64,000 nucleotides of DNA from an uncultured Chitinophagaceae bacterium (GTDB lineage Bacteria > Bacteroidota > Bacteroidia > Chitinophagales > Chitinophagaceae): the NCBI GenBank assembly GCA_937900675.1, contig CALCEA010000113.1, positions 5,455 through 69,454 of the forward strand, given 5' to 3'. Positions 1-64,000 of this stretch are shown here, piece by piece. Under the pieces are notes generated by a model. It saw only the letters and a program-made list of their open reading frames with translations, did no database searches and was not told the DNA's origin. The stretch's first letter is position 1. The number at the start of each line of letters is the position of its first letter. A program made the translations under genes and the position numbers.

Positions 1-149
1 ACACCCATCACCTTGCATATAGTCGAAATAAGCGTGGTTTTGCCTGCACCCATTGGCGCATGAAATACCCAAACGGGATGACTCCCATATTGCTCCACCA
101 GTTCCTTTGCAATAGATGGAATTTGCTCCAAACGATACATTTTTTCCAT
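1..149 (-). CDS. tsaE: tRNA threonylcarbamoyladenosine biosynthesis ATPase TsaE (YjeE), N-terminal part, truncated by window edge
   Basis: Not in the ORF track. Reverse translation from ATG at 149 gives MEKMYRLEQIPSIAKELVEQYGSHPVWVFHAPMGAGKTTLISTICKVMG. The P-loop GAGKTT sits at the position typical of TsaE. Confidence 0.7.
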   Translation of the reverse strand, partial: MEKMYRLEQIPSIAKELVEQYGSHPVWVFHAPMGAGKTTLISTICKVMG

Positions 150-175
150 AAAGCAAAGATACAATATAGGAGTTG

Positions 176-183
176 TACCTTTG
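176..183 (+). promoter_or_regulatory. candidate Bacteroidetes -7 promoter box TACCTTTG (TAnnTTTG) for the P-type ATPase gene
   Basis: Exact match to the TAnnTTTG consensus, 18 nt upstream of the ATG at 202. Confidence 0.4.
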
Positions 184-201
184 TAGTATAAATAATTTCT
201 T

Positions 202-2322
202 ATGGAAAATGTACAATTAAAAGTAGATGGAATGAGCTGCACCAATTGTGCTTTATCTATTCACAAATATTTAGAATCTGAAGGAGTCGTTGCGCCAAAA
301 GTAAATTTTATGGAAGGGGAAGTAAATTTTGAACTTCCCTTTGAAGCCAGCAAAGAAAAATTAATTAAAGGCATTAATAGTTTAGGATATAAAGTAAGAG
401 GCTCAGAAGAAAAAATCACTAAAAGATTTTTAGACAATAATAAAGAAAGAGCCATCTTCTGTTTGATTTTTACTTTGCCGTTGATGATTCATATGATTCC
501 TGGTGTACATATTCATTTTTTAATGAACCCCTTCGTACAACTAGGCATTACTCTGCCGGTGTATATTGTGGGAATGAGTTACTTTGGAAAGAGTGCATGG
601 AATAGTATTTTCAAAGGCATTCCTAATATGAATGTATTAGTAGCTATTGGCGCAACTGCAGCATTTGGCTATAGCTTATATGGAACTTTAATCGGACAAG
701 GAGCTGCGTTTGCTTATTACGAAACTGCAGCTACTATTTTAACCCTGGTGTTTTTTGGTAATTATTTGGAAGATGCTTCTATCGAATCCACTCAAAGAGC
801 TTTAAAAGATTTGGTAAAAGCACAGAAAGTAATGGCCAATATGATTGTATTTGACGAGCATCACAAAGAAGTTATTTTCAATGTGGAAAGTAACACCCTT
901 AAAGTGGGTGATATTATTTTAATCAATGCTGGTGAAACAGTTCCCATGGATAGTAAGATTCTGTGGGGAGAAGCTAGTGTAAATGAAGCAATAGTTACCG
1001 GAGAAAGCGTTCCAATTCATAGAAAAACGGGTGAAATTTTATTAGGAGGTAGCACCATTGAAAATGGCACTATTAAAGCTTATGTAACTGCTGTGGGTGA
1101 CGATACGGTGCTTGCTAATATTTTAAAAATGGTGAAGAATGCACAAGGAGAAAAACCGCCTGTGCAAATTTTAGCAGATAAAATTAGTGCGATTTTTGTG
1201 CCACTGGTATTAGGTATTGCAGTGCTTACTTTATTGGGTAACTTTTTCTTTACCTCCATTGGATTTGGAGAAAGTATGTTAAGAGCTATTGCTGTGTTAG
1301 TCATATCCTGTCCTTGTGCGATGGGATTAGCTACACCAGCGGCTATTGCTGTAGGTTTAGGAAGAGGCGCACGCAATGGAGTGATTTTCAAAAATGCCAA
1401 AAGCTTAGAAACTTTTAAAGATATTAAACAGGTTGTTTTTGATAAGACAGGTACATTAACCACAGGACATTTTGTAATTGACAAAGTATATTTTACCAAT
1501 GCCATTGAAGAAGTACAATTCAAAGAACTGGTATACTCTTTGGAAAAATATTCAAATCATCCAATCGCAAAATGTATTAGCACAGAATGGAAAACCAAAA
1601 CAGAAGTTAAATGGAGTACCATAGAAGAAGTAAAGGGATTAGGTATTAAAGCCACCGATAAAGAAGGAAATCATTACTGGGCTGGATCATTCAAAACATT
1701 GGTAGATAAAAATGTAGAAGACGGACACAATATTTATATTCAGAAGAATGACCAATTCATTGGATGGGTGGATGTAGCTGATCAAATAAGACCAGAAGCC
1801 AAAGAAGTGATTGAAACATTGCATCGACAAGGCATTCATACAATTTTATTAAGTGGAGACAGAAAATCTAAATGCGAATTGGTAGGCAATGCCCTGGGCA
1901 TACAAGAAATTATTAGTGAGCAAAGCCCTGCAGATAAATTAAATAAATTAGAAGCACTCACCAAAGCATGTCCTACTGCCATGGTAGGTGATGGTATTAA
2001 TGACGCACCAGCTTTAGCCAAAGCAACCATAGGTATTTCATTAAGCAATGCTTCTCACATTGCTATACAAAGTGCACAAGTGATTTTAATGAATCAAGGA
2101 TTAAAAAACCTACCCATGTCTTTGGGCCTTGGTAGAAGAACCTATGAAACCATTAAAGAAAATCTTACTTGGGCTTTCTCTTATAATATAGTTGCTATTC
2201 CTATTGCAGCAATTGGATTATTAGGAACCTGGGGGCCAACATATGGCGCATTGATCATGGGCTTAAGTGATGTGGTATTGGCTTTAAATTCTTTGAGATT
2301 GTTTAAGAAAAAATTAGTGTAA
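202..2322 (+). CDS. copA: copper-translocating P1B-type ATPase
   Basis: 706 aa. N-terminal HMA domain with GMSCTNCA (CxxC). Also CPC in the TM helix, DKTGT phosphorylation site, GDGINDAP hinge, and N-x6-YN-x4-P (NLTWAFSYNIVAIP) typical of Cu(I) pumps. Confidence 0.9.
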   Translation: MENVQLKVDGMSCTNCALSIHKYLESEGVVAPKVNFMEGEVNFELPFEASKEKLIKGINSLGYKVRGSEEKITKRFLDNNKERAIFCLIFTLPLMIHMIPGVHIHFLMNPFVQLGITLPVYIVGMSYFGKSAWNSIFKGIPNMNVLVAIGATAAFGYSLYGTLIGQGAAFAYYETAATILTLVFFGNYLEDASIESTQRALKDLVKAQKVMANMIVFDEHHKEVIFNVESNTLKVGDIILINAGETVPMDSKILWGEASVNEAIVTGESVPIHRKTGEILLGGSTIENGTIKAYVTAVGDDTVLANILKMVKNAQGEKPPVQILADKISAIFVPLVLGIAVLTLLGNFFFTSIGFGESMLRAIAVLVISCPCAMGLATPAAIAVGLGRGARNGVIFKNAKSLETFKDIKQVVFDKTGTLTTGHFVIDKVYFTNAIEEVQFKELVYSLEKYSNHPIAKCISTEWKTKTEVKWSTIEEVKGLGIKATDKEGNHYWAGSFKTLVDKNVEDGHNIYIQKNDQFIGWVDVADQIRPEAKEVIETLHRQGIHTILLSGDRKSKCELVGNALGIQEIISEQSPADKLNKLEALTKACPTAMVGDGINDAPALAKATIGISLSNASHIAIQSAQVILMNQGLKNLPMSLGLGRRTYETIKENLTWAFSYNIVAIPIAAIGLLGTWGPTYGALIMGLSDVVLALNSLRLFKKKLV

Positions 2323-2325
2323 AGA

Positions 2326-4056
2326 TTGCAAGCAACTGGTACATATAGTAGTCCTCAAGAAATACTGAAAACCTATTGGGGGTATGGTCATTTTAGACCT
2401 CAACAGCTAGAAGTAATTGAAACTGTTTTAGCGGGAAAAGATGTATTAACATTATTGCCCACTGGAGCAGGAAAATCTATTTGCTATCAAATACCTGTGC
2501 TTTGTAAAAAAGGAATAGGTATTGTAATTAGCCCCTTAATTGCATTAATGCAAGATCAAGTAAAAGATTTAAAAGCAAAGAATATCAATGCTATCAATTT
2601 GGGTGGAGAAATTGATTTTTATACCCAGCAAAGAATATTTAAAGATATTCAAGCAGGCATGTATCAATTTATTTATTGCTCCCCTGAAAAATTAGCACAA
2701 AAAAACTTTCAAGATTTTTTACAAAGCATTCCCATTCAATTAATAGCTATAGATGAAGCCCACTGTATTTCTCAGTGGGGTTATGATTTTAGACCTTCTT
2801 ATAGAAAGCTAGATATCATCAAAAAATTATTCCCATCGATTCCTGTATTGGCCATGACTGCTTCTGCGATACCTATGGTACAGGAAGATATGATCAAACA
2901 ACTTCAGTTAAAGCAACCCACTATAATCACTAGTAGTTTTTTAAGACCTAATCTAAGTTATGCAGTTAAAAAAGTAGCAGTCAAATTACATAGTGTAAGA
3001 AGTATTTTAAGTCAAACCAATGGTTCTACTATTATTTATTGCGGCACAAGAAATAATGTTACCCAACTTACCCAATTATTAAAAGCTTATAAATTTAGTG
3101 TAGAAGAATATCATGCAGGATTACCTATACATATTAGAAAAGCTGTTCAAGAATCTTGGATGAATAATCAAACTCAAATTGTAGTTTGTACCAGCGCATT
3201 TGGTATGGGTATTAATAAGCCAGATGTTAGAATGGTGATTCATTATGATATTCCAGGCAGCATTGAACAATACTATCAAGAAGCAGGTAGAGCAGGCAGA
3301 GATGGCAAAGCAGCTGAAGCAATTTTATTATACCAGCAATCCGATTGGGAATATTGGGAGGCTTTACAATCTAAAAAGTTCCCTCCTATCGAGACGATTA
3401 AAAAAGTGTATCAACACTTAGCAGATTTTGTACAATTACCTATTGGCATGGGTGAACAAGACCAATTCCCTTTTGATTTTGAACAATTTTGTTTGGTATT
3501 TGATCTAGATAAAACCATTGCAAGAAATGCTTTACAATGGATTGCCCAAGAAGGACATGTGAAATTCTCTGAAGCTTCTTTTAAACCATCCATGGTGCAA
3601 GTTTTAGGGGATAGAAATACCATTGAGCAATTTGAAAGAAATAATGTGATTGCGGGTACTGTTTTACAAACCTTATTAAGAACTTATGGGGGAATCTTAG
3701 ACAGTCCTCAAATGATTCAAGAAAATCTGTTAGCAGATTTAGTTCAAAGAGATATTTATTTTATTCAAAAGCAATTAATCTATTTAGCAGAACTGGGATT
3801 GATTCATTATCATCAAAAAGAAAACCAACCTATTGTTCAATTTAATTGGAATAGAACTTCTGCTGAATTTATGAAGTTAGATTTGGATCAATATACTGCC
3901 AGAAAAAAAGCTTTCTTGGAAAGAATCAAAGCTTTTGCGCAATACATCCAAGATGCCCACTTAAGCTGTAGAAGTCAGTATTTAGCCCATTATTTTGGAG
4001 AAAAAGACCCTATTTCTTGTAATATTTGTGATATTTGTACAAGTACGAAGGATTAG
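2326..4056 (+). CDS. RecQ-family ATP-dependent DNA helicase (short form, no HRDC domain seen)
   Basis: 576 aa. Motifs: PTGAGKS Walker A, IDEAHCISQWGYDFRPSY (DEAH box), QEAGRAGRDG motif VI, and C-x16-C-x2-C-x2-C at the extreme C-terminus. Apparent TTG start 3 nt after the copA stop; no in-frame ATG precedes the conserved N-terminus. Confidence 0.85.
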   Translation: MQATGTYSSPQEILKTYWGYGHFRPQQLEVIETVLAGKDVLTLLPTGAGKSICYQIPVLCKKGIGIVISPLIALMQDQVKDLKAKNINAINLGGEIDFYTQQRIFKDIQAGMYQFIYCSPEKLAQKNFQDFLQSIPIQLIAIDEAHCISQWGYDFRPSYRKLDIIKKLFPSIPVLAMTASAIPMVQEDMIKQLQLKQPTIITSSFLRPNLSYAVKKVAVKLHSVRSILSQTNGSTIIYCGTRNNVTQLTQLLKAYKFSVEEYHAGLPIHIRKAVQESWMNNQTQIVVCTSAFGMGINKPDVRMVIHYDIPGSIEQYYQEAGRAGRDGKAAEAILLYQQSDWEYWEALQSKKFPPIETIKKVYQHLADFVQLPIGMGEQDQFPFDFEQFCLVFDLDKTIARNALQWIAQEGHVKFSEASFKPSMVQVLGDRNTIEQFERNNVIAGTVLQTLLRTYGGILDSPQMIQENLLADLVQRDIYFIQKQLIYLAELGLIHYHQKENQPIVQFNWNRTSAEFMKLDLDQYTARKKAFLERIKAFAQYIQDAHLSCRSQYLAHYFGEKDPISCNICDICTSTKD

Positions 4057-4134
4057 GTATATTTTAACAAAAGATTGGAAACCCTAATTTTAGAACCATT
4101 GTAAAAAATTGTTTCTTTACATAAAGCAATCAAT

Positions 4135-4833
4135 ATGGAAGACAAGAAAAAATATAAAATACTTCTTTGTGAAGACGATAGCAATCTAGGATTGGTATTA
4201 AAAAATTACCTAGAACTAGACGAGTATGAAGTAACATTAGAAAGAGATGGTCGTTTAGGATTAGCTGCTTTTCAAAGAGAAAAATTTGACCTTTGTTTAT
4301 TAGATGTGATGATGCCTCATATGGATGGCTTTACTCTGGCTGAAGAAATTAGAAATACAGATCCTGATATTCCTTTATTCTTTTTAAGTGCAAAGACATT
4401 AAAAGAAGATATCATCACTGGCTATAAATTAGGTGCGGACGATTATATTACCAAGCCTTTTGATAGTGAAGTGCTTTTAATGAAAATCAAAGCCATTATT
4501 AAAAGAAATGAAGAAGACAATAAAATTGTAGATAACCAAGAGTTTGAATTAGGAAAATATCATTTCAATCCTAAGTTAAGAGAATTGGTATTCAACGGAC
4601 AGGTGCAAGTTTTGTCTCCTAAAGAGAATGAGTTATTAAAAATGCTTTCTGAGCATAAGAATGATTTATTAACTCGAGAGAAAGCCTTGAAAAAAATCTG
4701 GGGCAGTGATACCTACTTCAATGGCAGAAGTATGGATGTGTACATTGCTAAATTGAGAAAGTACTTAAAAGAAGACGAAAAAATTGAAATTGTAAATATT
4801 CACGGAAACGGATTTAGATTAGTGGTAAACTAA
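4135..4833 (+). CDS. OmpR/PhoB-type two-component response regulator (receiver plus winged-helix domain)
   Basis: 232 aa. Receiver motifs: CEDD acidic pocket, LLDVMMP phospho-acceptor Asp, KP in ITKPF. C-terminal trans_reg_C-like domain ([16 protein letters not shown]). Confidence 0.9.
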
Positions 4834-5858
4834 AATAATTCCTGCGTATTACCCTGAGTTTTTATTTTCCCTAAATGTTCATACGCCTTGTGGGTGACTT
4901 CTCGTCCACGAGGCGTTCTTTGTAAAAAGCCTTCTTGAATTAAGAATGGTTCATATACTTCTTCAATGGTACCAGACTCCTCACCCACTGCAGTAGCAAT
5001 GGTAGTGATACCAACCGGACCGCCTTTGAATTTTTCAATGATCGCTAATAAAATCCTGTTATCCATTTCGTCTAATCCATGTTCATCCACATTCAATGCC
5101 TTTAATGCATGTTGTGTAATGCCTAAATCAACCTGACCATCATTTAACACCTGTGCAAAATCTCGCACTCTTCTTAATAAACCATTGGCAATTCTTGGTG
5201 TTCCTCTACTTCTTCTAGCAATTTCACCTGCTGCATGACTATCAATTTGTACAGATAATATTTGTGCACTTCTTTCAATGATCTTTTGTAATACAGTAGC
5301 AGGATAATATTCCAATCTTGATTTAATACCAAATCTTGACAATAAAGGGGCAGTTAATAATCCACTTCTAGTAGTAGCCCCTACTAATGTGAATGGATTT
5401 AAATTGATTTGAATACTTCTTGCATTAGGACCACTATCAATCATGATATCAATCTTAAAATCCTCCATGGCAGCATACAAGTATTCTTCTACCACGGTAC
5501 TCAATCGATGTATCTCGTCTATAAACAATACATCATTGGGTTCTAGACTGGTTAACAAACCCGCTAAATCACTAGGCTTGTCAATGACAGGACCAGATGT
5601 TTCTTTGATTTGTACACCCATTTCGTTGGCTACAATTCTACTAAGTGTAGTTTTACCTAAACCCGGAGGGCCATGAAATAAGATATGATCCAAGGGTTCC
5701 CCTCTCATTTTAGCCGCTTTAATAAAGATGCTAATGTTTTCAATTAATTGAGGTTGACCAGAGAATGCATCAATAGCAGTTGGACGAATACTATTTTCAA
5801 ATTCTCTATCCTGAGGATTTAAATTTGGGCTTTCAGCGTCTAAAATAGGATTCGACAT
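4830..5858 (-). CDS. ruvB: Holliday junction branch migration helicase RuvB
   Basis: 342 aa. Contains GPPGLGKTT Walker [10 protein letters not shown] Walker B and [16 protein letters not shown], and is collinear with RuvB along its full length. Confidence 0.95.
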
Positions 5859-5876
5859 ATCTGTTGATTAATTCAA

Positions 5877-7982
5877 TTATTTAGTAGCAGGAACTGGCTT
5901 CTCTAATAAATGAGTATAAATGAATTTTGTTTTTAAATCTGCAAAATGTTTTCCTTTTGCACCACCCCATCCATGTCTACCACCTGGATACAACATGAAT
6001 TCAACTTCTTTACCATTATCCTGTAATGCACTTAATAATTGAATAGAGTTTTGCATATGTACATTATCATCTGAAGTTCCATGTACTAACTGCAATACAC
6101 CTTTGAAGTTTTTAATATGGGTCATCACAGATCCAGACTTGTATCCTTCTGGATTTTCTTTTGGCGTATCCATGAATCTTTCCGTATAATGTGAGTCATA
6201 CAATTCCCAAGCAGTTACACTTCCTCCAGCCATTGCATGTGTAAATACAGAAGAACCGAATGTTAAAGCATAACAACTCATGTATCCACCATAGCTAAAT
6301 CCAGTGATGGCGATTTTCTTTGGATCTGCATGTCCATTTTCAATGAACCATTTTGCCATGGTCATATAATCTGTCATTTCCCAGTAACCTAAATTGCGAT
6401 ACATATAGTTCACCCCTTCTTTACCAAAGTGTCCACTCGCTCTATGGTCAAATGCTACTTGAATCAATCCATCTTTTGCCAATGGTTCTTTATAGGCAGG
6501 ATTAGTCCAGTTATCCATCACTGTTCCTGCGCTAGGACCGCCATAGATACTTACTAGCATTGGATACTTTTTATTTGGATCCATATTTTTTGGCCAAGTA
6601 ACTAATGCTGGTAATTCATATAAACCATCTGCACTTTTAATTCTAATTAATTCTGTTTTTGCATAGTCTTCTGCTTTAAAACTTGAATCTACTGCTGTTC
6701 CAATGTTTTCTACTGCAGGCTCTCCTTTTTTAGGTATGTCAAAAATAGATAAGGCAGTTGGTGTTGTTGCATTGCTGTATAATCCTACGAAATGTTTTGC
6801 ATCTGGCGACAAATTCACTTGACTATAATTAAAGTTGCCTTTAGATAATCTCTTTAAATTTTTACCATCAAATCCAATACTATAAAAATCCACTCTTGCT
6901 GTATTTTCAATACCTCTTGCAGTGAAATAGATAGTCTTCGTTTTTTCTTCTATTAATTTAATACTGGTAACAGTGTATTTTCCATTGGTAATAGGATTGA
7001 TCAAGTTGCCATTGATATCATATAAATATAATTGATTCCAACCAGTAGCATCTGATTGTGCAATATATCCTTTGTTATTAGCTAAGAAATTAATTCTGCC
7101 ACTCACTCTATCTTCTAAATCGATCCAAGTTTTTTGATATTCTTTATAAACTTCTTTCTTTGCTCCAGTAGCCATATCTAATTCGTAGATCTTTAAATTG
7201 TTTTGTCCACGATCCATCCATGACATCCACATGCTGTTATTATTTGGATTCCAAATAGGCCATCCAAAATATTGATCTTCTTGCTCATTAAAATCTGCCC
7301 AAGTAATATTGCCACCGGTTGGACTAGTCCATCCAATTTTCACAGTTGGGTTAGGATCTCCTGCTTTAGGATATCTTGTTTCTTCAATAAAACCATGTTG
7401 TCCATCACTATTGTAAATAGGGAACATTGGCACTTCACGCTCATCAAAGCGCATAAAAGAAATATACTTACTGTCAGGGCTCCACCAAAATGCTCGGTAC
7501 TGAGTAGGGCGACCAAATATTTCTTCAAAATATACCCAGCTTGCATAACCATTTAAAATACCTTTTGTGTTTTCTGAAGTGATAGCGTGTTCTTTCTTGT
7601 CAGATAAACTAATAGTATATAAATTATTGTTTTTTGTATAACCTACAAAGTTGCCGTCTGGAGAAAGCGTTGGATTCTTTTCCTCCACTGCATCAAATGT
7701 CAATTGAGTCTCTGTACCATTTTCTTTTAAATAAATATTAGCATTTTTAACTATTACAGTTTTTTCTGTCGCAGGTAAAGCAGCAGCTGGAGCTGCAACA
7801 TATTGCTTGGTCTTTATATTGTATAGATACTCTTTAGCGGTAGTTTCCTTATTTAACTTAGTGCTCACTAAAATTTGTTCATTATCTACCCAACGAATAA
7901 ATCTTGGAAGATTATTACTAGGCATTTGTGCATTCACACATACCATCACAAAAAGACCAACACTTAAAAATACTTTTTTCAT
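5877..7982 (-). CDS. S9B family dipeptidyl-peptidase IV-like serine peptidase, secreted
   Basis: 701 aa. Signal peptide, DPPIV N-terminal beta-propeller signature (AFWWSPDSKYISFMRFDE), and nucleophile elbow GFSYGG with a C-terminal Asp/His region. Confidence 0.85.
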   Translation of the reverse strand: MKKVFLSVGLFVMVCVNAQMPSNNLPRFIRWVDNEQILVSTKLNKETTAKEYLYNIKTKQYVAAPAAALPATEKTVIVKNANIYLKENGTETQLTFDAVEEKNPTLSPDGNFVGYTKNNNLYTISLSDKKEHAITSENTKGILNGYASWVYFEEIFGRPTQYRAFWWSPDSKYISFMRFDEREVPMFPIYNSDGQHGFIEETRYPKAGDPNPTVKIGWTSPTGGNITWADFNEQEDQYFGWPIWNPNNNSMWMSWMDRGQNNLKIYELDMATGAKKEVYKEYQKTWIDLEDRVSGRINFLANNKGYIAQSDATGWNQLYLYDINGNLINPITNGKYTVTSIKLIEEKTKTIYFTARGIENTARVDFYSIGFDGKNLKRLSKGNFNYSQVNLSPDAKHFVGLYSNATTPTALSIFDIPKKGEPAVENIGTAVDSSFKAEDYAKTELIRIKSADGLYELPALVTWPKNMDPNKKYPMLVSIYGGPSAGTVMDNWTNPAYKEPLAKDGLIQVAFDHRASGHFGKEGVNYMYRNLGYWEMTDYMTMAKWFIENGHADPKKIAITGFSYGGYMSCYALTFGSSVFTHAMAGGSVTAWELYDSHYTERFMDTPKENPEGYKSGSVMTHIKNFKGVLQLVHGTSDDNVHMQNSIQLLSALQDNGKEVEFMLYPGGRHGWGGAKGKHFADLKTKFIYTHLLEKPVPATK

Positions 7983-7999
7983 ATAGCGTATTTAAAAAA

Positions 8000-10750
8000 T
8001 TATATAACGATATTAATCATTTTCCCTTTTACAAAAATCAATTTTTTCAAAGGCTTATCTTCTACCCACTTTTGGATAGTCGCATTAGCCAATACAATCT
8101 CTTTTACTTGTTCTTCTGTAGCATCCAATGCAATAGAGATATTTACTCTAACTTTTCCATTGATACTTACAGGATACTCTTTGCTAGACTCTACTACATA
8201 CTTTGATTCAAATACAGGAAATGGAGCATCTACAATCAAACCTTTATTTCCAATCAATGCCCATAATTCCTCTGCAAAATGCGGAGCATACGGCGTAATC
8301 AAGATCAATACTTGTTCTAGTATCTCTTTTTTATGACAGCCAATATCATACAATTCATTAATACAAATCATGAAAGTACTTACTGCTGTATTAAAACTAT
8401 AGCGTTCTGTATCTTCCTCAATCTTCTTGATGGTTTTATGTAAGATCTTGTACTCTTCATTGGTTGGAGTTTCATTGACCCATACCTGACCCTTCATTTC
8501 ATCGTAAAATAAACGCCAGAATTTCTTGATAAATCTATGCACCCCTTCAATACCTTTTGTATCCCATGGTTTGCTTTGTTCAACTGGACCAAGGAACATT
8601 TCATACATTCTAAATGTATCAGCACCATACTTGTTTACCAAATCATCAGGGTTTACTGTGTTGAATTTAGACTTAGACATTTTCTCTACTTCAACACCGC
8701 AGATATATTTTCCATCTTCTAATTCAAATGTAGCATTGGCATAATCTGGCTTCCACTTTTTAAATGCTTCTGTATCTAATTCTACTCCATCTACAATATT
8801 CACATCCACATGCAATTGATCTACTTCTTGTGATCCAATTAATCCTGCAGATACAAAAACCTGTGTACCTCTTTTACGATACACAAATCTTGAACTTCCT
8901 TGAATCATACCCTGATTCAATAATTTTTTATAGGGCTCGTCAAAACCTATATGTCCCAAATCATACATTACTTTGGTCCACATTCTACTGTACAATAAAT
9001 GTCCAACAGCATGTTCTGTACCACCAATGTATAAATCTACCTGTCCCCAATAATCACTTGCTTTTCGACCACAAAATTCATTAGCATTAGTAGGGTCCAT
9101 ATATCTTAAAAAATACCAACTGCTTCCAGCATAACCCGGCATGGTATTGGTTTCATAATTAGCAGCTTTCCAAGTATCAATATTGGCTAATGGCCCCTCT
9201 CCTTCTGGACCAGGTCCATAATGATCTACATTAGGCAATACCAATGGTAATTCATTTTCTGATAAAGGATACGCTATACCATTGATCCATTTAATTGGAA
9301 ATGGTTCGCCCCAATATCGTTGTCTACTAAATGCAGCGTCACGCATTTTATAATTTACTTTGCGCTTACCAATACCCATTTCCTCTATCTTATCATTCAC
9401 AATTGCAATGGCGTCTTTTTGAACAATGCCGTTTAAAAAATCGCTGTTGCACAATTTTGCTTCCTTTGTAGGATTAGCTTCATTTCCATTAAATGCCTCT
9501 CCAATGATATTGGTAATAGGAATATTAAAATGTTGCGCAAATTTAAAGTCTCTATCATCTCCGCAAGGAACCGCCATAATGGCCCCAGTGCCATAACCTG
9601 CTAATACATATTCAGAAATCCAAACTGGAATAGCTTGTTGATTAAAAGGATTAACTACATAAGCTCCGGTAAAGCAACCTGTAATTTTTTTCTCCGCAAT
9701 TCTTTCTCTTTCGCTTCTGCTTTTTACATAAGCAATATAATTCGCAACCTCCGCTTGATGAGATGCTGGTGTAATTTTTTCAATCAATTCATGCTCTGGC
9801 GCAACTACCATAAAGTCAACACCAAAAACGGTATCAGGTCTTGTGGTATATACTTTTAATACCTGATCCGTACCTTGAACTTTAAAATCTATTTCAGCAC
9901 CATAGCTTTTGCCAATCCAATTAGATTGCATCTCTTTCATGGCATCACTAAACTGAATAGTATCCAGTCCAGTCAATAATCTATCTGCATATTCAGTAAT
10001 TCTCAAATACCATTGACGCAATTTTTTCTTCTCCACTGGATGCCCTCCTCTCTCACTAAAACCATTGATCACTTCGTCATTCGCCAAAACCGTACCCAAA
10101 GCCTCACACCAATTCACTTCGCCGTATCCACAAAAAGCTAAGCGATACTGCATCAAAATATCTTGTTGTTCTTTTTCACTCATAGATTTCCAAGCAGCTG
10201 CATCAAATTGAAGCTTTGCATTTCCTGGACATTCATGTGAAAGATTTCCTTCTTTTTCAAATGCTGCAATTAATTGAGCAATAGGAGTAGCTTTTTGAGC
10301 TGCTCTATCATAATATGCATTGAATAATTGTAAGAAAATCCATTGAGTCCATTTGTAATAGGTGGCATCGCAGGTTCTTACTTCTCTATCCCAATCATAA
10401 CAAAATCCTATATTATCTAATTGCTTTCTGAAATTATCAATATTCCCGTGGGTGCTTTTTGCAGGATGTACCCCATGCTCTATAGCATATTGTTCTGCAG
10501 GTAATCCAAATGCATCATAACCCATAGGATGCAAAACATTGAATCCTTTTAAACGCTTATATCTACTGTAAATATCTGAAGCAATATAACCCAAAGGATG
10601 CCCTACATGCAAACCAGCACCACTTGGATAAGGGAACATGTCCAATACATAACACTTAGGTTTATCAGAATTATTAGAAACCTGATACGCTTTTTGAACC
10701 TTCCATTGATCCTGCCATTTTTTCTCTATGGCCCTAAATTGATACTCCAT
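8000..10750 (-). CDS. leuS: leucine--tRNA ligase
   Basis: 916 aa. HIGH-type motif (HVGHPLGY) and KMSKS (EKMSKSKFN). Length and order typical of bacterial LeuS. Confidence 0.97.
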   Translation of the reverse strand: MEYQFRAIEKKWQDQWKVQKAYQVSNNSDKPKCYVLDMFPYPSGAGLHVGHPLGYIASDIYSRYKRLKGFNVLHPMGYDAFGLPAEQYAIEHGVHPAKSTHGNIDNFRKQLDNIGFCYDWDREVRTCDATYYKWTQWIFLQLFNAYYDRAAQKATPIAQLIAAFEKEGNLSHECPGNAKLQFDAAAWKSMSEKEQQDILMQYRLAFCGYGEVNWCEALGTVLANDEVINGFSERGGHPVEKKKLRQWYLRITEYADRLLTGLDTIQFSDAMKEMQSNWIGKSYGAEIDFKVQGTDQVLKVYTTRPDTVFGVDFMVVAPEHELIEKITPASHQAEVANYIAYVKSRSERERIAEKKITGCFTGAYVVNPFNQQAIPVWISEYVLAGYGTGAIMAVPCGDDRDFKFAQHFNIPITNIIGEAFNGNEANPTKEAKLCNSDFLNGIVQKDAIAIVNDKIEEMGIGKRKVNYKMRDAAFSRQRYWGEPFPIKWINGIAYPLSENELPLVLPNVDHYGPGPEGEGPLANIDTWKAANYETNTMPGYAGSSWYFLRYMDPTNANEFCGRKASDYWGQVDLYIGGTEHAVGHLLYSRMWTKVMYDLGHIGFDEPYKKLLNQGMIQGSSRFVYRKRGTQVFVSAGLIGSQEVDQLHVDVNIVDGVELDTEAFKKWKPDYANATFELEDGKYICGVEVEKMSKSKFNTVNPDDLVNKYGADTFRMYEMFLGPVEQSKPWDTKGIEGVHRFIKKFWRLFYDEMKGQVWVNETPTNEEYKILHKTIKKIEEDTERYSFNTAVSTFMICINELYDIGCHKKEILEQVLILITPYAPHFAEELWALIGNKGLIVDAPFPVFESKYVVESSKEYPVSINGKVRVNISIALDATEEQVKEIVLANATIQKWVEDKPLKKLIFVKGKMINIVI

Positions 10751-10814
10751 TTCTTAAATTATCTTAAAAATTCTATGATAGCCCTATTTTTGACTAAATT
10801 TTGGCTAATTCAGC

Positions 10815-10861
10815 CTTTGCAAATGTAAGTCTTTAGCGCTCAAAACCCTACATTTGCAAAG
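10815..10861. promoter_or_regulatory. perfect 13-bp inverted repeat CTTTGCAAATGTA / TACATTTGCAAAG carrying two divergent TACATTTG (TAnnTTTG) -7 boxes for leuS and ftsX
   Basis: Arms at 10815..10827 and 10849..10861, 21-nt spacer. Each arm read toward its gene contains TACATTTG. The ftsX ATG is 28 nt downstream of the right box and the leuS ATG about 70 nt downstream of the left box. Confidence 0.5.
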
Positions 10862-10884
10862 CGAACCAGTAAAATTTTAATACT

Positions 10885-11760
10885 ATGGCAGGAACCAACT
10901 CCGCATCTTTAAAACGCAGTAAACCCAACTATATCTATAGCATTATTGGGGTGGCGATTGTACTGTTTATAATGGGCATTATGGGGTGGTTATTCTTAAA
11001 CCTTCGTACCATCGGAGACAATTTCAAAGAAGACATTAGAATTAGTGTTTATTTAAAGGGCACTGACAAAAATACCATCGGCAAATTACAGGCATTTATT
11101 GCAGGTCAACCCTACGCAAAAAATGTAGAATATGTAGACAAGGAAAAAGCAAAAGCAATTTGGAACGCCGAGAACAGCGAAGATTGGGCAAAAATTTTAG
11201 ATGTGAATCCGCTTCCAGAAAGTGTTGACTTTTTCGCCAAAGCTCAATATGTTAACCCTGATAGTTTAAGTAAAATAACTACAAATATTGGTGCTCAATT
11301 TAAAAATGATATAGCGGATATTCAATACCCTAAAAGTTTGGTTTCTAGCTTAAACGAAAGAGCTGCAAAAGTGGGTATCATCTTTTTAGTAATGTCTATT
11401 ATTTTATGTGTGATTGTAATTGTAAGTATCGATAATACCATTAGACTTGCTATGTTCAGTAATCGCTTCTTGATCAAAACCATGCAAATGGTGGGTGCCA
11501 CAAGAAGCTTTATATCAAAGCCATTAGTGATTCGTGCACTCATCAATGGTTTAATCAGTGCAGGCATTGCCTTAGTTGTATTATTTGGTTTAATTCAATG
11601 GACTGCATCACAATTTCCACAAATTCAAACCTTACAAGGTGTAGGCAATAACCTGATCTTATTTTTTGGTTTGATTATTGTCGGGGTAGGTATTTCTGTG
11701 TTAAGTACTTACAGAAGTGTGGTGAAATATTTAAAAATGAAACTAGACGAACTTTATTAA
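10885..11760 (+). CDS. ftsX: cell division permease-like protein FtsX
   Basis: 291 aa. N-terminal TM helix, periplasmic domain, then three C-terminal TM helices (FtsX fold). No ftsE is adjacent. Confidence 0.8.
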   Translation: MAGTNSASLKRSKPNYIYSIIGVAIVLFIMGIMGWLFLNLRTIGDNFKEDIRISVYLKGTDKNTIGKLQAFIAGQPYAKNVEYVDKEKAKAIWNAENSEDWAKILDVNPLPESVDFFAKAQYVNPDSLSKITTNIGAQFKNDIADIQYPKSLVSSLNERAAKVGIIFLVMSIILCVIVIVSIDNTIRLAMFSNRFLIKTMQMVGATRSFISKPLVIRALINGLISAGIALVVLFGLIQWTASQFPQIQTLQGVGNNLILFFGLIIVGVGISVLSTYRSVVKYLKMKLDELY

Positions 11761-11770
11761 AATTTATATC

Positions 11771-12010
11771 ATGAATCAACCTAAGGATAAAAAATCATTA
11801 CAGTTTTTTGGCAAATCCAACTATACATGGATGCTTATTGGTGCAGCATGTATTGTTATTGGTATGTTATTAATGTCGGGAGGCAAGAGTCCTAATCCAG
11901 ATGTGTTCGACCCTAATGAAGTGTATAGCTTTAGAAGAATTACTTTAGCTCCAATTGTTATTATTATTGGCTTTGTTATTGAGATCTACGCCATCTTCAA
12001 AAAAGACTAA
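11771..12010 (+). CDS. DUF3098-family small membrane protein
   Basis: 79 aa with two TM helices. The N-terminal KSNYTWMLIGAACIVIGMLLMSGG pattern and its position between ftsX and uppP are as commonly seen in Bacteroidetes. Confidence 0.65.
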   Translation: MNQPKDKKSLQFFGKSNYTWMLIGAACIVIGMLLMSGGKSPNPDVFDPNEVYSFRRITLAPIVIIIGFVIEIYAIFKKD

Positions 12011-12013
12011 GAG

Positions 12014-12814
12014 ATGAATCAATTTCAAGCTATTATCATTGCCATCATTGAAGGCATAACAGAATTTTTGCCTATTTCTAGCACTGCACATATGAAATTT
12101 GCGAACCCAATTTTGGGCATTGCAGATAGTCCATTTGTTGATTTATTTGAAATTGTCATTCAATTTGCTGCCATTGCATCTGTATTAATTATTTATAGAA
12201 AACAATTTTTCAATTTTAGACAGATTAGTTTCTATTTAAAATTAATCGTAGCAGTAATTCCTGCTTTAATTTTTGGAGCTGCATTAAAAAAATATATTGA
12301 TGCTGCATTAAATAATTTGACCACTATAGCAATTGTGATGGTGGCGGGTGGTGTTATATTATTATTCATTGACAGAATTTTCAAGTCAAATGAAATGTCT
12401 ATCAACGAAGAAAAAGAACAATCCTACAAGACTTCTTTTATCATTGGATGTTTTCAGGTATTGTCTATTTTATTTCCTGGACTAAGCAGAAGTGCCGCAA
12501 CCATTATTGGTGGTATGTCACAAAAGTTAACCAAGAAAGCGGCAGCAGAATTCTCCTTCTTTTTAGCAGTGCCCACCATGTTGGCCGCATCTGCAAAAAG
12601 CACATTAGATGTGTACCAATCCAATCCGGAAGTTTTTGCATCAGACAATCTTTTCACTTTAACTATTGGTGCTATTGTAGCATTTATTGTTGCATTATTA
12701 TCGGTTCAATTCTTTATTAAAATAGTCCAAAAGCAAGGTTTTGCTTTGTTTGGTTGGTATCGTATTATCTTAGGAACTGCTCTTTTGGTTCTTATCTACA
12801 ATCATTGGATCTAA
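12014..12814 (+). CDS. uppP: undecaprenyl-diphosphate phosphatase
   Basis: 266 aa polytopic protein. Contains the EGITEFLPISSTAH motif and the second conserved PGLSRSAATI motif of the BacA/UppP family. Confidence 0.93.
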   Translation: MNQFQAIIIAIIEGITEFLPISSTAHMKFANPILGIADSPFVDLFEIVIQFAAIASVLIIYRKQFFNFRQISFYLKLIVAVIPALIFGAALKKYIDAALNNLTTIAIVMVAGGVILLFIDRIFKSNEMSINEEKEQSYKTSFIIGCFQVLSILFPGLSRSAATIIGGMSQKLTKKAAAEFSFFLAVPTMLAASAKSTLDVYQSNPEVFASDNLFTLTIGAIVAFIVALLSVQFFIKIVQKQGFALFGWYRIILGTALLVLIYNHWI

Positions 12815-12856
12815 TCTTGCTATTTTCTTTGTATTTTTAGAAACAAACGAAAAGCT

Positions 12857-14167
12857 ATGCAAACTGCCTCTAAAAAAGTAGTCAATGGATGGGCCATGTA
12901 TGATTGGGCCAATAGTGTTTATAATTTAGTCATCACTTCTACCATTTTCCCTGCTTATTATGAAGCCATCACCGGAGATGGGAATGAAAATACTTTAATT
13001 GATAAAGTGAAAATTGGTTCTTATGAATTTACCAATACAGCTTTGTATAATTATGTCTTAGCAATTGCATTTGTAATTGTAGCATTGATGTCACCTATTT
13101 TATCTTCCATTGCTGACTATAAAGGAAACAAGAAACAGTTTTTAAGATTCTTCTGTACCATGGGAAGTCTCTCTTGTGCTTCTTTATATTTTTTTGACAG
13201 TGATCATATTATAGGAGGACTCATCTCTGTAATCATTGCCTGTGTAGGTTTTTGGAGCAGCTTAGTTTTTTACAATTCTTACTTACCAGAAATCGCAGCA
13301 CCTGAAGATAGAGACCGTATTAGTGCCAAAGGTTTTATGATGGGCTATATCGGCTCTGTTTTATTACAGATCATTTGCTTTGTATTTGTATTAAAGCCTG
13401 ATCTATTTGGTATCACCGTGGGCAAAGCTTCTCAAATATCTTTTCTATTAGTGGGAATTTGGTGGGTAGGATTTGGCTGGATGGCCATTGGTAGATTGCC
13501 TAATGGATTGCATATTGCTAGTGGTAAAAAGCAAGAAAATATTTTCACTTCGGGATACAAGGAATTACATAAAGTATGGAAACAATTAATGCACCTGCCT
13601 TTATTGAAAAGATTTTTAGGGGCATTTTTCTTTTACAATATGGGCGTTCAAACAGTGATGTTGGCAGCAACCCTTTATGGAAAAAGCGAATTGAATATCC
13701 CTACCACCAATTTAATTATTGCGATACTCATTATTCAAATTGTAGCCATCCCTGGAGCTAATTTAATGGCCAAATTGGCTACCTCTTGGGGCAATTTTAA
13801 TACTTTGATGGTAGCGGTGCTTATTTGGATTGGAGGATGTATAATGGGTTATTTATTACCTAGAAACGATGTGTATTTGTTTTATGTTTTAGCCGTGATT
13901 GTTGGATTTGTAATGGGCGGAATACAATCAGTAAGTAGAAGCACATATTCAAAATTAATGCCAGTTACTTACGATACAGCCAGCTTTTTCAGCTTCTTTG
14001 ATGTTACAGAAAAAATTGCCATTGTAATTGGTATGTTTAGCTTTGGCTTTATCAATGAATTGACGGGATCGCAAAGAAACTCTGTACTAGTATTAGGTAG
14101 CTTCTTTATAATTGGTTTAATTTTGTTGTATAGAACAGCACAATATCAAAAAAATGCAACTACATAG
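12857..14167 (+). CDS. MFS transporter, UMF1/Atg22-like family
   Basis: 436 aa, about 12 TM segments. N-terminal GWAMYDWANSVY motif characteristic of UMF1-family MFS proteins. Confidence 0.75.
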   Translation: MQTASKKVVNGWAMYDWANSVYNLVITSTIFPAYYEAITGDGNENTLIDKVKIGSYEFTNTALYNYVLAIAFVIVALMSPILSSIADYKGNKKQFLRFFCTMGSLSCASLYFFDSDHIIGGLISVIIACVGFWSSLVFYNSYLPEIAAPEDRDRISAKGFMMGYIGSVLLQIICFVFVLKPDLFGITVGKASQISFLLVGIWWVGFGWMAIGRLPNGLHIASGKKQENIFTSGYKELHKVWKQLMHLPLLKRFLGAFFFYNMGVQTVMLAATLYGKSELNIPTTNLIIAILIIQIVAIPGANLMAKLATSWGNFNTLMVAVLIWIGGCIMGYLLPRNDVYLFYVLAVIVGFVMGGIQSVSRSTYSKLMPVTYDTASFFSFFDVTEKIAIVIGMFSFGFINELTGSQRNSVLVLGSFFIIGLILLYRTAQYQKNATT

Positions 14168-15026
14168 TATACATACTGGAAATTTTAAATTAGATGGCGG
14201 TGCCATGTTTGGCGTAGTTCCAAAACTGATTTGGAATAAATTGAATCCCGCAGATGAAAATAATTTATGCAATTGGGCACTCAGATGTTTATTGGTGATT
14301 GAAGGAGATCGAAAAATTTTGATTGATACTGGTATGGGCGATAAACAAGATGAAAAGTTTATGGGACATTACCATTTAAGTAATACACAGACATTAGCAT
14401 CCTGTTTGGCAAAACTGGAATTAGGAATGGATGATATTACAGATGTATTGTTAACCCATTTACATTTTGATCATGTGGGTGGTGCTGTTTGTATCAAAGA
14501 CAATCAATTAAGCTTAAGCTTTCCAAAAGCAACTTATTGGGTAAGCGAGCCGCAATGGGAAACTGCTCAACACCCTAATAGAAGAGAAAGAGCCTCTTTC
14601 TTAAAAGAGAATATTGATCCATTATTAGCAAGTGGACAGTTAAAAATAATTAGTTTGCCTCCTTTTCAAAGTAATGATAGTTTACAAACCATACACTTTA
14701 CAAAATCCATCAGTTGTATTGTAGTCAATGGACATACTCAAGGTATGTTATTACCTAAGATCCAATACAACAATCAAACTTTAGTGTACATGGCTGACTT
14801 GCTTCCATCCATAAGTCATATTCCCCTGCCTTATGTGATGGGCTATGATATGCAACCATTACTTACATTAAATGAAAAAGACCTATTCTTACAAGAAGCA
14901 TTGAAGAATAATTATCAATTATTCTTTGAACACGACCCAGTAAATGAAACTTGTAATTTAGAAATGACAGAAAAGGGAATTAGAGCTGGAAAAACCAGTA
15001 CGCTGTCTGAATGGTTATTGAACTAA
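14154..15026 (+). CDS. MBL-fold metallo-hydrolase
   Basis: 290 aa. Contains THLHFDHVGG (HxHxDH) and N-terminal LDGGAMFGVVPK. Its start overlaps the MFS gene end by 14 nt. Confidence 0.85.
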   Translation: MQLHSIHTGNFKLDGGAMFGVVPKLIWNKLNPADENNLCNWALRCLLVIEGDRKILIDTGMGDKQDEKFMGHYHLSNTQTLASCLAKLELGMDDITDVLLTHLHFDHVGGAVCIKDNQLSLSFPKATYWVSEPQWETAQHPNRRERASFLKENIDPLLASGQLKIISLPPFQSNDSLQTIHFTKSISCIVVNGHTQGMLLPKIQYNNQTLVYMADLLPSISHIPLPYVMGYDMQPLLTLNEKDLFLQEALKNNYQLFFEHDPVNETCNLEMTEKGIRAGKTSTLSEWLLN

Positions 15027-15803
15027 CTCAATCAAAGAGTTTAGAGGGTGTCTTAAATTTTCATAACCCACCATATCCACTTTAATATTGCCCACTATAA
15101 TAGGTGTTTGAATTCTTACCGGTATGTGATTGGCATCATCCGTTACCCAAATAGTCATCTGTTCTCCACCTTTAAACATAGACCCCTTCACCAATAATGG
15201 GGCTAATTTGATTGCTTTAAAAGTACCGTATTGTGTAGTAACCTGCTCCTTTCCTAAATATTTAAAATAAGATGGATACAATTCTTTATCTAAAAAGAAA
15301 TTCAAATATACTTTTTCATTGAGTTGTAAATTATCGAAACTAATATTTCTAGCCGCGTAAATTGCACTAATCACATCATAAGTACAATCAAAGGTTGGAT
15401 AAGTATTACCTAATGTAGTTGCACTCTTAGCTTTTTGATTAAAACTAATCAAATCAGTTTGGTGAAAACTTCCCTCATTTATATTTCTTGTAAACTGATA
15501 AGGTAAAAGTGTTTTAACATCTACAATAGATTCATAAACATCTCTTACTTTAAATATCCAATCGTATTTGCTATTGGATTTTCCAATAGCTCTAAAAGTA
15601 TAGGTATCTTTTCCTTCAAAGCTGCTCAACTGGGTGGTAAACTCTGCTTTCCCAGCACTTACATAAATACCAATTACATTATAATAGATACTGTATTTGA
15701 TTTTTTCGCCTTCTTTATAAGAAGTATTGGGCTGCCTACAAATATTATTATCTGCGGGTATGAAAAAAGAAATAAGCGTAAAAAATAATTGAATAAATAG
15801 CAT
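15015..15803 (-). CDS. DUF3108-family protein with N-terminal hydrophobic signal-like segment
   Basis: 262 aa. N-terminal hydrophobic leader, beta-rich sequence with the YSIYYNVIGIYVSAGKAEF pattern typical of DUF3108. Overlaps the MBL gene tail-to-tail by 12 nt. Confidence 0.6.
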   Translation of the reverse strand: MLFIQLFFTLISFFIPADNNICRQPNTSYKEGEKIKYSIYYNVIGIYVSAGKAEFTTQLSSFEGKDTYTFRAIGKSNSKYDWIFKVRDVYESIVDVKTLLPYQFTRNINEGSFHQTDLISFNQKAKSATTLGNTYPTFDCTYDVISAIYAARNISFDNLQLNEKVYLNFFLDKELYPSYFKYLGKEQVTTQYGTFKAIKLAPLLVKGSMFKGGEQMTIWVTDDANHIPVRIQTPIIVGNIKVDMVGYENLRHPLNSLIELVQ

Positions 15804-15817
15804 GAGGTTCCTTAAAG

Positions 15818-16735
15818 TTATTGCTTTAATCTAAAACCCAACAATAAAAAAGCCCCTATAATAGCAGGTAACAAAAAATTAACGGCCCAGATGATGGTTG
15901 ATAAAGAGATCAACATCAAGCTATTTTGACAAAAAGGTGATAATAGCAATAAAATAAGTTGTCCTCTTATCACTAATTCTGTGATACTAATGGTAGGTAC
16001 TATACTTAAACTTAAGAACATCACAGCCAAGCCCAACCAAAGCGCTATATATGGAATAGGAATATTTAATATATGTGCAGCCCAAGTGTATTGCATCAAA
16101 TACACGCTATATCTTAAAAAGGATAAGGCTAGTAATTTCTTTTTGACCTGGATTTCAATTTGTAAAAAATTGAAGGATTTTAAAAAACCTGAAAAAGTAA
16201 CTTTATGGAAATACACTATCAATGCAAAAATGAGTAGTAATGGGGTTGCCCATTTTAACCATGATAAAAAAGGTGGATTGATGTAAATTGCAATAGCTCC
16301 CATAATAATGGTTACTATCATTTGTGCATAAGAAGCCCATGCCATTCTACCTAATGCTATAACTTTTTTTTCAGTATCTAACATCATTGTTCTTCCAACA
16401 TATTCTCCTATTCTATTGGGAGTATAAAATGCAAATGCCTGACCAACAAAAACACTTTTCAAAGATGTAAGCATATTTATTTTGATGTCAGATTTTAATA
16501 CAATTTTCCATTTGTAAGATTCAATTAGAAAATTCAGTAGCATCAAAAGAAATAGTATAAACCATTGATGAAAAACAATTTTTTGAAATTGAATACTCAT
16601 TTCTGTTCCATATTGAACAATATTCTGATTAGTACCCACTTCTTTATAAATAGCAACACTACAAATAATAAATAAAAAAATACCAACTCCTTTTTTTGCA
16701 AGGGCAAACATTTTATTGGCAGTAGTAGATAACAT
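15818..16735 (-). CDS. lysylphosphatidylglycerol-synthase-TM-like (flippase-like domain) membrane protein
   Basis: 305 aa, about 8 TM helices. Family assignment rests on general resemblance only (polytopic, conserved PNRIGEYVGR loop). Confidence 0.55.
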   Translation of the reverse strand: MLSTTANKMFALAKKGVGIFLFIICSVAIYKEVGTNQNIVQYGTEMSIQFQKIVFHQWFILFLLMLLNFLIESYKWKIVLKSDIKINMLTSLKSVFVGQAFAFYTPNRIGEYVGRTMMLDTEKKVIALGRMAWASYAQMIVTIIMGAIAIYINPPFLSWLKWATPLLLIFALIVYFHKVTFSGFLKSFNFLQIEIQVKKKLLALSFLRYSVYLMQYTWAAHILNIPIPYIALWLGLAVMFLSLSIVPTISITELVIRGQLILLLLSPFCQNSLMLISLSTIIWAVNFLLPAIIGAFLLLGFRLKQ

Positions 16736-16783
16736 ATGCTATAAAGTTCGGAAATTGATATGATATATGTAACTTTATTCCAG

Positions 16784-17371
16784 ATGTCTACTACACCTAT
16801 AATTCTTGGAATAGATCCAGGCACACAAATACTTGGATATGCCCTTTTGAAAGGAGGTGCACAGCCCAGTCTAATCGAAATGGATGTTTTAAAACTTACC
16901 AAAGAAAAAGATATCTATGCTAGACTTCAATTGATTCATGCGAAAATTATTGAACTAATTGAGAAACATCATCCAACAGAATTTGCCATTGAAGCACCCT
17001 TTTTTGGTAAAAATGTACAAAGTATGCTGAAATTGGGTAGAGCCCAAGGTGTTGCTATTGCTGCTGCAATGCATTATGATTTACCTGTAGCAGAATATGC
17101 TCCTAAAAAAGTGAAGCAAGCAATAACGGGTAATGGCAATGCTGATAAAGAAATGATTTGGAAAATGCTAGAACGAGTGTTCAGCATCAAAAAACAGCCT
17201 AAATATTATGATGCAACAGACGCTTTAGCAGTAGCATTATGCCATCATCAACAAACCAGAGGTTTGATACTTCCTACAAAATCCGTGGTGAAAGGAAAAA
17301 AATCTGCTAAAAAAGCGAATAGTTGGAGCAATTTTATTGCTAAAAATCCTGAACGCATTCAGAAAAAATAA
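16784..17371 (+). CDS. ruvC: crossover junction endodeoxyribonuclease RuvC
   Basis: The ORF opens at 16760, but MSTTPIILGIDPG from the ATG at 16784 matches the usual RuvC N-terminus (ILGIDPG catalytic Asp). Basic C-terminal tail. Confidence 0.88.
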   Translation: MSTTPIILGIDPGTQILGYALLKGGAQPSLIEMDVLKLTKEKDIYARLQLIHAKIIELIEKHHPTEFAIEAPFFGKNVQSMLKLGRAQGVAIAAAMHYDLPVAEYAPKKVKQAITGNGNADKEMIWKMLERVFSIKKQPKYYDATDALAVALCHHQQTRGLILPTKSVVKGKKSAKKANSWSNFIAKNPERIQKK

Positions 17372-17376
17372 TGCAT

Positions 17377-17766
17377 TTATAAATGCTGACGAATACTTGC
17401 TTGAATGGATTTGAATTCTTCTACAGAAAAACTCAATTTAGGTGCTGCAAAATTGATATCATTTGCCCCATTGATTGGAATGAGGTGCATATGCGCATGA
17501 GGCACTTCTAATCCAACAGTTACCATACTGATTCTATTACAAGGAAAACTAGTCTCTATTGCTTTCGCTATAGGCTGAGCAAATACGAGCATTTCTGATA
17601 AATAACTAGAGGGCAGATCAAAAACTTTGTCTATCTCTATTTTAGGCACAACTAAGGTGTGCCCTTTTTGTAAAGGAGCAATATCTAAAAATGCATAAAA
17701 TAATTCCGACTCTGCAATTTTGTAGGAAGGAATCTCGCCTGCTATTATTTTAGAAAAAATAGTCAT
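17377..17766 (-). CDS. HIT-family nucleotide hydrolase/transferase
   Basis: 129 aa with the histidine triad HAHMHLIP. Confidence 0.9.
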   Translation of the reverse strand: MTIFSKIIAGEIPSYKIAESELFYAFLDIAPLQKGHTLVVPKIEIDKVFDLPSSYLSEMLVFAQPIAKAIETSFPCNRISMVTVGLEVPHAHMHLIPINGANDINFAAPKLSFSVEEFKSIQASIRQHL

Positions 17767-17769
17767 GTA

Positions 17770-18246
17770 CTAGACAGTGATATTATCAACCTTAAACTTC
17801 ATTGTACCATTAGGTGCTTGCACTTCGGCAATCTCCCCAACCTTCTTTCCCAATAATCCTTTTCCAATGGGTGAAGTAGCGGAAATTTTAGCAGCTTTTA
17901 AATCAGCTTCTTTTTCTCCAACAATTTGATAAGTGATAGTTTTATTGGTAGCTAAATTCGTAATAGTCACTTTGGTTAATATAGTTACTTTGCTAGTATC
18001 GATGGTACTAGTATCTACAATCTTTGCATTAGAAATAGTAGCTTCTAATTGTTTAATTTTTGCTTCCAACATGCCTTGTGCTTCTTTTGCAGAATCATAC
18101 TCGGCATTTTCTTTCAAATCTCCTTTTTCTCTAGCTTCAGCAATAGCTTTAGATGCAGCAGGACGATCTACCGATTTTAGCTTATGAAGCTCTTCACGCA
18201 TTTTATCAAATGTCTCCTGGGTTACGTAAGCATTAATTTCACTCAT
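17770..18246 (-). CDS. greA: transcription elongation factor GreA
   Basis: 158 aa. Coiled-coil N-terminal domain with GDLKENAEYDSAKE, plus a C-terminal FKBP-like domain. Confidence 0.95.
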   Translation of the reverse strand: MSEINAYVTQETFDKMREELHKLKSVDRPAASKAIAEAREKGDLKENAEYDSAKEAQGMLEAKIKQLEATISNAKIVDTSTIDTSKVTILTKVTITNLATNKTITYQIVGEKEADLKAAKISATSPIGKGLLGKKVGEIAEVQAPNGTMKFKVDNITV

Positions 18247-18265
18247 ATCCTTCTGTTTTGTCTAT

Positions 18266-18299
18266 AAAAAAAATACAACGCCACATAATTGTAGCGTTG
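18266..18299 (-). terminator. rho-independent terminator: 10-bp stem (one G-U), ATTA loop, U8 tract
   Basis: Minus-strand RNA reads CAACGCTACA-ATTA-TGTGGCGTTG followed by TATTTTTTTT. It lies 27 nt after the dehydrogenase stop and 20 nt before the greA ATG. Confidence 0.8.
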
Positions 18300-18306
18300 C
18301 AGTACA

Positions 18307-18314
18307 CAAATATA
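18307..18314 (-). promoter_or_regulatory. candidate -7 box TATATTTG (TAnnTTTG) upstream of the terminator hairpin and greA
   Basis: Exact consensus match on the minus strand, between the dehydrogenase stop (18326) and the hairpin (18299). Confidence 0.4.
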
Positions 18315-18325
18315 TAAAAATTAGC

Positions 18326-19261
18326 TTAAATGATGCCTAATTTTTCGAGGGTAACCAGGGCCATTCTTTGATAAGCTTCGTGGCTATACCCAGCAATATG
18401 AGGGGTTACAAGGAATTGCGGCAGGGACATCAACTGCTCTAACTGAGCTTTTTCAGCTGCAGAATAAGTAGCTAATTGCTCGTTCTCCAGAACATCCAAT
18501 CCGGCTGCTCTAATTGATTGATTTTGAAGCGCTTTTAGCAATGCTGCAGTATCGGTTACCTGGCCCCTACAGGTACTAATGAAATAAGGCTTCTTTCTTA
18601 AACCATCAAAAAAAGCATCATTCGCATAGTGATAAGTCAAATCGGTTAGAGGCAAATGTAAACTAATCACATCTGCCTTTTCCTGCACTTCTTTTAAACT
18701 AGACAAACTAATATTAGGGTGATCAATATTTTTGGGCAATATATCAACTGCTAAAATTTGAACATCAAAACCAGATAAAACTTTTGCAAAAGCTGATCCA
18801 GTATTTCCATATCCAATAATGCCAACCGTTTTTCCAGTAAGTTCATCTGCCCTATTTAAATCTCTGATCCATTTACCTTCTTTAACTTCTGCATATGAAC
18901 TATTAATGCGATTCATTAAACTCAAGAGTAAGCCTAAACTATGTTCTCCAACAGTAGTTCGATTACCTTCCGGACTGGATACACATTGAATACCTTTTGT
19001 TGCAGCATAAGCAGCATCAATTAATTCCATTCCACTTCCCAATCTTCCAATCCATTTTAATTGAACTGCTTTATCTATGATGGATGCATCAATCTTTAAT
19101 CTGGTGGTTACAATAATACCAATAGCATCTACTATTATTTCACTCAATTCTTGATAAGTAATAGCCGGCTCGTACACAGATTCAAACCCTTTACTAGAAA
19201 GGGTTTCCAACAAATAAGGATGAACTGGTGCTGTGATGATAACTTTTACTGACATAGTCAA
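18326..19261 (-). CDS. NAD-dependent D-isomer-specific 2-hydroxyacid dehydrogenase (SerA/PdxB-like)
   Basis: 311 aa. Rossmann motif [12 protein letters not shown] and a catalytic region containing TCRG and TPHIAGYS. Confidence 0.85.
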
Positions 19262-20023
19262 TTAAGGTTGATGCATTTTAAAGGTGAGTGCCGCGTAGTC
19301 TTCAAATGTTAAATTTTCTGCCCTCTTGGTAAATATGGGGTCTTCTAATTGAGCTGCAGTAAAATAAGGCTTTAATGGATTTCGAAGCATTTTTCTTCTT
19401 TGACCAAATGCCATTTTAACAATATGATAAAAACTTTTTTCTGATACCATTGCTGGAAAATTGGCTTTTCGTTTAAACATGATTACACCACTATCTACTT
19501 TGGGTGGTGGATTAAATGCCGCTGGTGGTACATCAAATAAATAAGTTACATCATAAAATGCTTGTGCTAAAACACTTAATATACCATAAGCTTTGGAATG
19601 TGGCTTTGCTGCAATTCTTTCTGCCACTTCTTTTTGAAACATACCCACCATCAACGGTACTTGCGCTTTCCAGTCCAAAACTTTAAATACAATTTGAGTA
19701 GAAATATTGTAGGGGAAATTACCTACTAAAACAAAGGACCCATCAAAAGGTATAGCTGTTTCTAAAAAGTCCTCATTAATCAACTTACCCGCCAAATCAG
19801 GATAAGCATGTAATAAGTAATTCACTTTCTCGGTATCTAATTCTATTGCCTTGTATGAATGAGTGGGGATTTTATAAATAAACTCTGTTAATGCCCCTGC
19901 TCCAGGCCCTACTTCCACCAATTGTTTGATGGGCTCTTCCAGCAATACAGCGCGTATTTTTTCACAAACGGTCTTGTCCATTAAGAAATGCTGACCGAGC
20001 GATTTTTTAAGTGTGTATTGCAT
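19262..20023 (-). CDS. rsmA: 16S rRNA (adenine1518/1519-N6)-dimethyltransferase
   Basis: 253 aa. Contains LGQHFL, the SAM motif EVGPGAGALT and NFPYNIST. Confidence 0.95.
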   Translation of the reverse strand: MQYTLKKSLGQHFLMDKTVCEKIRAVLLEEPIKQLVEVGPGAGALTEFIYKIPTHSYKAIELDTEKVNYLLHAYPDLAGKLINEDFLETAIPFDGSFVLVGNFPYNISTQIVFKVLDWKAQVPLMVGMFQKEVAERIAAKPHSKAYGILSVLAQAFYDVTYLFDVPPAAFNPPPKVDSGVIMFKRKANFPAMVSEKSFYHIVKMAFGQRRKMLRNPLKPYFTAAQLEDPIFTKRAENLTFEDYAALTFKMHQP

Positions 20024-20073
20024 GTAGCAAAGTTAGGTTTTTGTGCGTACTTTTACAGCCTAATCAATAGGAT

Positions 20074-21162
20074 ATGAACACTGAGATCAGAAAACCGGTT
20101 ATTGGCTTCACTTGTGGTGACTTGAATGGTATTGGATTGGAATTAATCATTAAATCCCTGTCTGATAGCAGAATCCTTGATTTTATGGTACCTGTTGTTT
20201 TTGCGAATAATAAAACTATCAATTTTTATAGAAAGGGCTTGCCTGAATTCAACCTAACCTTTGCCGTTTTGAACGATCTTTCTAAGTTGAATCCAAAACA
20301 AGTGAATGTATTCAATTGTTGGGAAGAGGAAGTTGAAATCACTCCAGGTGAATTAACTGCAACAGGTGGTAAATATGCACTCATTTCTTTAGAGAAAGCG
20401 GTTGAAGCATTAAAGAACAAGACAATTGATGGAATAGTAACTGCACCTATTCACAAGAAGAATATTCAATCGGACGCATTTAATTTTAGTGGACATACTC
20501 CTTATTTACAACATGCCTTTGGTAACACAGAAAACTTAATGCTATTAGTTGCAGAAAATTTAAGAATGGCCTTGGTTACAGAACATGTTACAGTAGGTGA
20601 AATTGCTAAGCATATCACTAAAGATAAAATCAAACAAAAATTAGCCATACTCAATGCTAGTTTGCAAAAAGATTTTGGTGTTGATAAACCTAGAATTGCC
20701 GTACTCGCTTTAAACCCACATGCAGGTGACGAAGGCTTAATTGGAAAAGAAGAAATAGAAATCATCAAGCCTGCTATTAAAGAAAGCAAGCAAAATATAT
20801 TGGTATTTGGACCTTACTCAGCAGATGCTTTTTTTGCTAGAGGTGCGCATGAGAAATTTGATGGCGTATTGGCCATGTACCACGATCAGGGTTTAATTCC
20901 ATTTAAATCATTGGCTTTTGGAGAAGGCGTGAATTTTACAGCTGGCCTTCCTATTGTAAGAACTAGTCCAGATCACGGAACCGCTTTTGATATTGCTGGA
21001 AAAAACAAAGCAGATGCTAGCTCATTCACTGCAAGTATTTTTGAATGCGTTAGAATTATACATGCTAGACAGGGATATCATGACATGCGTTTGAATCCAC
21101 TTAAGAAAATGAGTGCTAGAATGTTTGCTGGAGCAGTAGACGAAAGATTAGACGAAGCTTAA
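20074..21162 (+). CDS. pdxA: 4-hydroxythreonine-4-phosphate dehydrogenase
   Basis: 362 aa. Contains LNPHAGDEGLIGKEE, MYHDQGLIPFK and RTSPDHGTAFDIAGK. Confidence 0.93.
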   Translation: MNTEIRKPVIGFTCGDLNGIGLELIIKSLSDSRILDFMVPVVFANNKTINFYRKGLPEFNLTFAVLNDLSKLNPKQVNVFNCWEEEVEITPGELTATGGKYALISLEKAVEALKNKTIDGIVTAPIHKKNIQSDAFNFSGHTPYLQHAFGNTENLMLLVAENLRMALVTEHVTVGEIAKHITKDKIKQKLAILNASLQKDFGVDKPRIAVLALNPHAGDEGLIGKEEIEIIKPAIKESKQNILVFGPYSADAFFARGAHEKFDGVLAMYHDQGLIPFKSLAFGEGVNFTAGLPIVRTSPDHGTAFDIAGKNKADASSFTASIFECVRIIHARQGYHDMRLNPLKKMSARMFAGAVDERLDEA

Positions 21163-21164
21163 TA

Positions 21165-21797
21165 CTATTTACAGTTATCTGTAATTTCTTTAATGACATT
21201 GACTCCCCAATGAGGCATATAATATGCTGGGTTTAGTTTTGCCTGCGCAATTAGTTTTTCAGAAGCTAAAATTGCAACTGCATAGGACTTAGCACAACCA
21301 CCGCCTAACACAACAGGCATATGATACTGAAGGCTTGCCTCTAATGCATAGATTCTTGGATTTTCTTTATTGATTTTTTTAGCGGCCACTAATGGAGACT
21401 TTATTTTTTGCTCATACCTTAACCATCTTGTATAAGGACTTACAGACATCTTTGCAGTATATGCTAAACTCTCTACACAAAGTATTTCATCATTCACTTG
21501 TATTTTTTTAGCTTTTTCAATCAACTCAATTGATTGATTTGCTAGATCATCTGCATGATCCATTTTTAACATGGACATTCTAGATTTAATAAGTGCCATA
21601 TAATACAAAGGAAGCCATTCATTCGTATAGGTTTTTGAAATGGGTTCTAATTTTAATAAAACAGCTTGATAATCTTTTGCTGAAGATGCTACATCAAAAG
21701 ATTTAACTGCAAGATTCATATCTGTAACAAACTGTACAGATTGACTTTGTACTGAGTTAAAACAAACAAAAAAGAATATGAATATACAATAGCGCAT
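21165..21797 (-). CDS. hypothetical secreted helical protein
   Basis: 210 aa. N-terminal signal peptide (FFFVCFNSVQSQS) and a helix-rich sequence. No family recognised. Confidence 0.6.
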   Translation of the reverse strand: MRYCIFIFFFVCFNSVQSQSVQFVTDMNLAVKSFDVASSAKDYQAVLLKLEPISKTYTNEWLPLYYMALIKSRMSMLKMDHADDLANQSIELIEKAKKIQVNDEILCVESLAYTAKMSVSPYTRWLRYEQKIKSPLVAAKKINKENPRIYALEASLQYHMPVVLGGGCAKSYAVAILASEKLIAQAKLNPAYYMPHWGVNVIKEITDNCK

Positions 21798-21823
21798 CTG
21801 CCATTAAAATTAGCGCTTTCTAA

Positions 21824-22513
21824 TTAAAAGCTAGCATTGGATACCCCTTTGTTAATGGTATACTTAGTATAAGTGATTTCGATAGTGCCTTTTTTATTCT
21901 TCTTCGCCTTTTCTTTACTTACTGGAGCTTCGTCACCAAATTCCAAAGTAATACCATTAGGCAATTTATAATCCTTCGTATTAAATCCAAAGATAATTTT
22001 TGAAGGCAATCCATAATTTGCATAAGCACCATATTCCATGGTAATTTCAAAGCTACCGTTCTCCTTGGTAGTAGTGAAAGTTTTATACACCAAGGATTCC
22101 ACAGGATCAATCCATAATGTAGAAATTACCCATTCTAATTGATCATCCGTTGGAACTAATTTGTACACTTCTAGGTTTTTTCCTTGATATACTTGTTTGC
22201 CAGAAGCAATGGCAATGTATTGATTCGTATTTAATAAAGAATTCATGGTAATAGACACTCCCCCTTTTGGCAACAAAGAGATACCACCATCTTTCTTTAC
22301 TTTAATCAGATTGGGTTTTTTATAATATACTTTTACCTTACCTAAAGAGGCTTTAATAAAAGACACATCTGTTTTCATCACCCCTTCTGCCACATAATCA
22401 TTGACTAGTGCCAATTTTTGTCTCACTTTTTCAACCACTACATTGGTTTGAGCAGTCATGCTAGATGATACAAAAAACAATAAACCAACTATAGCAAAGC
22501 ATTTAATTTTCAT
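21824..22513 (-). CDS. LolA-like (outer-membrane lipoprotein-sorting fold) periplasmic protein
   Basis: 229 aa. Signal peptide, beta-rich sequence, N-terminal VEKVRQKL..V.DYVAEGVMKTDV pattern as in LolA-like/DUF4367-type proteins. Lys-rich insert near the C-terminus. Confidence 0.55.
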   Translation of the reverse strand: MKIKCFAIVGLLFFVSSSMTAQTNVVVEKVRQKLALVNDYVAEGVMKTDVSFIKASLGKVKVYYKKPNLIKVKKDGGISLLPKGGVSITMNSLLNTNQYIAIASGKQVYQGKNLEVYKLVPTDDQLEWVISTLWIDPVESLVYKTFTTTKENGSFEITMEYGAYANYGLPSKIIFGFNTKDYKLPNGITLEFGDEAPVSKEKAKKNKKGTIEITYTKYTINKGVSNASF

Positions 22514-22517
22514 AATA

Positions 22518-23393
22518 TTAACTTAAAACATCTTTCTTTTTCATAATAACAACACTTGCCCCAACAAATAAAACTATATGAATACTCAACACCAATAAAG
22601 ATGTTTTGATTTTCTGAATATTTAAAATACTTCCAGTGATGGCTTCATTGTTTTCAGTGACTTGAATATCAAAAAACTCTTTCCAATTATTCATATGAGT
22701 AGTAAATAAATAAGGCTTTACCACATTAAATAATGGAATATTCAAAGTGCTTAGAATAGTGAAAAACACAATAGCGCTGATGGTTGCCACAATGGGACCA
22801 ATAGAATTATTGGCAAGACTTGACATTAAGAATCCTAATGCAGTTACTGTTAACAAAGAGAAGCTTGCAAAAACAAATGCTCCTACATATCTCCAAAACA
22901 CATCCTGACTTTCTATCAAAACCACATAATTAGACTTCATCAAGAATAAATCATCTGTGCCAAAAATATACATGCTTAAAAACAATGCCAGAGCGGCTAA
23001 CCATATTAATAATAAAATAGTATAAATACTTGCAGCGATAAATTTAGCCAATACCCACTGTGTTCTGCTATAAGGTGTGGTAAAAAGTAATCTTAGGGTT
23101 CCTAAATTAGCTTCCCCAGATAACATATCTGCCGCTATTAATGCTACCAATAATGGAACATGCACCAAAAGCAATTGTAATAAAATATAACAAATCAAAT
23201 ATCCATTCAATACTTTTCCATCAACAATCAAAGTATTATTGATATCCTTCATTAAAAAAGCAGCATAAGCTTCGCCATCAATCTTCAAACCCATTTGTAT
23301 TACCCAAATTAATGCAGCAATGGCACCAAAAGCAATATAGGTTCTTGGCCTTTTATAAATTTTATACAATTCTATTTGAATAATCGACCACAT
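22518..23393 (-). CDS. ABC-2 type transporter permease
   Basis: 291 aa, 6 predicted TM helices. Starts immediately after the ATPase stop (23394/23393). Confidence 0.8.
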   Translation of the reverse strand: MWSIIQIELYKIYKRPRTYIAFGAIAALIWVIQMGLKIDGEAYAAFLMKDINNTLIVDGKVLNGYLICYILLQLLLVHVPLLVALIAADMLSGEANLGTLRLLFTTPYSRTQWVLAKFIAASIYTILLLIWLAALALFLSMYIFGTDDLFLMKSNYVVLIESQDVFWRYVGAFVFASFSLLTVTALGFLMSSLANNSIGPIVATISAIVFFTILSTLNIPLFNVVKPYLFTTHMNNWKEFFDIQVTENNEAITGSILNIQKIKTSLLVLSIHIVLFVGASVVIMKKKDVLS

Positions 23394-24302
23394 TTAATTG
23401 GATTGAGAAGTGATTTGTAAGAAATAGTCTTCTAATGAACGCTTTGCCTCTAATGATACTATGGGCAATTCGGCAGTCACTATGTATTGATGCAATGCTG
23501 CTATTTTTTCAGTGGGTATAGATAAATAAATACCTTCTTCTCTATCTAATACATATGGAGCAAATTCAGATTGACTAATTTTTTCTTTTGCCAAAACATC
23601 GTTATTGGTACTTAGTTTCATTAAAGATTTTGATGGATCTAATAATGTCGCAGTTGGGCCTAAAGCAATTTTCTTGCCTTGATGGATAATCAAAATCTGG
23701 TGCGCCATTTGCTCTATTTCTGTAAGCAAATGAGAAGACACTAATACTGTCTTACCTTCTTTTTGAGCCAGGTCTTTGATTAAATGTCTAATATCGGCAA
23801 TACCCTGAGGATCTAATCCATTGGTGGGCTCGTCTAAAATAACTAGTTCTGGTTGATGCACTAAAGCTATAGCGATCCCTAAACGCTGCTTCATTCCTAA
23901 GGAGAATGTTTGTGCTTTATCCAAAGCTCTATTAGACAAGCCAACCTGTTGTAAGGTATGTTCAATTTGACTAGCACTGATTTTTTTCTGGCTTAGCTTG
24001 GCGAATAATTGCAGATGTTCTTTAGCAGTTAAATAAGGATATAAATCTGGTCGCTCGATAATGGCACCCATTTTTTTGGCAATCTGATTTCGCTGAGCGG
24101 TAATATCTTGACCAAAAATTTCAATATGTCCACTGGTTGGATGAATCAGAGAAAGCAGCATTCTTATAGTAGTGCTCTTACCAGATCCATTTTGACCCAA
24201 AAAGCCAAATATCTGACCTTCATTCACATCAAAAGATAAATCCTTGACAGCTTCAAGGCTACCAAAATTTTTACACAAAGAATCTACTTTAATGATGGAC
24301 AT
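23394..24302 (-). CDS. ABC transporter ATP-binding protein (ABC-2/CcmA-like)
   Basis: 302 aa. Walker A GQNGSGKST, signature FSLGMKQRL and Walker B LILDEPTNGLD. Confidence 0.92.
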   Translation of the reverse strand: MSIIKVDSLCKNFGSLEAVKDLSFDVNEGQIFGFLGQNGSGKSTTIRMLLSLIHPTSGHIEIFGQDITAQRNQIAKKMGAIIERPDLYPYLTAKEHLQLFAKLSQKKISASQIEHTLQQVGLSNRALDKAQTFSLGMKQRLGIAIALVHQPELVILDEPTNGLDPQGIADIRHLIKDLAQKEGKTVLVSSHLLTEIEQMAHQILIIHQGKKIALGPTATLLDPSKSLMKLSTNNDVLAKEKISQSEFAPYVLDREEGIYLSIPTEKIAALHQYIVTAELPIVSLEAKRSLEDYFLQITSQSN

Positions 24303-24313
24303 ATACTTATAAC

Positions 24314-24342
24314 AAAAAGCCCCGAATTTAGTTCGGGGCTTT
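24314..24342 (-). terminator. rho-independent terminator downstream of atpA
   Basis: Minus-strand RNA reads AAAGCCCCGAA-CTAAA-TTCGGGGCTTT followed by TTGTT. Perfect 11-bp GC-rich stem, 9 nt after the atpA stop. Confidence 0.85.
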
Positions 24343-24350
24343 CATTGAAT

Positions 24351-25928
24351 TTATTTGTATTGAGGAATCAAACCGTTGGCTAGATCTACCATTTGTTTTA
24401 ATCCATCTTCAGGTAAGTTACCTTTTTTGAATTCAGCTAAAACATTAGGTAATTTGTTGCTCATCTCTAATAAGAAATGCGCTTCAAATTCTTTCACCTT
24501 GCTTACAGCTACTTCTTTCAATAAACCTTGAGTACCTAAGTAGATAATCGCTACTTGCTTCTCAACAGTGAAAGGAGAATATTGTGCTTGCTTTAAGATT
24601 TCAACGTTTCTTGCACCTTTATCAATTACATTCTTAGTTGCAGCATCTAAGTCACCACCAAACTTAGAGAAAGCTTCTAACTCACGGTATAATGCTTGGT
24701 CTAATTTTAAGGTACCAGATACTTTCTTCATTGATTTGATCTGCGCGTTACCACCCACACGACTTACAGAGATACCTACGTTAATCGCTGGACGAATACC
24801 TGCGTTAAATAAGTTACCTTCTAAGAAGATCTGACCATCTGTAATAGAGATTACGTTTGTTGGGATATAAGCAGATACATCACCCGCTTGTGTTTCGATA
24901 ATTGGTAATGCTGTTAAAGAACCACCACCTTTTACCAAATGCTTAATAGATTCTGGTAAATCGTTCATGTTCTTAGCAATCTCGTCGTTCGCAATTACTT
25001 TCGCAGCACGCTCTAATAAACGACTATGTAAATAGAATACATCACCAGGATATGCTTCACGACCTGGAGGTCTTCTTAACAATAATGATACTTCACGATA
25101 TGCTACCGCTTGTTTTGATAAGTCATCAAATACAATCAATGCTGGCTTACCACAATCACGGAAGAACTCACCCACAGCAGCACCAGCGAATGGAGCATAG
25201 AATTGTTGAGGAGCTGGATCCGCTGCAGAAGCAGCAACGATAGTTGTATAAGCCATTGCACCATTCTCTTCTAATGTTTTCATAACACCAGCAATAGTAG
25301 ATGCTTTTTGTCCAATCGCAACATAGATGCAATACACTGGTTGACCAGCATCATAAAACTCTTTTTGATTGATAATAGTATCAATACAAATTGCAGTCTT
25401 ACCTGTTTGACGGTCACCGATAACCAACTCACGCTGACCACGACCAATAGGAATCATCGCGTCAATCGCTTTGATACCTGTTTGTAGTGGCTCTTTTACA
25501 GGCTCTCTAAAGATTACCCCTGGTGCTTTACGCTCCAATGGCATTTCATATAAATCACCTTTGATAGGACCTTTTCCATCGATAGGCTCACCTAACATAT
25601 TAATTACACGACCCACCAAACCTTCTCCTACTTTAATAGAAGCGATCTGACCAGTTCTCTTTACTTTGTTTCCCTCTTTGATTGACTTGCTATCTCCCAT
25701 CAATACCACACCCACATTGTCTTCCTCTAAGTTCAATGCAATTGCTTTAACGCCGTTTTCAAACTCCACCAATTCACCACTTCTAACGCCATTTAAACCA
25801 TATACACGGGCAATACCATCACCCACTTGTAATACGGTTCCCACTTCTTCCAAATCAGCCGAAGCATTGAAATTACTCAATTGCTGTCTTAGTATCGCTG
25901 ATATTTCATCAGGTTTAATGTCCGCCAT
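24351..25928 (-). CDS. atpA: F1 ATP synthase subunit alpha
   Basis: 525 aa with P-loop GDRQTGKT, collinear with AtpA along its full length. Confidence 0.98.
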
Positions 25929-25956
25929 AACTGTCTATTTTAATGTAATTGTTATT

Positions 25957-26517
25957 TTATATTTTACTTATAAATTCGTTATTCAAAAATTGCTTTTTGA
26001 TATCTCTTAAATCTCTTGCAATACTCGCGTCAACGATATTGTTATTGAATTCTAAAACAAATCCACCAATAATAGCTTCATCTGTTTTAGTAGTTAACTC
26101 AACTGATGCAAACTGATGTGCTGATTTTACTTTTTCTTCAATTGATTTTTTCAAATCGTCACTTACTTGAACTGCAGTAGTTAAAGTAACTTGATGTATT
26201 CCTTTAATCGCATTGTACTGCTCAATAAAAGCAGTGGCCATTTCAGGTAATACAGCTTCTCTGCCTTTCTTTACTAATAAAACAGTAAATGAATTGGTCA
26301 AGCTGCTTACATTACTCTTGGTGACAGCATCAATGATGCTATTCTTTTGACCTGCATTAATAATTGGACTTCTTAATACATTAACAAAATCTTGATTAGC
26401 ATTACAAACAGCATGAATATATTTCATGTCTGCATATATTGTCTCTAATTGATTTTGCTCTGTAGCTAAATCAATTAAACTTTTTGCATATCTACTTGCT
26501 AAACGTGCGTTAGACAT
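25957..26517 (-). CDS. atpH: F1 ATP synthase subunit delta (OSCP)
   Basis: 186 aa. N-terminus ARRYAKSL-like (ASRYAKSLIDLA). Lies between atpF and atpA. Confidence 0.9.
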   Translation of the reverse strand: MSNARLASRYAKSLIDLATEQNQLETIYADMKYIHAVCNANQDFVNVLRSPIINAGQKNSIIDAVTKSNVSSLTNSFTVLLVKKGREAVLPEMATAFIEQYNAIKGIHQVTLTTAVQVSDDLKKSIEEKVKSAHQFASVELTTKTDEAIIGGFVLEFNNNIVDASIARDLRDIKKQFLNNEFISKI

Positions 26518-26522
26518 CTTTT

Positions 26523-27035
26523 TTAATTTAATTTAACTCCTTCAGCTAATTGCTTAATATAAGCTTCTTGTTCTGCTTTATTAGACAACTCTTTTCTTAA
26601 TATTTTTTCAGCAACATCAATCACCAACCCACCCACTTGATTTTTTACATCAGTGATGGCTGCATTTTTTTGTTGTTGGATAGCCAATTGTGCATCAGCT
26701 AAAATTCTGTCATATTCTGACTTTGCTTTTTCTTTCGCATCTGCTATCATTTTTTCAGAAGCTTCTTTTGCTTCTTTGATTAATGTAGCTCTCTCTTCGC
26801 GTGCCTTAGCCAACAAAGTTTCGTTTTCGTTTTGCATAGTTGCAATTTCAGCCTTCATCTTGTCTGCACGCAACAAAGCTTCTTCAATACCGTTTTCACG
26901 ATCTAAAATAGCTTTTAACATTGGCTTCCATGCAAACTTGCCTAATATCACTAATAAAACTACAAACGCAATGGTATTCCAAAATACCAAACCGATATCT
27001 GGTAATACTAAAGGGTTAATTTCTAATATGAACAT
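26523..27035 (-). CDS. atpF: F0 ATP synthase subunit b
   Basis: 170 aa. One N-terminal TM helix, then a long Ala/Glu/Lys-rich coiled coil. Position in the operon fits. Confidence 0.9.
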   Translation of the reverse strand: MFILEINPLVLPDIGLVFWNTIAFVVLLVILGKFAWKPMLKAILDRENGIEEALLRADKMKAEIATMQNENETLLAKAREERATLIKEAKEASEKMIADAKEKAKSEYDRILADAQLAIQQQKNAAITDVKNQVGGLVIDVAEKILRKELSNKAEQEAYIKQLAEGVKLN

Positions 27036-27063
27036 AAGATTCGTTTATCTTAATTAATAATTT

Positions 27064-27071
27064 CAAAGTTA
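27064..27071 (-). promoter_or_regulatory. candidate internal -7 box TAACTTTG upstream of atpF
   Basis: Exact TAnnTTTG match on the minus strand, directly 3-prime of the atpE hairpin and 28 nt before the atpF ATG. Confidence 0.35.
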
Positions 27072-27105
27072 AAATAGGCCCTTCGCCCTGTGCTAGGGCC
27101 TATTT
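27072..27105 (-). terminator. intra-operon stem-loop after atpE (11-bp perfect stem, 12-nt loop), possible partial terminator or mRNA stabiliser
   Basis: AAATAGGCCCT (27072..27082) pairs perfectly with AGGGCCTATTT (27095..27105). On the minus strand it is followed only by a short T tract (TTTTAAC). Confidence 0.5.
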
Positions 27106-27128
27106 AATTTTTTGGATATCCAAATTGA

Positions 27129-27356
<228 letters not shown>

Positions 27357-27383
27357 TTATTGAAAAAATCTTTAATAATATTT

Positions 27384-28526
27384 TTAGTGATGAGCAGCAT
27401 CTGCATGTTCATGATGATGTTCTTCATTAGCCATACCAATATACATTGCAGTTAACATGGTGAAAATATAAGCTTGCAAGAATGCAACCAATAATTCAAT
27501 CACACCAATAAATACTGCGAATGGAACTGCGATAGCAGAAGCAAACACTGTCTTGAATATAAAAATGATACAAATCAAACTCAATACTAGAATGTGGCCT
27601 GCAGTAATGTTCGCAAATAAACGAATCATCAATGAAATAGGCTTTGTAAACACACCAATCAACTCAATCGGAGCTAAGAATAACTTCATACTCCAATGCA
27701 TACCTGGCATCCAGAAAATATGCTCCCAATAGTTTTTGTTAGCGCTTAAATTCACCACAATAAACACACATACTGCCAACATCATAGTAAAAGCGATATT
27801 ACCGCTCACATTAGCACCACCTGGGAAGAAAGGAATTAATCCTAAAAAATTATTGGTTAAAATCAAGAAGAATACGGTTAACAAAAATGGCATGAACTTA
27901 GCATACTTTTTCTTACCAATATTTGGAATAGCTAATTCATCTCTTACAAATAATACAATTGGCTCCATTAAAGATTGAATTCCTTTAGGAGCAGTTGTTA
28001 CACCTGTTTTCTTATAAGCATTTGCAGCAGATAAAATCACGATTAAAATAATCAAAACAGATACAAATAAACTAGCTACATTTTTTGTGATAGAGATATC
28101 TAACAATTGCTTGCTTGCTTCCTCATCTACTTCACCAGCAGCATTTACTACTTTAGTTTTTCCTTCTACTAATTTGTAATCGAAATTTCCATGATACACC
28201 ACTGGCTCATGATGCTCGTTCATAAATTTTTCAGAAGAAAATACTTCAAAACCTTTTGAAGTATGTAGGATAACAGGCAAATAGATGGAAGTATGTCCCC
28301 ATAAATGCCAGCTATGATCGTCTTTAATGTGTTCTAAAATAGTTTCTGTAACATTAAATTCACCTTCTTCTTTCGCTGCATGTGGAACAGCAGCTTCAGT
28401 AGCCGCTGCTACCTTATTGGTATCTGCAACCACTACATTTTCATTAGCCATTACAACTGTTGAAAATAAGATCGCCACAAGGCTCAAACTCACTACCAGT
28501 AAAGATTTAAAACGATTTAAGTACAT
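27384..28526 (-). CDS. atpB: F0 ATP synthase subunit a (long Bacteroidetes-type N-terminal extension)
   Basis: 380 aa. Conserved RLFANITAGH (essential Arg). Has an N-terminal signal-like segment and a His-rich tail EEHHHEHADAAHH. Confidence 0.93.
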   Translation of the reverse strand: MYLNRFKSLLVVSLSLVAILFSTVVMANENVVVADTNKVAAATEAAVPHAAKEEGEFNVTETILEHIKDDHSWHLWGHTSIYLPVILHTSKGFEVFSSEKFMNEHHEPVVYHGNFDYKLVEGKTKVVNAAGEVDEEASKQLLDISITKNVASLFVSVLIILIVILSAANAYKKTGVTTAPKGIQSLMEPIVLFVRDELAIPNIGKKKYAKFMPFLLTVFFLILTNNFLGLIPFFPGGANVSGNIAFTMMLAVCVFIVVNLSANKNYWEHIFWMPGMHWSMKLFLAPIELIGVFTKPISLMIRLFANITAGHILVLSLICIIFIFKTVFASAIAVPFAVFIGVIELLVAFLQAYIFTMLTAMYIGMANEEHHHEHADAAHH

Positions 28527-28546
28527 ACCTATCTCAAAATTTGCGG

Positions 28547-28554
28547 CAAAGATA
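28547..28554 (-). promoter_or_regulatory. candidate -7 box TATCTTTG for the atp operon
   Basis: Exact TAnnTTTG match on the minus strand, 20 nt upstream of the atpB ATG. Confidence 0.4.
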
Positions 28555-28656
28555 GGAATAAAGTTCTTGAAATAGCCTAATTCTTAACAGAAATTGAATC
28601 TGTCTAAAAAAACTTTCAATAACACATAAATTACTGCAAATCAATAACTTAGAAAA

Positions 28657-30465
28657 TTATTGAACACTTGCCTGAGCAGCTATTTGAAGTTCTATCAGAC
28701 TGGCATAATATCCGCCTTTTTCTACCAGGTCTTCATGGGTACCCATTTCCTTAATTTCACCCTTGTCCAAAACAATGATCGTATCCGCTTTTCTAATGGT
28801 AGAAAGTCTATGTGCAATCACCACCGAAGTCCTTCCTTTGATCAAAGTATCGATCGCTTTTTCTATCATTTGCTCACTTTCGGTATCTATAGAAGAAGTG
28901 GCTTCGTCTAAGATTAAGATCGCTGGATCATATAAAAGCGCTCTGATAAAACTTAATAATTGTCTTTGACCCAAACTTAAAGTAGCACCTCTTTCCATTA
29001 CCTGATAATCATAGCCTCCTGGCAATTGCATAATAAAATCATGCATACCAATCATTTTAGCTGCTTCTACCACTTTATCCATTCCGATGTTTGGATTTCT
29101 TAAGGTTATATTATCGACAATAGAACCTGAAAATAAAAACACATCCTGTAATACCACGCCGATTGAAGCTCTTAATCTATTCAATGAATAAGATTCAAGT
29201 GGTTGATTGTCTAATAATATTTGTCCGCCTTGATAAGGATACAATCTATTTAAAATACTAATGATGGATGTTTTACCACTACCCGTATGACCTACTAACG
29301 CAATGGTCTTTCCTGCATCCACTTTAAAACTCACATCTTTCAAAACCCATGTAGGTGGATCATAAGCAAATTGTACCTTGTTAAATTCTATTGCTCCTTG
29401 AATAGTTGCTGGTTCATATTGTCCGTTATCCAAAGTAATATCTTCGTTATCTAAAACCTTAAATACTCTCTCTGCAGCAACCATACCCATTTGCAAAACA
29501 TTGAATTTATCTGCAATCATTCTAAGGGGTCGGAAGATTTGGTTTAAAAATAAAATAAAGGCAACCAATAAACCTGCATCCAAAGAACTATCAGCCACCC
29601 ACCAAACGATTAAACCAATACTTAAAGCTAGAACCACTTCCACCACTGGAAAAAATACTGAGTAAGCAAAAATGGCTTTGATATTCGCAACCTTATGTTG
29701 TTGATTGATTTTTTCAAATTTTTTCATTTCTCTTTCTTCTGCAGCAAAAGCTTGAACCACTTGCATTCCAGAAATATGTTCTTGCACAAATGCATTCAAT
29801 GCAGCTACGGCATTTCTAACCTGTATAAAACTTTTGTTTACACTCTCTTTGAAAAAATAAGTAGCTATCAACATTATCGGAAATGGCACCAAACAAATCA
29901 ATGTCAATTTCCAATTAATAAAAAACATCGTAGTTAAAGTAACAATAATGGTCAATAGGTCTGCTAAAATGGGAATCAATCCATCTGAGAAAATATCATT
30001 GATACTTTCAATATCATTAATGGTTCTAGTAGTTAAAGTGCCAATGGGCGTTTTATCAAACTGGCGCATTTCCCATAGCATAATTTTCTCATACACTTGA
30101 TTTCTTAGATCCCTTATAACCTGTTGCCCCAACCAAGCCATTCCAAAAGTGAACAAAAATCTAAAGATGGTTTCTACAATAATAAAAGCCACCTGAAAAA
30201 TAGTCAACGCTAATATAAGTTGCAAAGCAGTAGAAAAAGCATTGCCTGGTAAAACCCAATGAAGCCAGCTAGGCAAGACCACTGCCTTTCCAATGGCTGT
30301 ATTCACGGTTACTTGAATAATGTATGGTCTGATAGGTGTAGCGAATGCCAAAAAAATTGCCAAAACCAAATTTCCCCAAAAAATGAAACGGTATGGCTTA
30401 ACAAATGAGAAGACCCTAGAAAGCAAGGCCAATTTAAATATTTTCTTAGCGGGTTGTTCTGACAT
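28657..30465 (-). CDS. ABC exporter, fused permease/ATPase (MsbA/MdlB-like type I exporter)
   Basis: 602 aa. Six-helix TMD, then an NBD with GHTGSGKTS, LSLGQRQLL and LILDEATSSID. Confidence 0.9.
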   Translation of the reverse strand: MSEQPAKKIFKLALLSRVFSFVKPYRFIFWGNLVLAIFLAFATPIRPYIIQVTVNTAIGKAVVLPSWLHWVLPGNAFSTALQLILALTIFQVAFIIVETIFRFLFTFGMAWLGQQVIRDLRNQVYEKIMLWEMRQFDKTPIGTLTTRTINDIESINDIFSDGLIPILADLLTIIVTLTTMFFINWKLTLICLVPFPIMLIATYFFKESVNKSFIQVRNAVAALNAFVQEHISGMQVVQAFAAEEREMKKFEKINQQHKVANIKAIFAYSVFFPVVEVVLALSIGLIVWWVADSSLDAGLLVAFILFLNQIFRPLRMIADKFNVLQMGMVAAERVFKVLDNEDITLDNGQYEPATIQGAIEFNKVQFAYDPPTWVLKDVSFKVDAGKTIALVGHTGSGKTSIISILNRLYPYQGGQILLDNQPLESYSLNRLRASIGVVLQDVFLFSGSIVDNITLRNPNIGMDKVVEAAKMIGMHDFIMQLPGGYDYQVMERGATLSLGQRQLLSFIRALLYDPAILILDEATSSIDTESEQMIEKAIDTLIKGRTSVVIAHRLSTIRKADTIIVLDKGEIKEMGTHEDLVEKGGYYASLIELQIAAQASVQ

Positions 30466-30509
30466 AAGTCCTCAAAGTTACACTCATTTTTACGTATTTT
30501 CGTAGACCA

Positions 30510-32771
30510 ATGGACAATATAGAAAACGATATCCATCCAGTCATCAAAAACTGGGATTTAGATGAAGAACAAGAGAAGAAAGAAATTGTTCGACATTATC
30601 GTGCCTTGTTGAAAATGCTGAAGTCCAAATTAAAAAAAGGCGACAAGGAATTATTAAGAGCAGCTTTTGAAATGGCTGCAGACGCGCATAAAACCATGCG
30701 TAGAAAAAGTGGTGAACCATATATACTTCATCCTATTGCAGTAGCCATGATTTGCGTGGATGAAATTGGCCTGGGGGTAAGAAGTACTATTTGCGCTTTG
30801 TTACATGACACTGTGGAAGATACAGATGTCAGTTTAGATGATATCAAAAGTGAATTCGGTAATGAGATTGCCAAAATTGTTGATGGCTTAACCAAGATCT
30901 CTACTGTAATGACCACTAACAGTAGTCAACAAGCAGAAAATTTCAAGAAGATTTTATTGACGCTAACAGATGACCCAAGAGTGATTCTGATTAAGCTTGC
31001 TGATAGATTGCATAATATGCGTACCATGGATTCTATGAAGCAAGAAAAACAATTAAAAATTGCTTCAGAAACTATTTGGGTATACGCTCCCCTAGCACAT
31101 AGAATGGGCTTGTATAATATTAAGACAGAATTAGAAGATCTGTCGATGAAATATTTAGAGCCAGATAAGTATAGAGAGATTGCTAAAAAATTAGCAGAAA
31201 CCAAAAGAGAAAGAACAAAATACATCAATGAATTTATCAGACCATTAAAAGATAAATTAAGCAATACCCAATACCCCACTGAGATTTATGGTCGTCCAAA
31301 AAGTATTCACTCTATTTGGAATAAAATAAAAAAGAAGGGAGTAAGTTTTGAAGAAGTGTATGACTTGTTTGCCATCAGGGTTATTTTGGATGTACCATTA
31401 GAAATAGAGAAAGAAGCATGTTGGAAAGTATACTCACTTATTACAGACGAATACCTCCCTTCTCCAGAAAGATTAAGAGATTGGTTGAGTAATCCAAAAA
31501 GTAATGGATACGAAGCTTTGCACACCACCGTAATGGGTCCGCAAGGTAAATGGGTGGAAGTACAAATTAGAACCAAGCGCATGAATGAGATTGCCGAAAA
31601 AGGTTTGGCTGCTCATTTTAAATACAAAGAAGGCACTCCATCCGAAGATCGATTTGATAAATGGTTTATTCAAATACGAGAAGCATTAGGCAATCAACAA
31701 GAAGATGGTATAGATTTTTTACAAGATTTTAAAACCTCTTTTTTAGCAGAAGAGATTTATGTATACACCCCTAAGGGGGAGGTAAAAATGCTACCAACCA
31801 ACAGCTCTGCTTTGGACTTCGCATTTTACATTCACACTGCAATTGGATCTAAATGTATAGGCGCTAAAGTCAATCACAAATTGGTCCCTATTGGACATAC
31901 TTTGAGAAGTGGTGATCAAATTGAAATCATTACCAGTAATAAGCAAAAGCCTAGTGAGGATTGGCTAAACTTAGTGGTAACTGCAAAAGCAAAAAATAGT
32001 ATTAAGGATGCTTTAAGAGAAGAGAAAAAATCTATTGCAGAAGAAGGAAAATATACATTACAAAGAAAATTAGAAGGATTAGGAGCAGCTTATAATCCAT
32101 ACAATATTGATCAATTAGTCGCTTTTTATAAATTACCAAGTCAATTAGACTTGCATTATAATATAGCCATCAAAAAGAATGACTTGAAAGACCTTAAACT
32201 ATTTCAAGTGATTGGTGACAAAATTGAAGCACCTAAGCCTATTCAAACAAATACGGAAACAGAGGCAGTTGTATACGACCCTAACCAAAAAACATACAAT
32301 AAGAAAGATTCTGAATTAATCATTTTTGGAGAATCCAGCGATAAGATTCAATACAGCTTAGGTAAATGTTGCAACCCTATTCCAGGCGATGATGTATTTG
32401 GTTTTGTAAGCACAGGCAAGGGATTAATTATTCATAGAACGAATTGCCCTAACGCAACTCAATTATTGGCCAACTATGGCCATAGGGTAGTAAAAACCAA
32501 ATGGGCTAAAAATAAAGAGATTTCTTTCCTAACAGGCCTTCGTATAATTGGCTTGGATGATGTAGGCGTAGTGAATAAAATTACTAACATTATCAGCGGT
32601 GAATTAAAGATCAATATTGCCGCTTTAACCATAGAATCTACTGAAGGTCTGTTCCAAGGCACCATTAAAGTGTATGTACACGACAAGGACGAATTGGAGT
32701 TACTTGTGGATAAAATAAAATCTTTAAATGGAATTCAGCGAGTAGACAGATTTGACACCGAGAGCGTGTAA
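30510..32771 (+). CDS. bifunctional (p)ppGpp synthetase/hydrolase, RelA/SpoT (Rsh) family
   Basis: 753 aa. HD hydrolase domain (HDTVEDT), synthetase domain (YEALHTTV, EVQIRT), then TGS and C-terminal ACT-like domains. Confidence 0.93.
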   Translation: MDNIENDIHPVIKNWDLDEEQEKKEIVRHYRALLKMLKSKLKKGDKELLRAAFEMAADAHKTMRRKSGEPYILHPIAVAMICVDEIGLGVRSTICALLHDTVEDTDVSLDDIKSEFGNEIAKIVDGLTKISTVMTTNSSQQAENFKKILLTLTDDPRVILIKLADRLHNMRTMDSMKQEKQLKIASETIWVYAPLAHRMGLYNIKTELEDLSMKYLEPDKYREIAKKLAETKRERTKYINEFIRPLKDKLSNTQYPTEIYGRPKSIHSIWNKIKKKGVSFEEVYDLFAIRVILDVPLEIEKEACWKVYSLITDEYLPSPERLRDWLSNPKSNGYEALHTTVMGPQGKWVEVQIRTKRMNEIAEKGLAAHFKYKEGTPSEDRFDKWFIQIREALGNQQEDGIDFLQDFKTSFLAEEIYVYTPKGEVKMLPTNSSALDFAFYIHTAIGSKCIGAKVNHKLVPIGHTLRSGDQIEIITSNKQKPSEDWLNLVVTAKAKNSIKDALREEKKSIAEEGKYTLQRKLEGLGAAYNPYNIDQLVAFYKLPSQLDLHYNIAIKKNDLKDLKLFQVIGDKIEAPKPIQTNTETEAVVYDPNQKTYNKKDSELIIFGESSDKIQYSLGKCCNPIPGDDVFGFVSTGKGLIIHRTNCPNATQLLANYGHRVVKTKWAKNKEISFLTGLRIIGLDDVGVVNKITNIISGELKINIAALTIESTEGLFQGTIKVYVHDKDELELLVDKIKSLNGIQRVDRFDTESV

Positions 32772-32779
32772 AAAAAACA

Positions 32780-32787
32780 TATTTTTG
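32780..32787 (+). promoter_or_regulatory. candidate -7 box TATTTTTG for purA
   Basis: Exact TAnnTTTG match just after the relA/spoT stop and 18 nt upstream of the ATG at 32806. Supports the shorter purA start. Confidence 0.4.
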
Positions 32788-32805
32788 TTGCTCAAATACA
32801 AAATC

Positions 32806-34068
32806 ATGGTAGATGTAATTTTAGGCCTTCAATGGGGCGACGAGGGAAAGGGTAAAATAGTAGATTATTTTGCTCCCAATTATGATGTGATTGCTAGGTT
32901 CCAAGGTGGGCCTAATGCAGGTCATACCTTATATGTGAATGGCACTAAAATGGTTTTACACCAAATACCTTCAGGTATTTTTCATCAAGACAAAATTAAT
33001 ATTATTGGAAACGGTGTCGTATTGGATCCAGTAACATTGAAAAAAGAATGTGATGCGGTGGCTACGATGGGTGTGGATGTAAAAATGAATTTATTTATAT
33101 CAGAGCGTACCAATATCATTATCCCTTCACACAGAGCATTAGATAAGGCATCTGAATTGTCAAAGGGCGAAGCAAAAATTGGTTCTACATTAAAAGGCAT
33201 TGGCCCTGCTTATATGGATAAGACGGGCAGAAACGCTTTGAGAGTGGGCGATTTATTGGATAAGAAATTCATTAGCAAATACATTGCTTTAAGAATGAAG
33301 CATCAAAAAATTTTAGATAGCTACAATTTCAATGAAGATATTTCTGAAATGGAATCTGAGTTTTTTGAAGCTATTGAATTCTTAAAGACTTTAAATATCA
33401 TTAACTGCGAATATTTTATCAATGAGCAAATCTCAAAAGGTAAAAAAGTATTAGCAGAAGGCGCTCAGGGTTCTATGTTAGATATTGATTTTGGAACCTT
33501 CCCATTTGTAACTTCATCCAATACTATTTCTGCAGGCGTTTGTACAGGATTAGGTATTTCTCCAAAACAAATCGGAGAAGTATTTGGTATTACTAAAGCT
33601 TATTGTACAAGAGTGGGCAGCGGACCTTTCCCTACCGAACTATTTGACGAGAAAGGGGAAGAGTTAAGAAAAATAGGATCTGAGTTTGGCGCTACCACAG
33701 GCAGACCTCGTCGTTGTGGTTGGATTGATTTAGTGGCATTAAAATACACCTGTATGATCAATGGTGTGACACAAATTATCATGACCAAGGCAGATATCTT
33801 GGATTCATTCCAAGAATTGGAATTAGGCGTTGCTTATGAAATGGAAGGAAAACAAATAGATTTTGTTCCATTCCAATTGGTGGGAACACCGGTAAAACCT
33901 ATTTGGAAAAAAATGACTGGATGGAACACCGACTCTAGCAAAATGAAGCATGCGAACGAAGTTCCTGCTACTATGAAAACATATATTGAATTTATTAATA
34001 GCTACTTGGGAGTTGATGTAAAATATGTTTCTAATGGACCAGGTAGAGACCAAATTATACACTTATAA
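32806..34068 (+). CDS. purA: adenylosuccinate synthase
   Basis: The ORF opens at 32752, but the conserved N-terminus MVDVILGLQWGDEGKGK starts at 32806. Also contains GPNAGHT and TTGRPRRCGW. Confidence 0.95.
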   Translation: MVDVILGLQWGDEGKGKIVDYFAPNYDVIARFQGGPNAGHTLYVNGTKMVLHQIPSGIFHQDKINIIGNGVVLDPVTLKKECDAVATMGVDVKMNLFISERTNIIIPSHRALDKASELSKGEAKIGSTLKGIGPAYMDKTGRNALRVGDLLDKKFISKYIALRMKHQKILDSYNFNEDISEMESEFFEAIEFLKTLNIINCEYFINEQISKGKKVLAEGAQGSMLDIDFGTFPFVTSSNTISAGVCTGLGISPKQIGEVFGITKAYCTRVGSGPFPTELFDEKGEELRKIGSEFGATTGRPRRCGWIDLVALKYTCMINGVTQIIMTKADILDSFQELELGVAYEMEGKQIDFVPFQLVGTPVKPIWKKMTGWNTDSSKMKHANEVPATMKTYIEFINSYLGVDVKYVSNGPGRDQIIHL

Positions 34069-34146
34069 TTTGATAAAAAAAAGAGTCCTTTTTTTTGGTA
34101 AATAAAGAAATGATTTGAAATTTTACGGTGTAATTTTGTAATACCT

Positions 34147-34491
34147 ATGGCAGTGAAAACAGAAAAAGCAAAAAAGTCCGCAACCAAAAAATCAACATTT
34201 GATGCAGCGGAAAAAGTGAGTAAATCAGCTTCTAAGAAAAAAGTAGTGGATGATGATGACGACTTGGATGAAGAAGAGGAAGTAGATGATGATTGGGGAA
34301 AAGCAGACGAAGACGATGATAGCTGGGATCCAGATTTTGACGAATTTGATATTCCAAAAAGTAAGACTCCAAAGAAAGCCGGTAAAGGCAAGAAAGGCAA
34401 GGACGAAGATGATGATCTTGGATTAGATGATGATCTTAATTTAGATGATGACTTGAGTCTTGACGATGATGATTTCGACGACGACTTCTAG
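34147..34491 (+). CDS. small highly charged low-complexity protein (Lys-rich N-terminus, poly-Asp/Glu C-terminus)
   Basis: 114 aa. A TAATTTTG box lies at 34131..34138, 8 nt upstream of the ATG. Codon choice (GAT/GAA/AAA) fits the genome. The opposite-strand Ser-rich ORF overlaps purA and looks like a shadow. Confidence 0.55.
   Translation: MAVKTEKAKKSATKKSTFDAAEKVSKSASKKKVVDDDDDLDEEEEVDDDWGKADEDDDSWDPDFDEFDIPKSKTPKKAGKGKKGKDEDDDLGLDDDLNLDDDLSLDDDDFDDDF
34417..34470 (+). repeat. three tandem 18-nt units encoding L-x-L-D-D-D
   Basis: Units are cttggattagatgatgat / cttaatttagatgatgac / ttgagtcttgacgatgat, giving LGLDDD LNLDDD LSLDDD inside the acidic ORF. Confidence 0.8.
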
Positions 34492-35453
34492 TTCTCAATA
34501 GAATACAAAGCATTTAAAGAGGCCTGTAAAATATCATTTTTACGGGCCTCAAATTTTTCTGACATACCCTTAGGCAATTTGAGTTCATAAGGCTTGCCTG
34601 TAGCTAACCACTTTTCTATCCCTAGATTATGCTCCTGTAAAAATTTCAAATCTATAGAAAGTATTTTAGCGATCACCGCTAATTGATATCTACCACTTAT
34701 CATCAGGGTATCCAAAGCTTCATTTGTAGCTAATGCATTTGTTTTCTTTGGTTTTATCAAAGATGGCTTTAGATCAAAGTTTTCAAATTGTTCTGTTTCA
34801 AAAACATATTGTGTTGCAATAAATTTTTTAACATGATTACGCGTTTCTAAAGGCAACTCATATTGTATTGCCCAGAAATCTTTGGTTCCCTTTTTTTTGA
34901 TAGCCTGCCTTACCCTACCTGCACCACCATTATAAGCGGCCACTACCAATAACCAATCTCCAAACTCAGCAAAAGATTCTCTTAAAATAGTAGCTGCTGC
35001 TTGAGTACTTTTTTCATAATCCATTCTCTCGTCTACTGGAGATAATTTTAAGCCCAATCGCTTGGCTTCCTCTGGCATAATTTGCCAAGGACCAGCAGCT
35101 CCTGCCCAAGAAACTACTCCTGCATTTAAATTACTTTCAATAACACTTAAATACTTTAATGTGGTTGGGACACCATTCGCAATTAATATATGATCATATA
35201 AATTAAAATACGGTTTAGCCCAGGTTTTCATTTTTTGCAAACTTGGAGCTTGCTTCTCCATATAAGATTGAATAAAACTAACCGCCTTTGGATTTAATTG
35301 ATACTGCATTTGATTGGATTGAGTATCAGCTTTCACTACTGTAAATAAACTAGTAAAGCCCACTCTATCCGTTGCAGCTTCTTGCGCATTACCATTTTGG
35401 ATAATGAGCATAAGCATTAAACCACTAAAAAAACAAACTCTTATTGAATTCAT
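34488..35453 (-). CDS. lytic transglycosylase (SLT domain, MltD-like)
   Basis: 321 aa. Signal peptide, catalytic region LSVIESNLN...AAGPWQIMPEEA...VAAYNGGAGRV, and a C-terminal LysM-like segment. Confidence 0.85.
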   Translation of the reverse strand: MNSIRVCFFSGLMLMLIIQNGNAQEAATDRVGFTSLFTVVKADTQSNQMQYQLNPKAVSFIQSYMEKQAPSLQKMKTWAKPYFNLYDHILIANGVPTTLKYLSVIESNLNAGVVSWAGAAGPWQIMPEEAKRLGLKLSPVDERMDYEKSTQAAATILRESFAEFGDWLLVVAAYNGGAGRVRQAIKKKGTKDFWAIQYELPLETRNHVKKFIATQYVFETEQFENFDLKPSLIKPKKTNALATNEALDTLMISGRYQLAVIAKILSIDLKFLQEHNLGIEKWLATGKPYELKLPKGMSEKFEARKNDILQASLNALYSIEN

Positions 35454-36883
35454 GATGCACTCATCATTTTCTTTGAAAATTGCAATAATGCAGTTTCATT
35501 AAAAGATTGACTCATTACCTGCAAACCAAATGGCATTCCGTTACTATGTTTAAATAAAGGAATTGAAATGGCAGGAATACCTACCAAATTCGCATACACT
35601 GTATAGATATCTGCCAAGAACATTTCAGTTGCAGAATGTTGATGTTTACCTATTTCAAATGCAGTAGATGGAACTGTAGGAGAAACTAAAATATCATATT
35701 GACTAAATAAACTATTGGTAAGATCCACTAGTTTTTGTCTTACTTGTTGTGCCTTAGTAAAATAAGCATCAAAATAACCCGCACTCAAAACAAAACTGCC
35801 TAATAAAATTCTTCTTTGCACTTCTTCTCCAAATCCTTCTGTTCTGCTCAACTTATATAGTTCTGTTAAATCATCTAATGGCTTAGAAGTTCTATGTCCA
35901 AAACGAATTCCATCAAATCTGGATAAATTACTACTTGCTTCAGCAGTCGTTAATACATAATATGTAGGAACTAAATAAGAAAGCAAAGAAAAATCAACTG
36001 CTTCCACCAAATATCCTTTTTCCCTTAAGCCGTTTAAATAAGCTTCTGTTTGTTGTTTAATCTCTGGATCCAATCCTGGATGGGTGAGCGTCTCTTTGAA
36101 ATAAGCTACTTTTTTAGGTACCGTTTCTGCCTGAATTGTTTTTGAAAAACTAGGTACCGGTTTATCCGAAACAGTACTATCAAAATTATCAGCACCCGCA
36201 ATAGCTTCTAGTACTAAAGCAGCATCATCAATATTATTGGTAAAAATACCTATCTGATCAAAAGAAGAAGCATAAGCAATTAATCCATATCTAGAAATCA
36301 TGCCATAGCTTGGCTTTAAACCCACAACGCCACAAAAATCTGCCGGCTGTCTAACAGATCCACCCGTATCAGAACCCAAACTCACCATGCATAAACCAGC
36401 TTGCACTGCAACGGCCGATCCACCAGAAGAACCTCCAGGAACCAACGAAGTATTCATTGCATTTTTTACAGGACCGTATGCTGAATTTTCATTGCTACTT
36501 CCCATGGCAAATTCATCACAGTTTTGACGACCAATAATAATCGCACCTTCTGCTAATAATTTTTCGATAGCAGTTGCTGAATATACTGCAGTATAATTTT
36601 CTAAGATTTTAGAAGCGGCACTTACTTTATGATCTTTATAGCAAAGCACATCTTTGATGCCAACCACCACACCATGAAGTTTACCAATCAACTGTTTTTT
36701 TTCAGAAACTTGATCTAATTCTTTGGCGCGCGCTAAAGCATCCTCCGCAAATACTTCTAAGAATGCATTAAGGTTTTGATGCTTGCTAATTTGATCTAGA
36801 TAATGTTGAACTGCTTGAGCACAGGTTTGTTCACCAGCTAAAAGTGAAGCCTGGTATTGATCGATGTTATTGAAAAGAAACAA
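35450..36883 (-). CDS. gatA: Asp-tRNA(Asn)/Glu-tRNA(Gln) amidotransferase subunit A
   Basis: 477 aa. Amidase signature GGSSGGSAVAV, collinear with GatA. Confidence 0.93.
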   Translation of the reverse strand: MFLFNNIDQYQASLLAGEQTCAQAVQHYLDQISKHQNLNAFLEVFAEDALARAKELDQVSEKKQLIGKLHGVVVGIKDVLCYKDHKVSAASKILENYTAVYSATAIEKLLAEGAIIIGRQNCDEFAMGSSNENSAYGPVKNAMNTSLVPGGSSGGSAVAVQAGLCMVSLGSDTGGSVRQPADFCGVVGLKPSYGMISRYGLIAYASSFDQIGIFTNNIDDAALVLEAIAGADNFDSTVSDKPVPSFSKTIQAETVPKKVAYFKETLTHPGLDPEIKQQTEAYLNGLREKGYLVEAVDFSLLSYLVPTYYVLTTAEASSNLSRFDGIRFGHRTSKPLDDLTELYKLSRTEGFGEEVQRRILLGSFVLSAGYFDAYFTKAQQVRQKLVDLTNSLFSQYDILVSPTVPSTAFEIGKHQHSATEMFLADIYTVYANLVGIPAISIPLFKHSNGMPFGLQVMSQSFNETALLQFSKKMMSAS

Positions 36884-36894
36884 AGCCTAAATGT

Positions 36895-37083
36895 TTAAGC
36901 AGACTTCTCGTCTTTTTCTTTAATGCCGTCTTCGATTTCTTTTTTCACGTTATTTTTAGCATCGTTGAATTCACGAATACCCTTTCCTAATCCTTTCATA
37001 AATTCAGGTATTTTTCTTCCACCGAACATTACTAAAATAACAACACCAATAATTAATAATTCTTGAAATCCTAAGTTGCCCAT
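36895..37083 (-). CDS. tatA: twin-arginine translocase subunit TatA/E
   Basis: 62 aa. N-terminal TM helix, then an amphipathic helix: GFQELLIIGVVILVMFGGRKIPEFMKGLGKGIREF. Confidence 0.9.
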   Translation of the reverse strand: MGNLGFQELLIIGVVILVMFGGRKIPEFMKGLGKGIREFNDAKNNVKKEIEDGIKEKDEKSA

Positions 37084-37132
37084 GATATTAAATTTAGAAT
37101 ATTAAAGGTACGGTAAATCGGTAATTAAAAGA

Positions 37133-37159
37133 CAAAAAAAAGCAGCCCATAGGACTGCT
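37133..37159 (-). terminator. rho-independent terminator downstream of rplS
   Basis: Minus-strand RNA reads AGCAGTCC-TAT-GGGCTGCT (8 bp, one G-U) followed by T8. It lies 24 nt after the rplS stop. Confidence 0.75.
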
Positions 37160-37182
37160 TTATATGATAAGTAGCTAGACTA

Positions 37183-37533
37183 CTAGAATCTTTTTTCCTT
37201 AATACGAGCACTCTTACCACTTCTATCTCTTAAGTAGTACAATTTAGCACGGCGTACTTTACCAGACTTGTTCAACACAATTGAATCAATATTTGGAGAC
37301 AAGAATGGGAACAAACGCTCCACACCCACACCGTCAGAGATTTTACGAACAGTGAAAGAAGCTGTAGCGCCATTTCCTTGAGACTTGATTACATCTCCAC
37401 GGAATGACTGGATACGCTCTTTACCACCCTCTACAATCTTGTAGTTTACGGTAATATTATCACCAGCTTTAAATGCTGGATACTCTTTTTTTGCTGTTAA
37501 TTGCTCGTGTACAAACTTTACTGCTGCGCTCAT
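37183..37533 (-). CDS. rplS: 50S ribosomal protein L19
   Basis: 116 aa. [39 protein letters not shown] is typical of L19. Confidence 0.97.
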
Positions 37534-37555
37534 AATTCATGTTTTTTGCGGACGG

Positions 37556-37563
37556 CAAAGGTA
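37556..37563 (-). promoter_or_regulatory. candidate -7 box TACCTTTG for rplS
   Basis: Exact TAnnTTTG match on the minus strand, 22 nt upstream of the rplS ATG. Confidence 0.45.
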
Positions 37564-37635
37564 GGGTTACCCTTGCTATTATCCAAATTATTTGATCCAA
37601 ATATTAAATTCAGGGCCTTTGGAGGCTATTTTCGA

Positions 37636-39201
37636 CTATCTAGCGATGTTTACAGCGCGTTTTTCGCGGATTACAGTCACTTTAATCTGTCCAGGATAGG
37701 TCATTTCGGTCTGAATTTTCTGAGCAATTTCGAAGCTTAACTGGTCAGAAGACTGATCTGTTACCTTTTCTGCCTCTACAATTACCCTCAATTCTCTACC
37801 AGCTTGAATCGCATAGGCTTTTTCTACGCCTTGGTAATTCATTGCCAAATTCTCTAAATCCTTGATTCTCTGAATATATTGTTGCATAATCTCCCTTCTA
37901 GCCCCTGGTCTTGCACCACTGATAGCGTCACAAGCCTGGATAATAGGAGAAATGACATATTGCATTTCCATTTCATCGTGGTGAGCCCCAATAGCATTTA
38001 CTACCGCTGGATTCTCCCCATATTTTTCTGCCAATTTAGCGCCTAATAATGCGTGGCTTAATTCTGTTTCCTCGTCTGGCACTTTACCAATATCGTGTAA
38101 TAAACCTGCTCTTTTAGCCAATTTAGGATTCAAGCCTAATTCTGCCGCCATGATACCACATAAATTAGCAGTTTCTCTAGAGTGCATTAATAAGTTTTGG
38201 CCATAAGAAGATCTGAATCTCATTTTACCAATAATTCTAATCAACTCTTTATGTAAACCATGAATACCTAATTCAATAACTGTTCTCTCTCCTATCTCTG
38301 CAATTTGCTCTTCTAATTGTCTTCTTGTTTTCTCTACCACTTCTTCAATTCTTGCAGGGTGAATACGACCGTCTGCCACCAATCTTTGCAAACTCAATCT
38401 TGCGATCTCACGACGCAATGGATCAAATGAAGATAATAAAATCGCTTCTGGAGTATCATCCACAATTAAGTCAACACCAGTAGCTGCTTCAATCGCACGA
38501 ATATTTCTACCCTCTCTACCAATGATCTGACCCTTCATCTCATCAGACTCTAAATTGAATACAGTTACTGTATTTTCAATCGCCACTTCTGCAGCGGTTC
38601 TTTGAATAGATTGAATAATAATCTTACGAGCTTCTTTATTCGCTTTTTGTTTAGCTTCTTCAATAATATCCTGTTGTAAAGCAAGGGCTTGACTTTGCGC
38701 CTCGTTCTTTAAACTCTCAATTAATTGTTGCTTAGCATCTTCCGCACTAAGATTGGCGATTTTTTCTAATCTGCGAATATGTTCTTCTTGGTGTTTCTCT
38801 AATTCTGTTCTCTTCAAATTAACGATATCAATCTCACGATTTAATTTTTCTTTGATGACATCGTTTTCTTTAATTTGCTTGTCTAAGGCAACCGTTTTTT
38901 GATTGATATTTAGTTCGTTTTGCTTGATGCGATTCTCCGCTTCACCAATTTTTTTATTTCGCTCTAAAATCTCTCTTTCATGATCGGCCTTTAATTGCAC
39001 AAAACGCTCTTTAGCTTCTAATTGCTTTTCTTTTTTAATGGTTTCAGCTCTTAGTTCAGCTTCTTTTAAAATATTGGCTGCTTGTGCCTCTGCTTCTTCT
39101 ACCTGCTTCTTAGTATTTCTGGCAAAAACCAACTTGCCTAGAACGAGACCCCCTACTAAAGAGGATGCTCCTATGATGATAAATAATATGGTTTGGTCCA
39201 T
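37636..39201 (-). CDS. rny: ribonuclease Y
   Basis: 521 aa. N-terminal TM helix, long coiled coil, KH domain ([12 protein letters not shown]-like) and HD domain (LLHDIGKV). Confidence 0.95.
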
Positions 39202-39299
39202 TGTTAAAGTCTTGATTTTTTAAAAAATACACACTGCCCCTTTTCGTGACGGGAACGAAGATAATCAATTAATAATCAAATTGGTAATGAAGGAAGGGA

Positions 39300-39602
39300 T
39301 TAAGTGCCGGAAATGGCTCTTTCGATGCTATTTTTTAACGTTTCTATCTGATTTTGAACGTTTTCTAGCTCATATAAATTCTGTCCAGACTGCTGTTGTT
39401 CGGTGGCAAACCATAAAAGGACCATGGAAATATAGTCTTGCATGTCTTTTCCAGCATAAGCGCCCTTAAATTCGATCATTTTTTGGTTAATGATGGCAGC
39501 CGTCTTTCTCACAGCTTCTTCGTCCTTAGGGGTAACCTTAACCCTGTATGTTCTATCTGCAATGGTAATATTTACCGGTATCATTTCTTCTTGACTAGAC
39601 AT
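39300..39602 (-). CDS. zapA: cell division protein ZapA
   Basis: 100 aa. N-terminal beta strand ITIADRTYRVKV, then a helical C-terminus. Size and pattern typical of the ZapA family. Confidence 0.8.
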   Translation of the reverse strand: MSSQEEMIPVNITIADRTYRVKVTPKDEEAVRKTAAIINQKMIEFKGAYAGKDMQDYISMVLLWFATEQQQSGQNLYELENVQNQIETLKNSIERAISGT

Positions 39603-39613
39603 GGTATGGGGAA

Positions 39614-39901
39614 TTAAGGATTTAGATTTTGAATCGAATGATCAATTTCTTTAATGTATTGATCTATCTGCTTCATTAATTTTGCTTTATCAGCTGGATC
39701 CATATTAGATTGTCGCATGCTAGCAGCCGCCAATTTGGTTTCTGCATCTTTCAATTGATTGCCCAAGATTTGCTGTTGCTCCTCTGCAATCCCCAATTTG
39801 GATTTCAATTGCTGATTTTCTTTTTCAAGTGCTGCATAGTTTTTTAATAAAACCTGAAGTTTTTCTTGAAGCCCTTGTAAAGATGATTGCAAATTAACCA
39901 T
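39614..39901 (-). CDS. hypothetical coiled-coil protein (possible ZapB-like partner of ZapA)
   Basis: 95 aa. Heptad-rich, Gln/Leu/Lys-rich. Tightly packed between pheT and zapA. Confidence 0.6.
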   Translation of the reverse strand: MVNLQSSLQGLQEKLQVLLKNYAALEKENQQLKSKLGIAEEQQQILGNQLKDAETKLAAASMRQSNMDPADKAKLMKQIDQYIKEIDHSIQNLNP

Positions 39902-39916
39902 GTAGTAAAATTGTGA

Positions 39917-42322
39917 TTATTTTCTGATTTCTGCTTGGATATTTTTTTCAAATTGACCAACCAGTTTTTTCATCATTCCATCTATTTCGGTATCTGTCAA
40001 CGTTTTATCAGAAGCATTGAATACAAAATTAATAGCCACTGATTTTTTCTGATGACCCAGTTTTTCGCTTTCAAATACATCAAATACTCGAGTACTTGAC
40101 AAAGCATTTAATTGTGCAGCCTTGATACAAGACTCAATAGCCTCATATGTGATAGACTGTGGCAAAACCAATGCCAAATCTCTTTCCACAGAAGGATATT
40201 TAGATACTTCTTGATAGACTACTTTATGCTGTTGATAGTATTGTAATAAGCTTGCTAGATCAAATTGAATATACATCACTGACTGCTTGATATCAAAAGC
40301 TTGTAATTTTTTTGAACCAATCACTTCAATTGCACCTAATACTGTTTTTTGATGTAACAATTGAACTGTTTGTCCCTTTGTATGATATTCAATTTCATTT
40401 ACTCCAATGATGGTTAAGATCGCTTCTGCGATTCCTTTTGCCACAAAGAAATCTTGCGTGATTCCCTTTTGTCTCCAACCATCTTCGTGTTGCTTTCCTG
40501 AAAGATAAATTGCCAATTGCTCTCCTTCTTCATATTTACCTGCAGCATTCACCGCATAGACTTTACCCATTTCAAAGAAAGAGATTTGCTGATTTCTTCT
40601 ATTGATATTATAAGCCACTGCTTCTAATCCTGTTTCCAACATAGAAGGCCTCATTACATCTAAATCTGCACTTAAATTATTCAACATCTTTACCGCATGT
40701 TGTAAACTTTCTTCTGAGAAATATTTACTATTGGTAATAGAATTGGTTAAAATTTCTGTGAATCCTTTACCCACTAAATATTGCGCAATTTTATCTTTGA
40801 ATTTTTCTTTTTGCTCTAATGGATCAATCGATGGACTCATGGTAATCACACTTGGAATAGCGATATTATCTAAGCCATCAATTCTCAAAACTTCTTCCAC
40901 AATATCAGCTGGCAAACTAATATCTGGTTTATGATAAGGCACTGCTACTTCAATACTATCTGCAGTTTGATGAATCAATTCGAAACCTAAACTTTTTAAA
41001 ATAGTGATTACTTTTTCTGTAGGATATAGTTTACCACTTAATTTTTTCAAATAAGCCAAAGGCAATACCACTTTGGTTTTGGTAGCTGGACTAGGATACA
41101 CATCTACAACCTTACCAATTTTACCACCAGCGATTTCCTGAATCATTAAAGCGGCTCTTTCTAATACTTTAACTGTACTATCAATATCCACTCCTTTTTC
41201 AAAACGCGTTGCTGCATCTGTTCTTAAACCATGGTGAACAGATGTTTTTCGAATACTTACATTATTAAACCAGGCACTCTCCAAGAAAATAGAAGTAGTA
41301 GCATCTTTCACTCCACTGTTTAATCCACCAAACACACCTGCAATACACATTGGTTTTTCTGTATCACTGATCATTAAATCTGATGCATTTAATTTTCTCT
41401 CTGTTCCATCCAAACTAATAAAGCTTGTTCCAGCTGGATATTTCTTCACCACTACATGTTGGTCTTTGATCACTGATGCATCAAAAGCGTGCAATGGTTG
41501 ACCAGTTTCATGTAAAATATAATTCGTGATGTCTACAATATTATTAATAGATCTTAATCCAATGGATTGTAATTTATTTTTCAACCAAGCAGGAGATGCT
41601 TTTACTTGCACCCCTTCTATCACCACACCCGCATATCTTGAACATGCTTGTTGATCTTCAATAGTCACTTTATAAGTTGGAACCGCTTGATCAATGTTGA
41701 ATGTCTTGCCATAAGGGCTTTTAGCACTCACTGGGTTTTCATGATAAGATAAGTAAGCACAAACATCTTTTGCAACACCATAATGACTCATTGCATCCAT
41801 TCTATTGGGCGTCAAACCAATTTCATAAATCCAATCTTCGTAATAATCAAATAAACTAGCTACCGGAGTGCCCACTTGAATAGCAGCATCCAAAACCATA
41901 ATGCCATCATGATTATCACTTAATCCAATTTCATCTTCTGCACAAATCATCCCTTCAGAAGCTTCTCCTCTGATCTTTGCTAATTTCATCGTTAAAGGAG
42001 CACCATTTTTTGGATAGATGGTTGTTCCAATAGTTGCCACCACTACTTTTTGTCCAGCTGATACATTCGAAGCACCACAAACTATATTCAATGGTGTTTC
42101 TGTTCCAATATTTACCTTGGTTAATTTTAATTTATCTGCATTGGGATGTTGAACAGTTTCTAATACTTCTCCCACCACTAATCCAGCAAGACCACCTTTA
42201 AAATTTTCATATTTTTCTAATGATTCTACTTCCAATCCAATTGAAGTCAATATGGTAGACAATTTTTCTGGGCTAATGGTTTGAGGTAAGTATTCACTCA
42301 GCCAATGGTAACTAATGGTCAT
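39917..42322 (-). CDS. pheT: phenylalanine--tRNA ligase subunit beta
   Basis: 801 aa. N-terminal tRNA-binding (EMAP-like) domain, B3/4 and B5 domains, and a C-terminal FDX-ACB domain. Collinear with PheT. Confidence 0.95.
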   Translation of the reverse strand: MTISYHWLSEYLPQTISPEKLSTILTSIGLEVESLEKYENFKGGLAGLVVGEVLETVQHPNADKLKLTKVNIGTETPLNIVCGASNVSAGQKVVVATIGTTIYPKNGAPLTMKLAKIRGEASEGMICAEDEIGLSDNHDGIMVLDAAIQVGTPVASLFDYYEDWIYEIGLTPNRMDAMSHYGVAKDVCAYLSYHENPVSAKSPYGKTFNIDQAVPTYKVTIEDQQACSRYAGVVIEGVQVKASPAWLKNKLQSIGLRSINNIVDITNYILHETGQPLHAFDASVIKDQHVVVKKYPAGTSFISLDGTERKLNASDLMISDTEKPMCIAGVFGGLNSGVKDATTSIFLESAWFNNVSIRKTSVHHGLRTDAATRFEKGVDIDSTVKVLERAALMIQEIAGGKIGKVVDVYPSPATKTKVVLPLAYLKKLSGKLYPTEKVITILKSLGFELIHQTADSIEVAVPYHKPDISLPADIVEEVLRIDGLDNIAIPSVITMSPSIDPLEQKEKFKDKIAQYLVGKGFTEILTNSITNSKYFSEESLQHAVKMLNNLSADLDVMRPSMLETGLEAVAYNINRRNQQISFFEMGKVYAVNAAGKYEEGEQLAIYLSGKQHEDGWRQKGITQDFFVAKGIAEAILTIIGVNEIEYHTKGQTVQLLHQKTVLGAIEVIGSKKLQAFDIKQSVMYIQFDLASLLQYYQQHKVVYQEVSKYPSVERDLALVLPQSITYEAIESCIKAAQLNALSSTRVFDVFESEKLGHQKKSVAINFVFNASDKTLTDTEIDGMMKKLVGQFEKNIQAEIRK

Positions 42323-42345
42323 GTTGTAGCTTTAAAGTAAGGCTT

Positions 42346-42353
42346 CAAAAATA
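42346..42353 (-). promoter_or_regulatory. candidate -7 box TATTTTTG for pheT
   Basis: Exact TAnnTTTG match on the minus strand, 23 nt upstream of the pheT ATG. Confidence 0.4.
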
Positions 42354-42466
42354 CTAAATTTTAGCCTAAAAAAAGGTGCAATACCTGTTAATAAGTCCAA
42401 ATTTGCTGTGAATTACTATCGCAGTAGTACTGTGAAAAACAACATTTACACCAAAACAAGGAAGTC

Positions 42467-42474
42467 TAAGTTTG
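42467..42474 (+). promoter_or_regulatory. candidate -7 box TAAGTTTG for dnaB
   Basis: Exact TAnnTTTG match, 38 nt upstream of the dnaB ATG. Confidence 0.35.
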
Positions 42475-42512
42475 CTGGGTTAAATTCGCAATAAGAAAAT
42501 AGTGAATAAGAT

Positions 42513-44090
42513 ATGCCGCTTCCCAATTTAAATACGAATAGAAATATTAGAAAGAAAAGTCCTTCTGCCGATATCAGCACCATGATGTATGGCAAAATCC
42601 CCCCTCAAGCAAGGGAGTTGGAGGAAGCAGTTTTGGGTGCCATTCTTTTAGAAAAAAGTGCATTTGATACAGTTACTGAGGTATTGAAACCAGAATGTTT
42701 TTATGTAGAAGCACATCAAATGATTTTCCAAACCATGCAACAATTGCAATTGGATAATCAACCCATTGACATGTTGACTGTGGTGGAAGCTTTAAAAAGA
42801 AGAGAACAATTGGATTTAATTGGAGGCGCTTACTATATCTCTAAATTAACCAATGTAGTTGTTTCAACAGCCAACATAGAAGCGCATGCAAGAATTGTAT
42901 TGCAAAAATTTATTCAAAGAGAACTAATTAGAATTAGTGGTGAAGTAATTTCTAATGCATACGAAGACAGTACAGATGTATTTGATTTATTAGATGATAG
43001 TGAAACAAAGATGTTTAACATCACTAACAATTATCTAAAAAAGAATTTCGTTGACATTGGTGATGCATTGGCCACTGCTGTCAATAGAATTGATGAATTA
43101 AGAAAACAAAAAGATGAGATTTCTGGTGTACCAAGTGGTTTCACCAGTTTAGATAGAATCACATTTGGATGGCAACCTACCGACTTAATCATCTTAGCAG
43201 CAAGACCATCTGTGGGTAAAACCGCATTTGCCTTAAACCTTGCAAGAAATGCAGCCTTACATCCTACTAAACCGCAAGCTGTTGGATTTTTCAGTTTGGA
43301 GATGAGTGCTGCTCAGTTGGTACAAAGAATTTTAAGCGCAGAGAGTGAAATTAAAATGGAGAAAATTTCTAGAGGTAAATTAGAAGAGCACGAATACCAA
43401 CAACTACACAGCAAGGGTATTAAAAAATTAGAAACAGCACCGATTTATATTGATGATACTGCCGCTTTAAACATTTTTGAATTTAGAGCGAAAGCAAGAA
43501 GATTGGTCAACAAACATCAGGTTAAAATTATCATCATTGACTACTTACAATTAATGAGTGGTTCTGGAGATAGAAATAGTAACCGTGAACAAGAGATTAG
43601 TAATATCTCAAGAAGTTTGAAGGCTTTAGCCAAAGAATTACAAATTCCTATCATTGCATTATCTCAGTTGAGTCGTGCGGTGGAAACCAGAAAAGAAAGT
43701 AAGATGCCTCAATTGAGTGACTTGCGTGAATCTGGTGCCATCGAACAAGATGCTGATATGGTAATGTTTATTTACAGACCAGAATACTATGAAGTAATGA
43801 GTAACGAAATGGGAGAAAGCACACAAGGTGAAACCCATATTAGAATTGCGAAGCATAGAAATGGATCTTTGGACATTGTTAAATTAAGAGCAAGATTAGA
43901 TATACAAAGATTTGAAGACTGGGACGGTGATGGTGGTGGTGGCATTCCTGGATTAGGAAGCAATTACAAACCAATCACACCAGGACTTGGTGGCGGTGAT
44001 AATGATGGAGGAAGATTTTTTATTCAAGGAAGTAAAATGAATGGCGGATCATTTGATGATGGCATTGATGATGACGCTTCACCATTTTAA
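42513..44090 (+). CDS. dnaB: replicative DNA helicase DnaB with Gly/Asp-rich C-terminal extension
   Basis: 525 aa. N-terminal domain (LEEAVLGAILL), Walker A ARPSVGKTAF and RecA-like core (DYLQLM, SQLSRAVE, RESGAIEQDAD). Carries an extra 57-aa tail. Confidence 0.95.
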   Translation: MPLPNLNTNRNIRKKSPSADISTMMYGKIPPQARELEEAVLGAILLEKSAFDTVTEVLKPECFYVEAHQMIFQTMQQLQLDNQPIDMLTVVEALKRREQLDLIGGAYYISKLTNVVVSTANIEAHARIVLQKFIQRELIRISGEVISNAYEDSTDVFDLLDDSETKMFNITNNYLKKNFVDIGDALATAVNRIDELRKQKDEISGVPSGFTSLDRITFGWQPTDLIILAARPSVGKTAFALNLARNAALHPTKPQAVGFFSLEMSAAQLVQRILSAESEIKMEKISRGKLEEHEYQQLHSKGIKKLETAPIYIDDTAALNIFEFRAKARRLVNKHQVKIIIIDYLQLMSGSGDRNSNREQEISNISRSLKALAKELQIPIIALSQLSRAVETRKESKMPQLSDLRESGAIEQDADMVMFIYRPEYYEVMSNEMGESTQGETHIRIAKHRNGSLDIVKLRARLDIQRFEDWDGDGGGGIPGLGSNYKPITPGLGGGDNDGGRFFIQGSKMNGGSFDDGIDDDASPF

Positions 44091-44102
44091 TTTGTAGCCA
44101 AA

Positions 44103-44804
44103 ATGTCTGCACCCTATTTTTACGAACCCCTAATAACTGTTGGCGCTACTAATTATACTTGTAGTGAAGAAACTAGCAAGCATTGTGCGCAAGTCTTACG
44201 AATGCAATCTGGAGATGCCTTAACCATTACGAATGGGATGGGTGGTGTTTTTGAAGCAACCATCTTGGAGGCACATAAAAAAAACACCCAAATTCAAATT
44301 GTAAAAGAAATTAATATTGAAGCCCCTACACAAAAATTGGTCCTAGGTATTTCTATTTTAAAAAACGCTGTGCGATTAGAATGGCTTTTTGAAAAAGCAA
44401 CTGAAATGGGTGTGCATTCTATTGTTCCATTATTATGCGAACGAACCATACATGAAAGATTTAAAACAGATAGAATGAATAATATCATTCTATCTGCCAT
44501 GATACAAAGTCAGCAAGCATGGCTTCCTTATTTATCACAACCTATTTCTTTCAAAGATTTTATTCATCAATACAATGCTGCAGATAAATATATCGCACAT
44601 TGTGAACCAACTGTAAAAACATCTATCAAAGACCTTCCTAATAGTAAAGATCTGGTAATTGCCATTGGACCTGAAGGCGATTTCACACCATCAGAAATTG
44701 AAATGGCTATTGAAGCAAATTATCAGCCAATTGGATTGGGGCCTACTAGATTAAGAACTGAAACCGCTGGTTTATTTGCCTTAAGTGTATTAAAAACTTT
44801 CTAG
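44103..44804 (+). CDS. rsmE: 16S rRNA (uracil1498-N3)-methyltransferase
   Basis: 233 aa. PUA-like N-terminus and SPOUT C-terminus with IGPEGDFT and LGPTRLRTETA. Confidence 0.88.
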   Translation: MSAPYFYEPLITVGATNYTCSEETSKHCAQVLRMQSGDALTITNGMGGVFEATILEAHKKNTQIQIVKEINIEAPTQKLVLGISILKNAVRLEWLFEKATEMGVHSIVPLLCERTIHERFKTDRMNNIILSAMIQSQQAWLPYLSQPISFKDFIHQYNAADKYIAHCEPTVKTSIKDLPNSKDLVIAIGPEGDFTPSEIEMAIEANYQPIGLGPTRLRTETAGLFALSVLKTF

Positions 44805-44814
44805 CTTTGTACAT

Positions 44815-45996
44815 ATGAGAATTGTAGAAGTCAATAACCCTAAATTAGATAAAGCTTTTTGTCAAGTCAACGCTGATTTGAACAAATTCAATCCTCATTA
44901 TATTCGACCTTTAGACAATGAAGTATTGCAGGTATTTGATCCTTCTAAAAATAAATTATTCAAAGAGGGTAATGCCAAAAGATGGTTATTGCAATCAGAG
45001 GAAGGAAAGTTCATTGGAAGAATAGCTGCATTCTATTATCCAAAGTATAAAAACAAAGGGACCGACTACCCTACTGGATGTGTGGGATTTTTTGACTGTA
45101 TCAACGATGTAGCTGCTGCAACATTATTATTGGATACTGCCAAAGCATGGTTGATGGAAAATGGCATGGAAGCCATGGATGGTCCAGTTAATTTTGGAGA
45201 CAGAGATAAATGGTGGGGATTAATGATTGATGGATTTGATAGAGAACCTATGTATGGAATGTCTTTTAACCCATCTTATTATCAACACTTATTAGAAGCT
45301 TATGGTTTTAAAAATTACTACAACCAGTATTACTATAAATTAAATGTATTTGATGAATTACCTCCAAGGTTTAAAGAGCGTTATGAAAAATTCAATGCCA
45401 AGCCAGATTATCAAGCAAGACATTTGAATAAAAAGCATTTGGAAAAATATGCACAAGATTTTGTGACTATTTATAATGAAGCATGGGCACAGCATGGCGA
45501 AGCAAAAGCGATTACTTTGGAGCAAATCATGAAATTATTTAAAACCCTTAGCCCTATTATGGATGAAAGGGTTATTTGGTTTGCATACTATAAAGAAGAT
45601 CCCATTGCTATGTTTATTAATATCCCTGATGTCAATCAATATTTTAAATACTTTGATGGTCAGTTAGGATTGAAACAAAAGCTACACTTACTTTGGATGA
45701 AATGGCGCAAACAAAACAAGCGATTAACTGGATTGGCATTTGGGGTGGTTCCAAAATACCAGTCTTTAGGGGTGGACAGTTTCTTGATTTATTCCAGTGC
45801 TTTATTATTGTACAAAATCAAGTCTTATCATCAATATGAGATGGGCTGGGCAGCTGATTGGAATCCGAAGATGGTGAATATTTACAAAAGTTTAGGAGCG
45901 CAACCCAGCAGACAGATGGTTACTTATAGATATATTTTTAATGAAAATCAACACCCATTTGAGCGCCATCCAGAAATGGACTACAGTGCCAAATAA
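44815..45996 (+). CDS. conserved hypothetical protein, possibly GNAT-fold acyltransferase-like
   Basis: 393 aa, soluble. The GPVNFGDRDKWWGLMIDGF and FNPSYYQHLLEAYGF blocks resemble a Bacteroidetes family that I recall being annotated as GNAT-like. Not verified. Confidence 0.4.
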   Translation: MRIVEVNNPKLDKAFCQVNADLNKFNPHYIRPLDNEVLQVFDPSKNKLFKEGNAKRWLLQSEEGKFIGRIAAFYYPKYKNKGTDYPTGCVGFFDCINDVAAATLLLDTAKAWLMENGMEAMDGPVNFGDRDKWWGLMIDGFDREPMYGMSFNPSYYQHLLEAYGFKNYYNQYYYKLNVFDELPPRFKERYEKFNAKPDYQARHLNKKHLEKYAQDFVTIYNEAWAQHGEAKAITLEQIMKLFKTLSPIMDERVIWFAYYKEDPIAMFINIPDVNQYFKYFDGQLGLKQKLHLLWMKWRKQNKRLTGLAFGVVPKYQSLGVDSFLIYSSALLLYKIKSYHQYEMGWAADWNPKMVNIYKSLGAQPSRQMVTYRYIFNENQHPFERHPEMDYSAK

Positions 45997-46017
45997 TTAG
46001 TATATTGCGCGTCAAGT

Positions 46018-47838
46018 ATGGAAAATTTTGTTGTATCAGCTAGGAAATATAGGCCCCAAAACTTTAATACAGTGGTGGGACAGGCACATATTACCACTAC
46101 CCTAAAAAATGCGATCCTAAACAATCATTTAGCTCATGCTTTTTTGTTTTGCGGTCCAAGAGGAGTAGGTAAAACTACCTGTGCAAGAATTTTAGCTAAG
46201 ACCATTAACTGTACTCAAATCACCAAAGAAGGGGAAGCTTGTAATACCTGTGAAAGCTGTGTGTCTTTTGAAAAAGGCGCTAGCATGAACATTCACGAAT
46301 TAGATGCTGCGAGCAATAACTCCGTAGATGATATTAGAGCACTTGTAGAGCAAGTAAGATTTGCTCCTCAAGCAGGCAAATACAAAGTATATATTGTGGA
46401 TGAGGTTCACATGTTAAGTGCGAGTGCCTTTAATGCATTTTTAAAGACTTTAGAAGAACCTCCTCCTTATGCCATATTTATTTTAGCCACTACAGAAAAA
46501 CATAAGATTCTACCTACTATCTTAAGTAGATGTCAAATATTTGATTTTAAAAGAATCACGAATAATGATACGGTGGTTCACTTAGAAGAAATTGTAGAAA
46601 AAGAACATATTAAAGCAGAAAAGAATGCATTGCAATTAATCGCACAAAAGAGCGAGGGTTGTATGCGTGATGCTTTAAGTATTTTAGATAAGATTGTAAG
46701 TTTTTCTAATGGAGAATTAACTTATGCCAATACCTTAGAACATCTAAATATTTTAGACGAAGCTTATTTCTTTAAATTATTAGATTATCTAACAGCACAG
46801 GATTTAACCAATGCAATGCTCTTATACGATGAAATAAACCAGAAAGGTTTTGAAGGAGACACTGTACTTTATGGATTTGCAGGGTTTATCAGAAATCTTT
46901 TAGTGTGCAAGGATAAGGCAAGTGCGCAATTACTAGAATCTATCGAAGGATGGAGAGATCAGTATTTGAGTACTGCACAAAAAGTGAATACATCTTATTT
47001 GGTAAGCGCCTTAAATATTTTAAATGAATCTGAGATTCAATTTAAAATGGCTAGAAATAAAAGACTCCATGTAGAACTGGCATTAATAAAATTGAATTTC
47101 TTACAACAAGCTTTATCATTAAGTATGGAGGACGGCCAACTAGTAAAAAAAAAACTAGTTGATGTACACTACCCTATTAAGACCAAGAAAATAGTTGCTT
47201 TAAGTAATATAGTTGTTACTAAAGAAGCTACATTAGAAATTGAGTCTACAGTAAATATCCCAGTTAAAAAAGAAGAGCCAAAGACAACAGCAATTGCAAC
47301 TCAAGTTCCTTCAACTGTAACAGAGCCTAGCCCTGCAAAAACTATAAAAACTGTTACTAGCCTTCCGGTAGATCAAAATGGCAATAAGAAAAACTTATTA
47401 GCAGCGCTGCAAGAAAAATACGGAAGTCAATACCAAATTGAAGAAGTAAAAGAATCCAAATCCCTGGATATGGAAACCTTACAGGCTGTTTGGAATGAAT
47501 ATACTGCATACCTGGAAACCACTACCAAACATTCTTCTGCCGGAACTTTCAAATTAGCAGTATTACAAATTGAAGACCCTATTCATTTTACCGTAACTGT
47601 ACCTGCTTTAGTAGCTCAAAAATTTGTAGAGCAGGAAAGAATGAATGTGATGGAAAAAATTTGGGATCGTTTTCAAAATAGAGCCATTCAATTTAGCATA
47701 TTAGTGGCTGCAGGCGAAAAAGAAGATGTACCTTTACATTTAAGATTGAATAGCAAACAAAAATTTGAGCGAATCGCAGAGCAATATCCTTTAGTAAAGG
47801 AATTAAAAGATAGACTTAACTTAGAAGTGTACTTCTAG
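46018..47838 (+). CDS. dnaX: DNA polymerase III subunit tau (gamma/tau)
   Basis: 606 aa. Contains GPRGVGKTT, Zn module CNTCESC, DEVHML and SRC (LSRCQ). Pro/Thr-rich linker, then a C-terminal tau-specific region. Confidence 0.95.
   Translation: MENFVVSARKYRPQNFNTVVGQAHITTTLKNAILNNHLAHAFLFCGPRGVGKTTCARILAKTINCTQITKEGEACNTCESCVSFEKGASMNIHELDAASNNSVDDIRALVEQVRFAPQAGKYKVYIVDEVHMLSASAFNAFLKTLEEPPPYAIFILATTEKHKILPTILSRCQIFDFKRITNNDTVVHLEEIVEKEHIKAEKNALQLIAQKSEGCMRDALSILDKIVSFSNGELTYANTLEHLNILDEAYFFKLLDYLTAQDLTNAMLLYDEINQKGFEGDTVLYGFAGFIRNLLVCKDKASAQLLESIEGWRDQYLSTAQKVNTSYLVSALNILNESEIQFKMARNKRLHVELALIKLNFLQQALSLSMEDGQLVKKKLVDVHYPIKTKKIVALSNIVVTKEATLEIESTVNIPVKKEEPKTTAIATQVPSTVTEPSPAKTIKTVTSLPVDQNGNKKNLLAALQEKYGSQYQIEEVKESKSLDMETLQAVWNEYTAYLETTTKHSSAGTFKLAVLQIEDPIHFTVTVPALVAQKFVEQERMNVMEKIWDRFQNRAIQFSILVAAGEKEDVPLHLRLNSKQKFERIAEQYPLVKELKDRLNLEVYF
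47137..47162 (+). other. candidate recoding or transcriptional-slippage site in dnaX: A10 run inside an 8-nt inverted repeat, with immediate stops in both shifted frames
   Basis: Sequence is CAACTAGT-A9-ACTAGTTG. The -1 frame reads AAA AAA AAA ACT AGT TGA and the +1 frame reads AAA AAA AAC TAG. Confidence 0.5.
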
Positions 47839-48176
47839 TTTAACTTTACTTTTTTATATCCGGCTTTTTGTAAATACTGAAATACTTTTTGTCGGTGATC
47901 TCCTTGAATAATAATTTCTCCATCTTTTACTGAACCTCCTGTGCCGCAATGATTTTTCAAGGCTTTGCCTAAAACATTCATATCCTCTTCTGCACCTACA
48001 AATCCATAAACAATGGTCACTGTTTTTCCTGCCCTATGTTTGGTTTCTAGTATCACTCTAAGCATTTGATCAGCAGGCGGAATGGTTTCAATGTTTTCTT
48101 CCTCTACTTCAATTTTAAAATTCGGATCTGTACTATACACCATTGGACTGGCAGTTCCTTTATTTTTCTTGCTCAT
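47835..48176 (-). CDS. SUI1/YciH-family translation initiation factor-like protein
   Basis: 113 aa. Contains RAGKTVTIVYGF and HCGTGGSVKDGEIIIQGDHRQKV. Confidence 0.88.
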   Translation of the reverse strand: MSKKNKGTASPMVYSTDPNFKIEVEEENIETIPPADQMLRVILETKHRAGKTVTIVYGFVGAEEDMNVLGKALKNHCGTGGSVKDGEIIIQGDHRQKVFQYLQKAGYKKVKLN

Positions 48177-48181
48177 ACATT

Positions 48182-48571
48182 TTAACTTATTCTAACACTA
48201 AGAATTTCAATTCCTTTTTTAGTTACCTCCAATAATAAAGTGAGACTATACTTATTTTGAGAGGATAGTAATTTCCCAGTTATATAAATCGTATTACCCA
48301 ATTTACGCTCTGCTGTTTTCTCAAAACCTACAATATTTTGCTTGTTAAAAAATGCTTGTAATTGCTCATTAGCAGCTGAAGCATTTAATTGTTTTTGATT
48401 GATCTGTTGTATAATATTCACTTCTACCTGTTGACCCCAATATGGCAGAAGATTATTAAAGCTAGCAGTCTGTAATATTTGTACTAGGTTTTCAGTGTCA
48501 TTTTGAGCAAAAAGGCTGTTAAATGAAAACAAAAAAGGAATTATCAGTAGGTATTTGCGAAATAGCTGCAT
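48182..48571 (-). CDS. DUF4783-family secreted protein
   Basis: 129 aa with a signal peptide. The pattern (QLQAFF..V.GFEKT...GNTIYITGKL.S....YSLTLLL) resembles DUF4783. Confidence 0.55.
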   Translation of the reverse strand: MQLFRKYLLIIPFLFSFNSLFAQNDTENLVQILQTASFNNLLPYWGQQVEVNIIQQINQKQLNASAANEQLQAFFNKQNIVGFEKTAERKLGNTIYITGKLLSSQNKYSLTLLLEVTKKGIEILSVRIS

Positions 48572-48648
48572 TTTATAGGTATTATAAGGGCTTAAAGTTT
48601 GAAATGTGCTTACTCTTTTGGACCTTTGAGGTACAAATTAAAGATTTT

Positions 48649-50166
48649 ATGTCGAAAAAAGTAATATTAGTCATCATGGATGGCTGGGGACTAGGTCAAG
48701 TAGCAAAAGCAGACGCTATACAAAATGCAAAAGTGCCTTTTGTATCTAGCTTATACAATAAATATCCTCATAGCACTTTAGTCACTTGTGGTGAGCAAGT
48801 TGGTTTACCAGATGGTCAAATGGGCAATAGCGAGGTAGGACATTTAAATTTAGGCGCGGGTAGAATTGTATACCAAGAATTACAAAGAATTAATGTAGCA
48901 ATAAGAGATGGTGAACTTGCATCTAATCCAACTTTATTGGCTTCCATTAGATATGCAAAAGAAAACAATAAGCCTTTACATTTATTGGGCTTAGTAAGTG
49001 ATGGTGGTGTGCATGCTCATACTAGTCATTTAAAAGCGATTTGTGCAATATGCAAGGCAGAGGGTTTAGAAAAAGTATTTATCCATGCTTTCACAGATGG
49101 CAGAGATACCGATCCAAAAAGTGGATTAGCCTATGTTACAGATGTAGAGAAAGCATTAGCTGGTTCTGTTGGGAAAATTGCTACCGTTAGTGGAAGATAT
49201 TATGCAATGGACCGAGATAAGCGTTGGGAAAGAGTTCAATTAGCTTACGATGCATTAGTAAATGGTATTGGTGAAACTGCTAGTTCTGCCACTGCAGCCA
49301 TTGAAGCCAACTATGCAAAAGATATTACAGATGAATTTATTAAACCGACAGTATTAGTAGAAAATGGATCCCCTATTGCAACCATCGAAGAAGGGGATGC
49401 AGTAATGTGTTTCAATTTTAGAACAGATCGTTGTAGAGAAATTACAGAAGTATTAACTCAGAAAGATTTTCATGAGTTTAATATGAAAAAATTATCATTA
49501 CACTATACGACCATTACCAAGTATGACGAGACCTTCCAAAATGTTCATGTGATTTTCGAGAACGATAATCTAGTGAATACATTAGGTGAAGTATTAGCAG
49601 CTCATCATAAAAAACAAATTAGAATTGCAGAGACCGAGAAATACCCTCATGTTACTTTCTTCTTTAGTGGAGGTAGAGAAGTGCCATTTGAAGGTGAATC
49701 AAGAATCTTGGCAGCTTCTCCAAAAGTAGCTACCTATGATTTACAACCAGAAATGAGTGCAGCAGAATTAACGGAGAAATTATTACCCGAAATTAATGCA
49801 GGAACTGCAGACTTTATTTGCTTAAACTATGCCAATGCTGACATGGTAGGACATACTGGTATTTTTAGTGCAGTAGTGAAAGCTGTTGAGACAGTAGATA
49901 GCTGTGTAGAGAAAATAGTGACTGCTGGCCTTGCTAATGGATATACTATTTTTCTAACAGCAGATCACGGTAATGCAGATTACATGATGAATGATGATGG
50001 AAGTCCCAATACAGCGCATACACTTAACTTAGTTCCTTTATTTGTAATTGATAAAGAATGGAAGGGCACAGTGAAGGCAGGTAAATTAGGAGATATTGCG
50101 CCTAGTATCTTAAAAATGATGGATATTACTATACCAAAAGAGATGACAGGAGAAGTACTCATTTAA
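48649..50166 (+). CDS. gpmI: 2,3-bisphosphoglycerate-independent phosphoglycerate mutase
   Basis: The ORF opens at 48523, but the conserved N-terminus MSKKVILVIMDGWG starts at 48649. Also contains NSEVGHLNLGAGR and TADHGNAD. Confidence 0.95.
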   Translation: MSKKVILVIMDGWGLGQVAKADAIQNAKVPFVSSLYNKYPHSTLVTCGEQVGLPDGQMGNSEVGHLNLGAGRIVYQELQRINVAIRDGELASNPTLLASIRYAKENNKPLHLLGLVSDGGVHAHTSHLKAICAICKAEGLEKVFIHAFTDGRDTDPKSGLAYVTDVEKALAGSVGKIATVSGRYYAMDRDKRWERVQLAYDALVNGIGETASSATAAIEANYAKDITDEFIKPTVLVENGSPIATIEEGDAVMCFNFRTDRCREITEVLTQKDFHEFNMKKLSLHYTTITKYDETFQNVHVIFENDNLVNTLGEVLAAHHKKQIRIAETEKYPHVTFFFSGGREVPFEGESRILAASPKVATYDLQPEMSAAELTEKLLPEINAGTADFICLNYANADMVGHTGIFSAVVKAVETVDSCVEKIVTAGLANGYTIFLTADHGNADYMMNDDGSPNTAHTLNLVPLFVIDKEWKGTVKAGKLGDIAPSILKMMDITIPKEMTGEVLI

Positions 50167-50180
50167 AGTACTACCAAAAC

Positions 50181-50825
50181 ATGAAAATAACCAAAGCCAC
50201 TTATTTAATATCCAGTCCAAGTTTTGACCTTTGCCCAAAGTTAAATGCACCAGAATATGCATTTATTGGCAGAAGTAATGTGGGGAAGTCCTCCATTATC
50301 AATGCCATTGTACAACAAAAAAACTTGGCTAAAACCTCGGGCACGCCAGGTAAAACACAACTCATCAACCACTTTGAAGTGACTAGCAATAGTGGTGTCA
50401 AAGGACCTTCAGATAAATGGTATATAGTAGATTTGCCTGGTTATGGTTTTGCTAAAGTGTCTCAAAGTAGTAGAAGAAGATGGGAACAAATGATCGAAAA
50501 CTATTTAAGAAAAAGACCCAACCTATGTAGGGTATTTGTTTTAATAGATAGTAGACATGCTCCACAGAAAATAGACTTGGAATTTATTGAGCAAATGTAC
50601 CAATGGGAAATTCCTATTACACTCATCTTTACCAAATCAGATAAAGAAAAGCCAGGAGTGGTAGCAAGAAATGTAAAAGCCATGATGGATACTTTAAAAG
50701 AACATTTCCCATTCTTACCTGAAGCATTTGTTACCAGTGCTGAGAAAAAAGAAGGTGTTTCAGAAGTAATTGCATGTTTAGATAGATACAATCAACTATA
50801 TAAAGACGACATAGAAAACAAATAA
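50181..50825 (+). CDS. engB: ribosome biogenesis GTPase YsxC/EngB
   Basis: 214 aa. G1 GRSNVGKSS, G3 DLPGYG and G4 TKSDK. Confidence 0.92.
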   Translation: MKITKATYLISSPSFDLCPKLNAPEYAFIGRSNVGKSSIINAIVQQKNLAKTSGTPGKTQLINHFEVTSNSGVKGPSDKWYIVDLPGYGFAKVSQSSRRRWEQMIENYLRKRPNLCRVFVLIDSRHAPQKIDLEFIEQMYQWEIPITLIFTKSDKEKPGVVARNVKAMMDTLKEHFPFLPEAFVTSAEKKEGVSEVIACLDRYNQLYKDDIENK

Positions 50826-50841
50826 TGCACAAAGCATTATT
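50821..50841 (+). other. perfect 8-bp hairpin AATAATGC-ACAAA-GCATTATT overlapping the engB stop, no U tract
   Basis: Read directly from the sequence. Function unknown (weak terminator or RNA-processing site). Confidence 0.3.
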
Positions 50842-50855
50842 ATTAAAAACCCATT

Positions 50856-52622
50856 ATGAAAATACTTTTTAAATATATCCGCCCTTACAGGCCATTGGTT
50901 TTATTGGCATTTGTATTAGCTGCCATCAACCAAACCTTCTCTTTATTTGATCCAATGATATTTGGTAAATTGATTGACCAATTTGCCAAAAGTCCTTTTA
51001 CAGATGCAAACGGACATACTAGAGATGAAGCAGGTTTTTTAATGGGGGTTGGAAATATGTTATTATTACTAGTTGGCACGGCCATGGTAAGTAGAATTGC
51101 AAAGGCTTTTCAAGATTATGTAGTGAATGTAATTATTCAAAAATTTGGTGCCGCTTTATTTACCGATGGTTTAAAACATTCCATGCAATTGCCTTACCAA
51201 GCTTTTGAAGATCAAAGAAGTGGAGAAACCCTATCTATTTTAACCAAGGCTAGAACAGATTGTGAGAAGTTTATTAGCTATGTAGTGAATGTATTATTTG
51301 GAATTATAGTAAGTGTCATATTTGTGAGCATCTACGCCACTAGATTACATTGGTCTATTATCCCTATCTACATTGGAGGTGCAAGCATGATTGCTTATGT
51401 GACCAACTTATTAAGCAAGAAGATTAAATCTATTCAAAAAAATATTGTCAAAGAAACCACTACCCTAGCTGGTACTACAACTGAAAGTTTGAGAAATATT
51501 GAATTGGTAAAGAGTTTGGGCTTAACCACTCAAGAAATCAATAGATTGAATAACAATACCTATAAGATTCTTGCACTAGAATTAAAAAAAGTAAAAAACA
51601 TTCGTTCCTTAAGTTTTATTCAAGGAACCATGGTGAATGCACTTAGACAAGTGATTACATTCACATTAATGTGGTTGATTTTTAAAGAGATCTTAACAGT
51701 GGGTCAATTGATCTCTTTACAGTTTTATAGCTTCTTTATTTTCGGTCCTCTACAAGAAATTGGAAGTATTATCATGAGCTATAGAGAAACAGAAGCTTCT
51801 TTACAAAATTTTGAAGCGTTGATGAATAAGCCTACAGAGCAAACACCTTCTAATCCAACCAATGTAGGTGCTATTGAGCAATTGGCTTTTGATAAAGTGG
51901 GCTTCCAACATCAAACTGCAAATTTTAAAGCAATTGATGATATCAGTTTTGTTGCCAAAAAAGGAGAAACAGTTGCTTTTGTTGGACCTTCGGGAGCAGG
52001 TAAGAGTACTTTAGTAAAACTATTAGTAGGATTGTACAATAATCAAGAAGGTTCGATCTTAGTGAATGGAACCGATACACGCAATATTGATATGAATGCC
52101 TTGAGAAATCAAATTAGTTTTGTAACCCAAGACACTCAATTATTTGCAGGCACTATTAAAGAAAATCTTGCCTTTGTTGCACCAGAAGCAACTGATCAAG
52201 AAATGTTAGAAGCATTAACCAAAGCTAGTTGTACCAATATATTAGATAAAGGAGGAAACGGTTTAGCAACTGTCATTGGAGAGGGTGGATTAAAATTATC
52301 TGGTGGAGAAAAACAAAGATTATCTATAGCAAGAGCATTATTAAGACATCCGCATTTATTAATCTTTGATGAAGCAACCTCAAGCTTGGATAGCATTACA
52401 GAAGAATCTATTACTGATACTATTAGAGAATTATCAACCGAGAGAGAGCAGATTACCATTATGATTGCGCATAGATTGAGCACAATCATACACGCTAATA
52501 GAATTTATGTCTTGGAAAAAGGCAAGGTGATTGAAGAGGGAACGCACCAGAGCTTGTTAGACGAAAAAGGATTGTATTATGCTATGTGGAGACAACAAAT
52601 TGGTGAGAGAAAGTCTAACTAG
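50856..52622 (+). CDS. ABC exporter, fused permease/ATPase (type I exporter)
   Basis: 588 aa. Six-helix TMD, then an NBD with GPSGAGKST, LSGGEKQRL and LIFDEATSSLD. Confidence 0.9.
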   Translation: MKILFKYIRPYRPLVLLAFVLAAINQTFSLFDPMIFGKLIDQFAKSPFTDANGHTRDEAGFLMGVGNMLLLLVGTAMVSRIAKAFQDYVVNVIIQKFGAALFTDGLKHSMQLPYQAFEDQRSGETLSILTKARTDCEKFISYVVNVLFGIIVSVIFVSIYATRLHWSIIPIYIGGASMIAYVTNLLSKKIKSIQKNIVKETTTLAGTTTESLRNIELVKSLGLTTQEINRLNNNTYKILALELKKVKNIRSLSFIQGTMVNALRQVITFTLMWLIFKEILTVGQLISLQFYSFFIFGPLQEIGSIIMSYRETEASLQNFEALMNKPTEQTPSNPTNVGAIEQLAFDKVGFQHQTANFKAIDDISFVAKKGETVAFVGPSGAGKSTLVKLLVGLYNNQEGSILVNGTDTRNIDMNALRNQISFVTQDTQLFAGTIKENLAFVAPEATDQEMLEALTKASCTNILDKGGNGLATVIGEGGLKLSGGEKQRLSIARALLRHPHLLIFDEATSSLDSITEESITDTIRELSTEREQITIMIAHRLSTIIHANRIYVLEKGKVIEEGTHQSLLDEKGLYYAMWRQQIGERKSN

Positions 52623-52624
52623 AT

Positions 52625-53086
52625 TTATTCTCTTTCGAATTTTTTCTTCAAATACTCCATTACTGAGGGATCTTCTAAACCTTCCATATCGCTTAACTCA
52701 AGCTCAATAGCTTTTGTACTTAATCGTATTTCAATTAATGAAATCATGATAGAGATACAAAAAGTAACCAAACTAATACCAAATACAAATTTGGCAACCA
52801 TTTGGTATTGTATGTATATAAAGAACATAGACACAATAGACAATAATAAAGATGCTACCCCAAATGATTGCATACTTTGAATTAATTTGATTCTGTATTT
52901 GATATTCTTGATCTGACCAAAGATGATATGTCTTTGTTCCAATTGATTGTATTTGTCATGCAAAACCCTCACTCTGTTAGATAATGCCAAGAAACGATTG
53001 GTATAGGCCAGCATGATCAAACTGATTGCCGGAAATAAAAGTGCAGGTATATTTACAGATAATTCCATACCCCAAAAATACTTCAT
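52625..53086 (-). CDS. DUF2721-family membrane protein
   Basis: The ORF opens at 53167, but that start would overlap uvrC by 63 nt. Starts at 53086 (MKYFWG) or 53068 (MELSV) precede the conserved LLFPAISLIMLAYTNRF segment. Exact start uncertain. Confidence 0.6.
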   Translation of the reverse strand: MKYFWGMELSVNIPALLFPAISLIMLAYTNRFLALSNRVRVLHDKYNQLEQRHIIFGQIKNIKYRIKLIQSMQSFGVASLLLSIVSMFFIYIQYQMVAKFVFGISLVTFCISIMISLIEIRLSTKAIELELSDMEGLEDPSVMEYLKKKFERE

Positions 53087-53093
53087 ATTTTTG
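53086..53093 (+). promoter_or_regulatory. candidate -7 box TATTTTTG for uvrC
   Basis: Exact TAnnTTTG match, 11 nt upstream of the uvrC ATG. Confidence 0.35.
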
Positions 53094-53104
53094 CCCTTAC
53101 TCAC

Positions 53105-54910
53105 ATGGAAAGAGAAATTTTCAAGAAAATACAGGCCAGCCTGCCTCAAGAACCAGGGATTTATCAATATTTTGATGAAAAGGGCAAGCTTTTGTATGTG
53201 GGGAAAGCTAAAAATTTAAGAAATAGAGTAAGCTCCTATTTTAATTCCAACCAACATAGTTTAAAGACCATTGAACTAGTTCAGAAAATAAAAGACATTC
53301 AATTTACGATTGTAAATTCTGAACATGATGCTTTTATTTTAGAAAACGAGTTGATTAAAAACTATCAACCCAAGTATAATATCAATTTAAAAGACGATAA
53401 GACCTATCCTTATATTGTTATTAAAAACGAGGCTTTCCCGAGAGTATTTCTAACTAGACGAAAAATTAAAGATGGCTCTACTTACTATGGCCCTTATACA
53501 CATGTATTTGCAGTAAGAGAATTGATTAACCATATCAAAGAAAGTATTCCATTAAGAACCTGCACCCTTCCCCTCTCTCCTAAAAATATTGAAAAGGGAA
53601 AATTTAAAGTTTGTTTAGAATATCATTTAGGAAATTGTAAAGGACCTTGCCAGGGCTTACAGACTGAAGATGATTATAATAAGTCAATTGAGCAGGTTAC
53701 CCATTTACTCAAAGGGAATGTAAAACCTTTGATTGCTCATTTGTATAAAGAAATGAATGAGCAAGCTAGTGCATTGGCTTTTGAAAAAGCAGCCATCACA
53801 AAAAAGAAAATTGAAGAACTAGAACAATACCAAACAAAATCAGTGGTGTATACTAAACAACAACATGCAATGGATGTGTTTAGCATTGCTCATTTCGAAG
53901 ATCAAGCATATGTGAATTATCTAATGGTTCAAGAAGGCAGAATTGTTCAAACACATATGTTGCCCTTATCTATACCTTTAGAAGAATCCAAAGAGACTGT
54001 ATTAGCCTTTGCTATTCATTACTTTAGAAGCAATCTTGGATCTACCGCTACTGAAATTATAGTACCATTTGAACCAGACGATATTATCCCCACTGTCAAA
54101 TACACTATACCCAAGCTTGGAGAGAAAGAGCAATTATTGGCTTTATCTAAAAAAAATGCGGACTACGCATTGAAAGAATGGAAGCATAAGCAAGCTTTAT
54201 TGTTAGTATCCGATATCAGCTCCAATTCTGTATTAGAAGAGATGAAAGAAGTATTACATCTTCCTCAGCTTCCTACACATATAGAATGCTTTGATAACTC
54301 TAATTTCCAAGGCGCTTACCCAGTTTCTGCAATGGTCTGTTTTAAGAATGGCGTGCCTAGTAAATCTGATTACAGAAAGTTCAATATAAAAACAGTGGTA
54401 GGTATTAATGATTTTGCCAGCATGAAAGAGTCGGTCTATAGAAGATACCATTCTGTGATCACTAAAAACCAAGCATTACCTCAGTTAATTATCATTGATG
54501 GTGGTAAAGGGCAATTGAATGCTGCATTAGAAGCATTAACAGAACTAGGTATTCAAGATAAAGTTACCATGGTGGGCTTAGCTAAAAATATTGAAGAATT
54601 ATTTTTCGTTGGGGATAGCAATTCTATTTTACTCAACTGGAATAGTGAAGCACATAAATTGATCAGAAATATTAGAGACGAGGTACACCGATTTGGTATT
54701 CAGTTTCACAGAAGTAAAAGATCCAAAGGCGCATTGGAAACAGGCCTTGATCATATAGTTGGAATTGGACCCAAGACCAAAGAAATACTTTTGCAGTATT
54801 TTAAATCTGCCAATAAGGTGAAAAAAGCCAGTCCAGCCTTATTGACGGAGATCATTGGAGTACAAAAAACTAAAATATTATTAGAAGCTTTTGCTAAAGA
54901 AGCTAATTAA
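53105..54910 (+). CDS. uvrC: excinuclease ABC subunit C
   Basis: 601 aa. GIY-YIG domain (GIYQYFDEKGKLLYVGKA), UVR domain, RNase H-like endonuclease domain and C-terminal HhH. Confidence 0.95.
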   Translation: MEREIFKKIQASLPQEPGIYQYFDEKGKLLYVGKAKNLRNRVSSYFNSNQHSLKTIELVQKIKDIQFTIVNSEHDAFILENELIKNYQPKYNINLKDDKTYPYIVIKNEAFPRVFLTRRKIKDGSTYYGPYTHVFAVRELINHIKESIPLRTCTLPLSPKNIEKGKFKVCLEYHLGNCKGPCQGLQTEDDYNKSIEQVTHLLKGNVKPLIAHLYKEMNEQASALAFEKAAITKKKIEELEQYQTKSVVYTKQQHAMDVFSIAHFEDQAYVNYLMVQEGRIVQTHMLPLSIPLEESKETVLAFAIHYFRSNLGSTATEIIVPFEPDDIIPTVKYTIPKLGEKEQLLALSKKNADYALKEWKHKQALLLVSDISSNSVLEEMKEVLHLPQLPTHIECFDNSNFQGAYPVSAMVCFKNGVPSKSDYRKFNIKTVVGINDFASMKESVYRRYHSVITKNQALPQLIIIDGGKGQLNAALEALTELGIQDKVTMVGLAKNIEELFFVGDSNSILLNWNSEAHKLIRNIRDEVHRFGIQFHRSKRSKGALETGLDHIVGIGPKTKEILLQYFKSANKVKKASPALLTEIIGVQKTKILLEAFAKEAN

Positions 54911-55971
54911 TACACCCAACGCTCTTGCTCGTAATTGAAGATCTTTTGTCTAATCTTCTCTCCTTCAATCAATCTTCTCATTGGATCTTTATACAAAGCA
55001 TTTAAAGGTTTGTCATTGTAATTATCTAAAGTAGATTTAATGATATATCCATTAAAGAATTTACTCTCAAATAATTCCTCCCATGTAATCCTACTTGAAA
55101 AATTTTTAGGATTGTACACTTCGTTACGTGCTAAAATAGGTCTTAAGTCAGGATAGTACACCCAGAACAATGGTCTTTTAATTACTTTATCTCTTATTTG
55201 AATTGATGCCACTGGCGCAATTCCAATGATTCTGCAATACATTCGACTAGTTTTGCTATCAAAAATATATTGCTCCTTTAATCTGAATGTATAAATAGAA
55301 TCGGGCTGCGGAGCTAATTTTGTATTATAAATAACAGTCGTATCGAACACATTTGGATTGTCTACATTTTGCACCAATTGTGTGTCTAATGTTCCTTTTA
55401 AACTAGCATTAATTTCATCCATACTTAATGGAGTCGTAAAACGATCATCTTCTGCTGCAAATGCTGTAATACCTTCTTTCTCAATGGCTCTTAACAAAAT
55501 GGCGAAAAATCTTTGATCTCCATTATCATCATATGCTTGATATATAAACGGCCTATTTATTTTTTCTCTGGCATCAATTTCTTCCCAAACAAACTCACTA
55601 AACAATGCATCTTCTTCTCTTAAATTTTCATAAGGCAAAGGCAAACGCTCTTGCACACCCTTTCTTTTTTTAGTTTCAGAGAAAAAAGCATAGTTGTTTC
55701 TAAGGCTTTTTTTATTGTTACTATTGAAACCACCCACCACTGTTGTATCAACTACTTTTGTCGGCTTGATATTAGGATCAATAGTGTTATTAGTTGTTGG
55801 AGCTGGAACAACTTGCACAGGAGCTGGTTCCACATTAGGAGAAGTAGGCACAACTTTATCTGTTGTTTTATTGGCTGCCCCCTTTTTCTTTGGCAAATTA
55901 AATTGCGCAAAACTATTTGATTGAACAAATAATGTAGCAAATACCAACAAAGCTAAATAGGTCTTTTTCAT
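54907..55971 (-). CDS. gldN: gliding motility / type IX secretion protein GldN (PorN)
   Basis: 354 aa with a signal peptide. It is the last gene of a K-L-M-N ordered block. Has a low-complexity Pro/Thr/Val-rich N-terminal region before the conserved domain. Confidence 0.8.
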   Translation of the reverse strand: MKKTYLALLVFATLFVQSNSFAQFNLPKKKGAANKTTDKVVPTSPNVEPAPVQVVPAPTTNNTIDPNIKPTKVVDTTVVGGFNSNNKKSLRNNYAFFSETKKRKGVQERLPLPYENLREEDALFSEFVWEEIDAREKINRPFIYQAYDDNGDQRFFAILLRAIEKEGITAFAAEDDRFTTPLSMDEINASLKGTLDTQLVQNVDNPNVFDTTVIYNTKLAPQPDSIYTFRLKEQYIFDSKTSRMYCRIIGIAPVASIQIRDKVIKRPLFWVYYPDLRPILARNEVYNPKNFSSRITWEELFESKFFNGYIIKSTLDNYNDKPLNALYKDPMRRLIEGEKIRQKIFNYEQERWVY

Positions 55972-55996
55972 AACAACTTATTATTTAAACCACTCT

Positions 55997-57541
55997 TTAT
56001 TGAAGTATAAAAGTGATTGTTTGATCTAATTTTCTAGTTCCGCCACCTGGCTCACTTACTTTAATTTCACCAATTGTAACGGTAGTACCAGGTTGACAAC
56101 GTTTAATTAAAGCAGAAGCACCCCCTGAAAATCTCGCACCTGTTACTTCTTCAAAATCAGGTTCATCAAAACCTTTTCCAGTACAAATAACATAATAAGA
56201 AACAACATTAAATTTAATTCCTTCAAATACAAAATCTCTTAGGTCAGCAATAACCCCTTGTTGAGCTCTGAAAACACTTGCAGACATATTACCACCAGCG
56301 CTACCTCCAACAATTGCAATTGGATCTGGCACTCTTTTTACCGGGATCGTTACTTTACTAGTAGATTTACCATCATTCACATTTAAAGTAACAGAACCTA
56401 ATTGTGTGCAATTCACCACATATTGACCTGGCCCTACTCTTCTTACTGTTGCTGCCCCATTTTCCACACTAACATTTACTTTTTCGGCTCCACCACCACC
56501 AGTAACACTCAATGGATTATCTAGGCCCTTATAGAAAACTCTAGTCTTATCTGTTGAAACCACTAAGCCAGTCGGTGTACCAACTGTATACTTAACATCT
56601 TTTTCAACTACTGCTGTCTCTCCATTAGGTTTTAAGAATGAAATTCTTACACGCTTACTGTTTAAACCAGGTGAACCAGCGACAGACTTGTATGAGGCAG
56701 TTCCATCAGGTCCAATTGGCAAGACAGCTCCATCAATACTTATAGTTGGTTTTGCAGCACTACTAAATGCCCCAACGCCTGCTGTAATAATTAATTCTTC
56801 ACCAGACATTAAATATTGGGAGTTAGATGAAGCGAAAGCATTAAATTGATCATATACCAATTCTACTTCACCGATTTCTTTATGACAATACTCCATCACT
56901 TGAGATTCGCTATTTCTGATATCGTTTTGAAACTTAGTTAAAATAGTAATAGCTGCTATTGGTGGAGTCATGTTGAAATAAGCATATCCCCAATCATTTT
57001 TACCTGCTAAAGTTGAAGTTTTAGGTATAGTTAAATCCAAGGGCAAAGTTGGTATTACATCTTTAGCAATTCCTGGATCTAGTGCAGCAAGTTTATTTTT
57101 ATACTCAGTTAGTCTGCTCAACAATTCACTACCTCTATTGGGTGTACTACCCTTTAAAAAAAATCTAGTTGTAGAACTTAAATCATGATCATTGTATTCT
57201 TCTTTGCCATCATTTATTTTTAACCCCGCCTCTTGTTTTAAGCCCGTTTTCAGAGATTCAATATATGCATATATTTCATCTGATAATTTTTGAGCTTCGG
57301 TTGCTTTAGGAGCCCATATAGCAGCCTTATCAGATGTTTTAGGATCCTCTAATTTCTTTTGTAGCGATTTGATAATGTCCGTATTCTTTTTTTGAATAAT
57401 CACATTTGCATTTGTCAAACTTTGCTCAATAGTTTTAAATGCATTCAATATTTCGCTAGATACATTTAATGCCAATAATGCAGTCAACACTAAATACATA
57501 ATGTTGATCATCTTCTGCCTCGGCTCCTTTGGTAATGACAT
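55997..57541 (-). CDS. gldM: gliding motility / type IX secretion motor protein GldM (PorM)
   Basis: 514 aa. N-terminus PRQKMINIMYLVLTALLALNVS (conserved Arg plus a single TM helix) followed by a long periplasmic domain. Confidence 0.9.
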   Translation of the reverse strand: MSLPKEPRQKMINIMYLVLTALLALNVSSEILNAFKTIEQSLTNANVIIQKKNTDIIKSLQKKLEDPKTSDKAAIWAPKATEAQKLSDEIYAYIESLKTGLKQEAGLKINDGKEEYNDHDLSSTTRFFLKGSTPNRGSELLSRLTEYKNKLAALDPGIAKDVIPTLPLDLTIPKTSTLAGKNDWGYAYFNMTPPIAAITILTKFQNDIRNSESQVMEYCHKEIGEVELVYDQFNAFASSNSQYLMSGEELIITAGVGAFSSAAKPTISIDGAVLPIGPDGTASYKSVAGSPGLNSKRVRISFLKPNGETAVVEKDVKYTVGTPTGLVVSTDKTRVFYKGLDNPLSVTGGGGAEKVNVSVENGAATVRRVGPGQYVVNCTQLGSVTLNVNDGKSTSKVTIPVKRVPDPIAIVGGSAGGNMSASVFRAQQGVIADLRDFVFEGIKFNVVSYYVICTGKGFDEPDFEEVTGARFSGGASALIKRCQPGTTVTIGEIKVSEPGGGTRKLDQTITFILQ

Positions 57542-57580
57542 GTATACTAGTTTTTAAAATGAATTATTTATTTACTACAA

Positions 57581-58267
57581 TTATTGACGACCCTGCATAG
57601 CAGTTAACATATTACTGTAAATCTGATTTAACTTAGTTAAGTTGTCTGCTAATAAAGCAATTTGTTCTTTTGCTCTCACTGCATCAGCTGCAGAGCTTGA
57701 CATTGCATTCGAAGCTTCTGATAATTTTCCATAATAATTATTCATTGCTTCCATTGTTTTTGTCATGGTAACAAATTGATCGTTTAAATTTTTCACACCA
57801 TCAGATGCTGAAGCAAAACTTCCTAAGTTATTAGCAACACTTGCAACAGAATCTTTTACCGTACCTAGTGCAATAGCAGCATCTTTTGTATTAGCTGTGA
57901 AATCTTTACTTGATTTAGCCATATCAGCTAAATCTCCCAAATACATTGCAGTATCATTTAATCTTTCAAAACTTGTACTTAATTTTTTAAAAGCAGCTTC
58001 GTCTAATTTTGCCGCTTCCATACTAGCAACAACAGACTCAGTTGCACCTGCACTAGAACCAGATGCAGGACCAGACATCTCCGGTGGAGGGAGAAACGCA
58101 TAAATAACAAATATAGCAGCTTCAGTTGTCAAACCTGCAATCAACAACCAGTCTGCACCTGGTAAATTAATTAATTTAGTTAATGCACCTAAAATAACAA
58201 TTGCTGCGCCTAAAGAGATAACAACATTAATTATTTTGTTCGTTTTTGGAGAAATGGTATTTGCCAT
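57581..58267 (-). CDS. gldL: gliding motility / type IX secretion motor protein GldL (PorL)
   Basis: 228 aa. Two N-terminal TM helices, the second carrying the conserved GLTTEAAIF Glu. Cytoplasmic Ala/Ser-rich C-terminal domain. Confidence 0.9.
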   Translation of the reverse strand: MANTISPKTNKIINVVISLGAAIVILGALTKLINLPGADWLLIAGLTTEAAIFVIYAFLPPPEMSGPASGSSAGATESVVASMEAAKLDEAAFKKLSTSFERLNDTAMYLGDLADMAKSSKDFTANTKDAAIALGTVKDSVASVANNLGSFASASDGVKNLNDQFVTMTKTMEAMNNYYGKLSEASNAMSSSAADAVRAKEQIALLADNLTKLNQIYSNMLTAMQGRQ

Positions 58268-58300
58268 TTGGTTGATTTATAAAATGAATATGTATTTAAA

Positions 58301-59596
58301 TTATTTATTTCTTGGTCCCATTGTTAAAACTGCTCTAAAGCCAATGTATGACTTTGCTGTATCTTGGTATTCAAAGTTTCTAGTACTTACTTGAACATTG
58401 TACGCAATATCTTTCCAAGAACCCCCTCTTATCACTTTTCTTTTCATTAAAATGGGATCATCATCCTTAGCATTAAATTCAACACTCGGGCTAAAATCTC
58501 CTAAGAAATTATAACCTCCTTCATAATACACAGAACTAGTCCATTCAGCCACATTACCAGACATATCGTATAAGTCAAATCCATTTAAATTTTGACTAAA
58601 ACTGCCAACTTTAGTTGTATAAATATTATCCGTTCTATTATTTCCACTACCACCAAAATACTCACCTCTACCTGGCTTAAAATTAGCTAGTAATCTGCCC
58701 TGTGAAGTTCTTGTATATGGAGAACCCCAAGGATACATTGCATTTGTTTTTGAATTTCCTCTAGCAGCGTATTCCCATTCTGCTTCTGTTGGTAATCTAT
58801 AGATACCATCAATTTTATACTCTGGTCTTCCTTTTCTTCCTAAATAATAATCACTATTATTAGTTCTCCAATTACAAAAAGCCACTGCTTGTTTCCAGGT
58901 TACTCCAACAACTGGATAATCATTGTATGCTGGATGGGAGAAATACAATCTTGTCTGAGGTTCATTGTAAGAATAAGAGAAGTCTCTCATCCATACCAGA
59001 GTGTCTGGATAAACAGCTTGATTTTGTACAACAATAAACTCACTTAAAGATTTTTCTAAGCCCTTAGACGCTCTTGCAGCTGCTTTTAAATCTATATAAG
59101 AATATCGATAAATTAACTTGTTTGGATCTAAATCAATCTTGCCTTGAATACGATTATCAGGACTCAATAATAATTCATTTAATTTTTCAAGTACCGCCCT
59201 ACTCTTCATATTAATTCTTGAAGCTCTATTCCAATCCACTCTTAAAGTATCTTCATTTTGATTTAATCCACCACCATAAATTGCTAAATATTTCAAAGAG
59301 TCAGCAACGTAGTTTACAAATCTTCTATATTGCTCGTTAGTTATTTCAGTTTTATCCATCCAAAAACTATTGATAGAAACTAGCTTTTTTCTATTGACCA
59401 TCGACATATCAACTTGCTCGTCACTTGGTCCCATGTAAAAAGAACCTGCAGGAATTTCTGTGGTGTTCTTGTCAGATGAAAATCTTGGTTTTCTTGAACG
59501 ACCTGGCCTTTGTGACATTAAAACCAATGACACCAAAACGGTGGCTAAAATGAAAGCAGGAAACCCGATTTTTAAATTTAATTTTTGCTTACTCAT
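58301..59596 (-). CDS. gldK: gliding motility / type IX secretion protein GldK (PorK), FGE-sulfatase (SUMF1) fold
   Basis: 431 aa. Contains GSFYMG, YPVVGVTWKQAVAFCNWR, RLPTEAEWEYAARG, NVAEW and VIRGGSW. It is the first gene of the gldKLMN block. Confidence 0.9.
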   Translation of the reverse strand: MSKQKLNLKIGFPAFILATVLVSLVLMSQRPGRSRKPRFSSDKNTTEIPAGSFYMGPSDEQVDMSMVNRKKLVSINSFWMDKTEITNEQYRRFVNYVADSLKYLAIYGGGLNQNEDTLRVDWNRASRINMKSRAVLEKLNELLLSPDNRIQGKIDLDPNKLIYRYSYIDLKAAARASKGLEKSLSEFIVVQNQAVYPDTLVWMRDFSYSYNEPQTRLYFSHPAYNDYPVVGVTWKQAVAFCNWRTNNSDYYLGRKGRPEYKIDGIYRLPTEAEWEYAARGNSKTNAMYPWGSPYTRTSQGRLLANFKPGRGEYFGGSGNNRTDNIYTTKVGSFSQNLNGFDLYDMSGNVAEWTSSVYYEGGYNFLGDFSPSVEFNAKDDDPILMKRKVIRGGSWKDIAYNVQVSTRNFEYQDTAKSYIGFRAVLTMGPRNK

Positions 59597-59712
59597 ATCA
59601 ATTGACGAACCTGCATAGACAGGTTTCTATTTAAAACGTTTTTTTAGCTATTTTATTACTAAACCCTTTGATTTTCAATATAAATAGGTGCGCAATTTAC
59701 CGATTCTAATTG

Positions 59713-61731
59713 TTAGATTTTTGCTAAAATGACATCTAAATCGGATGTAGGTAAAGAACAGACATTATTTTTGCACATAAAGTATTGATTATCAATGTTT
59801 GATTTGTTTTTGGATACGGGGAAATCCTTGTCTTCCTTTTCTAACCAAAGGGGTAAAATATGAGGTAAAAATTGCTCCAGAATAGGTATTAGCCTTTTAT
59901 TTATGTTTGGTCCAATACCCACTAGCTCTGTCAAACCATATGCCAATTGAAAAAAGCTTTGTGCCCAATAGCCAAAGGAACTTGGATATTGTATCATCAT
60001 GCTATGCATTGAAGCCAGCATTTTTTTGGCTTGCTCCACCCAATTAGGTTCATCAAAAATATTACCCAGATAAATTAAACTTGAACAAACCATGGCATTA
60101 CTACTTGGAGTTGCTCCGTCATAGCTGTCTTTTTTTCTTATGATACCATCTAGTTGTTGATCACTTGTAAAATAAAAGAACACTTTTTGTTCATCTATAA
60201 AATGAAGTTGAATATACTCCATCCAGCTCTTTGCATTTTTCAGATAGGATTTGTTTCCAGTAGCTTTATGCAATTCAATCAGCGCCTGCATCATGGATGC
60301 ATAATCTTCCAAGAATGCCATTGATTTAAGATGGCCATTGGTGTAGCTGTGAAAAAGGTATCCTTCTTTTGATTGCATATGAATTGATAACCACTGCATA
60401 TTTTTTTCTGCTCTTTCCAAAAGACTTTTATCTTCAGTAACAGCATAGGCTTTACATAAAGCAATGATCATTAAACAATTCCAAGAAAGTAAAATTTTGG
60501 TATCAGTTCCTGGACGAATTCTTTTTTCTCTATGAGTAAATAATATTTTTTTAGCCTCCACTAAATCCTCATTCCAGGCCTCTTCAATTAAATTGGTTGT
60601 CCAAATAATATTGGTTTGCTCCCAATTACCAGCTTCTTTAATTTGAAAATATTGGCAGAAAGGTTTCAATAAATTTTCAGGCAATAACGCTTGTAATTCC
60701 TCATAGGACCATGTATAGTATTTCCCTTCCACTCCTTCACTATCTGCATCCAGTGCCGCATAAAACATTCCATTTGTATCAGATAATTCTCTAAAAACAA
60801 AATGAATGCTTTCTTGAATTACATTTTTATAAACCCTTTTTTTAGTTAATTGATATGCCTCAGACAAAACGCCTATTAGTAAAGCATTATCATACAACAT
60901 CTTTTCAAAATGTGGCGCCTGCCATTGTGCATCAGTACTATATCTTGCAAATCCTCCACCTAGATGATCATATAGTCCGCCCTGAATCATTTTATCTAAA
61001 CTTCTAACCGCATGCACAATTGCAGATTGATCTTTGTTTGCAAAATAATTTCTTAACAAAACTTGAATAGAGAATGTCTGAGGAAATTTTGGTGCAACCC
61101 CAAAACCACCCCACTGTGTATCTGCGTTTTGTAAAATTCTTTTTGTCATCAAATCAAACTCTTCTAAACTTGGATAAGTAGTAATAGAATCAAAGTCGAT
61201 TTTCTCTTTGATATTCGTTTGAACTAAATGAGTCGTTAAATTATTTGCTTGTTCAATTAATTTTTCTTGATTGGTTTGAAATGCTTCATGAACACCTTTT
61301 AATACATCCACCCAAGATGCTCTTTGTGGCAAGGTTTTAGGTGGAAAATAAGTGCCGCCATAAAAAGGTTTACCATTCGGTAATAAAAATATATTCAAAG
61401 GCCAACCACCAGAACCAGTCATTGCTTGCAATGCATCCATATAAATTTGATCCACATCTGGTCTTTCTTCTCTATCAACTTTGACATTGATGAAATGTGC
61501 ATTCATATAGTGAGCCACTTCTTCATCTTCAAAACTCTCTCTCTCCATCACATGACACCAGTGACAAGCGGCATAACCAATACTCAATAAAATAGGTTTA
61601 TTCTGTGTTTGAGCTAATTCAAAAATAGAGGAAGACCATGCAATCCAATTTACCGGATTATGTGCATGTTGCAATAAATAGGGACTTTGTTCATGAATGA
61701 GGGCATTCGTGAATGTAGTATGAGCACTCAT
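59713..61731 (-). CDS. thioredoxin-domain protein (DUF255/YyaL family) with alpha/alpha-toroid C-terminal domain
   Basis: 672 aa. N-terminal [14 protein letters not shown] and [11 protein letters not shown] motifs characteristic of the family. Confidence 0.85.
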
Positions 61732-61740
61732 AGGTGCAAT

Positions 61741-62508
61741 TTACTTCTTTTTAGTCTGCTGTGCTAAGAATTGATCTAAGCCGGCCACCATGCTGGGTGT
61801 TTGAGGGCTGGGTACCTGAATGTGTAAAGTAAGACCCGCATCTGCTACTGCCTTACAAGTATTAGAACCAAATGCTCCAATGATGGTACCGTTCTGTTTA
61901 AAATCTGGCTGATTATCTAAAAAGCTTTTCAAACCACTAGGAGTGAAAAGGCATATAGCATCAAATTTATGTTCTTTCAACAAAGGCTTGATGTCTGTAC
62001 TTTCTGAGCGGTACATATAGCCCAACTCAAAACTACAACCATGGTCTTTCAACCAATTCACAATCTCATTATCTTGTTGATTCTCACTACAAACATATAA
62101 GAACTTCTCGTTCGCCTTGTGTTTATTGAGTACATCAAATAATTTCTTATTGGTACCATCAGAACCAAAGAAAACTTTACGCTTTCTGTACATGATAAAC
62201 TTCTGAAGGTATAAAGCAACAGACTCAGTGATACAAAAATATTTTGTGTCTTGATTGATATTTACTTTTAATTCATCACAGGTTCTAAAAAAATGATCAA
62301 TTGCATTTTTACTAGTGAATATTACTCCTGTATATTCTGTAATATCAATTTTAGTTTTTCTAAAATCTTTTGCGGGAATAGCAACTAATTGAATTAATGG
62401 CTGAAAAAACAATGTGACATTGTACTTACGCTCTAAATCAAAATAGGGAGATTTTTCACTCTCTGGTTTAGCCTGAGAAATAAGAATTTTTTTAATTGCC
62501 ATTTTCAC
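61741..62508 (-). CDS. uroporphyrinogen-III synthase-like (HemD/HEM4 family) protein
   Basis: 255 aa with a two-lobed alpha/beta pattern (FTSKNAIDHFF ... LFTPSGLKSF). Family call made by resemblance only. Confidence 0.6.
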   Translation of the reverse strand: MKMAIKKILISQAKPESEKSPYFDLERKYNVTLFFQPLIQLVAIPAKDFRKTKIDITEYTGVIFTSKNAIDHFFRTCDELKVNINQDTKYFCITESVALYLQKFIMYRKRKVFFGSDGTNKKLFDVLNKHKANEKFLYVCSENQQDNEIVNWLKDHGCSFELGYMYRSESTDIKPLLKEHKFDAICLFTPSGLKSFLDNQPDFKQNGTIIGAFGSNTCKAVADAGLTLHIQVPSPQTPSMVAGLDQFLAQQTKKK

Positions 62509-62517
62509 TTTCCAGTT

Positions 62518-63537
62518 TTAAAAAGTACCTCCAAAATATTGTACGACTAATTTATACAAGATCAGGATAGGAACTATTTCGAAAGCACAAAGGTAAAGAA
62601 AAAAATGGAAGGAAGATATATGTAATTTATTCCTAACAGTTGTTAAAGAAAACAAGTACCTATAAAGAATCAACAATACTGCCAAAACGGCGCTTCCCAC
62701 CATCGCAAAATCGTGTAAATAAGGCTTTGCAAAGGCCAAAATGAGGATGAAAGGAATCAGCAAAATGCCTAGTACTTTATTAATCATAAAGATCACGAAT
62801 ACATAGGTTTGTACCAATTCCATTGTATTGAATGTATAACCAGCAAGTAACAAAAAAAGGTATTTGCCAAGATATAAACAAGTGAAAAACAAACAGATAT
62901 ATCCATACCCTTCCCAGAAAGAAAGAGGCAATAAGTGTCTATTTAAAATAAGCAACGTAGCCATTAATGAAAAGCTCAAAATGAAACTAATATTCATTAA
63001 TAAAGAAGCCAAATTATTTTGTAATAATTGCTCCCTGTTTTGAAGCATCCTTAATGAAGACTGATTGAACTGGCTAAATAATTTAGGAAAATATTGAGGG
63101 TATACATTGTGAACAAATGCAAATAAAAATAGTAAGCCAAAGATACTATAGAATAAAAAGTCTTTATCTGGCAATGAAAATCTTTGTTCAATTCTAAAAA
63201 CAATAGGCGCATCCTTTGACTTAGTCACCAATTCATTATATAATTTGAAAGCATTCTTCTTTTGTGCAAAATAGGCTTTATAATCTTTTAAAGGATTGTA
63301 GTTAGAATCTATCACCGCGCCATGTAAAAAACTAAAATGATTGGCATCTGCTAATTGAAATGATTTAGGGATAATAGGAACATATTGAATCATCAATGTG
63401 TCTTTCTTAGCCACTGTATCCATCATAGCCAGTGCACTATCCACTTTTCTAGAAATACTATCCACCTGGGTAAAGGAACTCAATACCAAACACCCAAGTA
63501 AAACAAATAGTAATTTTTGAATAGTTGAAAACATCAT
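62518..63537 (-). CDS. DUF4271-family membrane protein
   Basis: 339 aa. N-terminal signal/anchor, then a soluble segment and 6 or more C-terminal TM helices. As I recall, this family is usually paired with the HemD-like gene in Bacteroidetes. Confidence 0.55.
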   Translation of the reverse strand: MMFSTIQKLLFVLLGCLVLSSFTQVDSISRKVDSALAMMDTVAKKDTLMIQYVPIIPKSFQLADANHFSFLHGAVIDSNYNPLKDYKAYFAQKKNAFKLYNELVTKSKDAPIVFRIEQRFSLPDKDFLFYSIFGLLFLFAFVHNVYPQYFPKLFSQFNQSSLRMLQNREQLLQNNLASLLMNISFILSFSLMATLLILNRHLLPLSFWEGYGYICLFFTCLYLGKYLFLLLAGYTFNTMELVQTYVFVIFMINKVLGILLIPFILILAFAKPYLHDFAMVGSAVLAVLLILYRYLFSLTTVRNKLHISSFHFFLYLCAFEIVPILILYKLVVQYFGGTF

Positions 63538-63579
63538 TGCAAAAATAAGTATACTAGGTCAGAATTAGTAACTAATGAC

Positions 63580-63587
63580 TAGCTTTG
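63580..63587 (+). promoter_or_regulatory. candidate -7 box TAGCTTTG for the radical SAM gene
   Basis: Exact TAnnTTTG match, 16 nt upstream of the ATG at 63604. Confidence 0.4.
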
Positions 63588-63603
63588 TGCTTTAAATACG
63601 CTC

Positions 63604-64000
63604 ATGGCAGGAATTTACATACATATCCCCTTTTGTAAAAAAGCTTGCCATTATTGCAATTTTCATTTTAGTACTCAAACAAGCAATATTGACGCATTTA
63701 TTGAAGCTTTATTGATTGAAATAGATCTTCGCAAGGACTATCTCTCAGCGCCTATTCAAACTATATATTTTGGAGGAGGCACCCCTTCCTTATTATCCCA
63801 TACTCAACTTAAAACAATTGTAGAGGCATTAAAAAAACATTTTGTTTTAAATGATACCATAGAGTTCACTATTGAAGCCAATCCTGATGATATAAACGAA
63901 GAGCAGCTTCAACAATGGAAGCATTTAGGTATAAATAGATTAAGTATAGGAATACAAAGTTTTCAAAATGAGGCCTTAGCTTGGATGAACCGAGCGCATG
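63604..64000 (+). CDS. hemW: radical SAM family heme chaperone HemW / oxygen-independent coproporphyrinogen oxidase-like, N-terminal part (truncated by window edge)
   Basis: Not in the ORF track. Translation gives MAGIYIHIPFCKKACHYCNFHF...IYFGGGTPSLL, with the CxxxCxxC radical SAM cluster motif and the HemN/HemW N-terminal pattern. Confidence 0.85.
   Translation, partial: MAGIYIHIPFCKKACHYCNFHFSTQTSNIDAFIEALLIEIDLRKDYLSAPIQTIYFGGGTPSLLSHTQLKTIVEALKKHFVLNDTIEFTIEANPDDINEEQLQQWKHLGINRLSIGIQSFQNEALAWMNRAH

Follow-up and report, generated by a model that had tools for sequence, protein, structure and literature searches.

The dnaX gene in the window, by which we mean the whole 64-kb stretch of Chitinophagaceae DNA analysed here, encodes in its zero frame a full-length tau subunit with Pfam matches to DNA_pol3_delta2, DNAX_ATPase_lid and DNA_pol3_gamma3 (Table 1). 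The best 120 database matches to its product are all 588–606 aa long, and the named ones among them are mostly annotated as DNA polymerase III subunit gamma/tau. Within the product, the Pfam match to clamp-loader domain III covers aa 243–364, and the Escherichia coli gamma/tau structures 1JR3 and 3GLH align over aa 4–357, an alignment from which domain III is extrapolated to end near aa 371. The tau ORF is uninterrupted in the window and in 78 of 79 related species, the exception being a species (L073) with an A9 run. When the run does not keep the frame, the tau-only part is annotated as a separate 208-aa DUF8439 gene; the window does not fit the reversed, two-ORF layout, in which the zero frame ends just after the run. 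No tRNA genes were found within the 64-kb window.

Table 1 Coordinates of the dnaX gene and of the features around its A10 run, numbered from the first base of the window
Feature	Position	Strand	Basis or remark
dnaX ORF, zero frame, full-length tau	46018..47838	+	ORF list; 606 aa, 68.4 kDa
Clamp-loader domains I–III, common to tau and the predicted gamma (aa 1 to ~371)	46018..47130	+	
Inverted repeat, 5' arm, CAACTAGT	47137..47144	+	Perfect 8 nt; probably incidental
A10 run, last base of V376 and K377–K379	47145..47154	+	Sequence; codons GTA AAA AAA AAA
Inverted repeat, 3' arm, ACTAGTTG	47154..47161	+	Overlaps both out-of-frame stops
Tau-only part: linker and C-terminal domain (PF28557/DUF8439)	47155..47838	+	Precomputed Pfam list of database matches
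TAG stop, +1 frame	47156..47158	+	Sequence; 1 codon past the run
TGA stop, -1 frame	47160..47162	+	Sequence; 2 sense codons past the run

An A10 run occupies codons 376–379, past clamp-loader domains I–III and before the tau-specific part. With aa 364 as the last residue of the domain III match and an extrapolated domain end at about aa 371, the run falls just beyond the folded clamp-loader core, as the preliminary description of this DNA had proposed. The position of the run, its codons and the placement of the flanking repeat given in that description were all confirmed in the sequence. The run had also been called the longest homopolymer in any coding region; it is in fact the longest anywhere in the 64 kb, followed by A8 and T8. 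Both shifted frames close at once. With one extra A, or after a -1 ribosomal shift, the message reads ACT AGT TGA, giving a predicted product of 381 aa and 42.8 kDa that ends in VKKKTS. After the loss of one A or the gain of two, it reads AAC TAG, and the predicted product ends in VKKN (379 aa, 42.6 kDa). These computed sizes agree with the earlier estimate of a gamma-like protein of about 380 aa.

By composition alone, an A10 run is not unusual in this DNA. Dinucleotide-preserving shuffles contain on average 5.3 A10/T10 runs per window against the single one observed, which indicates that long runs are depleted in the window. The significance of the site thus rests on comparative data rather than on the window itself. 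The comparison set comprised 79 usable Chitinophagaceae species, with protein identities of 55–90% and gene GC contents of 0.30–0.53.

A run of A9–A11 is present at the homologous dnaX position in 71 of these 79 species, and it persists even in genes with a GC content of 0.50–0.53. The encoded KKK motif is itself conserved (74/79 species), and part of the signal could therefore reflect selection on the peptide. Such selection is the core of one alternative, according to which no recoding takes place: KKK would be a conserved basic motif where domain III ends, AAA would be the preferred lysine codon of AT-rich genomes, and the stops would arise by chance. AAA does account for 77% of lysine codons elsewhere in these dnaX genes, A10 is unremarkable by composition, and a stop in a shifted frame is seldom far away, the median distance in the background being 7–9 codons. 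At the site, however, the AAA share rises to 96%, with an AAA:AAG ratio of 214:8 compared with 2671:816 in the remainder of these genes (Fisher p = 1.4e-15, a value overstated, like the other p-values, because the compared species are related to one another). All three lysines are encoded by AAA in 67 species, against 34.6 expected. AAG occupies the third lysine position in only five of 74 species; four of these retain A9 through a preceding GTA, a compensation in run length, and the fifth has A8. The free interruption of the run by AAG or other codons among relatives, which the preliminary description had set beforehand as the observation that would count against the site, is therefore not what these genes display. 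Long runs are otherwise depleted, and 71 of the 90 runs of at least nine found in 496 kb of related loci fall at this one site in dnaX.

The stop in the -1 frame behaves in the same manner. In 64 of 71 species exactly two sense codons separate it from the run (background probability 0.24), and in 70 of 71 the distance is no more than four codons. The TGA depends on a wobble T of the Val, Leu or Ile codon that follows, and this T is retained in 58 of 59 species versus 18.3 expected, a bias that selection on the protein cannot explain. In four species (L019, L020, L023 and L029) the basic motif is kept and the run is lost, and the wobble T is lost with it. The +1-frame stop is less constrained: in 44% of species it lies within two codons, compared with 20% in the background, and in no species is it more than 19 codons away. 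Earlier interest in the conservation of the flanking stops is thus borne out above all for the -1 frame, where a synonymous T preserves the stop. Beyond the family, the dnaX genes of three distant Bacteroidota (41–47% identity) have an A9 or A10 run at the corresponding position and a stop in each shifted frame. Taken together, these comparisons argue that run length and the -1-frame stop are under strong selection across the family and beyond, and the synonymous-site tests strongly disfavour an account without recoding, which we regard as very improbable.

The run is enclosed by an inverted repeat, which was recovered by repeat search as the perfect 8-nt repeat originally reported. The corresponding hairpin, with a perfect 8-bp stem and a 9-nt A loop, has a predicted energy of -9.3 kcal/mol (z = -3.0), equalled or bettered by one of 200 shuffles. 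In the closest relatives the repeat is intact or nearly so, and the hairpin could be a functional one that stimulates or regulates slippage in this lineage. Outside the close clade, however, the arms are unpaired, and conservation of the repeat stops at the close relatives; where one arm has changed, the other shows no compensating change. Even within the clade, substitutions in L001, L003 and L006–L009 break pairs and are uncompensated. Repeats of this kind are also common nearby, with five of similar size within 300 nt, including the one at the run. The sequence of the 3' arm is probably explained by its overlap with both out-of-frame stops, which it supplies (CTAGTTGA); Leu-Val is encoded by both arms. 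Furthermore, the polymerase reaches the 3' arm only once it has passed the run, too late for the arm to act on slippage. The repeat is therefore real as a sequence feature and probably incidental, and we rejected it as a functional hairpin, a role to which we attach very little credence.

We consider it fairly probable that the A10 run is a programmed, Thermus-like transcriptional slippage site through which gamma and tau are produced from one dnaX gene. RNA polymerase transcribing the T10 template would hold an RNA:DNA hybrid composed entirely of rA:dT pairs, which could realign and yield A11 mRNAs and, less often, mRNAs of other lengths. Faithful mRNAs, or those changed by multiples of three, would be translated into the 606-aa, 68.4-kDa tau. 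mRNAs with one extra A would be read to the conserved TGA, yielding the 381-aa, 42.8-kDa gamma-like protein with domains I–III only, whereas those that have lost one A or gained two would end at the TAG (...VKKN or ...VKKKN). We infer the occurrence of the shift, its mainly transcriptional timing and the ratio of the products. Nine A residues correspond approximately to the length of the RNA:DNA hybrid, while a ribosomal slippery heptamer needs just seven.

The same two products could instead be made during translation, by ribosomal frameshifting. Ribosomes slide on poly(A). Every species with the run contains an in-frame A_AAA_AAA heptamer, a valid site for a -1 shift, although its presence within A10 is a trivial consequence of any in-frame A9. 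The strongly conserved stop is the one in the -1 frame. One species (L076) has the E. coli-like A_AAA_AAG as its sole heptamer yet retains the TGA; L068, L014, L021, L034 and L036 carry A_AAA_AAG too. Against this stands the selection that maintains at least nine A residues rather than seven, with compensation through the preceding codon, together with the rarity of an AAG third lysine, which is shifty in E. coli (PMC5009743) and is found in just the five species noted above.

Stimulatory elements of the kind expected for ribosomal frameshifting were sought on both sides of the run. RNAalifold returned no consensus pairs, downstream or upstream of the run, across 40 species. Downstream folding energy is indistinguishable from background across species (z = -1.1 in the window); the 40 nt upstream of the run have a somewhat more stable predicted fold (-6.3 vs -4.6 kcal/mol for background) but share no pairs. 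A GGAGG sequence lies 13 nt upstream of the run in the window, and the anti-Shine-Dalgarno duplex energy upstream of the run is below background. Both observations would suit ribosomal frameshifting. However, the GGAGG is unconserved among relatives, the Shine-Dalgarno 4-mer core is not enriched upstream of the run (0.18 of sites vs 0.14 in the background), and the lower duplex energy may reflect conserved Glu/Asp-Gly codons. Shine-Dalgarno pairing is, moreover, little used by Bacteroidota. An Rfam scan of positions 46900–47400 gave no match at E <= 10 to the DnaX frameshifting element, whose model we take to be RF00382; the sole match was a chance one to DicF. With neither a conserved 3' stem-loop, a conserved 5' element nor an Rfam match beside the run, ribosomal frameshifting appears an unlikely source of gamma here, if the most credible of the alternatives to transcriptional slippage.

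Run-length variants in public assemblies bear on a further possibility, namely that the run changes in the DNA itself. Replication slippage among A9, A10 and A11 would then set the encoded form of DnaX in a manner resembling phase variation. In the species L073, MAG contigs of 20–198 kb carry A9 (P0136 and P0144) or A11 (P0143), and six contigs encode the in-frame A10 protein. The presence of this in-frame protein led us to reject L073, with its A9 run, as a fixed two-ORF species. The coexistence of the three lengths within one species would fit DNA-level switching, but these variants could be homopolymer assembly errors. In the clade of the window, all 44 metagenome dnaX contigs have A10, and the best 120 database homologues are without exception full length. 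Tau is essential, and slippage during expression would therefore still be needed in cells whose run is A9 or A11; we consider switching at the DNA level highly improbable as the determinant of the DnaX form.

Three contigs with A11 and one with A14 derive from the JGI samples 3300024865, 3300024866 and 3300026570. The sample ids adjoin those of river metatranscriptomes listed in the supplement of 10.1101/2022.02.15.480533, and, judged by these neighbouring ids, the samples are probably river metatranscriptomes themselves. Set against the uniform A10 of the 44 metagenome contigs, the A11 and A14 lengths may represent slipped transcripts. A bolder variant of transcriptional slippage, which we hold to be rather doubtful, is that the slipped A11 form is the majority transcript. 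Genomic A9, A10 and A11 would then be nearly neutral with respect to one another, and lineages, or even populations within a species, could flip between the single-ORF and two-ORF states through the gain or loss of a single A. Leads in this direction are the A11/A14 contigs in probable metatranscriptomes, the MAG contigs of a single species with A9, A10 and A11 runs, the occurrence of the module in three distant Bacteroidota, and the two-ORF forms described in the literature for Flavobacterium, Cytophaga and Chlorobi. If it were true, the A run and its TGA would constitute an ancestral gamma-making device of Bacteroidota and their relatives.

The reason why bacteria make gamma beside tau is still debated (PMC4756838; 10.1101/2022.11.10.516041). 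Strong selection on the site across the family, and apparently across much of the phylum, provides independent evidence that the two-product arrangement matters. The dnaX site is also an uncomplicated natural system in which slippage by RNA polymerase could be measured in Bacteroidota. For genome annotation, a second DnaX product of about 380 aa is to be expected in these genomes, and A9 or A11 variants of the run should not be taken as pseudogenes or simple assembly errors.

Slippage is already known in Thermus and predicted for other Bacteroidota, whose two-ORF dnaX genes have A10 runs, and the dnaX gene of the window would join them. In Thermus thermophilus, dnaX undergoes transcriptional slippage on A9 (Larsen et al. 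2000, as described in PMC1088944 and PMC5009743). The two genes share a single tau ORF, at least nine A residues on the sense strand after the clamp-loader core, and close stops in both other frames, such that a length change that is not a multiple of three leads to a truncated gamma. They differ in that the run of the window is A10 and belongs to the phylum Bacteroidota (Chitinophagaceae), and in that its site lies directly after domain III, so that the predicted gamma is minimal, at about 380 aa. The site of the window is, moreover, a predicted one, with conservation measured over about 80 species.

Two-ORF dnaX genes with A10 runs have been reported in Flavobacterium, Cytophaga, Capnocytophaga, Chlorobi and Coraliomargarita (Antonov et al. 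2013, PMC3711429 Fig. S3). They belong to the same phylum group and likewise have A9–A10 at the gamma/tau boundary with a stop right behind, as in A10-GTTGA of F. johnsoniae. Their arrangement is reversed: the zero frame encodes gamma and tau arises by the shift, whereas in the window the zero frame encodes tau and gamma would arise by the shift. The method of that study sought DNA-level frameshifts (PMC3711429), of which single-ORF dnaX genes have none.

The E. coli dnaX gene relies on a -1 ribosomal frameshift on A_AAA_AAG, with an upstream Shine-Dalgarno-like sequence and a 3' stem-loop. As in E. coli, the gamma predicted here terminates in the -1 frame shortly after a slippery Lys-Lys site. 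Unlike that of E. coli, the site in the window lacks a conserved stem-loop and an Rfam match, shows a mixed Shine-Dalgarno signal whose GGAGG is unconserved, avoids AAG and has a run of at least nine; in addition, about 60 residues separate the slippery site from domain III in E. coli, whereas that of the window follows the domain directly. Caulobacter crescentus likewise obtains two forms of DnaX from one gene, but does so post-translationally and without a slippery run, its gamma being generated by partial ClpXP proteolysis of DnaX (10.1101/2022.11.10.516041).

The dnaX gene of the window encodes a 606-residue protein in which Pfam recognizes DNA_pol3_delta2, an ATPase lid and gamma/tau domain III (aa 243–364), and residues 4–357 align with solved structures of E. 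coli gamma/tau. Extrapolating from this alignment, we place the end of the folded clamp-loader core at about aa 371, a few residues ahead of an A10 run at V376-K379. Positions 47137–47162 read CAACTAGT AAAAAAAAAA CTAGTTGA, as written in the preliminary description, and the DNA likewise bears out its placement of the run just after domain III and of stop codons in both shifted frames: TGA in the −1 frame, read after one extra A, and TAG in the +1 frame, read after one A fewer. We predict, with high confidence drawn from comparative sequence evidence, that a programmed frame change of some kind makes gamma here. Computed masses are 68.4 kDa for tau and 42.8 or 42.6 kDa for gamma ending in ...VKKKTS or ...VKKN, respectively. 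The ORF upstream of dnaX has a conserved 394-aa counterpart, without a Pfam match, in a related contig, where the upstream order is DnaB, an RsmE-like methyltransferase, the counterpart ORF and dnaX; downstream, SUI1, DUF4783 and phosphoglycerate mutase follow in an order common to both sequences.

Coordinates of dnaX, its upstream neighbor and the elements of the candidate slippage site
Feature	Position	Strand	Remark
393-aa ORF upstream of dnaX	44815–45996	+	21-nt gap to dnaX
dnaX ORF, 606 aa	46018–47838	+	from the ORF list
A10 run	47145–47154	+	last base of V376 plus K377-K379
TAG, +1 frame	47156–47158	+	one A fewer gives AAC TAG
TGA, −1 frame	47160–47162	+	one extra A gives ACT AGT TGA

The earlier statement that the A10 run is the longest in any coding region and that other Lys-rich stretches stop at A8 holds for the entire 64 kb: across positions 1–64000 of this AT-rich genome (35% GC), no other homopolymer exceeds A8 or T8. 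Dinucleotide-preserving shuffles yield a mean of 5.3 A10/T10 runs per window versus one observed; long runs are thus depleted, which fits selection against slippage-prone runs, and the sole one left sits at the gamma/tau boundary. Because the window alone is insufficient to place the run beyond chance, the test was taken from relatives.

The closest proteins, where named, belong to Sediminibacterium or Chitinophagaceae, and the best 120 database matches are 588–606 aa long. One genome per species was scanned, giving 80 loci with 55–90% protein identity, 79 of which reach the site. A run of A9, A10 or A11 occupies the homologous dnaX position in 71 of these 79, in genes with a GC content of 0.30–0.53, and 71 of the 90 runs of at least nine A or T in 496 kb of related loci lie at this site. 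KKK is encoded there in 74 species within a variable protein stretch. As the preliminary description would have it, relatives keep the run nearly free of AAG: lysine is encoded here by AAA 214 times and by AAG 8 times, versus 2671 and 816 elsewhere in the same genes (Fisher p = 1.4e-15, such p-values being overstated because the compared species are related), and all three are AAA in 67 species versus 34.6 expected. Where the third codon is AAG (five species), a preceding GTA preserves A9 in four, the remaining one having A8. Nearby synonymous sites (CAA/CAG, GTA/GTT/GTG, GAT/GAC) are free to vary in the same alignment. These patterns indicate that constraint on the run acts at the synonymous level as well.

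Several related loci depart from this arrangement. At dnaX nt 1128–1150, L076 (locus positions 1680–1700) reads CCA AAA AAG CAA CTT GAA, containing A_AAA_AAG and retaining the −1-frame TGA two codons on, and L068 has A8 followed by G; with an E. coli-like heptamer in place of the long run, these lineages may have shifted from run slippage to a ribosomal site. Locus L029 has lost the primary run (CAA AAG AAG) and carries an A9 at nt 1252 (codon 418), possibly a slippage site that has moved, with a −1-frame stop four codons on. A second A9, roughly 100 nt deeper in the tau linker, occurs in L060 (nt 1238, with a −1-frame stop immediately 3'), L064 (nt 1234) and L080 (nt 1223 and 1508).

Conservation extends to the stops. 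After one extra A, 64 of 71 species have a stop exactly two sense codons past the run and 70 have one within four codons; at background, a stop falls within two codons with probability 0.24. This stop is a TGA created by NNT GAN, and the wobble T is kept in 58 of the 59 species with Val/Leu/Ile followed by Asp/Glu, whereas own-gene codon use predicts 18.3. Four loci (L019, L020, L023 and L029) keep the basic motif without the run and have G or A at the wobble position; run and stop were thus lost together. The +1-frame stop is less constrained: it falls within two codons in 44% of species, versus a background of 20%, and is never more than 19 codons away. Immediately after the run (window 47155–47200, aa 380–395), the L001–L080 columns contain a tau-only peptide conserved amid the variable linker, a possible tau-specific binding motif. 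Its consensus is LVDxHYPI[RK]xKKI for close-clade members and [RQL][VLI][DE]xP[VI]A[FI][RK] for other members of the family.

The 8-nt inverted repeat that the preliminary description placed around the run is real, folding at −9.3 kcal/mol (z = −3.0). Repeats of similar size are locally common, with five within 300 nt, and this one is intact or nearly so only in the closest clade, in which one-arm substitutions (L001, L003, L006–L009) break pairs without compensation. Both TAG and TGA come from the 3' arm, ACTAGTTG. The 5' arm uses identical codons for Leu-Val, and the palindrome ACTAGT is therefore present twice. Since the 3' arm is transcribed only past the run, it cannot affect a slipping polymerase. 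In our view the repeat is incidental.

Run-length variants were sought in public data. In a pattern scan of metagenome contigs permitting A8 to A16, A10 was the run length in all 44 dnaX contigs recovered. When the predicted truncated proteins were looked up by exact match, an A9 form turned up that belongs to a close variant of the window protein; its cluster also includes ...VKKN (A9), ...VKKKTS (A11) and ...VKKKKTS (A14) forms. None of the four truncations that carry the N-terminal sequence of the window protein itself is in the collection. Four JGI contigs (L081, L082, L203 and L204; samples 3300024865, 3300024866 and 3300026570) carry A11 in three cases and A14 in one, with A11 in two different strains of sample 3300026570. 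Two of them (L203, L204) end 47–66 nt past the run, and L081 and L203 begin 60–103 nt ahead of the dnaX start codon, within the upstream gene. The four look like transcript assemblies breaking at a heterogeneous homopolymer, and the two starts hint at transcription initiation within the 3' end of the upstream gene. The sample ids adjoin 3300024862, 3300024863 and 3300026565, whose coordinates we take to lie on the St. Lawrence and Columbia rivers. It is from these neighbors only that the probable sample type is taken, one portion of the supplement of 10.1101/2022.02.15.480533 giving the neighbors as rRNA-depleted metatranscriptomes. If the three JGI samples are metatranscriptomes, they would offer direct evidence of transcript-level heterogeneity; we treat this as a lead only. 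Separately, in the species of L073 (CAIQQR010000079.1), MAG contigs of 20–198 kb carry A9 (379-aa product) or A11 (381 aa). A fixed two-ORF state is ruled out there by an in-frame A10 protein of 600 aa on six contigs (the species' proteins include P0136, P0143, P0144 and P0145), so the A9 of the representative genome is a polymorphism or an assembly error; the A9/A10/A11 series means either that run length truly varies in an essential gene or that assembly repeatedly erred at the homopolymer.

The frame change could arise during transcription or on the ribosome. A ribosomal −1 shift, or ribosome sliding along the run, is the main rival, and we consider it rather unlikely from a search for E. 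coli frameshift features. Consensus folding of 40 species detected no shared pairs, whether over the 85 nt following the run (3' stem-loop) or over the 65 nt preceding it (5' structure), downstream folding energy equals background, and the Rfam DnaX element was unmatched at E ≤ 10. The window has a GGAGG 13 nt upstream of the run that lacks conservation in relatives, and a Shine-Dalgarno 4-mer core occurs 3–24 nt upstream in 0.18 of species versus 0.14 background. Upstream anti-Shine-Dalgarno duplex energy is nevertheless below background, which may stem from conserved Glu/Asp-Gly codons. The form most shift-prone in E. coli, A_AAA_AAG (PMC5009743), is avoided at the dnaX site in relatives. 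The conserved feature is a minimum of nine A's; phase and length differ between species (A9 phase 0, A10 phase 2 or 0, A11). Such a threshold is consistent with an all-rA:dT hybrid realigning inside RNA polymerase, and the same arrangement of at least nine A's was shown experimentally in Thermus thermophilus dnaX (described in PMC1088944 and PMC5009743). Together, these points favor transcriptional slippage at the A10 run, which we predict as the probable mechanism. One extra A in the transcript would yield the ...VKKKTS gamma, stopping at TGA, and one A fewer the ...VKKN gamma, stopping at TAG.

Among 150 representatives of wider relatives (41–80% identity over the matched stretch), KKK occurs in 68 and KK in 39 just past domain III, often as E-K-K-[K/N/T], and these motifs are predicted to encode G-A9 to A11. 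The DNA of three (41–47% identity; L208–L211, distant Bacteroidota) was checked: L208 has A10 then TAG; L209 and L210 have A9, an extra A giving ...EKKNA and a stop; L211 (CP054139.1) has A10, an extra A giving ...LKKKT and a stop. In all three genes the remaining shifted frame contains a stop as well. Comparison lends good support to the candidate slippage site of the window dnaX. An A10 at the gamma/tau boundary was reported in Flavobacterium johnsoniae, F. psychrophilum, Cytophaga hutchinsonii, Capnocytophaga ochracea, several Chlorobi and Coraliomargarita by a method that detected frameshifts in DNA (PMC3711429, Antonov et al. 2013). In those genes the DNA frame is broken, so that gamma lies in the zero frame, whereas the window dnaX is a single ORF with no DNA frameshift. 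A full-text literature search yielded no published description of the single-ORF form for Chitinophagaceae. The best match is T. thermophilus dnaX, where a single tau ORF likewise contains an A run (A9) and both alternative frames have stops.
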